DNA of 64,000 bases from Amoeboaphelidium protococcarum X5. Taxonomy: Eukaryota > Fungi > Aphelidiomycota. The notes under the pieces are model-generated. The model ran no database searches. It worked only from the letters and a program-made list of their open reading frames with translations, and was not told the origin of the DNA. The DNA is taken from assembly GCA_023515725.1 (NCBI GenBank), contig JALDTO010000135.1, forward strand, positions 99,413-163,412, in the 5' to 3' direction. Positions 1-64,000 of the stretch are shown here, one piece after another (positions within the stretch are counted from its first letter, which is position 1; each line of letters opens with the position of its first letter). Made by a program: the position numbers and the translations under genes.

Positions 1-1
1 T

Positions 2-1357
2 GGCGATGGTTGTGCCAAGTGTAAGAAGCCATTACTTCCCGGCGGTAAAGCTGTTCGTATAAATGGTTAGCTGATGCACGCCGACTGTCTCAAATGTGGT
101 AAATGCAACAAGACAATAGCCGGTGGTCAATATTTTGAAGATTAAGGTGTATGGTATGACGAGGCGTGCTATATGGATGTATTCAGTCCCAAGTGTCGCA
201 CCTGTAAGCGAGCCATTCTAACTAATGACAAGTACACCACGTACCAGAGTGAAAAGTATCATATCGATTGCTTCCCTAAATGCAGTGTGTGTAAATCCGG
301 TCTTTTGAGTGATAGTAGCGGTGATAGAGGTGTTAGATTTAAAGAGATTGATGGTGTGTTCACTTGCGACAAATGCATAGAGAAGCGTTACGATCCCGTC
401 AATAGAGAGTCTGAGTTGGCCAGACGGGAAGCGAAAGCTGGTATTGGTAACAGTGATGTATTTGATAAGTTTGGAGTCACTTATGGTACACCTGTTGCCG
501 CTAGTAAGAGCTAGAATGTATAAGGTGTGACGAATAATAATCTTTAGGCCAAGACTGAAGTACCTAACGCAAGTAATAAAACCAAAGACTTGCTATCCAA
601 GTTGAGCAATTAAATTCCGGCATCTGCTGTAAGTAATTCTTCTGTGCCTTTGAAAGTGCCTCCACCACAATCTCCTACTAAAGTTACTGAATAACCAAAG
701 ACTACTGATAGTTCCAATAACATCAAGCCTTTGGATCAGTCTTAGCCTAATAAACCAAGGAACACGTTTATACCGTCTTAGGAGTCTTTATAAAACAGTG
801 TGGGTAAAATGGACTCTAAATATAATGTTACAGGGTCTGGTGTCTCAAATACTAGTAAAGCTGTCATTGGAGATTAGTTTAAATCTACTGAGTAAACCAA
901 AGCTCCTATTGGTGAAAGTAAATCTATTCCAAAGTAGAGCAATACTGTTAGCAGCTCTGTTAAAGAAACTCCTGGTTAGAGTAAAGTTGTCCCTTCTGCT
1001 CCCAAAGCTCCTGAACAAGTGGTATCATCCTAGGAGTAGACGCCTTTGAGAAAGTCATCTAGCTCTAGTGCTCTGCCAACCAATCTGCTGGATCAGATTA
1101 GAAAATCTTCGATTGAAAAACTGAACAAGGTGGATGATGTAAGAGATGCTTCTACGCCATCATTTCTAAGAGAAGAATCTAGTTAAAATTAATCATCTGG
1201 TCTAAAGGCATCACTGTCCAAGTCTTTGAGTAAGATGAACTTGGCATCGAGTGGCGATGATCTATAGAGTGAGTTGTAGCGCTCATTAAGCTCTAAAAGG
1301 CTCGCAATGAGAGAAGCTTCACCTGAACGAGTATTTGCTGACAAGGACGATTGGTGA
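2..1357 (+). CDS. LIM-domain protein with C-terminal WH2-central-acidic (WCA/VCA) module; 5' end lies outside the window
   Basis: With TAR=Gln the frame is open from 2 to TGA 1355-1357. Zinc fingers: CAKC..HADC, CGKC..DEAC, CRTC..HIDC, CSVC..CDKC. Then a Pro/Ser/Lys-rich linker, WH2 NLLDQIRKSSIEKLNKV, amphipathic helices, and the end ..FADKDDW*. Confidence 0.85.
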
Positions 1358-1422
1358 AAGGTTTTGTGATATATTTATGAAATTCTATACTTTATGACAG
1401 CTAAATTCATTCACTAAATGGT

Positions 1423-1445
1423 TCTCTCTCTCTCTCTCTCTCTCT
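1423..1445. repeat. (TC)n microsatellite between the convergent LIM-WCA genes
   Basis: About 11 TC units, seen directly. Confidence 0.9.
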
Positions 1446-1504
1446 GTATACTGTATTCCATATGCTCTTATCAGTAGCACCATGGTAAAGTCATAGCACT
1501 AAAA

Positions 1505-3772
1505 TCAATCCCAATCATCGTCAGCCTCATTACCTCCCTCTTCAATATGCTTTCTCCTATTGTTCAAGTGTGACGATATATTGATGACAGCCTCTTCCGG
1601 TCCATCATCTTCCTCTTCAACGGCAACTTTAGCCTTCATCTTATTCAGAGACTGAGCCAGCGCAGATTACAAGCCACTCTTGCCAAAAGCACTTGCAGAC
1701 ACTTTACCTCCAGCTCCGGCAGCCACGCCTTTACCTTGCGCAGATATCGCTCCATTTCCAACGACATTATCAACTTTCTTGAGAGTCTGGACTGACGCCT
1801 TGCGAATTTGAGACAGCAAATCTCCCTTACTTTCGGGCAACGGCTCTGTGTTGGAGTGAACAAGCGGTGGCGGTGCAGACGCGGTAGATTATTATGAAGA
1901 CGGAGGTGGAGGTGGGGCAGGTAAAGACGAAGCTGACGACTATTGAGGAGGCAATGGCAACTACGCTCTCATCGAATCTGTCAGACTGTGACTTCTCTCG
2001 GGTAGTATCGGCAGAGTTGGTGGCAGCTGCGGCTTATTCTTAGGCATTGATGGTGGTGGCGGCAATCCATTCGGTAGAGAAGCTGGTGGCGGCAACTGGG
2101 TGGGAAGTATGCCAAGTGGTGGGATTTAAGCAGGTGGAGGCAGGTTATTGATCGCCACACTCTATCGGGGAGTATTGGATTTAGATGGAGTAGATATTGG
2201 TGGTGGGAGGGACTTGATGTCCGGAATAGACTATTGTGATGGCACACCAGGCTGATTTTAAAAAGATCCAGACTATGGTACCCCAAAAGCCTACTGCAAA
2301 TGATTAATAGATGGAGGCTTATTCATAGCCTATCCAGTAGGACTATTTACACCACCAGATTACACACTTTGTAAGTGCATCTTTGCCATTTTTGATGGCA
2401 GTGTCTGACTATAATCTCCATAATCCGAAAAATTCTATGGAGTGACAGATTCCACCTGTGTATTTGGTGAACTAGAGCTTGCCCGCACAGTCCCAAAAGT
2501 CTAAGTGTTAGACTAAGATCTTGTCTGAGTATTGACGCGTACGGAATTCTAACCACTTGGCAGAGGGCTTTAACTTCCTTGGAGCTGCGGTAAAGTATTA
2601 TTGCTTTAGTTTAGTGGCGTAGCAATCTTGGAGATTGGATTACTCGTAGCATACAGCTCAGGCCATATTGAAGATAGACAGTTGATGCACGCGTAATATC
2701 CCTCAGGCAATTGATCATACTACACACCTGCCAGAGACCTATTACAATTAAAACATCCCATACACTCTTGATGGAATAGCAACTCCCCAAATGGCAACAC
2801 AATTTATCCCAATGGCTTAGTACACTGATCACATACGAAGCACTCTTCGTGGTACGTGGACCCAGTAGGCAATTACAGAGTTGGCTCCAAGGGAAGTAAC
2901 TGAATCTTACAATGAGCACAGGCTGGAAGTGTAGCCTTAATGTGATCATAACATTCAGTGTGGAAATACTTTTTACGCTTGTGGACAAATTTCAGAGGCA
3001 ACACCTAATCACAGAGCCCACAAGTGAAGCATTCTTTATGAAAGTTTGAACCATCTTTTAAGCCTATAAATCCATTCCTTTGATCACAAGCCTTAGAGCA
3101 TTTAAGACAAGGCGGTCCCTGAGGTTAAAAATTTTGTTGCTGCTGTTACTGATATTACATCTGTTATTACTGTTTCTGCATCTGTTACTATTAGTGCATT
3201 TGAGGCTACTAAATCTATTGCTGCATCTGCATCTAAGGTGGAAACTATTGCTATTGCTATTATTACTACTATTACGGCCTCTATCCAGCCTACATGGCGC
3301 CATAGTTATTACCAGCAACTTGGCCCATTGCCACAGGATTTTGTTAATTCTATGCAACATTCTACTACTGAGGTTGATACGAATACATTCCAGCACCTTG
3401 CTGTTACTGTAACATATTTTACTGTGCCATAGGATTTTGCAGTGCCGCAGCTTGACCATAACCTAGAGGTGTCTGTCGTGGTACAGCAGGGGATCCTTGT
3501 TGCATCATCATCATTTACTATTATTAAGGCAGTCCAGCCATAGCGTTGGCTCCATATCCGCCGGGATTGTTATAATTCTGCATCTGTTACTACTATCCAG
3601 CATATTGTTAATTGGCACTCATCTAAGCCAGAGCCAAAGCTGGATGCTGATTACCCATCATATTATAGCCATTCTATTATCCACCCGCCATGTAGCCGCC
3701 TTACGGAGAGGGACTCTAAGGCAACGTGCTGAAACTTTATCCTGCAACTACTTCCTTCTTCTTTTTAAACAT
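1505..3772 (-). CDS. LIM-domain, proline-rich, WCA/VCA protein (about 755 aa, no intron seen)
   Basis: ATG 3772 (MFKKKKEVV) to TGA 1505 in one frame. Q-rich N-terminus, five zinc fingers (CLKC..HKEC, CGLC..HTEC, CAHC..HEEC, CDQC..HQEC, CFNC..CINC), polyproline tracts, WH2 KGDLLSQIRKASVQTLKKV, end ..HLNNRRKHIEEGNEADDDWD*. Confidence 0.85.
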
Positions 3773-3993
3773 TAATCCTTATCAATCAATTTGCAAAGTA
3801 TATAAATATCTAAAGAAGACAGGCAACTTCGATGCAGTAATAATACGAGGGGAAATAATGAGTGCCTAGTAGAAAGAGATTGATTGAAAGGTAATTAGTC
3901 TATTTATAGCATTTCATCATGGCACTGAAATTTGGGCTGAAACAGGTGAAACCTCAATCGATCAGCCGCGCGCGCGCATTCAAACACTCGGTT

Positions 3994-5038
3994 TCAGCGA
4001 GCGTACTGATTCCGAAACTGTTGTTATTATTACTGATAGAGCTGCTACTGCTGCTGCTGCTACTGCTACTACTACTAGTAATACTAACCGCCATTAACCA
4101 TTTGCGCCTGATGAGCTAGTGAGCCTTGGGATCCATAGTTATTGTGACTGTTTAAAAGGGCACTCTGAGCTGTCGGCGCTCTTTGAGGCGCACCCTACTG
4201 TGGCACATAATTCTGCGGCACTTGATACCCATACTGATTTTGCTGCACATATTGTTGTTATTGTTGCTGTTATTAAAAGTAGGCAGCATTAGCATATTAA
4301 TCCTGTGCCTATACAAATGGCTACTATCTCGGCTATGTCATTGCCGGTTATCCATAGTATTACTGTTGTGGGACTGGATCCGGATTAGAGTCGTGTTATC
4401 CATTCACAGCCGTGATCTTTTCTTCTTGCCGCATTTACTGATAGAGACACGGATCGCAAACGTAGCCACCGTCTTGTAGTTGACTGAAATTGAGACCGTT
4501 CAGGTTGCTGTTGCAGAGAGAACAAATCACGCACTACAATTGATTAAAAAATGATTATTATGTGATATTAGCAATAAATATTTATATTACCTCTTGATGA
4601 TAAAATAAGCTATTATTCTAATAAAATCTATCGGATAATTACTGGCCACATCCATCGCAGACGAAGCATCTTGCGTGAAACTTCATATCATTTCCCAGCA
4701 CAACGCTAACCTCGCTACCAATTATTGGCCCTTCGCACTTGAAACATTTAGGCGCCGTTGCTTTGGCATTGGCATAACACTACATACGGGCAACTTTAAA
4801 TATAGAGAATTAAAATACCAATATAAATAACATAGTGCCATACCTCTGTATGATAATATTTCCCATTTTTAAAAGCGAATTTCAATGGCATCTCATTTTA
4901 ACAAATGTCACAAGTGAAACACTGACGGTGAAACGATGTGCCATCTCGCAACGCTATGAAGGCTTCATCTTCGCATTACTGCTGACATTTTGTACAGTAT
5001 GTCGTTGCTTAATTTACACTTTATTAATTCTAATACAT
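3994..5038 (-). CDS. LIM-domain protein (2.5 LIM) with Gln/Tyr-rich tail; exons 5038-4844, 4779-4591, 4533-3994
   Basis: MYQNQQSVNQATTYCTKC...; GT..TGTAG introns 4843-4780 and 4590-4534 restore the LIM cysteines. The LIM region resembles the 1505-3772 gene (FIALRDGTSFHRQCFTC vs FIGLKDGSNFHKECFTC). Ends QFRNQYAR*. Confidence 0.85.
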
Positions 5039-5287
5039 TTTCTTAATGGTTTGTATTTATTTTTGAGTTGTTGTTGTGAATGATGAAAAGCGGGGTTTCA
5101 GTTATCAGGCCATTAATTTGATTCTGGAATAGTCTAAAAATACCCTTTGAAGTCAACTTCACCTTTCATCGATCGCATTTTCGTTTTAAAGAGGTTATGT
5201 GTGATATGCACAACCGCTGGATGCTATGAAAAAGATAATAACTTTAAAGTAACGTACTAAATAATCATATTCTATTCTACGAGATTT

Positions 5288-6619
5288 TCAATTGTTAGCC
5301 CCATTGTTAATCAAAATCTGACGCGTGTCTATCAGAGACATGTCAGTGATATTCTTAAACAGCAAATACTTGCTTTCAGGAAGATCTTTCAGAACTTTGT
5401 TAAAGCGACCTTGACGATTCTTTATCCAACCGACAGCTGGCGAAATGCGAATAGTCTGCAAAGCAATTTACGAAGCAAACTCCGGGTTCAACATAATGCC
5501 AGTCTAGAACTCTGGGTCCTTCATGACGCTGTCACCGCTCAAGATGTAAGTCCTGTTAGGCATTCTTCTAAACAACTTTGCGAACGCGTCAGTTTTCAAT
5601 TGTTAAGAATTCACAATAGATAGAGTCTTGGATAACTCTGCAGGAGAGTCGATATTCACGGAGAATTTGTTTACAGCGACCGGACCAAACGGAATACTAA
5701 AATTCTTGACAAAAGCGAGATTAGCAGATGCCATTGGCCATGGACCAGCACTCAAGAAGTAGAACATTGGCATACTAAAATTGTCACCAGAGTGAGGAAT
5801 GCTATCGTTATACCATCTCTATACCTATTGGACAACGCCAGGTACGGGGACGTATTTGCGGAATAAAAGAGATTTGATTGCTTCCAAACCTCTGCCATAC
5901 AACTTCAGAGTTTCGTCGACATCAAAGACAACAGTCAGCCCTTTCTAACCGTGCAGAAATAATTCAGCACTGGTACTTAAACCTTCAAATTAACCATTGA
6001 CAGCCAGCTATGATCCATCGTAATATCCATTAACTTCAATTAGAAGGTCGAGCTCAATAAATCCATCTTAAGCTGTAATAGCCTCAACAGCCGTCGAGTT
6101 GTATGAGACGACGCGATTTTCCGCAACGGAAGAGGTGGCATTTAATATACGCACAGACTTGCGATCATTCACGTTGGAGCTCAAGTCTAAGCGGACAGAG
6201 CGGTTATTCAGATCCTCAGCGAAAAAGTGTTTGAAGTTGTTGAACTGCAATGTCTTTTCCAGTGGAGGGAGGTAAGAATCAGGGCCATAATCATCATTGT
6301 CAATGTCGACGAAGGATTGAAATCTGGCAAAATTTCCAGCGTCATCTGTATACTGCAAAGCAACGGCTTATACATGTACAGAGTAAACTCTTGGACATGC
6401 ATGTTCAGAAGTGCACGGCAGCTAATACTTCAACACACCATATGACGGGAATAGCACCAGGTCCTTTTAGCCAAATGGCATCTAACTAAAATTCTCAAAT
6501 TCACGGCTATTGATATCATGACGCCCAAACAACGCGCCAATATCGATAGCAATCACCGAATTGATGTACAATCCGGCAATTATTGATGCAGCTAGTGTCA
6601 GATTCAAAAATGTCTTCAT
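5288..6619 (-). CDS. App1-like (DUF2183, HAD-fold) phosphatidate phosphatase with predicted signal peptide, 443 aa
   Basis: Hydrophobic N-terminus MKTFLNLTLAASIIAGLYINSVIA; DxDxT motif VVFDVDETLK; YFLSAGPWP; YILSGDSVMKDPE, comparable to App1 GDSGEKDPE. Confidence 0.7.
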
Positions 6620-6896
6620 ATGTAAAATTCCAGAATATATCGTAAAATATTTATTTCATAAGAAAATGATCCCATGATGTAAGGGTGGGCGCCGCCGCTT
6701 CAACCTTCAGGGGCTGAATCTAGATCAATGCGTTTCATGCTTGTTGAAGGAGCAATTAAACACGGACAGATGACAACGATATAAAAGCTAGTTTATTCAT
6801 ATTCATAATGCATTTATACCAAGTCTAAGAACTCAAGTATTATTTAACGCGTGGATCTGCTTATTTTATGCTCACTATATGCTATATAAACTCAGA

Positions 6897-8280
<1,384 letters not shown>

Positions 8281-8806
8281 TATTCGTGATCTTGACTTAT
8301 ACAATAGAATGTTCCAATGTCGCGATCAGTTTTGTCAAATCTTTTTTTTGATTCTGATAACGATCTAGACTTTATAGCTCTCACCAGAGCGTCATTGCAT
8401 AACTCCGATCAATCACTGTGACAGCTGGATTACTTCAAACGAGACTTTTAAAGCACCAAATCATTCGGATATAATCTATGCAAATTTAACTAATGCCTAG
8501 AAATGAGATTTCTATTTTAATTCCAAATGGACCGTTCATTACTCTTCGCCCACTGCTTCATCTAATCGTAATCTTTACTCTGGAATTGAGGTTAGGAGTT
8601 CTACTTCTTATATATTCTGTACTGTATATATACGGTATATATTATTTCTTTTTAATGAAAATTGCAGATATGAACTATATAAATAAAAACCTTTGCGATA
8701 AGAATTTGATAGTATCATTTACCGTACATCGTGATCATGGAAACATCATAAAACTGTTGTATCATATTCTAGCCCGTTATATAATTCATAAGCATCAATT
8801 CAGACT

Positions 8807-9640
8807 TCAACATACTGTAAATGAACTGTCAGATAGAAAATTTTCATCTTTGACTTCCAAATCATCAGGGCTGGAGAACAGGGACGCCTTGACACCAATA
8901 CTTTTAAGGAACTATATCATTTCTTCAGTGAATTCAGAATGTGGGATGATAATGTATGCTTTGCCATTTGACGTCGAAGGCAAAGTACCGCTATGAATAT
9001 GAGCTGATGTTTTTTGTTGAACTTAACAGCAAACCATAGCCTGATTATCTGTATGTGGTCCACGGCTGATTTTTCCCCACTCGTCTGCCGTATAAACATC
9101 AGGAAGCTTTTTTTGCGTCAATGGTTGTCCTTTGCGAATCAAATCAACAAACCCATCATCGTCAACTTGATTTAGAGTCTTTCTGGCTTTGCGGATGTCC
9201 CAATCTTCTCCTTCCACGCCATCCTTTGCTTCTAGCACGTCTCTAATGGTCGCGCCACTCGTGAACCGGTAACTAAAATCATAAAACTCCGCAAGTCTTT
9301 TGGCAATGGCATCCAGTACTTGCGGCAAGAAGCCTCTACACTCATTCTCCTGGTAGTCACTTGACGGCTAGATGCCAGAACAGAGGCAGTCTATACAATG
9401 AGAGGATTGAATCTAGAATTTCCTTCCAAATGCCTGGAGGGAGAATCTCCGACATCAATTTCAGTAGTTCCATCAGGTTGGTAGACGGTGATAAACGTAT
9501 TTCTAGGGATGTTGAGTTGGGGTTTCCTTCCTGATTTCCTTGATAAGATCATCCACATCATTGAGTCCATCGATAGTGATTTTGGTCGGACCATAGGTCT
9601 TTAATGATGACTTGTGCTATACCCAAATCTTTTTAGACAT
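8807..9640 (-). pseudogene. Crinkler(CRN)-like effector gene interrupted by at least two frameshifts
   Basis: MSKKIWVQHK..IDGLNDVDDLIKEIRKE /fs/ PQLNIP..TVYQPDG..GNSRFNPLIV resembles the ubiquitin-like CRN header of zoosporic fungi. A second frameshift near 9320 precedes LDAIAKRLAEFYDF...; ends TGA 8807. Family call is from motif memory only. Confidence 0.5.
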
Positions 9641-9719
9641 TTTTTGAAATTGATTTTTGTATTTTCGCCGGAAGATTAAAGAAAAATTTCGGTAAGCATT
9701 GTCCCTGTATACTCAGTCG

Positions 9720-10240
9720 TTTTCATTATGTCGTCAAACCAACGCTGCAAGGCGATACTAGAAGCATTCGCTGTACCGTACGTAAGCCCCTCTCCTCCTT
9801 CAGCTTTACTGGCACAGCGCTACCTCAAAAATAAGCAAATAATCTCGGGAGCTTAATCTGAGATCTCCTTGGGATCGACTCTCACATTGTCTTGAGCACA
9901 GAATTTCATCCAAAATCTATGATGACTCTGGTAAGAGTTAGTCGACTTATAGGATAAGCCTGACCTGGTTGTACTTGCACTATTAGCAACCAACTTGTGA
10001 ACTCTGCTACGCATTTTTTACTGCTCACCCAGCTCTATACTCTCCTCAATGGACTTCCCCGCACGATTCTTATACTTTTTCACAGAACCACCATACCCGC
10101 CGCGTTATTCACTACCTGAGCGTTTTTAGTGCTAGATCCAAATATGACTCTTTGACTCTTACTTCAAAGGCTTATTATCAAATAATTACTACTGACTGAT
10201 AGAAATGGGATGTAAATGAAACTGATAACCAGTTATGCAA
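9720..10240 (-). mobile_element. Possible remnant of a tyrosine-recombinase (Crypton-like) element, N-terminal core-binding region only
   Basis: Open frame ..STNSYQSHHRFWMKFCAQDNVRVDPKEISDQAPEIICLFLRQRCASKAEGGEGLTYGTANASSIALQRWFD resembles SAM-like domains of fungal DNA breaking-rejoining enzymes. No catalytic R-H-R-Y region and no clear start codon. Confidence 0.35.
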
Positions 10241-11112
10241 ATAATATTTAATCAGGATTAATCTAATTGTTTCGGGATACGATTGGCGATCAGGATATAC
10301 AATCTACTAGACAATGGATGTTTACTGTAAATCCTTTTGAGTGAGAGAATTCATGCAACGTGAAACGCCAAACGGACGGCAGTTTGGCAGCACTTCACTG
10401 TTACACGGAAACAGTCGTCTGTGTGGTGCTGTGCATTAGTAAAACATGTAAAATTCTTAGACTTTCAAATACTGCATTATGAGAAGATGTAAAATGAGTC
10501 GGTCTTTTGTTCAGATTCATATCTCAACTGTAGACCAGTGAAATGCCCGTGTGAGGTATCTGCATACTCTGCTTCCGGTAAGCATAGTATCTTCATACTG
10601 GCCGCAGTTCTCTAACCCGCGCAATTAATAACAATGTTCAACGTCTGGCGCTGACACCGTCGAGTAACATCAGATGAAAGTTATATATATATTTGAAGGA
10701 AGTTTGATGCTCTTTAAGAATATATCAATTTCGAGAACTGAAAATTAGTTAGTGACTTAGTCGTGCAGTACGTGCATGTGCCGCACCTCCTATATGCTGG
10801 TGGTGAAACTATGCGAGGAGACGTGATACGAATACGTGGATTTCACTGGCGTGCAGAGCGTATGCTGAAACATGGGAAATGAGAATTTTAGATAATAGGA
10901 GTTGTAAAGAAGTATAGTATATAGGTAGTGTCGCTCTGCTTACCGAGTCTCTGCTTCTATATAAAAGAAACTCCAATATAACGCCGTCGAACGGCAGCCA
11001 TGCTTCTCTTTGGAACAAAAGTGCTTTGTCAATCATATTTTGTTTAGTTGTTCGGTTTGCTCTTACTTTTCCGCCAAGTTTAATTCTCCAAATCTATAAC
11101 AGTGACACCTAT

Positions 11113-11487
11113 ATGACTTCAGAAGAACCTTTTCAAGTGCCGGATCCAACGAGTATACCGCCTCCATAATATGACAACTTCATTAGTGTTGATGAATTGG
11201 CCAAGTTCGATGGAATTCAAGACACGGGCAAGATCTACGTGGCGATCAAGGGTATAGTCTTTGATGTAAGTAGCAAGCGGGAGATGTATGGAAAGGGAAA
11301 GGGTTATAATGTATTTGCAGGCAGAGATGCATCATGTGCTCTTGGTAAAAGTTCTCTTAAGCCCGAGGACGTGAAAGCTGATTACTCTGAGTTGACTGTG
11401 GATTAACTGAAAGTGCTGGATGATTGGATGGAATATTTTAAGAAGAGGTATCCCATTGTGGGAACTGTTATGAATGCCAAGCAGTGA
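11113..11487 (+). CDS. Cytochrome b5-like heme/steroid-binding protein (MAPR/Dap1 family), 124 aa
   Basis: IYVAIKGIVFDVS..YGKGKGYNVFAGRDASCALG..D[TAA=Q]LKVLDDWMEYFKKRYPIVG. Confidence 0.9.
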
Positions 11488-11580
11488 TTCTCCATCAGTG
11501 ATAGTGAGTTTAATATAAATGTTTATACATGAAAATGAAATTTAAAAGTGAGTTGCAATTTATCTACAGTATTTATTCAT

Positions 11581-12459
11581 TCATTGTTGTGTATTCCCAG
11601 ACGCTGCGTCACTTTAAAGTGGTAAATGCCGCAAAGGACCGCTGTCGTCATGTTAAATGATCACGTCCATCTATGGGCGTTATAATAGACTTTGGACTGT
11701 CTGTACATTACTATCATCGTCGTTAAATAGTAAAGCTTGTAACTTTTTATCTATATTCTTCAAAATCGATTAGCTTATGTTCTAACCACCTTATGGCTAA
11801 AATCCATCTCGTTCCACGCGTAAAGAATCGGCATTGACTGATGTATTCGCATACAAAGCCAAGAGAGTATCGTTCTTTGGTGGAATATCCGGTAACCAAC
11901 ACAATCCAAATTGTTACTGCTACGAGGTGAGCTCTCTCTCATCCCTCGGCTACTTTTAATCAGGACCATTAACATCATGCAATGATTGTTCAGCATTATT
12001 TACAGATTAGCTACTTTTCTATAGAATCTAATTAATCTAATCTTTCGAATACATTTCTAATTCGGCAGTAAAGTCTAGTAATTCTTCCAAGTCAAATAAA
12101 GCATTATGCAATCCAGATGAAGAAGTTATAGCATTATGAGCAACACCTTGTCCATATTACTATTGTTACTGTAAAAAAGTTTAACTCTGATTCTTTTAAT
12201 TGACAGAAGTGAGTGCATGGCGAATATCTAATATAGAAGAGAGTTATCTATGACTCAGCTCGGACAACCGTTTACAAGTGAGACCCATCCGCTGAATGAA
12301 TAAGAGGTACAAATCAACCAACACTTCCAGAGCCTGCGTGGATATTCTATCAAACTATTTGACATTTCGCCGATCCAGCTAGAGGTGTACAGGCTTTACT
12401 AAAATCTACAAAAGTAAAGCACTCTTCACTATATATCTGTAATGTCGATCTTCGGTCAT
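11581..12459 (-). CDS. Bromodomain-associated (BTP) histone-fold protein, TAF8-like, 292 aa
   Basis: FDRISTQALEVLVDLYLLFIQRMGLTCKRLSELSHR..LDIRHAL (BTP fold); WLPDIPPK resembles the TAF8 C-terminal LPxFP motif. Confidence 0.65.
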
Positions 12460-12967
12460 TGTCAATGCTACCCAGAAAAGTGAACGCTGAATATCGACGA
12501 TGCACGGAACGAAAACTCAATTAAAGAAACACGGATGAACTTAGCATGCAGTAAACAGTAAGAACTCTCTCCATCGTCTCTAATTTACCAATAAAATATA
12601 TAAAGAGAAAAGGAGTTTGAAAATGATTATTACAATCAGAAAAGTTTATAGACAATTAAAGGACAATGATTCTCAACTAATAACTAATAACAAGCATTGA
12701 AATCGCGTTAAACAATGATGGGCTCTCTCAGAAAGTCGCGTCACGCGTGTCGCAGTTTGAAACTTCCTGATTGGAATTGTTTCACGGAGGCCAAGTGACG
12801 TAATCCACAGTGTAAATCGCGTGTAGAATTTCCTGTTTCGATCATAAATACTCTCAACTGTCCCCAGCCTTCTTCCTTTTACAGACACTCTGAGCTCTTA
12901 CTAATATTCTCGATTAGTTTTGAATTCGTACCTTATACTCCGCTCTACTCTTGGTATATAAACATAA

Positions 12968-14499
12968 ATGACTCAGACGATGCTCAAGATCTGCTGTATT
13001 GGTGCTGGTTATGTAGGAGGACCAACGTAAGTTTTACCAGCTGTAGTTGTAATGTATATTGATTATATCATGATAATTATTCCGTATGTAGGTGTGCTGT
13101 GATTGCTTTAAATTGCCCTGATATCTAAGTGACCATTTGCGATATTTCTGAAGCCAGAATCGACGCCTGGAATTCTGATAATCTGCCCATCTATGAACCT
13201 GGACTGGATGAGATTGTGTTTCAGTGCCGTGGAAAGAATCTCTTCTTTACCAGCAATGTCGACCAGGCTATTCAGGATGCAGACTTGATTTTCGTCAGTG
13301 TCAATACTCCGACAAAGAAGGCTGGTTATGGTGGTGGAATGGCTGCCGATCTGAAGTACATTGAGTCTGCTACCAGACGCATCGCTGAGGTGAGTAAAAC
13401 TAGCAAGATTGTGATTGAAAAGTCAACGGTCCCTTGCCGCACTGCAGAGTCAATGCGTGCAATTCTAGATGCCAACTGCAAGCCTGGTATTCGATTCGAT
13501 ATTCTGTCCAATCCAGAATTTTTGGCTGAAGGTACTGCGATTGCGGATTTATTGAAGCCTGATCGTGTGTTGATCGGTGCTCAGTAGACTGCTGAGGGAT
13601 TCGCTGCGTAGGAGAAGCTGGTTTCAGTCTATGCGCATTGGGTTCCTCGTGAACGTATAATCACTACTAATGTCTGGTCTAGTGAGCTATCTAAACTGGC
13701 TGCCAATGCTTTTCTGGCTCAGAGAATTAGTAGTATCAATGCTCTGAGTGCTGTGTGTGAGGCTACTGGAGCCAGTATTGATGAGGTTGGATATGCTATT
13801 GGTAAAGATTCTCGTATTGGTGACAAGTTTCTGAAAGCATCTGTTGGATTCGGTGGATCGTGTTTCACCAAAGATCTGCTGAATATCATATGGCTGTGCG
13901 AATCTTTGAATTTGAAGGAGGTCGCTGACTACTGGGCTCAGGTTGTTGAAATGAATGAGTGGTAAAAGCGCAGATTCTGTGAGCGCATTGTCAAGTGTCT
14001 TTTCAACACTGTGAGCAACAAGACTATTGCTCTATATGGTTTTGCATTCAAGAAGAACACTGGTGATACCCGTGAGAGTGCGTCTATTTATTTGGCCAAG
14101 TTTCTGTTGTAAGAAGGTGCTCATGTGAAAATCTACGATCCTAAGGTGAAGAGAGAACAAATTGTCATGGATCTGTCTGAGCCAAATTTGATGCCTAGTC
14201 TGGATCGTGGCAATGGATCAATGCGCAAACACGGTAGTGTATCTTCACTGAATGAGTACAAAGTGTAAGATTTAGATTCTTCTGTTAGCATATGTTCCAG
14301 TGCGTACGAAGCTGCTCAAAATGCTGATGCCGTCGTTATAGCCACTGAATGGGATGAATTCAAGGATCTGGATTACAAGAAGGTGTACTCTAGTATGAAC
14401 AAGCCAGCTTTTCTGTTCGATGGTCGCTTGATTATGAATGCTGGCAAGTTGAGAGAGCTGGGCTTTCACGTCGAAACTATCGGAGCGTCTTCCAAGTGA
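12968..14499 (+). CDS. UGDH: UDP-glucose 6-dehydrogenase; intron 13027-13091
   Basis: [54 protein letters not shown]. Confidence 0.97.
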
Positions 14500-14938
14500 C
14501 CCAACTGTCCCTGATTGAAAGAATTGATACGTACAACCCTCGCTCTCAGTGCTATCCTGCAACTCCATGATACGAATATTCCATTGGTGAATTCATTTTA
14601 ACAAGAAAATTTCATGAAATATCTTCACATTTAATTGATTGATGTTTACACCATTATCCTGAAAGTTTAAAGCATAGCTAAACTTAATTAAATGTATACT
14701 ACCAGGAGCGAAAAATTGACATGCTTATAGTTGCGAAATCCATTGTTCGAGCATATCATCAACCCAATCGCAGTGAAGAATGTGTGACTGATCGTCCGTC
14801 TGATTCACTTCCAAATCGAGTCTTTTCGAATCACGCTGTGTGTCGCTGATTAATACTCTTTCCACTCACAGAAATAGCGCTAAGACTATTTACTGACTAC
14901 TTGTCTTCTATCTTAAAGCACCATATTAATATAGAATC

Positions 14939-15988
14939 ATGTCACAGTCCAAGAACGAGTTTAAAGTCAAGCTATTCCACCAAGGTCCGTCGTTTTACAG
15001 CAGAGCGGTGAGATTGGCGTTATCTGAGTGTGATATCAACTATGAAGGCGTCGAAGTGAACATGAACAATGGTATAACACTGCAAGGCAATGAGCTGCTA
15101 AAGTTTAATCCTAAATTTACTGTTCCCACTCTGGTTGTATTTAAAAGTGATGGCGCTAATGGAAAGAATGGTTCAACTCCAGCGTAGCGCAATCAAGAGC
15201 CAGTTGCAGTTCTGGGCAACACTTTAAGTATTCTGGAATGGATCGCACAACAACGTCAAGGCCACCCGTGGTTCGGTAGTCCTGAGGTGAAAAATGCTCA
15301 CTAGCAATTTCTTAAGGACATTATTGAATTTCCTCTGGATGTCTTCACTTATGCTAGGATGAACAAAATGTCAGTGGTCACCCGTGAAATGGTCAAGTCT
15401 CAGTTAGAGGATCGAATGCAAGAGTGTGATAGACAGCTGGCCATTGCTCAAAAGGTTGGTGATGCAACTGGTGCTAGTTTATGGAAAGATAAGTTGAAGA
15501 AGAATGCTCTACTCCTTGACGCCATGAGTGATTAAAAGTAGGCCATGGAGTTGGATCAGCGCGTCAGAGCCGTGGTTGATGCAATTGAAGGACAGCTGAG
15601 TGACAATACTGGCCATAATCAGCATTATCTGTTTGGAAGTCAACTCACCATGTCCGATCTGGCCGCCATCTCTTCCCTGTATAGATTGGAAGAGTTGGGA
15701 TGTACAGATTTCTGGATTGGTAGAAATCAGTTAACGCATAGTTATTTGAAGCAGTTCAAGAAGAGGGAGTCTTTCAAGTACGCCGTCCTGCCATATCCAT
15801 TCAGTTTTAGTTCGTATTCTATAGCCAAGACGTATCTGACTACCGGCTGGACTGGAGTTGTTGTATGGAGTAGTATCATCCTGGTATCAAGCATGGTTCT
15901 TCACAAGTACGGAGGATCTGTATACAGACTCGCTGTCTCGTTCCTCAATCGTCATCATCCTCGCTTAAATATATTGACCAAGAAATGA
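14939..15988 (+). CDS. GDAP1-like glutathione S-transferase with C-terminal transmembrane anchor, 349 aa
   Basis: GST-N (LFHQGPSFYSRAVRLAL..NPKFTVPTL), long helical insert, GST-C (YLFGSQLTMSDLAAISSLYRL..KRESF), hydrophobic tail followed by basic residues. Confidence 0.75.
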
Positions 15989-16269
15989 AATTAGCCCGTA
16001 TAAAGCCCGCTTATTATAGCTCTCTATCGTATATTCCATTATTATTACTGAGCCCATCTTTATTTTAGCAGGCAGAAATAAGCAGATTTGCAGTCAGAGT
16101 ACTTATATAAGGGCCGTGAATGTCCGTACAGAGGGACTTTCGTTGTTGATCGCTGAAACAGAAATTGCTTTTCGCGTTTCTCTTCAAAAACCGAAGCCCT
16201 TTGTCCTTCTTTCTTTAATCATACGTAATATACTTGAGTTATTATTTAAAAGCGTGTAATTAGATAGAA

Positions 16270-18498
16270 ATGAGTGGTGATTTATGCCCAATTTGCACTG
16301 AAGATATTTAGATTTACTCTTTTGGAGAGTGTAATCATGAAGTGTGTCATTTGTGCTCTCTTAGATTGCGTGCTCTTTATAAGAACAACTAGTGTGCACT
16401 TTGCAAGACTGAGATATCGGCCTTGATTTACACGCGGACCAGTAATGAAGAGAAGTAATTTAGTGGATATAAATTGGACACTCTTATTAGGGATTAAAAG
16501 TTGGGCGTCTGTTTTGAGAACGAAGATATACGTGATGAGATTCTACTCCTGCTCCACTTCAACTGCCCGGCTGTGGATTGTGCCGTCACCGATGCTAATG
16601 GTTGGTTGGATCTGATGCAGCACTGCAAGAGACATCATGGATAGTCCTTATGTGAGATTTGTGTGAGGAATAAGAAGGTATTTGCTCATGAGCACACTCT
16701 CTATTCACCCAGAGATTTATAGAATCATTTGAGAGATACCCATCCATTTTGCAAGTTCTGCTAGAAGTACTTTTACTCCTCTGACGAACTGTATGAGCAC
16801 TGTCGCAGTAGACATGAGTAGTGTCATATTTGTAAGAAGCGCGGTATAATGCACGAGTATTTCCGTGATTACGATGAGCTTGAGAAGCATTTTGGCACTG
16901 AGCACTATTTGTGTAAATAAAAGTTTTGCCTAGAGTAGAAGTTTGTGGTGTTTGAGAGTGAGTTCGATCTACGTGCACACTTTGCCGAGTGTCATGCAAC
17001 TTCAAAGAGTGAGGCTAAAAGAGTTTTGAAGTTGGAGTTGGATTATCAGTATGCTGGAGATTATTAATAATAGTCATCCTAGTCTTATTCTAGTTCTGGT
17101 AGAGATGAACGCGGAAGATCAGCTGGTGGCCCGAGAGCTTTTAATGCTGCGCAAGCGTTACAATTTTAGCATTAGAGTCAGTAGCAGAATTTGCCTAGAA
17201 ATGCACCAACGTCTTTTGGTGGATAGCTTTCTACAGCTGCGCCATCTTCAAAGCGGAATGGAGACGGCAATTCTAGTCGGAATGGCAGTGCCGAGAATTT
17301 ATCCGAGAAGTAGAGGTAATCGCCATCATTAGGTGTAAAAAAGTTGTGGGATGAAGAACTTTTGGAGCCCAGTTTTAGACGTTTAGTATAGAGTTCTAAA
17401 ATCAAATAGTAAGAGGAATCGGTAGTACCATAGATTGTGGAAATGCTGGGCAATGATCCTCATTAGTGGTAGCTGTTTAAAAGCAATTGTATCAATTATC
17501 TGAAAGGTGTCGTGTTGCCTGATAAGATTTATTCTTAACTAGAGACAGCTGCAGCTGCTAGATCCAAAAGTGGCGATGCAAAGGTGGAAGATAAAGTTGT
17601 GGTTTTGTTCAAGAAGGTTATCTTATTGTTTCCGGAACATGCAAGGCTTAGAGCGGAATTGCAGAGTTTGTATAATGACAAACGCTCCAAGCTGAATTAA
17701 GCCGATTCTGATCTTAGAACTGGCAATAAACGCGCGGTTAATGGAGATGATAACAATTTGGTGTAAACTATGCAAGATCTTGGATTGAACGCCATACAGA
17801 GAGCCAAGATTTTGAGCATTAAGAGCTCTCATGCCGGGTCAGCTTCTTCTGGTAAAGGCAGAAATAAGTAAAGTTCAGCTGCAACTTCAGTCTGGGGAAA
17901 GAAATAACCTTCTGCCACGAACAACATTTCTCCTGCTAGATTCAATCCTGATGGGACAGAGAAGAGGGATTCAATTGGAACCAAAGTTAGAATAGCTATC
18001 CCTCTTACTAATAAACCTGTTGCTAATAGTTCAAAGTAATCTTCGGCATCTGCTAGTAATGGAAATAGAGTTGATCGAGCATCGTCTCCACCCATGTCCG
18101 CTCGGTTACAGCAGAGCCAAAAGTTTACTGCTGATGCATTCCCTGCACTTGGCTCTAATGGCAGTAGTAGTTATAACAATAATACCAAACAGTCTTCATC
18201 GTCTAGTATCTCATCGGTGGCATATTCTACACCCGCGTCAAAGAAGTCTTCAGCCAAATAATCAACTTCTGATTTCCCTGATCTACCTGCAGCTCCACCG
18301 AAAAAGAATAGATTTCCTGTGAAGTCTAATAAATCACAATCATAGAACGCTTGGGATGGATCTGCAGCATCTCGACTAAATGGTGAGCAGACGATGCTAA
18401 CTCAAACTGAGATTATCGAGCGGTAGATTGAACAACTTTAGAATAGTGAAGATGGTAGTGGTAAAAAGAAAAAGAAGGTTCTCATGAAGTATGGCTGA
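16270..18498 (+). CDS. ZNF598: RING/C2H2 E3 ligase of ribosome quality control (Hel2/ZNF598), 742 aa
   Basis: CPICTEDIQIYSFGECNHEVCHLCSLRLRALYKNNQCALCK; HPFCKFC..DELYEHCRSRHE; DFPDLP motifs; end KKKKKVLMKYG*. Confidence 0.92.
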
Positions 18499-18595
18499 TT
18501 AACTTGATTCTGTAAGTGCTAACACGACTATTGACTTCTTAGAAATACAATAATAAAACTTTAGTTCTTTTAAATGCTTTATAATACAGAAATTT

Positions 18596-20224
18596 TCATA
18601 AATTTACGATAGATGAACTTCCTTGTGGTTCGTAGAGCCAGCCTTTGCATTTAAAGAAATCAAAGACGCGTCCAATCTTATTGACATCAATACGCAGGAT
18701 ATCCTAAGCGTCAGCGAGTCTAAGACCACTTCTCCGTTCACATTCACGAAGTAGATTATGCTTAATCACCATGTAGTCCTTAGGTGAGATACGTAATTGC
18801 TCACATAACTCCTGCTCGCTGACAGTCAAAAGCTCATAACCATCAAGTTTAGTGACGCTAAATGGAGAACTTGAAGATTACGGTTTAGATAGAGACTTGC
18901 CAGAACTTTTACCACCACCACCGCCGCCTGCCTTCTAATCATTTGGATAAGATCCAACATTCTGAGATTTCGAGCCAAACTGACCGCTTGCTAATTATAG
19001 TGGCGTATCAATATCCATCATTGCGCCAAATTACTAGGGAGGCTCCATCGACGTCCTAATACTCAGGCGACTATTATTATTCTTTAATCCACCAGAATTC
19101 ATGCCTTTAGATTAAAGAGATGCCGCACCTGGCAAGATTCCAATAGATGAAGACCTCGATCTATGTTTCTTCTCAACTTCATACTAATCGGCATCTTGAA
19201 ATGTCCTGATACCCATTTTTCTATAGTCTTACAGCACCGCGATCCTCTCTCTTAACTGCTGTTCAATCAAAAGTCCTTTATTCAAAGACTGATAATCAGA
19301 TAGACTCATCATAGGTGCAAATAGCTTAGTCCTTCCACTAATCTCCTTCTACTCTTTAGACTTCTTTTTCTCAGCAGCCTGATGTGCTTTAAATTATAAA
19401 AGACCATGATTAAATATGAAAGCCTTCCGGTCCACCCTCTTCTCAATCCTGCTATTGTAAATGTCCAATATCGCCAGCTTCAGTTCAACTTCCACAGTCA
19501 TATCATCGTCATTGAACACCATATCCTTCATAATCTATTCGGCGTCATTCTCTGGCTCCACGTCAAACTCTCGCCGCCCAGCCATATAACCTTGAATCTC
19601 ATGATTAGCCGGCTGACTAGGTGCAACCTTTGGCTTCATAGGAGGGATGACATTTATCTGCTATTTACGCACCTGCTCAGCAATAGAATTCATCCGCTAC
19701 TTATGGATGGCATCAACGCGCTTCTAATTTAATTCAATATCGAAATTAGGCAGCGGATATCTACTAGATTTGATGTAGAATTTGAGATAATGATCACGGC
19801 ACTGTTCAAGACTTTTAGTGCCAACATGATCAGCAATATCCGCCCAATTACCAAGACCATACTAAATGATACCTTCCACGAGCAACCACTCCTCATCGGC
19901 ACCCCATTAGGCATCCAGGACCGGGTAAGAGTAGCGATCAAATAGTCGATAGTTATGATGCTTCTTATGATCTCCAATCTCGACTCCTCTCCTAAAGCAA
20001 TCCACACATAAATCAAAATCTACCAATGTACACTCGCCGCACTTCACCCGCACCGTATTAGTAATATCCCTCTTACAAGAGTCACAATGATACTTGATAC
20101 CACCCAGCTCGGCTACACATATCTATAACAATTGATTGGAATACCGGGTATTGGCAATGATGGCATATATAAAAGACTTACGCTTGTCAATATTGTACTT
20201 TCGCTTCTAGTGCGTCACTGTCAT
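18596..20224 (-). CDS. ADA2: Transcriptional adaptor Ada2 (ZZ, SANT, SWIRM); probable intron 20181-20113
   Basis: MTVTHQKRK; [22 protein letters not shown]; [17 protein letters not shown]; [18 protein letters not shown]; [14 protein letters not shown]. Confidence 0.95.
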
Positions 20225-20496
20225 TTCTTTAATCTAATAGCGTAAGGCGTATTTTCTATGAAGATTACAGTGCTATCAATATTCTGAAGCAACGCGTGCG
20301 AAGATGAAGAAGAAGAAGAAGCGCTCTCTTCGTAAAACGTGAGGAAAGTTCAATAGGGGCCACACGCTGAGCTCTTCCTTTAACAGGCAAATTCTCATAA
20401 TCTTTGCCTCTCTTCAGCTATAAATTTTATTAAGCAAGAGTCGCTCTCTTTTACTTAAATCTTAATTAAAGAATTTTTTAAATTATTACTGTATAT

Positions 20497-21539
20497 ATGG
20501 AAGAATCTGCTTAGTAAAAGAAGCGAAAGTCTGTGGGAGCACCAAGAGGTAGAAAGTCATCCATCCCACCACCAGTGTCGAGTTCATTATTAAGAAAGTC
20601 GCAGAATATAAAAAAGATAATCTATGGCTCATTCTCTTAAAAGATTGATTCATCAAAGAATATATAGTCTCATGATAATAATAAAGATGTAAAGTAGAAG
20701 AATATTGTGCTGAAATCAGACGTTCCTGAAGGTCATACTCACAAGTGGAAGTTGTTTATACAGCCGCATGAAGATGACGACCATTTTGGATACATATCCC
20801 ATGTCACATTCCATCTGCATCCATCATTCAATTAGCCCAAGCGCGTCATTACTAATCCTCCCTTTGAAGTTATTGAATCTGGATGGGTAAGACTATTATA
20901 GATGCTTTTAGGTATCTGACCTCTAACATTGTATCATCATGATTACTACTTTATATGTAGGGAGAGTTTGAATCTATTATAGAGTTGCACTTCAAAGACA
21001 AGAGGCTGAAGAGTGTAAAGTTGCCGCATATGTTAAAGTTGTACCAGTTTGATCAGCAGACAGGGAAGTAGTTGGCGGTAACAGCGATGGATGGTAGCAC
21101 GTAAGAGGAATAGAATAGTACAGATCTTGAATAATAATAATAATAATAGGAATAATCCACAGATGTTCTGTATGAGCGATACGAAGAATTGGTGTTTGTT
21201 GACCCACCTGAAGAATCGGAGCATTAACAGTAGAAAGACGGTGGTGGTTATAAAGATATAAAGCGATTAAAGTGTATTCAGTCAGAGATTAATGAACAAA
21301 CTGAGGATACTGAATAAGTATAGCTGAATCGGGCGTTGGAGAAGGTGAAGGAACAGGTGAAGGAATGGACTCAGCGAAGGGATGATCTACTTGAGCAAGT
21401 CACGTTGTAGAATAGTTCGCAGTAAAAGGGAAATTTACTCTCTAGATCCACGTCTAATAATAATGCTTTAGGAGGTAGCAGCGATACTCTACAAAAACGC
21501 GTAGTTCGTACCGATATAACTGACGTTGTTGACTTGTGA
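20497..21539 (+). CDS. YAF9: YEATS-domain protein (Yaf9/GAS41 type); intron 20887-20960
   Basis: [50 protein letters not shown]; C-terminal coiled coil. Confidence 0.85.
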
Positions 21540-21622
21540 ATAAACTGTAATATTCTATTGAATTCACTCGTCCTTTTAAATGTGTCGAACAATAAGCATT
21601 ACTCCAAATGTTTATACAAAAT

Positions 21623-22822
21623 TCACAATAACTTTTTAATCTGTGTAGAAATGCCAGAGACACGGGCTTGAGTTCTATCGACGCCAGCATCGAGTTCATC
21701 AATCATGGCCTTTTGAACGTCTAATTCATCTGATATAGCAATACCAACCTGCTTTTACCGTCTGATGGATTAAAGCAAGACATCCAACTACTAATCTTAA
21801 CTAGCGATCACTTGCACGCTATGATCCTACAATTCTCTATTGTCCATCCTTTCAATTTCCGCGGCGCTTTTCCCGAATATCCGAACAGAAGATGGAGCAT
21901 AAGATGATGATACGTCGAGTAATTCTCGCCTTTCAGCACTTTAATCTCCAGTAGATGAATTATTGACTAGAGACTTGATATGAGATACTTATTCCAGGAG
22001 AGAATCTTTCTATCGACTCAAGTTCTAAATCACGTCCAATCGCCGTATAACTTCTTTATCAGAGAGTTTCTACTGCTCAATATATGTAACATCCTGGAGG
22101 TGATAATCAATCTACTTTAATCTGTGTCCAATACTAAGTAGATTTTTTCTGCCGTCATTAAGCTACTTTGAGATCATGGAAGATTACAGATCGCCGCTTT
22201 AACTATTATTCAACTATGGAATATAAGACCTGATGGACATGGGGAGAGATGAAGCGACACCTTGAGTATTCTCTTACTTGTCAACAACTTATCGCTCTAA
22301 TGAAGCCAGTGTCTTTTAAATGTCACTCAATGCATCTGCGAAATCGTCCATATCATCTTTGTAATTATCACCAGTCGCATCCACCTTTCGCTTAAGACTA
22401 GAAGAAGTGGATTACTAGATGCCATTAGATTCATTCTGATTAAGTCCAATAAAATCTTTCCACCTTTCGCTGTCGCGCCACCGTATCGCAATTGGATCAT
22501 CCTTATTAAGAGCAATGTACTAGAGCCAGGCATCCAAGCAGACGCGCCGCCTTTCTAATTGATCACGACTCTTTTGGTTCAATCTATTGCTAGTGCCAGA
22601 AAATGGGGACAATATCGATGACTTGGGTGGTAGAGACGCATTAGATAATGGTCCGCAATCAGCAGATAATGCTCGTGCCAGCTGATCAAACTCGCTGTAT
22701 CGATGCCAGACAACCCATAGTTTAGTCTCTGTAATAACCTCAATCTGGTAAGATATATATGGTTTATTCTTTTGATCCACCCTTTATTCAAATGATTTCA
22801 CTTTTAATCTTTTAATGGTCAT
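21623..22822 (-). CDS. VAM7: PX-domain Qc-SNARE (Vam7-like), 399 aa
   Basis: PX motif WVVWHRYSEFDQL..LPPK..LERRRVCLDAWL; C-terminal SNARE coiled coil QDQQLDVLL..IAISDELDVQ with no TM. Confidence 0.85.
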
Positions 22823-23187
22823 TTTCTGCACGTGATTGGATGATAATAGAGAAAGGGAAGAGAAGAGTTTCATGTCAGCATTACTGTAAAGGGGCAAATG
22901 ATCAATGGAAAGCGATGATTCGGCCAGTGGTAGTCGGTGTTTCATTTTATATACATTCATTTTTTTACTGACTTCAAATGTAGTCTTATCGCTTGAGGTC
23001 AGATACTCAATGATTTTGATGCTGGAATTGAAAGGACCTTACGTGTATAACAAGAAAATGCAAATACAGAAACTGCATTCATGCTAAATCATCTTTACGC
23101 GTTATAAAAACATTATATATTATATTAAACATTTATCAAGTGATATTTAAACTTCCACCATGTACATTAATTCATATAAGTAAAGCA

Positions 23188-26010
23188 TCAAGGCTTCTTG
23201 TTGCCATTGTTCAGAGTGCTTGGGACAGAGAATCGCTTCATCAGAGGAGGTGGAGGTTGCAGTGCAGAGCTGAAGGCCGTGATAGGACTTGGTTCACCGT
23301 ACACATCGCCGACGTTGTCAGGACCGTGAGATGACGATCTGTTACCAGACTATGAGATATCAGTCAACTTCTTAGCTTTGGGAATCTTCATAGATGTAAT
23401 ATCGTCCTGCTGTAAGTTTCTCTGAGCATTGTACGCGGCATCGTTGCTCATTGGAGTCCCACTGACAATGACATCGGCCAGAGTGGGATGCATCTGATGA
23501 GTGACAGTTTGAGCGGGTAGTTCATAATCAATACCCAAATTCTGACAGGCTCTCTTGATTCTGAGTATCAGTCTACCATGCCTTTCCCTATAACGCCTGA
23601 CATTCTGAAAGTTGGAACGATGTTGAACCCACAGTCTCATGAGCAAGCGGTTAGTATTCTCCACCTCGCGGTATTCAATCTCAAACTTTTTGTAGAAATG
23701 GGAAGGATTCTTATCCAGGTAAGCACCAATCTTGGACTCAAATTGACGCAGTACTGACGTAGGTGTAGTGATGGCCACTTGAATCTTGATGACATCGAAC
23801 TGATCAGGAGATCTTCTCAAATTACAGATTGGTAATTGCGACAACACAGCGTTGGAAAAGAAGACGATGGTATTGTCAAATCGTCTGAACTGGCAGGTGA
23901 GCAGAGACATTTTAACAACGGTGAAGGTGACATCGTTAATCACCACTCGGTCACCAATGTCGAAAGGATGAGTGACAAAGAGAAACACAATACTATCCAG
24001 TAGCACTTTTGCAGAATTACCAATAGCAAAGGCACTGGCCAGCAAGAACGATGAGACAGTGGTAAGAACCGTCTGTGGATTACTTCCAAATATTATGAAA
24101 TATACAATGAGAAGGACTAGCATCAGAAAACCGGTTATCGCATTGTCCAGCTTGCTTATGGCAGTTTCAGCGTCATTCAACGCAGAACGTAAAGCTGTTC
24201 TCTCGCGACAGATTTTGTGCAAAGTACTGATAAAGTCGCGTTCAGTCAGCTCATTATTCCAATTACCATCAAACTGCTGGAATGCATTCTGAGCCACCTC
24301 TGGATTTAGCATTCGGTAGAAATCTGCCAGGATTACCACATGAGCCTTCTCTGGTAGTAGTCTTCCGTACAGCATCTTGGCGACGAGTCGGGTACATTGA
24401 CCATTGGTTAGATTCTCCAGCACTCTTTCGTAATTGACAGTGCTTGTTGGCTAACCTTCGATGAATTCATCAAGTATATGGCGACCACTGTCAGTGTACT
24501 CTTTGAGTATTATCTTCTTAAAGATTCCCTCCTTCAGATTCAACTCATTACGTTTGATAAACTCAACATAGGCGGCGAGCTTAATATTCGTAAACGGAGT
24601 CTTGTCCAGCAGTTGCTCTTCCGTAATAGGAAGGCGATTGGTCACCAGATCGGCATCCTCCTTGCCACCTTTAGGCAGTTAATTAATCGCACGAGCCAGA
24701 ACTTGGGCCTCATTCTTAATAAGCGATTTAACATTATCATAAAAATTAAATCCACGCTTCTTTTCATCTGGCTTCAGTAGAGACATAATGACATACTCTG
24801 AGAGCAGCGCATTTTTGATACGCCGATAATACGCACCACGATGGAAATTGATAGCAATGAAGCGACTAAGTAGAGACTTGATCAGAAATGCAATAGAGCT
24901 GACCAGAGCACACGTGATAATAGACTCAATAATCTTTGCTTCGTACTAATACTTAGAGCCAGGTTCCTTCAAGATGGTACCAGTAAACAGGATCTGATAC
25001 GCGGTTGATACAAACACTTGAGTCAGCCATAACTTTGCCGGAGTGGACACTTTACTGATAAAGTAAAAGTATTACGTGCCCACTACTGGAGTTCTCTTGA
25101 TAATCATCATGGCCAAAAACACGGTAAAATCAGCAATAAAGTATCCAAACACCAATGAAACAATCAGAAAACACCATCTGAGTAGACTAACCTCCATAAT
25201 GTTGCAACGCTCTTCATTCAGTAAGAAGCACACTGTGCCAGGAGATAGAATCAATAAGCTGACGATTGCATACTTGAAAAACTTCCACAACCAGGATAAA
25301 ATTAACTTCTTCCATCCTTGCTCATTCAAAGTCTTTTACTTGCGGGCAAACAGCTCTCTGTTAACTTACTCATTAGACTCGGCTTGATCCAGAATTACTG
25401 ATAAAGCATCATCCTCAGAGTCTTCATCAGAATCATCTTCAGGAGCGGCAAACGAAACGCTCGGTTTCTGTTTCATATCTCGCGATTACTTTTCGCGCTC
25501 GCCACCACCAGAAGGACGACTATTGGAATTATACGCAGTATCTGTAGACTCTTGACGTGTAAATAACTTTCTCAGATTAGACTTTTTTGGCTGAGATGTA
25601 TCTTGACCTTTGCGTTAATTCGACATGTCGGATTATCTGACATTATTCTGCTTCTCAGGCTCTTATTATGACTGGTCCATTTCCTCATATGTTTCAACCA
25701 CAGACTGATAATCTACTTCCTCGTCATCTTCATCATGACAATCCGAGTGATTCAATGGAGACACGACGTGCCTGTTGTTATCCTGAAACTATGAGTATCG
25801 TTTCTTAAGAGAGGAGGTGGATGAATTTTAACCGGTAGATACATTCTGATTACCCTTCTCCTGTTACTGAGCAGCCTTTTCCACAATACCAGCATTGATA
25901 CGCGACATTTGCCGAATACGCGCCACTGTATCACTACTAATCTGATCCCCTTGCTTGGTATTGCTTGAACTTTTAATATACTATCCCTTTCTCTTACTGT
26001 GATTGTCCAT
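23188..26010 (-). CDS. MscS-like mechanosensitive channel with EF-hand (Msy1/Msy2 type), 940 aa
   Basis: FQQFDGNWNNELTERDF; DSIVFLFVTHPFDIGDRV; NLRRSP; multiple TM segments; single frame with TAR=Gln. Confidence 0.92.
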
Positions 26011-26306
26011 ATTTAAAATGAGAGAATAACAGTTGCAGATATTATGACTTAATGAGCGGATTAAACGGAATGCAGAGTGGTAGAAGGTTGAAATTAACCT
26101 TGGATATTTGTGAAACGCGATCGAATCTGATTTGAAACGGTCTGATTGGACGATGGAAATGGATTAGCTGCATTTCTTTCAACTCATGTGTGATTTGATT
26201 ACATTACAATTGTTTCATTGTGATTTTCTTGCTCATATCTTTATATCTTAACAGAAATACTCTTCACACATTCGAAACAGTCAAAACGTTCGATCTCGTT
26301 TAAAAA

Positions 26307-27325
26307 ATGGGTTTGGAACAGGACGTGGATTATGGAAACGCACTTATAACAGACATTAAGTAAGATAAAGTTTAAGCCAGAATATCGTTAACTGAAACTG
26401 AAAAGGATTTAATGATTGCTATCAAAGATAGTTAGCCCGAATAGACTATAGATGCTTTAAAATTTATGGTTGACACGAGTAAATAACTTCTATTATCTGT
26501 CGAAAACAGACTTGCATAAGCTCAGCATGATCTTACGGAGATAATAAAACTGATGATGGAAAGGGAAAGTCGACTGATATCACAGATTACCTCTGCCAAC
26601 TGTAACGGTAAGTTTCCATGGCACTATCAAGTTTAAATTTCATTTTATTGGTGTAGAATCATTGGATATTTCTGTATCATCAAAAAGTTCGTGAAGTTCA
26701 TTCTCCTAAAGCGGCGTTTGTTCTACAGGTCGGTACGTGAATCGTAAGAAGAAAGATGAGAGACGTGTTGATCAGACGAGACGGTTGTTGTGTTGCAACT
26801 GGCGAAAGTGATCTTAATGAGTTGCTCTCAGCCCATATAGTGCCCTTATCTTAATTACAACTCATAAGTCGTGATCTGGAGTATTCTCTCAAGAATGGCA
26901 TTTTATTGCGTAAAGACTTGGAACAAAGTTATGATTTATTTTAGTGGATGTTTGATGATGATGGACGCGTCATAGTCCTATACGAGCGCTGGATCCACAG
27001 AAATCAAATAACCAAGATAGACTTGCGTGGCGATTCCGAGACTAGGCCTTCGAGCAATCTAATTGCGGTTCACAATTAGCTTGCTCGCACTAGATCCTAA
27101 GAATGTTGTCCTCATTGTTGGAAGTTTGTTGGGAAGTAGAATATTGAGGCCCACCAAAAGAGCAGCTGCGAAGTATTAGACATCGAAAAAGATGCAGAAC
27201 ACAAATCTACTACTGGTGACTCTGACGTTGATGATGAAGGTAGTTAAGAGGATTCATAGTCTTTTGCGGACTGCGACAACGCCGAAGAACAGCTCAACCT
27301 AATATCTAAGCCTAATATAATCTGA
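26307..27325 (+). pseudogene. Coiled-coil + HNH endonuclease-like gene with premature TGA and frameshift; intron 26608-26656
   Basis: After the intron the frame hits TGA at 26692. The HNH_2-like domain VLIRRDGCCVATG..SAHIVP..KNGILLRKDLEQSYD lies in a shifted frame (26756-27325) and is followed by CPHC..H..C. Confidence 0.65.
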
Positions 27326-28188
27326 TCAATAGCTGCGTTGTTGAGTAACACTTTATACTCTTGACTCATTCAGAAAAAATAATATTATCGGTTATTTAAT
27401 GGACTATATATATTTGTTTCATATCATACTATTCTGTTACTGGTATATCACATGAAACAACTAGTATAAGACTGATAGAAAGGGAACCACAGTCCCTGGG
27501 AACATAAAGGTCCCGAGGACAATATACTGTACATATTAGGTATTCGCTAAATTAAATCTTGTCGCTGAAGGAGACGCGTATTTTATCGCTACTTCATTCA
27601 TTAAAGTCGACGATACTTTTACTGCCATAAGTCTCTTACTCGCTTTGCCATGTTCATGCCAGAAATGAAACAAGATCCGCAAAGGTAATTTTTAAAACAG
27701 ACACCATTAAATGTAAGCCTAACTGCCAATTGATTTCCATATTCATTTCATTTCAAGACTTATTCAATGGAATAGAAGTCATAGTGGTTTTTATTCAAAT
27801 ATCTTTATCATTGTTTTGACTTAATTATGCAGCAAATCATGTAGGCAAAGTTTATTTTTATCCTCGCGCGAAGCACCGTTGTGGTGGCTAACAGCGAGAA
27901 CATCAGCTGATCAACAAGGCGAGAAACGGATAAAACAATCACAGAAGCTGCTGATAAATTGCCAATCTCCCTCCTTTTCCCTTTTCTTTTCTATTACTAT
28001 CCGTTTGCCATCCGGTAAACTCCATCTAATAGTGTTTTCCATCAGTCCCTTTATAATTCCATCCATCTTGATAGATTGGCTCATCCCCATTCTATCACTA
28101 CTCCATCTCATCGTCATCTCCAGCCCATCGTTATCGGTTGCTTATCACAAAGGATTTGCAAATTGCTGAATTGCCGCTATTATAATAA

Positions 28189-30642
28189 ATGCAGCAAAGT
28201 AAAAAGTAGTCACATTTGCCGAATAATAATGGTAGTGTTTAAGCAGCGAGAGAGTAAAAGGGTGATGGCTCTCATGGTGAGGTGAGAAATTCTGGTGGTC
28301 AGCTGTAGTCTTCATCCACTCCGTCCAAGAAGGGCATCTCTGCTAATCATCTGCTCAATTTCACTTTGCCTCCACGTTAGCCAAGTCATTCTCAGTAGTT
28401 TAATTCCGGTAGACACTCCAACCATAAAAGAGTAAATCATCAGCCGTATGTAAAGGAGAGATTTGTGAATGCCAATTACCGGTTTGTGGTTAAAACTGAT
28501 GAATTCGGCAAGGATATGAATCCTGATCAATTGGTCACTTGGAGCAATGTAGAGTTGGTCTTACAGCTGGCTGCTGAGCCTGATGATATACAGTGTCCCA
28601 TCTGTCTGTGCCCGCCCTCAGTGCCAAAAATGGGAAAGTGTGGTCATGTATTTTGCTATAGTTGCATTTTGCATTATCTGTCCATTGTTGATTCTATGCG
28701 TGTAAAGTGTCCCCTCTGTCATGACTCAGTTTGCAGCAAAGATCTGAAATCTTGTCAGGTGATTCAATGCAGTGATTACAGCAAATCGCAAAAGATTTAT
28801 GGTACTAGTAGGTAGCCAGTGATGGCAATGACTTTGATGCAGCGATCGAATGCTAGTATCACCACTTTGCCAAAGTTTAATTACTCCAAGTGGGCCAATT
28901 CTAGTATGCCAAAGTTGCAGCAGGATTGGGATATGAATTTGATAAAGTGGTCAAAGGTGTTGGTGGCGTACCCCAGTGTCATTCTACATCACATCATCAT
29001 GCCAGAGATTGTGTAATTGGAGTATTTGCTGCAGGAGGCATAGAGTGCTAATGAGAACGATGAGGCGTTGTACCTGGAGATGGCCATCAGTGAGCAGAAG
29101 GAGAGGGAGAGAGTGTTGCTGTAGCGTTCACCAGCACTGCTCTCACAAACTGACCATCACAACACAAAGATGTCAATGCTAGATGTTCGCCAACTGAGCT
29201 CATCTCTGCCATCTAATGCTCCTGTTTTGGATGATTTATAATTACCACCCTCGGCCAGTATTACGATTAAGGCCACAGTGATGGAAGATCCTTTTGCGGA
29301 TATAGAGAGAAGTATTCAGGAGTAGGTGGAGACTGGCAGTTCTGGTGGTGCATAGTCATTATCAGATGGTGCGTCCACGTCATCTCTGTCGAGTCGTAAA
29401 AGCGTTGTACTGTCAGGTGAGTAGAAATAGTTAACTAGTCAAGGATTCAAGTACGGCATCAATGCGACAAAGGGTCCTTTAGATGGTACTTATTATTTCT
29501 ACCAATGTTCTGATGGCCAGTATTTGTTCCTTCACCCGTTGGATATTAAAATTATCAAAAGTGCCTTTGGTGAGTATCATGACTTTCCGCATGAGATTTA
29601 TGCCACCATCAGTGTGGTGACTGAGACCACAATGACTGAGGAAGTTAGAAAGAAATATCGCTATCTGGGGCATCTTCCTCTAGGATGTGATGTATCATTC
29701 ATAGAACTCGATTGGAAGAAGCCTGTTCTATGCAGGTAGTAGTTGATGAAGAACGATAATTAAAGTGGAGTGTACATTGAAAAGTATCTTGCAGGAGATA
29801 GTAATGATGAATTGAATCAAGTTTTAACTGATGAATAGATTAGCCATTGGTTGTCTGAACTGGATAGTCGCCACAAGCGTCATGAATAGAAAAAGAGAAA
29901 GGAGGAGTAATCTGCTAGAAAGAACAAGAAGCAACAGTCCAAATCTAATGATTCTGTGAATTTGGATGAACTGGCGAGATTCGATGGTGGTACTAGTGCC
30001 AGGACTCATGTGGAAATGTTTGATTTTGACGATGAAATTGCATGGTAGCCTCTTCCATTGAGCCCAGTATCGCAATCTAGTAAATCTGGCGGTCCCCTGG
30101 TATGGAATTAGTCTAGTGTTAATTTTGGTGTTTATAAGAAAAATTAGAAAACCGCAAACAATAGCTAAAACAATTATAATAATAATAATAACAGTATAAT
30201 TTAATCCAACTCATACGCAAAGAAGGCCCGTCCGCGTTCTTATAATGAGCTGTTCCCATAGATGGATGTTGGCCTCACGCCACCTTCAAATGGTATGAGT
30301 CCACCTAAGCACGGATCCGACCGTAAGAATAAGTCTTTTGCGTCCATCACCGGGATGAATAATTGTAATGAAGGTAAAGATGAGAATGTCCATGTTTAAT
30401 ATGCAATGATGGCTCAGTAATCATCATAGTCACATAGTAATCTTGCAACGGCAGAGGTTAACGCTAATGTTGATGATAACGCGTCTGGTCAAGATCAAGA
30501 TCATTAGCAGTAGTAGTAGTAGTAGTAGTAGTAGTAGCAGAAGGGGAAAAAGAAGAAGAAGCAGAAGGCAATTTTGCTGTTCAGCAATAGTGGTAACAAG
30601 AAAGGTGCTTATTAATCTCACGCACCTGTAGCTTTATAGTGA
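28189..30642 (+). CDS. RNF10: RING E3 ligase RNF10/Mag2, 817 aa
   Basis: ISANHLLNFTLPPR; FVNANYRFVV; CPICLCPP..CGHVFCYSCILHYL..CPLC; YYFYQCSDGQYLFLHPLDIK; RKKYRYLGHLP; KGKKKKQKAILLFS. Confidence 0.95.
30505..30540 (+). repeat. (TAG)n trinucleotide run encoding poly-Gln inside RNF10
   Basis: TAG CAG (TAG)9 CAG in frame, just before the conserved C-terminal basic motif. Confidence 0.9.
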
Positions 30643-30823
30643 AAATAACTTGTTTATGCTTTATTATTTGTTTGTTGTAGAAACTATTGTAATCGATACG
30701 AATTTATTGCTTCAGTAAAGTTTTTAGCTTTGTAATCGTTACCGTGCCATTCTGAGGTTAGGATTTACGTGGGCACCCCTTAAACTTTTGACAACAACTG
30801 TAGACAGACACGGTTTTGTAAAT

Positions 30824-31583
30824 ATGTTCATGCGCAATAATTTTGTTGCCTTGGTAGTAGCCCTTTCATCAATGCTGACGGTATGGTGTACGCCTGTGGA
30901 TTAGAGCTTAGTGTTATAGACAACAATAGATAGCGATACTGATGTCTCAGTCTTGCATCGCTAGTCCAAGATTCTACTGCCGTACAGAAGACGCGTCAAG
31001 ATGCGCGTTGAGCCATCCAATGGTGAAGAGTATACGTATGAGTATGCACTAGACCTTTAGAAGTAATTGATGCGCAAAACTGTATTCTAGAAAGATGACG
31101 CCAAAGTGGATTTTTACTTTATTGGTGTAAGTGTATATCTTTAAATGTCTGTGACTGTGAATGAATTTTGATTGTTGATTACTACTGTAGGAGTAGGGTA
31201 AGGCTTATAGCATTACACGCGCTGCTAATGGAGAGTCAGAGTGCCAAATTCATCCATTTGAGTGGAAAGATCCTTGGTATGATGACAGATATTTTGAATT
31301 TATAGATTACAAGTTTTTGGGTGATCAAGTATGCTCAATGTATCAGGTGCAATTGGCATATGAGTATTATGCTAACATGTGGGTTGAATATGGCACAAAT
31401 AGCATAATCGCTATATTCGAGAGCTACTATGATCGGGATGACGATGATTATAATACAGTGCTGCATGAAGATATGAAATATGTCGAGTCATTTAGCACAC
31501 AATTTGATCAAAGTTATATCCTCCCTCCAAGCGATATTTCTCATTGTAAAGCCAATGCGACGCGTCTGGTTTTGAGTCCATGA
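30824..31583 (+). CDS. Secreted beta-rich protein, possibly ependymin-related (LolA-like fold); intron 31127-31190
   Basis: Signal peptide MFMRNNFVALVVALSSMLTVWC; spaced Cys residues; C-terminal FDQSYILPPSDISHC resembles the ependymin F..P..C motif. Gene model is solid; family call is weak. Confidence 0.55.
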
Positions 31584-31688
31584 TAAGAACATTTTGTAAT
31601 AGTATCTAAATAATAATACATTTTGAGAATATTAATTAATGCAATACCACGAAATAAAGTAACAATCAATTTAGTCAAAAATATAGAA

Positions 31689-32852
31689 TCATTTCTTCTT
31701 CTTGTCACTCTTCTAATCACCTGATGCAGCAGAGCCATTCGCCAATAGTTTAGAGGCAGACTCGCTCTTGTACGCAAACACCTGCGACAATTCACCACGT
31801 ACCAGAGCCACCAACAACACTGACAAAATACAAGCAGGCGACAAGTACAGAAGCGCCGGTTGAGCAGCTTAGAACACATGCATCACAGCCATGGTGGTGA
31901 CCAACCCAATGATATATGCAACCATACAGCCAATAAAGTATGGCTTTGCGAATGATCTAGTTTTAGCAGTACCTTTACCATTTTTCAATGATGCCACATA
32001 TCTATAGTAATCATATCGCAGACACAGAGCCACAAAGATGCCCGGAATGACTATATCACCCAGTCCGAGCATTGAGAATGGTACCTTCTCTCCTCTGGCC
32101 CAGGCAGCAAAGTTCCTAGGAAACAACAGCTTGATAGGAGCATCAAAATTCTTGGCCACACTGACCATCACCTCAGTACCAAATACCCAGAATATATCAT
32201 AAACAAATAGACCGGATAGAAGCAGCATTCCCGTCTTGAAGTCATCCAGATCTAGGAGTTAAATTGCAGACGAGCTGAATGCCCAACCAAACAAATTACT
32301 CACAATCCAGTTCTTGGTCACCACATAGTAAGCAGTGCATAAAATAGCAACGACCAGGGCAGCGATACTAAAGTAGGTGAAAGAGTACTTGAAAATCAGT
32401 TCTTTGCCCTTGTGCTTTGTAATTCTAATCTTGAACTTCTCCAAGTGCAGCAGGCCATTACTGCTAAGGATGGTGAAGTTTCCAATAGCATCAATCATCT
32501 TGGCCAGAGCAAGACAGCCCAGTAATCCAAAATAGGCAGTCAGCAGGTAGTTGATGTACTCTTTACTGAAGAATCTGAACACCAGGTACAGCGAAAACAG
32601 CACACCACTTCCAATGATTGGGAACCACATGGCATCTTCGCTAGTGATCGCTTCACTCTCCACATCTTCATCTTCATCATCGCTCTCATCCTTTGATGAC
32701 TTGCTGCTTTTACCACCAGCTGTATCCGATGCCTTCTTATACTTGATAGAAGCGAAAGAGCCAAAGTAGATAGGAAACACTGCAGCCAACAGAATAAAAG
32801 TATAAGTAACATATGCTGAATGTTCCTCCAACAAATCTACCATTTTATCCAT
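31689..32852 (-). CDS. HM13: Signal peptide peptidase (GxGD aspartyl protease)
   Basis: LFVYDIFWVFGT, SMLGLGDIVIPG, AAQPALLYL, C-terminal KKKK ER-retrieval signal. Confidence 0.95.
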
Positions 32853-33098
32853 ACTGAAACTCTTAATTCTTGTTTTAATACAATCTAGAATGCAAGCGAA
32901 CAGATAAACCACCTGCAATATATGAACTGTAGTTACTAATGCTGGTGAAGAAACAACTGAGGAGGAGCGACGTTGAAATTCCTTTGATGAACAAGCGGGA
33001 GAGCGGAAGAGTCGCGCGCTCTCAAAGAGTCCCTTTACTGTTCTTTACATTATTTCTTCACTCTTTAAGCGTTAGCTATATCATTTTATTATAGGAAA

Positions 33099-34271
33099 AT
33101 GTTTACCTAGATATATTAGAGTCCGCTTACTCCAGCGATTAGTATTATTAGAGGATCTCTCTTGATAGGAACTGTTGCGTTCCCCACCGGAACTTTTCTG
33201 TATCGATTGCTGCAGGTGGATCTTCAGAAGGCTAATGGAGATGGTGAATACCCTCTATTAAAGAGAATACAAGAATAGACTATATATACTCTTTAAAAGT
33301 ATCAGTTGATAAGATTAACTAATCAGCGATAGAATCGATAGAATGTTAAGCTCTGGACTGAGTTGTATCTTCCATCACTGGCCGCACTCACAATTACATC
33401 TATCAGCGCGTTCTATGCATATCGATTAAGCGGGAGTTACGTGACGCGTCTTGGTATTAAAGTACCATCTACGGATGTTATGATGTAGATCTATAGTGCT
33501 TAGGCGGGAAACTTGAAGTCTTCCTCTTAATCTTTGAGCCGACATCAGTTGCAGCATCTAGAAAGGGATTTGTCTGTTGCAGACACAGCACTGCGGTAAG
33601 CTCTCGGTATTAGGCAGTCCTCTGTTGTGCACGATAAAGATGCCTGTAATACTTCAGTTGCTGTTGCAAAGCGAACAATGCTGGCTGAAGTGGCGCGATA
33701 TCGTGATGAGATACCAAAATCTGCACTTGCCATCTGGCCGTAGTTGTCTAATGTGCAGCGAAGTCTGTGCATGGACATGCTCTACTATTCCACCCTGCAG
33801 ATTCAAACTCTTTCATCATATCCATTTGGATCTATCATTGGTCGCATAATGAACCTGATTCAAAGAGGAAGTTAGAATGAAATCAGTTACTCCGCGCTGG
33901 GTCGTGTCAATACTGAGTGCCAACTGCAGTAATTGCAGCGACTTCCGCTTGGATAAATCACATCCAAGAAAGAGTTTATGAATAGATTCAAGTCTGGAAT
34001 TCGTGGCTTTCTTGTATCTAGCAATGTTATGATCACCTCTTTAAGCTCTTAATAATAATAATAGAGAGCGCCAAGATTGCTATGTTTAAATTGGATCGAG
34101 ATTGAAGAGAAGAGTCCTCTGGTATGGTACCTTTTAAACTGCGTTGTGCCATGGAAGGTGGACCCTGATTTAGCATAGACTGCCGGTGAATTGTAGGAGG
34201 GTTCATACACGGATGTTACTATATCAGACGGCGAATACACTCGTCAGGATAAGCTGTTAGCTGGTCAATGA
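33099..34271 (+). CDS. Hypothetical membrane protein, 390 aa
   Basis: Single open frame from ATG 33099 to TGA 34269-34271 with TAR=Gln; two hydrophobic segments; no family recognised. Confidence 0.6.
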
Positions 34272-34358
34272 ATTTACATGAGACTTAAGATGAGTGAGTC
34301 TAAATAGATAGCCAAAACATGATCAATAATACTTTATTATTAAAATATCCTAGTAGTA

Positions 34359-35570
34359 TCAATGAACGATGGAGGAGAATTCATGTTCAACTTCACCGTA
34401 CTGAATGCCCATGATCAAATCATTAAAGTACTTTGCAAATGGACCAGCCTGAGCTTCCTTGTTATTAGGATCCAGTGGAATATTCAAATCCTGGCTCTTG
34501 CCGTTGTGATCAAAACGAATCTACTTCACCGGGGATACAATTGCAGCGGTTCCAGCACCAAACATTTCCATCAGGCGGCCTTCCTTGCTGGCAGCCAATA
34601 GCTCACTCATTGTGATAACACGCTCGGACACTTTAAGGACCGATCTATCAAAAGGAGCTTTCAAATGGCACTTCAAGTCCTTTTGCTTAGCCAGCTTCAA
34701 GATTGAATCTCTTGTAACACCAGGCAAGATAGTACCGTCCAGTGCAGGTGTGGCCAACTCAACCTGCCCGCTCTATTTATCTTTCAATACGACAAACAAA
34801 TTCATGGTGCCCACCTCAGTCAATTAGAAATCTTTTCCATTCTCAATAGGGAACAACCATAGCACCTGCTAAAATCCCTCTTTAGCAGCGCTGCTTTGAG
34901 TCAAGATAGATGGTGCGTAATTTCCACCCACTTTGCAATCTCCAACTCCACCAGGCCAAGCCCTAATATTAGCCGGATTAGCTAATAGCGAGACTGCATT
35001 AAATCCCGTTCTATAGTACGGACCAACAGGAGAGCAGATGGTGAACAGCTTACTCCTACCAGAAGGACCAACACCGAGCGATTCTTGAGTGGCAATCATA
35101 GCCGGTCTGATGTACAGAGAGTATCCACGCTCAGATGGAATATGACGAGCCTCCAACTTGACAAGGTCCTTAATGCAACTCAGCAACTAATCTCCATCAA
35201 AGTCTGGCAAAGTCAGTCGAGCAGTAGATCGCTTCAATCGCATCATGTTCATATCCGGCCTGAACATTCTAATCTACCCCTACTTGTCCTTGTAAGCCTT
35301 CATCCCTTCAAAGCACTCCATGCCGTAGTGGAATACGCAAGCAGATGGGTCCAGGCTGATTTTGCCATAGGGAACAATCTTCGGATCAGACCAACCGCTC
35401 TCCTTGTCATGATCAGCGATTAGCATATGGTCAGTGAAAAACTTGCCGAATACAAGCTCCTTGTTAGGCACTAGTTACTTGGGCTATTCAGTTTTCTAGA
35501 TCTTCAAATTGGCATGCCTCAGCGGAGTTAAGCTCTTGCCAGATAGACATCGTGAGAACTTTTTCATCAT
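34359..35570 (-). CDS. BAT1: Branched-chain amino acid aminotransferase, probably mitochondrial
   Basis: [62 protein letters not shown]. Confidence 0.97.
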
Positions 35571-35982
35571 AATCGTCAATGTGTTCCTTTCTGTGCGGCG
35601 ATTGAATCTTTGATCACTTGTTTGAAGAGGAAAAGATACATGATGGGATGTAAGTAAAGGAGATATACTGATACACGTCTCTGATGTAAAAATCAATATC
35701 TAAATATTTATGGTACATAATGATGCGTTTCTTTAATTTATTCCCAGTGCGTGTAAAGTAGATGGTGGAAACTCGTGAAATTTATCCCGTGTCTGTGTGA
35801 TGTCGCGCTGGCCAATTCAAAGGCCATCGTTGGTGCAACGTCGCCGTCACGTTTCACTTCACCCGTGATTTACATGTCATTACCGAGATGAAAGGCATTA
35901 AATTGCACCTTTCTCTCTCTCCATCTTTCTATACAATTATTACACATCAAATAATTAAACTATTTACCTGAACTGAATAATA

Positions 35983-36855
35983 ATGATTAAACTAAATTTG
36001 CTGATTCTGAATGTGATCATTCTGTGCATAGCGCTGACCGCAGACGCTGGTATTTTTGATCGTTTCAAGAGCGGTGGGAATTCTGTTTCAAGCCAAGGCG
36101 GGCGTAGAAACTAATAATCGCCTCAATAGATGGGCTATGGTTCTGATGAGAGTTTGCTGTCTGAGCAAGACTAATTTGATGATCCTTAGTCTATGCAGTA
36201 GAAGAAGCCTGATTTTCGTTCAAAGATGAAGAACTTCTTTGGCAAAAAGAAGTAGGAGAGAACTTTGCAAATGTCAGGCTTTGATAATATCAATGCAGGA
36301 AACTATGAACCAATTGGCACGCGCGGTATGAATAGTGGACGCGATCCTCGCCGTGAACCAGCTATTCCTGAAGATGAGCCAGTAGAAGATTAGGAAATGA
36401 TGCAGCGCTATCAGAGTTTGGGTGGCTCTGCTTCCGAAGTTGGCTCATCAATGTCCACAATGTCCGCAATGAGTCGCGGCTGGTAAAAGATGAAACAGGC
36501 GCCGAGCGAAATCTCTTCAAGATACAAGTCATATAAGCAGGGCAAGACTGACAAGAAGGAGGCCAAGTATGCTTAAAAACGCGCTTCCATTGCTCAGCGT
36601 CCGAACAAATTTGCAGAGTGTCTAGATTGGGATTTTAGAAAGGTGTCCATGCTTGGGCAGAGTATAGAGAAGCTAGGCAGACAGGGGTACCAAGTCATTA
36701 CTTCGCACAAAGGAAAGCCTATTCTGATGGGCCGTTGTCTCGATTATGGACACAACAACAACGATGGTGAGTAGCAGTTTAGTGGTTATAAGCGCCCATC
36801 AAGTCGCGATCAAGAAACTCAAGTTAATTTTGATTCTTTTGATCAAGAATACTGA
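35983..36855 (+). CDS. Orphan secreted, largely disordered protein, 290 aa
   Basis: Clear signal peptide MIKLNLLILNVIILCIALTADA; open frame to TGA 36853-36855; no domain recognised. Confidence 0.75.
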
Positions 36856-37103
36856 GTGGATGATCAATTTAGCTCTTATCAAAAGCGATCTACGAGTGAT
36901 TAGACAAATGAATGGTAATAAAATGATAATTTATTTTTTTAAGTTTCCTGCAACTGACCGATTGCTTAGTTCTGATAAGATGTATCTGTCGCGTATTTTC
37001 AGTATAAAAATGCAGTAAGGATCCTTTTAACAGCTGCAAAAGGCTGATGAACTTTCTTTTTCAACTTGACAACCGAACAAATGGCAATACTTTGTCTAAA
37101 AGA

Positions 37104-38909
37104 ATGGCGTTTACATTTATCAGTAACATTTCTAGTAATGCGCCTTACTTGGTAGAGCCTGGATTATTGACAATAATTTATTTTGGGAGTTAGTTACCAC
37201 TGCGACAGAGTATTTTACAATCAATCGCCGTGATCGTTCTATTAGGTTGCGCCTAACTGCTTCATGTACTCAATAAGCTTTACAACACTGGTGAAACTGT
37301 CTCGATTTCGCTGACTTCACCATTATAATGGAGGTTAACTTCTGGTGGTGGCCTATTCATGTCTGTTTTGAGCCCGCTGATTCTGATAAATGTATTGTGT
37401 GCTCATAATAGCAGTGAATACTCTCATAAACTGGACCTCATCTCATCTGTGGCCTTCTGTTCATCCGCTGCACTCTGCTTTGACGTGATTTTATGCTCAA
37501 CTGTTAGAGGATCTGCTCAACATTATACGACAGATCTTTTGATATGCTCTATATCAATACTAAGCGGATACTACTCATTTACAGAGTATCATAGTTGGGT
37601 TATCATCAGTGCCTGTTTTATTCTACATGGTCTTTTTAGATGTATATCCTCCCTGGCTCAAGGCAACTTTGCTCTGTCTGAAGCATTCGTTCTAACAAGC
37701 CTTTTCTCCCTGTACGGGATAGACTTTTTGCATAACTATATGTCTGACTATGGTATTGCTGACATTGATGGTGTTGATCAGAGAGTCTACCTAATGAGCT
37801 AGGCGACGGTAATTGGCATTCTCGGCTTTGGTATCATTGCGTATCCAGTAATGAGCCTGATCCGTCAATTCTATTCCACCTAGCTCTATAAATGGAGATA
37901 TTATTTGCTCACTCTAATATTCTATCTGGCTTTTTCAGTTGTAATTTTAAAGCTTTATCTGTATCTTTGCATCAAGTTTGAAACTCGGTTTACTACTGTG
38001 GGCAGTAATCCTATAGCTTTTGGCTTATATTTGATATTTAACGAAACTGCGAATATAGCCATCATTGGTTGGTGGATTACATGCCTAGTAATAATGCTGA
38101 CGGGGACTAAGCATTTGATAAATTTGGGTCCAGGTGGACTTGAAATGCGCCGAAAGTGGTTCCACTTCATTGCAGTAATCATGTTCATACCAGGCACGAT
38201 TCTTACTCCACATCTAATGACTCTTTCGTTTGCATTGGCTTTTGCCGCGTTCATAATGTTGGAGTATATAAGGATATTTCGAATTTGGATTCCATAGATA
38301 GATCCGGTGCAAATCGATAAGTTTATGCTCTAGTTTATCGAATAGCCTGTAGTAATGCCCATGAAATCGCCTTAAGATTGCAATCAGAAGCCTAGAGTTG
38401 AATCTGTCAAGGTTCGTCTACGAAGACTTAGCTCGGCCGATCTAATCAATCTTATTCATATGCGAAGTTGGGACTCGGGGCCTATGATCTTGTCGCATCT
38501 CTATCTTCTTATAGGATGTTCATTGCCTCTGTTTATCACAATGTATATTCCTAATTTGACTTCTGGGAATCAAAATGCTCGTGTTCTTGCTAGTACTGCT
38601 GGTATCGTGGCCTTGGGTATTGGTGATACGTTCGCGGCTCTGGTTGGTAAACGATATGGCCGACTTAAATGGTCTAAACTATCCAATAAGTCAATTGAAG
38701 GCTCTATTGGATGTTTCCTCAGTATCTTTGTATCAACTTCTGCGCTCATAATCGTAACTCCTGGGTGTGAGTGCTCCTTCACGACTATGGCGCACATCAT
38801 AATAACATCAGCCATCACAGCTCTGATGGAAGGATGCTCGTCTCAAAATGATAATCTGCTACTCTCTATCGCCGCTTCATCATCATACTTGATACTCTAT
38901 AGAATTTGA
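37104..38909 (+). CDS. SEC59: Dolichol kinase
   Basis: RRKWFHFIAVIMF, GPMILSHLYLLIGC, LGIGDTFAALVGKRYGRLKW..KSIEGS, QNDNL. Confidence 0.93.
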
Positions 38910-39009
38910 TCATCATCAACGCGCTTTATTGAATGGAATTTTTCTCCTTTTTCTCAATTATCACGATATATCACTCAAACCTCTTTGAACAATACGCTTG
39001 ACAATTAAT

Positions 39010-40389
39010 ATGGATGCACAGGATAATATCGACAATTATTAGGAAGATTAAATGCTAGCGAATAATGGTGTGAAGCTTGTAAAGAAAAAGATGGCCATTT
39101 TAATGGGATATTGCGGCACAGGATATTGCGGGATGTAAAATAATCCTGGTGTGGCGACAATAGAATCTGAGCTGTAGAAAGCTTTCGCCGCTGTCGGTTG
39201 TGTCAGACCGGAAAATTTGTTAAACCTGGGCAAGGTTGCTTTTAATCGTGCCGCCAGAACTGATAAAGGTGTTCATGCTGCTGGTTAGGTGGTATCGCTA
39301 AAGCTACTACTCCCTCAGGATGGGGAGAATGATGGTGTCAAGACCACGGTTGACGCGTTAAATGAAGCTCTCCCGGCACAGATCAAAGTGTGGGATATTG
39401 TACGCGTACGTGGTAATTTTCATGCTAAAAATAATTGTCAGAGTCGTATGTATGAGTATCTCTTGCCCACATTTATGCTCTAGTAGGCTGATGATGAAGA
39501 GCGCACGTGGTACGGACAAGAGCTGACTGAAGATGAAATTGCTCATATGAAGGAGATTTTCAGTGGATAATAGCAATCATAAGAGGAAGATTTGTTAGAC
39601 GGCGAAGATATGGACTAGAATGACTCTGATGGTGAGTTATAAGTACCTGATGATCTTGATAAGAAGTGCAGAGAGTATAGAATATCAGCTGACCGGTTGG
39701 AAAAGTTTCGTGATATTTTGAGCTGCTATCTAGGTACTCACAACTTTCATAACTTTACAGTAGGCAGACCATTCTGGGACTAGTCTTCGAATCGTCACAT
39801 GCTATCCGTAACTGCATCTGAGCCATTCGTAAAAGGCTAGACTGAATGGGTAGCTATTAAACTGCATGGCCACTCGTTCATGCTGCATCAGATCAGAAAA
39901 ATGGTGGCATTTGCAGTCCTGGCGATGAGAATTGGTGTACCTGCAAAGTAATTATTCGACACCTTGTGTGGGGAAGTTCGCGTCAATGTTCCAAAGATGC
40001 CAGCTCTTGGTCTCTTTCTAGATAGGCCAGTGTATAATTCATATAACAAGATTATTGCGGAGACTGCAAAGTAATAGGTACTTATGAGTGCTTAACCGGT
40101 CACTTTTGAGCCGTATGAAGAGGAAATGCGGAAGTTTAAAGATTAGTGGATCTATGAAGAGATTTACAAGGTGGAAGAAGAGAAGCGCGTGTACATGAAA
40201 TGGCTTCAATGTATCAAGAGATATCCAACTAGCTGGGCTTATCTCAGGGAAGATGGTGTAGTTCCCTAAGTCTTCTCCGAGTTGGCCAAGTTGGGTGCTT
40301 ATAATCCGCGCTCTGCTTCTGCCAGTAAAAAACGCGAACGCGACATTGAAAACACTAAAAAGTCTCTGAAATACAAGAGGTCAGCCTGA
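39010..40389 (+). CDS. PUS1: tRNA pseudouridine synthase (TruA family)
   Basis: [10 protein letters not shown][Q], [13 protein letters not shown][Q], [24 protein letters not shown]. Confidence 0.95.
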
Positions 40390-41252
40390 AGTTAGTTTGA
40401 CTGAAATATATACAGATCCTCTTTAAAGGTTGTTATAAGTTATTTCTTTTCTTTGCCACAGATTGAAAGTAGACATTGAGTAGGCTGAAGCAGTTATGAG
40501 TGCTAAATCTTACGTAACTACCAAAGAAACGTCTACTTGAAAATCTTTCAAAATGAGAGGCTACTTCGTAAAATTCCAATACAAAGGTGTAAATGTTGCA
40601 ACGAAATGGCCCATTCAATGCACAGAGATGCAATAATGGTTCCTATGCTGCGTTTATCTCAACAATTACTGGCGCACCAAGAGAGTCGTCAATAATCTCA
40701 AGATGCGTGTGAATTGTTTGCATATTTCTTCGATAAATTGAAGAAGAAAAGAAAAAAACTCCCGTTAAGGTTATAAAGCGCGAAAAGCGGAAAATTAATC
40801 GAAAATCAGGCATTAAGTTAACAATGAGAGAAATATGTGTGCGAGTGATCGTATAAGTTTGAAAAGTGATCAAAAATATCATGATTAGTGAATGAGCTCA
40901 AAGGAGAAGAGATACAGTATATCACTTTTGAGGATAAAAACAATATCTAACTGATACTAACTTTAATTGATTCTTACAAAATATAATGTAATCGCCTTGA
41001 TTCCACCACTATCACATTCAGTTTTATAGTGATGGCGCCCAAGATTGATATTTAATATTGCCTCCTAAATAAATAGAGAAGCGTTAGATTCATAAAGTAT
41101 CGAATTTTAACGCTGACTGAGGAGGCTTCAATCAGGAAGAAAAGAATAACTGCCGGTGAAGTCTGATCAAGATTATAGCTTCAAGTCTAGGGGTCAGATC
41201 CCTTTATCTTCATGAATAGAAAATAAAATATCATAATAATTCGCTGGTGATT

Positions 41253-41870
41253 ATGTCGTTTGAAGACTAATAGAATTACATATAGGCAATTCAATAGAAT
41301 CTGAATGCGCTTGATGCCTTATTCTCTGTTTCAGATGGCCCCTTTGATCGAATGAAAGCTGATAGATTAATACAAGACACTGAAAATATGATTGCTTCAA
41401 TTTCCACCGAAAGCTCAGATGTGATAAAGTCTGTGGTGCCTCTTCGAATACAGTTAAAGAAGTATAAAATTAAGCTAAGTTGTATCTAATCGAGTCAAGC
41501 TAATGTCATCTCAGTCGCGTCTATTCTGCCGCCGTTTACCGCTAGATAGCCAAAGTAGAGAGATTAATTGTATGCAAATGCCACGAAAATTGATGCACAG
41601 GGTGAAATTCTTAATAAATCGCTCTAGATATCGCTGGAGTCTGACTCTATGGGTGCGTAAACTTTAAATGCTCTGTAAATGTAATCTATGGGATTGAAAC
41701 GCGCTCAAAAGTAGCTAGAAATCGCCAATGAGAAGTTGACTTTGGGTGAGCAGTCTGTAAAGATCATGAATAGACGGAGACGTAACATGTATTTGATCAT
41801 CGCTATCATTGTGATTATTCTTATTGGAATCGCTGCAGCAGTTGGTGTTGTATTTGGTGCTAAATTGTGA
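41253..41870 (+). CDS. Qb-SNARE, divergent Vti1-like, 205 aa
   Basis: Habc-like N-terminus; SNARE motif LNKSLQISLESDSMGAQTLNALQMQ; C-terminal TM YLIIAIIVIILIGIAAAVGVVF. Confidence 0.75.
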
Positions 41871-41901
41871 ACTGTCTTAAATATACTGTACACTGTCATT
41901 T

Positions 41902-43452
41902 TCACTATTCAATTCGCCCACCTAATTGAACAATCACTTCTTACTTCGATGCTAATTGATGTTCATCATTTTGTAACCGTTGCCCAATGTTCACATCTTT
42001 CATGAAGGACATACTTATTGTCAGTATATGCCCAGGCAATAATTACAATATTCGATGATATTAGTACGGGAGGATTACGCCATCCAAGGTGAATTCAAAC
42101 TTGTCGTGAAATTTGCCATTGACCAGCTATTTACTAGCACAGACTTCTGACAATTAACAGGTCACCAATTGCGCGTACTCAAATAGACCATCAGATAGAA
42201 TGTGAGGAACAGAAAGCAATAAATTCTTCGGGCGCCCATAGTATGATATTCCACTTCTAAATAGATTGATAAAGCTTTCCAGAAGTTGTAGTAGAACATC
42301 ATTATCAAATACAGCTGTGCATTTGCTTTTTTCATCAAGAACATTAGAGTCATTGTCCGAGCCTGTCTAACGGTTACAATTCAAAGCAATTATATTATCA
42401 CGTAGCCGTACAAGCACTAATTAAAATCCATGACCGGCTGCTGACTTTTTAAGACTAGCAAAGACATGTGAATTAACAGGATATAACTACCAATTCTTAC
42501 CAACATAGGATAATGTCAGTTCTCGATTGTAGACTGAAGCATACTAAACATTGCGTAAAGCAGCTTGTTCTTGTAAGGATCTAAAAGCCACACACCATTA
42601 CTCATAATCACTTTAAATGCTAAATTGCCAACAAGAAGGCATGATTCTTGAACGTAAATTACTGAGAAACATTCGACTTTCTCTAAGCGAGTGGTGGAGT
42701 AACTCTAATGATGATTGAAATTCAGAGCTTACCACCATGCGGGACACAACTCTTTAGCACGCAGATATATGATGCAGACTCACAGTGTTATCCTATTTAG
42801 CATTTGCCGACTTGACAGCAAGACATTTACTATAATCATGAGGCTAATAAGTCCATTAATTATTATCATCTGGATCTTAATCATCATATCCTTTCTAAGC
42901 TTGATCAGAGGTATTATACGCATCTTCTGAATAACGTCTCTTTCGTTCGGCATTAATACTCTAATGTGATATAAACGCATTAATCTTCACAGTAGGTTAT
43001 AAATCATAATCATCTTCAATCGGAGCAGACTCTCGATCGTTCTCAATGGAGCCATCTAGTCCTTACTCATCATCACTCAATTCGATTGAGGTAATTCTGT
43101 GATAAATTTAATCAACATCATCGCGCAGAGGCACAAAAGTCCAGCAATTGTTACTCTGCTGACAACTGTTGGAAATCCGCTGAAACACATTGGGCACAAC
43201 AAGCATAGTCTTATCTGGCTCTTCCAAATCCAACTGTCCATTTTCTATATTTTAAGATTAAAGATGATGTTGCTAAGATTATTAAGAGCTCTTTGGCAGT
43301 TTCTAATTCAAGGCAATACTTGTTAATTATTACTGATGTTAGAGTGGTAAATGAGCATCCGGATGAGACAAACTTTACTACACTCCCTGATACTGCTACT
43401 CTTTCTTTCTCAGCTTTTACCTATTTCTGATTGCATCGAGACTCTTCACCAT
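41902..43452 (-). CDS. DONSON-like protein (divergent), 516 aa
   Basis: Single open frame. Ordered motifs QWCVAFRSL, VPHILSDGLFEYAQL and FEFTLDGVILPYQY match the DONSON W..SF.SL, PTLLS...F.GA and LEI.G.I.P blocks as I recall them. Confidence 0.55.
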
Positions 43453-44014
43453 GTCTCTAAACTTCAATAGATGGTAATCACAGTTTAATGAATACTACAA
43501 GAATACAAGACCAGCTAGAAATGGATGGTGCAGAACTATAGTCAACGCGACGAATCAATTGGGAACAGCTACTACAGTACTTAAAACTAGAGACTGAACT
43601 GAAGAACGCGAGATGAAGGAACAAGTTGTTGAAACAATAACGGTTTAGAGCGATAGCGCGCACTTTAACTATCAAGAACGAGCACATGCGCGTTACTTAC
43701 CTGCAGAGGATTTTGAAATAGAGGCTATATCGTATAAGAAATGTTTTTTGCATACTCCTTATTTAGAGTAGAAATTACACGTCTTTTCTCCGTTGAAACA
43801 TTAGACATATCTACTCGCCCAGGCTCTCTGTAAACTTCCATACAGAGGAAGGTTTCCTCAACCTCGACAATGCTCTATTTCGAGAAATTTCGCAATGCGT
43901 GCAAGTTTATATCGGTTAGCCTATTCCACAAAGTTCGAGATAATCATTCCATTTCACAGCAGTCTCCTCTACTGCACACTCTCTTTGATCAGCTTACTGA
44001 CCGTTTCCAGACTA

Positions 44015-44355
44015 ACTTGTCTTCATTATACTTAGCTTCACCAAAACTACGTTTGACGGCGCAAAAGTGATATGGACTATGAACTAGACTATTCTCCGCA
44101 GACTGAAAGTAGTTTGAGCGATATGTCTTGATTGCACATTCAAGGAGCAGCGATGAGGACGAGTTGGTCCTCATTTAGATCGACCTTCAGCTTTTGAGGA
44201 CGAACCTGTCCTCATTTGACTTGGCTTTACCAATACTAAGTTCGAGGGCGTAAAACTCACATGGACTATGAACTAGACTATGCGCTCTAGACTGAAAGTG
44301 GTTTGAATGAAATATCTCGAGAATTGACAACATGCGGCGATGAGGACAATCTGTC
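44015..44355. repeat. Diverged tandem duplication (189-bp period) with nested hairpins
   Basis: ATGGACTATGAACTAGACTAT at 44072 and 44261; flanks align; inverted repeats ATGAGGAC-N6-GTCCTCAT (about 44153-44174) and TGAGGAC-N6-GTCCTCA (about 44195-44214). Confidence 0.85.
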
Positions 44356-44486
44356 TGCTTGTTGCCTTCGCTGCGTTTCGTTCATCAAAGTTGGAGTTTT
44401 CGCTCACGTCTGCTCTTCACTGTTCTTTTCGAGACTAAATCAACTTGCTCGACCACACTATAAACCAAGTTACATTGTATAGATAA

Positions 44487-45206
44487 ATGTCTGATAGATA
44501 CAGTTTCTCATTGACTACATTCTCGCCTAGTGGTAAGCTGGTACAGATTGAGTATGCTCTGAATGCAGTCGCTCAGGGAATGACCAGCATTGGAATTAAG
44601 GCCAAGAATGGGTGTGTCATTGCCACGGAGAAGAAGGCTCCGTCCTCGCTAGTGGATGACTCTGTGCTTACCAAGGTATACACCATTTGCGACAATATTG
44701 GACTGGTTTACAGCGGTATGGGTCCGGATAGCCGTGTTCTAGTCAGCAAGGCTAGAAAGAGTGCTAGCAAGTATAAGCAAGTGTATGGAGAGTGTCCGTC
44801 CACCATAGTGTTGGTGCGCGAAGTTGCCGCTGTCATGCAAGAGTTCACTTAGAGTGGAGGTGTTCGCCCGTTTGGTGTATCGCTGCTGATCGTTGGCTAT
44901 GACAACGAGTAGGGGCATATGATGTACCAGGTTGACCCGTCTGGCTCGTACTTTCCATGGAAGGCTACGGCCATTGGTAAGAATTAGATCAATGCCAAGA
45001 CATTCCTGGAGAAGCGTTACAATGATGAATTGGAGTTGGAGGATGCGATCCATGTTGCCATTCTGACTTTGAAGGAAGGTATGGAAGGTGGTGTTAGTGA
45101 AGATGGACTCGAGATTGGCGTTGTTCAAGATTCCGGTCCACACGCTGGCAAGTTCCGAAAGCTGACTCTTGGTGAAATTAAAGATCACCTCGTAAATATT
45201 GCTTGA
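44487..45206 (+). CDS. PSMA2: 20S proteasome subunit alpha-2
   Basis: [25 protein letters not shown]; EFT[TAG=Q][12 protein letters not shown]; [19 protein letters not shown]. Confidence 0.98.
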
Positions 45207-45402
45207 ACTCCGCTGACTATTGATATATCGCTTACTATTGTAGCGTTATTGAACTCATGTAATTGTGTAGTATTCTCTTTATTTATAGTTGATTTCATTT
45301 GACTTATACCTTTCACCTCTCCTCCGATATCATTTTCGGTCCACTTGAACGCATGAAATCGACTTAACTAGAAAGTCGGATTTTTTAAAGTTAATAAATT
45401 TA

Positions 45403-46663
45403 TCAATCCCTCAAGGATATCCATTCATCATGCATATTGGATATGTTTTATACAATCTTGTCTTCAATCTCACATCCACCATCTAATTCAGATTAATCCA
45501 TAGTGATTGAGGTGACGTGAAATGCATCAGTGACTGCAGTAGAATGAGGCGGCAACTAAATTTAAGAGTGGTTTTCATTAGACGTAACAGGCAATGATCC
45601 ATCTACTGAAGGCGTTTACCTACCAGACGATGATGGTGTATGGTTGTTACTAGAATTGTATTACAACTGCTATGGAGACATTAGATGCTTCCGAGAATAG
45701 AATACAACTTGAGACTTTCTGGTGGACAAGATATTGCCAATCACCACCTGATGGCCATAATTCTTCAGAGCATTGGTGGATTTTATAGATAACAATTGCG
45801 GATCAGTTTCCAACTTGAAAGACACTATAAAACCTCTTGATGCCCATTCAGACACGAGCGGCTTCAAAATCTTGGGCACCTGCTCCATCTTCAGCGTCAG
45901 TGATCCATCAGCACTCTAGATCTTATGCGTGGCCTACACTCACACAAGAATGATCAATGAAAACATAACCAGCAATCAATAACTAGCAAAATATAAGACA
46001 TACCAAGTCTGAAGATGGAATACAAAAGTCGCTGACTGCTGCAGCGAGATACCATAACGCATTCTTGCCTAGCATCGATCCCAAAGATCTACTGACAGAT
46101 CTCAACATGATCAAGTAGTCATGCACTGTGATGTAATCCAAAAGGAGAATCTACTTTTATGAGTGAAAGTGTTACAATTCCGATAGACTAGCGGACATTT
46201 TGCGTACATCTTCCGGTTTGATTGCGACTTGACCATCAGAAGAGATATCCAACCACGGAAATGCAAATCCTTCTGGAAAAGCACGAGCAACTTCGCCGTG
46301 CTTCTTATGAGACTGCTACCAGTGTCTGATGAATGGCTACAGACTACCCTCGCGATGCATAAAAATCACAGCATATCCTAATCTGAGGAAGTACTCTGCA
46401 GATGCAGCACCTCGAGTTCCCAGCGAAAAGTTGTCGATAAATCTCACCATATTCTTCTCCAGCGGAACTTATGTGCCACCACTCTACACCACATAGTTAA
46501 GGTTATGATTAAAACTAACGCGAATTAAATTAAAATATAATGTTCTTACAGTTAACAGCACAATCTTGCGTCCCAGTGACTTTTGCTGTTCCATAAACGC
46601 CAGAGCTTTCTAGCAATTATCTTTAACATGCTCAGATTCTTCATGATGAGCGAAAAATTCCAT
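45403..46663 (-). CDS. PPCS: Phosphopantothenate-cysteine ligase; introns 46549-46484 and 46003-45934
   Basis: LT|[32 protein letters not shown]; YLAAAVSDF; HKIQS; VSFKLETD. Confidence 0.95.
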
Positions 46664-47092
46664 ATTCCAGTATTAGGTCTCCAGTAATAATCTCTCTAGA
46701 TTAACAAAGCCTATAGCGAAAGTAAGCTACAAAAGATAAATAAATCTTAAATTCTCGAACTTGTTGATCAAAATCGAAATGAAATGAAACAGCGCATAGA
46801 ACTGCACAAGCGAGAGACCAAAGATTCCTCATTTCATTGCTCAGCTTCTCTGTACCGGACTGCTCGTTCCATCCGTAAACACGTCATGGCGAGTAGTTTC
46901 AATGGAACATATTGTACAATAGTCTTTTTCGAATTTATCGCTATGTAACTTCGATTTTCAGGATACTGTCGGTGTTTGTAAAAGATCGTCAATTCACCTT
47001 CGAGTGCAGACTTATCACACCTGAAGAATCGCGAAGTTTGATCAATTTCATTCATCATCTATCTAACAGTGAATTAAAACTATTGCAACAAT

Positions 47093-48221
47093 ATGACCAA
47101 GAGCGCGACTAAGAGTTAAGTATTAATCAAGACGTTGAGTCTTTAGCCAAACTTGTACATGCACGATGTGCCCAAAGTATAGTCCAAGTTGCAGCGATTA
47201 ATTGACGCTGGCCTTGATCAATTGCATATCGTCGCTGGTAAGATTTGAATCCATCTGACTATGTTAATCTTCAATATTTCCCTACCAACCACCCGCGGAG
47301 TATAGTGTAGATTTCGATATGACGTTGACAAAGAATTGGGTTAATGGAAAGAGAAATATGAGCTCACATGGCATGTTCCATCACTACAGCAAGACTCCAG
47401 AGTCGTACAGAATTGCGTCTTAGGCGACTTTTGACAAGTACTTCCCCATCGAGATCTCCACCAAGATGACCATGGAGCAGAAGATTCCACACATGGTGCA
47501 GTGGTGGAAAGAGGCTCATGAGTAGATCTTGTCGCTGTAGTTTACGCGTGGTCATTTAGAGGAGATGACAGCTGAGCAAGGTGTATCGTTCCGCGAAGGC
47601 TTTGATCACCTGGTGGAATTCACTAGGCAGCAAAATGTGCCCGTGCTGGTGTTCTCTGCAGGTATCACTGATGTTATCGAGAGTATGCTCAAGTTTAGCG
47701 ATTTGTACACGGATCAGATGCACGTCATATCCAATAGAATGATCTTTGACTAGAACTCCGGCGTAAATGTGGGCTTCTACGAGCCTATCGTTCATGTATT
47801 CAATAAGAACGAGTTTGCGTCAATGTTGAAGAATGGCTTCAATAGATACCCTGAAGATCCTTGTCACCCAGCAGACGGTAGTGTTGTTCAGGCTCCTGCT
47901 TAGGAGATTCCTAATGCTTCAGCGAAACACGTAGAGATTGTCACTGTGAGGAAACACGTTCTGCTCCTCGGCGATTCATTGAGTGACATTCAAATGGTGC
48001 ATGGCCTCAATATGGAAGATGTGATCACAATTGGCCTGATGAATAGATTTGTAATCGACAAGGATTCGAATCGCTGGAAGTGTGTTGGTAATGAATCCCT
48101 GTCATACGCCGAGATACTGCACTTTGTAGATCTTTACTTTAAGACTTTTGACATTGTCATTGCTGGTGATGGTCCCTTCAATCCATGGATATTGGATATT
48201 TTAGAATCAATGTCACATTGA
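47093..48221 (+). CDS. NT5C3: Pyrimidine 5'-nucleotidase (cN-III/UMPH-1); intron 47238-47310
   Basis: LHIVA|DFDMTLT; KIPHMVQWW; VLVFSAGI; VHVFNKN; VLLLGDSLSDIQM. Confidence 0.93.
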
Positions 48222-48415
48222 TTGATTGAACATTTAAATTAATTCAAAGCATTTACGTCTCAATAGGTACTACGCTTGATATTAAGGGCGATAAAATTGT
48301 AATTAAACGGTCTAATACTATTTTTTTACGGTCGCTATAACCGTCTTGCCAATTGTTTTGCTCTTTTCAGATGGTAATAGCGTTTCAAGCAATGAAGATC
48401 ATTAACTACTCCAAT

Positions 48416-50572
48416 TCAACTATATCTCGATCTTTTCTACGTGGAAGCGGTTTGAGGACTTCCTAGCGTCTAATCAAGCACTAAAACATCTACATTTGGA
48501 CTTTTAGGTGGATTGATGTACGCGTCAGGCTCCTCAACCACCAAGCCGCCCAACCAAATTCCACCGAGAGATTGAGCTCTCTCAATGTCTGTGGATGAAA
48601 TAATACCACCACCCTGAATATTTTATTATAATCTACCCGAGTGGTAAACCTGCTGCCAGTATTAATGCAAGAACGACATACCGAGAGCAATACAAATTTT
48701 ACTTACATCCTTCTCCTGCAATTCCGAGATCTTTAATACCGAGACTCCATTTGCTTTATCAAAGTACTCTCGCAAACTAAATCCACATGCCCAATCTATA
48801 ATTGCGGGTAATTAAATCTGCTGATTGCCGACATTATCAGTACAATATTGACGGAAGTATTCCGCATCCTACCGGGAGCTAAACTTGACAAACGCTTCCA
48901 TTTTACTCTTAACCAAGGTGATGACTTCCGCATTGAATTACGCAACCAGGGGTGCAATACTCTAAGCACCAACCATATTCTATGGCAAATCACCCAAGTA
49001 TACAGTCCTGGTAAGAACATGAACTTCATCCAAGAGGACAGCCGGATCAGCATACATGGTCCGATTAGGATTAGACGGAAATTGTTGAACTCTTTAGAGC
49101 CATTTCTAACTACCGTCTCCAGGCTGAGAAATCGAATGCTAACGCCGCTAATAAGGTTACTACTGCTATTATTCCGCTTGCTAGTATTAATTACTAAAAT
49201 TCTATAACAGTGGAGGTTAACCGTAGTTTGTGGCTTGATGCGCATCTGTTTTACGACGTTTAAACTGAGAATCGTCTTCAAATTATTACTGGTTACTATT
49301 ACCAACAGTAGGATACACATTGTGCTATTAAGCTACTTAATTATTAGCAGAGAATTACTATTGTTACTATTGTGGAGCAGGAGACGGGATGTTAAAATTC
49401 GCAGCTAAACTGGCAAGAACATCTGGATCAGGTAGACTGAAAGGCATTGGTGAGGGATTTTGTGACTATTACTACGGCTGCTGCATCGAATACTACGGCA
49501 TGTATTATTATTATGACTAGGAATACTACTACAGTGGCGTTTTCTACTATGCACCGATAGACTGCTGCAGGTACTATGATATTTATAATATCGCCTGAGT
49601 TTACAAACTATTCTAAATCGCGCCTTATTAATCCAAAACCACCTGCTAAGTATTATTTCCCTCTCCACCAACGGAAGTCACCGGGCCACTATTCGTCACC
49701 ACCACTGGCTTATATTCTTCATCTCCATAGTCAAACTGCAGTGGATTGTCAACATTATTTCGCGGAGTAGTTACATGCATAGGTAATGATGAGCTACTTG
49801 GCAATGACATTGGATCAGTAGATGTATACGGCTGACTAGTGGGAGCCACAGATGACTTTTAAGCATCGCTTTAATTGTCTTGTGCTAAAGACGACTTTTA
49901 TGCAACTTCATCACTACCACTCTCAATACTATCTTCGTCATTGACATCTTACTCAACTCCCTCCTCTTGTTCTTCTTATTCGCCACCTTCTTTCACTTAA
50001 AACTGCGGATATTACTCAAGCAAATCGCGAATTACAGTACCTTCAAATATACCACTCTTCTACCACATGCTAATCAACTTGCAAACTTTAGCCTCATCTA
50101 TACGGGATAGAGTATTCGAAGATTCAGAACTATTAACACTCTCATTGCTACCACTATTACTCTTCTTCACCAGAAATGAGAAGATTTCCTATAGCTTAGA
50201 TGAAATACGCGCCTGTAAAGATTCTTTATGCTTCAAAAATGATGAAGACCCATTACCACTATTACCTTTACGACCAACGCTATCAAAATCCTTTTTCAGG
50301 GCGCGACAGATCGAGTCCACCGTGTATATGCCGTAAATCCTATAGTTGACGGGACACTTGGCCAGATATCTCTCCACCGCCCATACAATCATTTTGTACA
50401 TATGAGCATTTTTAATAGCATGCTTAGTGACACCTTAAATCTTGCTAGCTGATACTCCAGAACTGGATGAAGATGATGTCTACTACTACTCTGACTGATT
50501 ACTATAGTACGATTGCAGCATTTATTCCAACTGGACAACCACTGGATGATTTTCAGGATTCTAAGACGACAT
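48416..50572 (-). CDS. CID + RRM RNA-binding termination factor (Seb1/Nrd1 family), 718 aa
   Basis: CID GVSASKI..YGIYTVDSICR; FDYGDEE; RRM VLTRTVYLGDL..AFVKF..WACGFSLREYFD..GVS; GLVVEEPD. Confidence 0.88.
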
Positions 50573-51079
50573 TGTTATTTCTACTACTTATGTGATAAGA
50601 CTGATCTAAAGGAAATGTGGAATTTGATGATACACTTTAGACAGAGGTACAGAAACACTGTGTAAACAAGTTAAAACTTTATTATTACTCCGAGTCTTTA
50701 GAAGTAACTGCACTCAGTATGCGATTGATTGATGAAGGAATAAGCGAGGAGTCGAAAGAGTGAGAGAGTGAGAGAGAGAAAGAGTGAGAGAACGCGCACA
50801 GATATTAACGGACGCGTGTAGGAACATGTGGCATTGTTCCACTGATATAGTCCATCCTACCACTATCATAACAAATGTTCGTCACAAATTTTTATCTTAT
50901 TAACTCCAATGTTCTCTAAATTTAAGTCGCCCAGCCCGCTATCCACGTATGACTTTAGTATGATCAGAGTTTTACAACTCAATAAAGAGATACTACAGTA
51001 TACGATTGGAACAATGGTACAAGGTTGATTTCTCGTCAGTCTTATCGCTTCTATTAAAAACGGGAAAATTAACTATCAG

Positions 51080-51868
51080 ATGGCAATGATTTAGAAGTAT
51101 TCAAATATAATGACGATTAATATTGTTAAGTCACGCAGCTAGAAGTTCATATAGACTGCATACCTGATAAGACATAGCTCCTCGCTGAATGTGAAAATGA
51201 ACGACACTTATACGCGTGCATCTTAGAAATAATTGAATCAGAACGCACGGCACGAAGTCGAAGAGTGGAAGCAGATATACAAGAGCCCATATATTGGCCC
51301 ATTGAAATTGCTAAAGAAAATATCGCTGAGTACCGCATTTATTGCCACTGCTTGCGTGCCGTTCTTTGTGCTTAATCCTACGCGCAAAATTAGTGTGTCT
51401 GCTGCAGCATAGATGGCGGCATCGGAGCAGATTTCCTCAACTCCTTAATCAACTGCTGCTATAGCAGAGACCGCTGCCTCAATGATACCTCAGATAAGTC
51501 CACTCACTGTCGCGGTATCAACAATGGTAATTGCCACTGGGTGGAGTAGTACTGCTTTGTTATCGCTTCTATTAAGATCGTACGTGATTTAATTAGAGGC
51601 TCCTGTTGACAGAGAATCTTACGCGTCCATTGAAGATATTCCACTCAAAATTACGCACTTGGATTTCTGGTCAAGGCCTAGCAGTATGATGCTCTATGTA
51701 AAATAACTGAGACCAAAGTCTCACTCCACGCTGATGCCATTTGTCACGTACGAGTATACGGATTCTGTCAGCGGTAAAGTGTAGCACTTGTTCATTCATC
51801 AGGAACTTCTTCAAAGTCAAGATGAACTGTAAAGAGTACTCAGATCTAAGGCCGAAACTCTATAATGA
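51080..51868 (+). CDS. TMEM70-like mitochondrial inner-membrane protein, 262 aa
   Basis: Basic presequence-like N-terminus; IYKSPYIGPLKLLKKISLST..; STALLSLLLRSYVIQL; LKITHLDFW..PFVTY. Confidence 0.65.
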
Positions 51869-52077
51869 AATATAATATGCTATTCTTACTAATCACTAAA
51901 TAGTTTCGTAGTTATGCATTATTCATTGTTTAGAGAATTTGACCCTGAGTTGTGATACTGAATTACTTTCATTTCGCGGCCTGTCCTTTCATCAGTAAAG
52001 GATTTCATAATAACAATTTAAACATTCATTTATATACTGTAGTTCATCTGCCAATAGAATAATAAGCGATAGACAAT

Positions 52078-52617
52078 ATGACAAGGAATATATTGGTGGC
52101 TACTGATTTTTCATCGTGCTCTCGATATGCTTTAAGGATTGCCATGGAGCAGCTTTTGATTAATAACGCATGTAAAGATAAGAAAGAGTCCCATCCAGAT
52201 GCACAGCATCATGAAGTACTGACGCTGGTGCACATTATCTAGCCACCGCAGAATGAAAGACATATTGGAGGCTCAGATATGTTTGATGCATTGCATGAAG
52301 AGAAGTTGGCTATTAAGCGGATGCAGGAGCTGTACGAGTATCAACTGGGGAAACTTTGCGATTCTCAAGGCAACCCGGTGGGTCTAAAGATTAACGTGTA
52401 GTATGCAGTCGAAATTGAGCATAATCCGGCAGCGGCTTTGATTAAATTGATAAATACAGAGAATGGTGGTGGATACAGTTCACACAAGTTCTCCGTGGTC
52501 GTAGTTGGCAGTCACGGTTAGAATGCGGCCAAGAGGCAGCAGATTGGAAGTGTCTCCCAGAAGATTCTATAAGAGGCTCAAGTGCCTATTCTGCTAGCGA
52601 AAGGTTAGGAGACTTGA
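52078..52617 (+). CDS. Universal stress protein (UspA domain), 179 aa
   Basis: RNILVATDFSSCSRYAL; VVVGSHGQNAAKRQQIGSVSQKILQEAQVPILL. Confidence 0.92.
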
Positions 52618-52717
52618 ATAAGAATACTTTTTTAATTTGAAAAATATATGTTTATGGAAATAGTAAGGTTTATGATAATGACATATTCAATATTAAGGCT
52701 GGTTAAGAATATATTGT

Positions 52718-53914
52718 TCAAGCAGCACTTGAGGTTAGTCTTTGGCTTTGTAATAACGCGACCAGTTCATCTACCTGAGCAGAAGATTTCGCTTATGCGT
52801 CTAAAGGCAACTTAAACTGCGCCTGGACAGTCTTGATCTACTTTTACAGAGCACACACCTACTCCGCAGCGTATTAGAACGCAGGATTCAGTTCCAAGGT
52901 GGATGCAAAGTACTTGCGGCTTAACGAGATGGTATCACAATAAGTCTGTGCCACTTTAGTATCACTCAATGTACCAGCAGGCTAAGATTAAACGATTAAA
53001 TCAGCCTTCTTGCGCAAGAGTTCTCCATACAGAGTGCAGTACAGGTAATTCAATGGCCTCAGCACAATCAACTCTTCCACGCAATACATTGCCAGGTCGA
53101 TAAAAGATAAACTATCCGCAGTCGATTAATCTCCACCCACCATTTTCTTACAGTATAGGGAACACAATAACATCCAAATCTCAGGATCAGATGGGAAAAT
53201 GTCCAGCATCGACACTAACAACTAAATCGCAGAGTCTGTATCGCCACATTAACTTCTCTACTTCATCGCCTGCTGCACCAAATGAACAGGAATCTGCAAA
53301 GTCTAATCCAAGTCAAACGTCAAAACTTCCTTATCCTATTATGACTATTTCGCTTTGCTCTTGGTACTTTGAGAATTCTAAGTTGCAGTTTTGGTTTTAG
53401 TTATAGAATCATAAATACCGTAAGCCTCACTCCATTACTACTTTGACTCGTACAACTTGACTTTGAGCAACTTTACACGAACACTGCTGACTGAGAACTT
53501 TGATTCCAGCGCTTATAGCCACTTGCTAGCTTATTTATAATACTTTTCATCGCCGCTTCCACTACCTAGTTAATAGCATCTTAGAGCAGCGATGATGCCC
53601 TACTCGTAAATGTCATACAACAAAGACGCGTCAACAAGCAGCGAACTCATAGCATTACCCAGAACTACCACAGCGCAATCGTAAATCATCTCACATGACA
53701 CCCCAAAGTGGAAAGTAATGTCTCCCAGTAGATCCAGCACTTGTTCATTCTCAGCCTTAAAACTAGAAATGTCTTTCACATGCTTCCAAAGTGGACTACT
53801 TTCAGGCAATGTCGGCAACTGTCCAGTGGCAACTTACTTCTCAAGCAGTCGCTGGTCTTTCAATAGCTGAAGACTTCCTGTAACATTCGATGGTAGGAAT
53901 AATGAAGCCAACAT
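52718..53914 (-). CDS. EMC2: ER membrane complex subunit 2 (TPR), 398 aa
   Basis: YDIYEQGIIAAL; KFSVSSVRVKLL; LDIFPSDPEIW; AMYCVEELIVLRPLNYLY; LSRKYFASTLELNP. Confidence 0.8.
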
Positions 53915-54550
53915 TTCAATATTAACTTTTCAGCTTTTAATAATATACGTTCAAGTTGACGATTAGATCAGATTGGAGTGAAGAGAGAGGAGAGTTAGGC
54001 GAGATGAATTTCTACAGCAAACACGAATTCCCTGTTGAGATCACGCAAGAGTAATAAAGTTTGTAGTTACATGGGATATTAAGTTGCCGATCTGATGGGA
54101 CAGAATATAAATTTTATTAATGAAGCTTATCATAAAAATTAGATAAGAAGGTTTTTTGAAACATAAAGCTAGTTCACTTGGAGATTGACTTAGTTTGAAG
54201 ATCATGACAGTAACCCAATCTGATCTCAGTATATCTTCCTCTCTCTGCTGTAACTTTCCCGCTGCCTCTTTGTTAAATTTAAGTAAAACGTTTCAAGTCT
54301 TAAATCCTAGACACGCGTAATAGTGAAGTAGCGGTCATATTCTCATCAAAGAGGACGCGCGTGTGCGCCATCTCAATTTTATTCTTCGCACGGCCGGCTG
54401 TCACGTTACACGGAGGCAGGCAGCTTTTTTAGAATCTCGGCTCGTATTATCGAAATATACCATCACTCGTGTTGTCCCTATTCAGATTCATACAATTTTA
54501 TCGATTGATTAATTCTATTCACAATTGACATTATTATTATTATTCCGTGG

Positions 54551-55975
54551 ATGACTCTGTAAAAGAAGGGCTTGGAGGATTTGCAGGTATCGCCTCAATA
54601 GAAGTAGTAGCATTAGGAAACGGGAGTAGAGAATAGCTCGAGTTACTAGTAGAATGACAGCGATTTGGCGCAGACATCTCGTGATTAATAGCCAGCTTAA
54701 TAATAGTAATAGTTTAAGGCCACTGTGGATGAGGTTGTGAATAGCGTAAAGTAAGAGTAGAAAAGTGGAAATATGGTGAGAAAGTATCTGTATGCCATCC
54801 TGATTGTCATGTTCGCCGTTAACTGTGTAAAGTATGTAAAGCAGAATTACTGCGCCGTGGGAAATCCGAATCCCATCTGCTAGAATATTTAATCTGCACG
54901 TATTTCGCTGAAGTAATTCATTTCTCTATCCTACCCAGTGCTTAATACCATTACAGATTAATCATATAATCATAACTTGGATGATCAAGGCGTGTTGTTT
55001 TAGAAAGGTCCTTATGACATCTTGTTTGTGCTGGGCTGGATTGCTATTATTACGCTGCTGTAAAAGACTCTCACGCTCGGACTGCACACGTTTGCTTTTC
55101 ATCGTGTCAAAGTGGCTTCAAGTGGGGCAAGTCCTTAGAAAGCAACAACATCTGTAATCCAGAATGAGTTAATTAAAGCTCAAGTCTCAGTGAGATCAGC
55201 CATGGCAAGTCGATTTGCTGAATAGTCTTATCTGTTTATTTATTATGTATGTTCCCTGTCGATGGGTTTGTACATATGGTCTCGTGAGAAATATTATCCA
55301 TTCAACTTGCGAGAGTGCTGGACTGATTACCCGGTGTATTAGTTGCCTAGCCTGATAAAATGGTACTATTTGGTGCAAGCATCCTTTTGGTTGCAATAAT
55401 TGTCATAGTTTCTATTCTTTACGGAGAGTCATGAGCGTAGAAAGGATCACTGGGCCATGACTGCGCATCATGGTATTACGTCTATGCTTGTCCTTAGTTC
55501 ATACCTCTTCCATTTTACGCGTATTGGTAATGTTGTCCTTATAGTCATGGATGCAGCGGATGTCTTTCTCTGTGCTGCCAAGTCGCTCAAGTATCTGTTG
55601 GATAAAAAGTATTAGTTCATCTGTGATATTCTATTTGGCTTGTTCACCGTTGTATGGCTAGTGACCAGGCATATTTTATACTACTTTATAGTGCGAACAA
55701 TCTACGTGGATGCTGTTGATATCTTGAAGAATGTCGAATGGAATCCGTACATGGTTAGAGCAACGTTTGCGATCGATCAGCAGTCATCATCATAGATTGA
55801 TCATAGTAAGCCTGGCGCATATTTCTCTGTTGGCACATGGATCTTCTTTCTGACTCTATTCGTCCTGCTGTAGTCTCTTCTCATATATTGGTTCTTGCTT
55901 ATCGTAAAAGTGGTCACGAAAGTTATTAAAGGCACCGGTGCAGAGGATGTCCGCGAAGATGAAGAGGATGATTGA
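54551..55975 (+). CDS. Ceramide synthase (Lag1/Lac1 TLC domain)
   Basis: Lag1p motif RKDHWAMTAHHGIT..FTRIGNVVLIVMDAADVFLCAAKSLKY; end EDVREDEEDD*. Alternative start at 54773. Confidence 0.93.
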
Positions 55976-56444
55976 TTCTCAATTGCTTTCAATGGGGGTA
56001 TAAAGTCAGTTAAGTTGCATTCGTAATCTTTAAGCTTTCCTAATGCATTTTTTTCTTCATTTTATTCGGTACAAGTCCTAAATATTTATGCAACTTATAC
56101 TATATTGCCGACAAAGCGAGCGATCCTTTTTTAATGCAGTAAATCGTCTGGTAAATTAGTATAGAGAAACGTGGCTTTACTGTAAGACACTCCGGTCCTT
56201 TCTACTGCTCGCCTGTTCGCTCACACTATTAAAGTAACGCGCGCTCTCTCTCTGCAGTTGTGTTTAGCGGTCGCTCTTTCGTCAAAACTCTCTCGTGTGC
56301 TTTCCTTCTTATTCCTCTGTCTCTTTCTCATTCAATAAGTTGACTTGAACTAGCTGTAGGTTGTTATTATTAATTTAAACTCTATTCATCTACTGGTTTT
56401 AGATTAAACTTTTGTTTTAGAGTTACTTAATATTTCAGTTTAAT

Positions 56445-58763
<2,319 letters not shown>

Positions 58764-58845
58764 AAATTCTGCACTCATTTGAACAAAGTTGAATTGATAC
58801 ACTGTCAGGAATATAAGGATATCTTATGATTGACCGCGTATTGAT

Positions 58846-59106
58846 ATGATTAATAATGACTATCTTCTACAGACAGTTTCCAGGTTGATCGTTTCAGCTA
58901 AAACCTTTCCGTTTCACTTTAGAGAACGCGTCTGGGCGTTGTTTCATCTCATTGACTATTTTCTCTTCTTCGTTTGCGCTCTCCCGCCTGGCTGATGTGA
59001 GATGATTAATAATGACTATCGTTTACAGACATTCTCCAGGTTGATCGTTTCAGCCAAAACCTTTCGGTTTTACACCTGAAGAACGCGTCTGATATTGTTT
59101 CATCTC
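58846..59106. repeat. Diverged direct repeat (about 105-bp unit, about 156-bp period) upstream of kinesin-13
   Basis: ATGATTAATAATGACTATC..TCCAGGTTGATCGTTTCAGC.AAAACCTTTC..GAACGCGTCTG..TTGTTTCATCTC at 58846-58950 and 59002-59106. Confidence 0.9.
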
Positions 59107-59334
59107 TCTGTGTCTCTTTTCTCATTTTCATCTGCTCCCCTAAATGTTTGAAACGTTTCAAGTCTGTCGCGCTCGTTTCCTCTTTTCTCTTCTTTACTCG
59201 CACTGTCTTACATGAAAATACTGTAGTTCTCTCACATTCACACTAACATACATTTCACTCACTCTATTGTATAACATTTGCAGATAGTCACCTCTTGTAT
59301 TAACACTTAATTCTGAATCAACATCTGGAATAAT

Positions 59335-61875
<2,541 letters not shown>

Positions 61876-62067
61876 ATGCCTTAATATGATTAATTATCTC
61901 AGCATTCTTATTTCTATTTTATTGACTTAAAGTTGTTACCACTATTGGAATTTTTACGATGTATTTTTAAACTCGAATTTTCATTCCATTTTGAAATCTG
62001 ATCATCGCTCAGACAATTGGACTTGGTAGGTACTCTTTCTACTTAAGTTAAACATTTACTGGCGATT

Positions 62068-64000
62068 ATGGGTAAAGGTTAGGAAGCCAAATCAAACTAT
62101 CAGTAGTAATCCTACCTTAGGTATTAGCTATCGTTGAACTGCGGAAGTTTACCCCATGGGTACGCGTTGCTTCTGGCTCAAGTAGATAAGACTGTCAAAT
62201 CACGGCAATCATCATCATAATCTTCGTCATCAACATCAACATCAAGTGTTCGAAAGGCAAAGCGAAATGGTATTAATGGTAAAGATAAGCAAAAGTAGTA
62301 ATAGTCGTAGCAAGATTTATCTTTAGCTGCCTGCGAAAAGCATCTTAAACTGGCATCACGTAATGACAATAGTAGCAAAGGACAGTTTGGATTAGACATG
62401 AGTGGTATGCGATTGTTCCGTCTGAGTCCTAGCATTTACTCCTATGTTGATCAGTTGCAAGTTTTAAATTTGGGTCATAATCAATTTAGTGAATTTCCGT
62501 CAGCGATATTGCAGTTAAAGTAATTAAGAGTGTTAGATTTATCTTCCAACTAGATCAGGTAGATTCCTTTTGAGATTTTCAAGTTGGGTCAACTGGTGGA
62601 GTTTTGGATCTTTGACAATAGCCTCGCTGATATTCCGGTGACCATTGGCCTATTGCCGCGACTCTAATTTCTAGGCGTTGAAGGTAATCAACAGCTAAAT
62701 AGGATTTATGTGGATATGTTATACCGACTCGGTACTGAGGGACTGGTTGCTCAGCTCAGAGACTCTCTTCCTCAAGAACTTCTGATCCCATACATGTATC
62801 CTGTGCGCCGATGGATTTAAATCTCCCCCGCGCGTCAAGATCCATTCTAGGCCTCGTTCAGAGTTATCACCTTCAACATATTGAGTGAGAGATATGCGAA
62901 AATGGACAGGTACTGGCACTCGCCATAATCTGTGGTTGACTTCAAGTATAGATGGCCCCGTATTGAATTCACCTTGCGCGCACTATCTCAAGATTACAGG
63001 GAGAATGGCATCATCATATGCTTACAGGAGATTGAAAGTTCTGTATGGTAGTAAAAGTTTTTTGGTGGTTGGATAAGTGCAGAATCTTCAGAATTCGTAT
63101 GTGCTCACTTGATGTAGGAAGGTGACGCAAAGTGTAGACCACTTTAATTTGAAGACTCGCTGTGGGATGGACTATTTATGCCCAAGTCGCGATGGAGATT
63201 TCTGTCAGTGTAGAAGAGATACAATAACAATTAATCCTCCTCTTCTAATCTACATCAAAACTCTGATGGTTAAACGGACGCTGCAAACAACAAAAGTAAT
63301 GACAATAATAATCGGCTGCCTGGATCTGATGGTTGTTCTATATTGTGGAATACTTAATTTTTTTAACGATTAGACATGAAGCCATTCACTGCCGAGTTCT
63401 CCCGCCTGGCTCTAAATAGAAATGACTTTGTGAAGAGTGATATTCTATTCCAGAGATTTGTGAGTAAGGACAATATAGCTGTTGGTTGTGTCTTGCAGTC
63501 AATGGTCAATAGAGACAAGTTCATATTCATAGTGAATGTTCATATACATTGGGATCCTCAGTTTGCGGATGTTAAATTCGTCTAGAGTGTAATGCTGTTG
63601 GATGAGATGAAAAAGTATTATCAGTTGGTATTGCAGAAGTTTCCACACATCCAGGATATTGATATGGTTCTTACTGGAGATTTTAACTCACTACCAACCA
63701 GTCTAGTGTATGCCTATGTCACATCGTCTGATGATGGGGTATGTAATATTGGGGAGCACAAAGATATGGCGCCATGCTTCGGTGACACAACACCGCCTGT
63801 CCAAGTGAAAAGCACAGACAGCATTCCCAGTTAGAATGAAGTGGTGGGCGATGGTCAAGGCACTGATGAGATACAGAATTTGAATACTGATGAGGTTGAT
63901 AGTGATGGTGATGTGGATCCAGATACGGAGTCACAGCAATGTATTAAAAAGTTTCGTAATTGGAAAGAGTCTGATTATGGCAGGATATCAAGCAGTGACT
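62068..64000 (+). CDS. CCR4: CCR4/CNOT6 deadenylase (LRR + EEP); runs off the 3' end of the window
   Basis: LRRs (LQVLNLGHNQF, LRVLDLSSNQI); FRVITFNILSERYA; ICLQEIE; KDNIAV; NVHIHWDPQFADVK; TGDFNSLP. Confidence 0.93.

What the first reader, a model, noticed from the sequence alone, without database searches (positions are those of the whole stretch)
2..3772. Tail-to-tail pair of LIM-domain proteins ending in WH2-central-acidic modules: candidate new Arp2/3 nucleation-promoting factor family
Seen: both genes combine tandem LIM zinc fingers, a Pro-rich linker, a WH2 motif (LLDQIRK..LNKV; LLSQIRK..LKKV), amphipathic helices ending in basic residues, and an acidic C-terminus with the diagnostic Trp (DKDDW*; EADDDWD*). 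Known: WCA tails define class I NPFs (WASP, WAVE/SCAR, WASH, WHAMM/JMY, fungal myosin-I), and their N-termini are WH1/GBD, SHD, WAHD or motor domains rather than LIM. Tandem LIM domains (zyxin, paxillin, Pxl1) can bind strained actin filaments. Inference: these could be force- or adhesion-targeted Arp2/3 activators used in amoeboid motility or host-cell invasion. I do not know of a described LIM-WCA family. The standard-code ORF track hides both tails.
Basis: partly seen in the sequence, partly recalled or inferred. Interest (0 to 1): 0.85.

Follow-up and report, generated by a model that had tools for sequence, protein, structure and literature searches.

The report
Aphelid LIM proteins with Arp2/3-activator tails
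An amoeboid parasite of algae has two neighbouring genes that join LIM zinc fingers to a WASP-like tail (with its central helix doubled) that probably switches on the actin-branching Arp2/3 complex; I found no description of this combination, but its activity is untested and it is so far seen in one species only.

Summary
Observation confirmed, with corrections. The organism is Amoeboaphelidium protococcarum (TAA/TAG = Gln). Gene A (+, 519 aa, starts about 200 nt before the window) has 3 LIM domains; gene B (-, 755 aa) has a Gln-rich head, 2.5 LIMs and a Pro-rich region. Only B is Pro-rich. Both end in homologous WH2-C1-C2-acidic-Trp tails under strong purifying selection between genome copies (dN/dS 0.08 and 0.02). 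They are extra to canonical WASP, WAVE and WIP; in a genome-wide scan, WASP, WAVE, A and B were the only long frames ending DDW* or [DE]DW[DE]*. B meets the published WH2, C and A patterns (one Ala at a C position); A has one WH2 mismatch and a weak acidic end. The central helix is doubled: C1 lies at WASP's W-to-C distance, C2 at its C-to-Trp distance. Best reading: lineage-specific, LIM-targeted class-I-like Arp2/3 activators (0.65). Force sensing is weakly supported (A partly, B poorly). No relative was found elsewhere, but the searches also missed paralogue A, so the range is unknown and 'family' is unproven. No RNA run was listed. The scan noted this before on another piece of this genome (s1-560289).

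The parts
1..1357 (+). Gene A, 3' part (whole gene 519 aa, single exon, ATG at L011:6798 = G000:C135:99210, upstream of the window; LIM1 lies there); TGA stop 1355-1357
   Evidence: 520-aa unspliced public model of the same gene in another strain
11..169 (+). Gene A LIM2 (aa 72-124)
194..376 (+). Gene A LIM3 (aa 133-193)
   Evidence: Pfam LIM 29.1 bits, over cut-off
1085..1132 (+). Gene A WH2 (aa 430-445), one mismatch (Asn for Lys/Arg) in the LKKV element; followed to 1171 by an invariant 13-residue extension
   Evidence: Pfam WH2 E 0.014, below cut-off
1202..1243 (+). Gene A first central-type helix C1 (aa 469-482), 23 residues after WH2, as in WASP
1262..1309 (+). Gene A second central helix C2 (aa 489-504), full WASP-register match
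1310..1354 (+). Gene A acidic end with terminal Trp (net charge -2)
1505..3772 (-). Gene B, 755 aa, single exon; identical to public protein P0003
3110..3772 (-). Gene B N-terminal basic patch and Gln-rich region (aa 1-221, 34% Gln)
2678..3109 (-). Gene B LIM1 (2951-3109), LIM2 (2762-2920) and an extra zinc finger two residues after LIM2 (2678-2755)
   Evidence: Pfam LIM E 6e-11, 3 stretches
1865..2227 (-). Gene B proline-rich region (aa 516-636)
1772..1819 (-). Gene B WH2 (aa 652-667), full match to the published pattern
   Evidence: Pfam WH2 20.3 bits, E 4e-4, just below cut-off 23.1
1625..1672 (-). Gene B C1 helix (aa 701-716), followed by an acidic spacer without Trp (1592-1618)
1544..1591 (-). 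Gene B C2 helix (aa 728-743) with RRK cluster
1508..1543 (-). Gene B acidic end with penultimate Trp (net -7), same ending pattern as this genome's WAVE
3994..5038 (-). Gene C, third LIM paralogue without the WCA tail; predicted exons 5038-4844, 4779-4591, 4533-3994
   Evidence: exon 1 is 50% identical to B LIM1; tree; public models

Best explanation
A and B are lineage-specific paralogous class-I-like nucleation-promoting factors. Shown: the architecture, the homology of the two tails, purifying selection, and the presence of Arp2/3 (ARPC2) plus canonical WASP, WAVE and WIP in the genome. Inferred: WH2 binds an actin monomer; C2 docks in the barbed-end groove of Arp2 or Arp3; the terminal Trp enters the ARPC1/Arp3 pocket; together these switch on branched nucleation. 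The LIM array replaces WH1/GBD or SHD as the address module, binding a partner protein or F-actin, so the cell can branch actin at sites not ruled by Cdc42/Rac. B's Pro-rich region would add profilin-actin or SH3 partners, making B the stronger activator; A, with a weak acidic end and no Pro-rich region, is likely weaker or conditional. C1 is most simply a duplicated C segment that either touches the second Arp site, binds actin, or holds the tail folded back.
For: Motif tests against PMC3298513 patterns; mechanism of C helix and Trp from PMC7274804 and PMC10944109; tail dN/dS 0.078 (A) and 0.016 (B) against 0.555 for A's linker; over four copies A's WH2, its extension and C2 are invariant in protein with 14 synonymous-variable codons; of 26 genome-wide DDW*/[DE]DW[DE]* matches only WASP x2, WAVE x2, A x2, B x2 end long frames; spacing W-to-C1 23 in A = WASP 23, C2-to-Trp 30 and 26 against WASP 33, WAVE 28; three predicted helices at W, C1, C2 in B; nearest atlas clusters of B's tail are WH2/WHAMM-labelled, score 0.86, a lead only; ARPC2 present.
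Against: No biochemistry, no RNA run listed. Both WH2 hits are under Pfam's cut-off. Tail similarity to the genome's WASP is weak (z about 3) and to WAVE not significant. W-to-C2 distances (43, 60) are longer than in WASP/WAVE (23, 19). A's acidic end is nearly neutral, and one of four copies of A has lost its stop by an 8-nt deletion. C-A segments also occur in inhibitors or dual regulators (Crn1, PMC10944109; Arpin, from memory).
Confidence: 0.65

Rival explanations
1. The tails bind Arp2/3 and actin but tether, damp or inhibit the complex (a competitive or dual regulator) instead of activating it, because the doubled C or the long W-to-C2 distance misplaces the actin monomer.
For: Non-canonical W-C-C-A layout; W-to-C2 43 and 60 residues; A end net -2; CA-bearing dual regulator Crn1 exists (PMC10944109).
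Against: An intact, conserved WH2 ahead of C-A is the activator layout; C1 lies at the canonical distance from W in A; B has a Pro-rich region before W as WASP-family proteins do.
Confidence: 0.18
2. Only B is an NPF; A is a LIM-anchored WH2 actin-monomer binder (WIP-like extension after LNKV) whose C-A end is degenerate.
For: A lacks a Pro-rich region, has Asn in LKKV, a near-neutral acidic end with 2 amino-acid and 0 synonymous variable sites, and one copy with a lost stop. The residues after A's WH2 resemble those after this genome's WIP WH2 (by eye).
Against: A's C2 is the best WASP-register match of all four helices and is invariant; DDW is kept in all four copies.
Confidence: 0.12
3. Artefact: the tails are not translated as read (wrong code, or a 50-nt intron at window 1230-1279 removes A's C2-DDW, as in one public gene model).
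For: One strain-FD95 model of A is 493 aa and fits that intron. No RNA data.
Against: That copy has lost its stop codon, which would force a predictor to find another; the other FD95 copy is modelled unspliced at 520 aa and has a poorer donor; after the 'intron' 3 of 3 changes are non-synonymous in the spliced frame but 2 of 3 synonymous in the unspliced frame. TAA/TAG pair with CAA/CAG in 14 of 19 codons where the homeologue differs from TAR; P0003 equals the table-6 translation of B.
Confidence: 0.04

Closest known systems
WASP / fungal Las17-Wsp1 (class I NPF)
   Same: Pro-rich region (B), WH2, amphipathic C with basic cluster, acidic end with terminal Trp; W-to-C and C-to-Trp spacings
   Different: No WH1, basic-CRIB or autoinhibitory domain; LIM array instead; two C helices; the genome has a separate canonical WASP (L003/L004)
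WAVE/SCAR, WASH, WHAMM/JMY
   Same: C-terminal WCA; B ends in the same DDW[DE]* pattern as this genome's WAVE; C1 resembles the WHAMM/JMY-type C from memory (not tested)
   Different: No SHD, WAHD or WHAMM N-terminal domain; canonical WAVE exists separately (L007/L008)
WAWH and WAML (Kollmar 2012, PMC3298513)
   Same: Protist WCA proteins with a novel N-terminal module, named as families on architecture alone; the precedent for this case
   Different: They carry GBD/WAID or IMD domains; the word LIM does not occur in that survey; they span several species, this so far one
Strain-sensing LIM proteins (zyxin, paxillin/Pxl1, FHL, testin, Prickle)
   Same: Tandem LIM domains; aromatic residue at the conserved position in all three LIMs of A
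   Different: LIMs are N-terminal or central here; linkers 15/8 (A) and 10 (B) against 7-8; none of those is described with a WCA tail in the papers read; the genome has its own paxillin-like gene (L015) that fits the rules better
WIP/verprolin
   Same: WH2 with a C-terminal extension (gene A)
   Different: WIP's WH2 is N-terminal with no C-A; a separate WIP exists (L005/L006)

Membership tests
Class I NPF (WCA-bearing, WASP superfamily) | WH2 pattern of PMC3298513 (helix, short linker with a hydrophobic residue, L-[KR]-[KR]-[VTA]) | tested here: met
   B full match; A matches except Asn at one basic position; 6-residue linkers; Pfam WH2 E 4e-4 and 0.014, both under cut-off
Class I NPF (WCA-bearing, WASP superfamily) | C: three hydrophobics four apart, then Arg/Lys cluster, then a closing hydrophobic | tested here: met
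   A C2 full match; B C2 matches with Ala at the first position; both C1 have the hydrophobic pattern but no basic doublet; helices predicted in B
Class I NPF (WCA-bearing, WASP superfamily) | Acidic C-terminus with Trp last or near last | tested here: met
   Trp last (A) or penultimate (B); net -7 in B, only -2 in A
Class I NPF (WCA-bearing, WASP superfamily) | Proline-rich region before WCA | tested here: inconclusive
   Met in B (30% Pro), not met in A (9%)
Class I NPF (WCA-bearing, WASP superfamily) | Binds G-actin and activates Arp2/3 | not testable with these tools
   needs biochemistry
WASP proper | N-terminal WH1 and CRIB/autoinhibitory domain | tested here: not met
   Pfam finds only LIM and WH2 on full-length B; A's pieces give only LIM and WH2
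WAVE / WASH / WAML / WAWH | SHD, WAHD, IMD or GBD domain N-terminal to WCA | tested here: not met
   none on B; none on the pieces of A that could be scanned
Strain-sensing LIM region | Three or more tandem LIMs | tested here: inconclusive
   A 3 (met), B 2.5 (not met) (rule from 10.1101/2020.03.06.980649)
Strain-sensing LIM region | 7-8-residue linkers | tested here: not met
   A 15 and 8; B 10; in-genome paxillin-like 9, 8, 8
Strain-sensing LIM region | Conserved Phe (or Tyr) in the second finger of each LIM | tested here: inconclusive
   A Y, Y, F; B F, V; many other LIMs of the genome also have it. Rule from 10.1101/2020.03.06.979245; the position was placed with FHL2 domain limits recalled from memory

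The most novel reading that the evidence does not exclude
A single W-C1-C2-A tail fills both NPF sites of Arp2/3 as a built-in pseudo-dimer, and the LIM array brings it to strained actin filaments, giving a force-gated branched-actin activator that is shared across aphelids and other early fungal lineages.
Probability: 0.12. Interest if true: 0.87.

Novelty: new variant of a known kind. Interest (0 to 1): 0.6.

Why it matters
Arp2/3 activators are classed by the module that addresses their WCA tail, and none of the families in the survey I could read uses LIM domains. A LIM-addressed activator would add a route to branched actin that bypasses small-GTPase gating, in the phagotrophic sister group of fungi. 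The doubled central helix is a natural test case for an open question: whether both CA-binding sites on Arp2/3 must be filled at once (called open in PMC10944109). The tails are about 100 residues and easy to assay.

Tried and rejected
Homologue searches: phmmer over 1.8 billion representatives with B's WH2 piece found only B's own cluster and one unrelated repeat protein; three word-index searches (B tail, B LIMs, a fragment alignment) found only B. None recovered paralogue A or ordinary WH2/LIM proteins, so they cannot show absence. Three metagenome hits to B's tail are chance matches in 64-66% GC DNA with no WH2, LIM or terminal Trp: rejected. Viral contigs: none. PDB sequence search with tails: nothing significant. 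Atlas search of B 215-755: no usable hit. Single-sequence AlphaFold of B's LIMs failed (pLDDT 35); the tail model (pLDDT 63, pTM 0.24) was not sent to fold search, as three loose helices would match anything. No RNA run was listed, so no reads were laid. WASH search was uninformative. The genome paper and one LIM paper were not held by DOI. Full-length A could not be given to search tools because it reads through TAA/TAG; it was searched in stop-free pieces, and gene C exon by exon; the joined steps were left out. The 50-nt intron model of A was examined and rejected.

Full report
Source and code. The window is G000:C135:99413-163412 of a 23.6-Mb assembly that holds a second copy of the region at 91% identity on C179. 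A search with a stop-free piece of gene B returned a 750-aa public protein whose cluster is named from Amoeboaphelidium protococcarum, an aphelid parasite of algae; member P0003 is identical to my table-6 translation of gene B. TAA/TAG as Gln is reported for this species (PMC6299283) and is seen here: where one copy has TAA/TAG and the other does not, the partner is CAA/CAG in 14 of 19 codons, and ARPC2 scores 319 bits through nine such codons.

The two genes. Gene A starts about 200 nt before the window (L011:6798) and ends at TGA 1355-1357: 519 aa, three LIM domains (aa 4-56, 72-124, 133-193), a Ser/Thr-rich linker with only 9% Pro, and the tail. Gene B runs 3772 to 1505: 755 aa, a basic N-terminal patch and Gln-rich head, two LIMs plus one more zinc finger, a Pro-rich region (aa 516-636) and the tail. 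The stops are 147 nt apart. A third LIM gene, C (5038-3994, two predicted introns), is a close paralogue of B's LIM region (exon 1 50% identical) without the tail. In a rough tree of single LIM domains, A1, B1, B2 and both C exons group together (94/84, long branches, 53 columns), and B's LIM region scores best against A among the genome's LIM proteins, so the three genes look like a local expansion.

The tails. Against the patterns of Kollmar et al. (PMC3298513), B's WH2 matches fully and A's has one mismatch; Pfam WH2 gives E 4e-4 and 0.014, both under the cut-off. Each tail then has two helices with hydrophobic residues four apart. C2 carries the basic cluster and closing hydrophobic residue in the same register as this genome's WASP; C1 has the hydrophobic stripe but no basic doublet. 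AlphaFold places helices at W, C1 and C2 of B (moderate confidence). C1 lies 23 (A) and 33 (B) residues after WH2, against 23 in WASP and 19 in WAVE; C2 starts 30 and 26 residues before the Trp, against 33 and 28. This fits an internal duplication, W-[C1-spacer]-[C2-A]. The two tails are homologous to each other (z 9.9) and only weakly to WASP (z about 3) or WAVE (z about 1.5). The acidic end is good in B (net -7) and weak in A (net -2); WASP and WAVE have -9 and -10.

More than chance, and conserved. No shuffle of 200,000 reproduced the ordered triple (patterns partly relaxed after the fact). A genome-wide scan for DDW* and [DE]DW[DE]* gave 26 matches; the only ones closing long frames are WASP, WAVE, A and B, each twice (short last exons are not excluded). 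None of the other LIM loci I fetched (about ten distinct genes) had a WH2 match or such an end in the frames read (the list is a lower bound and several genes have introns). Between C135 and C179, dN/dS is 0.078 for A's tail and 0.016 for B's, like their LIM regions (0.065, 0.014) and unlike A's linker (0.555). Four copies from two assemblies agree.

A caveat examined. One public model of gene A (assembly GCA_023515745.1) is 493 aa and fits a 50-nt intron at window 1230-1279 that would remove C2 and the Trp. That copy has an 8-nt deletion that destroys the stop; the other copy in the same assembly is modelled unspliced at 520 aa; and substitutions downstream favour the unspliced frame. I reject the intron, but no RNA run was listed to close the point.

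How it most likely works. In class I NPFs the C helix binds the barbed-end groove of Arp2 or Arp3 and the Trp enters a basic pocket on ARPC1 or Arp3, two CA per complex, while WH2 delivers actin (PMC7274804, PMC10944109). A and B have these parts in order, in a genome with ARPC2, WASP, WAVE and WIP. I infer that they are extra activators addressed by LIM domains in place of WH1/GBD or SHD (0.65), B stronger than A. What the LIMs bind is open. The published signs of strain-sensing LIM regions (three or more domains, 7-8-residue linkers, a conserved aromatic) are partly met by A and poorly by B, and better by the genome's paxillin-like gene, so force targeting is a possibility, not the default. 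The role of C1 is also open: second Arp site, actin contact, or fold-back; the 6- and 11-residue spacers between C1 and C2 may be short for bridging two Arps (inference). Rivals: a tether or inhibitor (0.18), B only (0.12), artefact (0.04).

Novelty. It works like a class I NPF but is not a member of WASP, WAVE, WASH, WAML or WAWH, whose defining N-terminal domains are absent. Full-text searches found no LIM-WCA protein, and the word LIM does not occur in the broad WASP-family survey; the library lacks most subscription papers, including the genome paper. No relative outside this species was found, but the same searches missed paralogue A, so the range is undetermined. Full-length A could not be submitted because it reads through TAA/TAG; it was searched in pieces and gene C exon by exon, with the joined steps left out.

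Verdict: a real, conserved, apparently undescribed domain combination with an unusual doubled C; new variant of a known kind; interest 0.6.

Noticed in passing
window 3994-5038 (-): Gene C, LIM paralogue of B with a Gln/Tyr-rich tail and no WCA; both predicted introns fall just before the last Cys ligand of a LIM, and A and B have no introns there.
   Followed up: partly
L032 near 8415 (assembly GCA_023515745.1): One copy of gene A has an 8-nt deletion that removes its TGA, extending the frame by about 76 codons past DDW: a decaying copy or an assembly error.
   Followed up: partly
window 2678-2920 (-): B (and C) have three zinc fingers in a chain with 2-residue spacers, readable as two overlapping LIM domains; fingers 4+5 align to whole FHL LIMs.
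   Followed up: partly
window 5288-6619 (-): Next gene is an App1-type phosphatase (PF09949) with a hydrophobic N-terminus; yeast App1 is an actin-patch protein (from memory), so the adjacency may or may not be chance.
   Followed up: no
L017:227-4456 and L028:3086-5740: Other unusual LIM fusions in this genome: a 1410-aa frame with C2-, C1- and RasGAP-like regions plus four LIMs, and an 885-aa frame with LIMs plus RGS- and PX-like regions (read by eye, not scanned).
   Followed up: no
L033-L035: Metagenome hits to B's tail are chance matches in high-GC DNA.
   Followed up: yes
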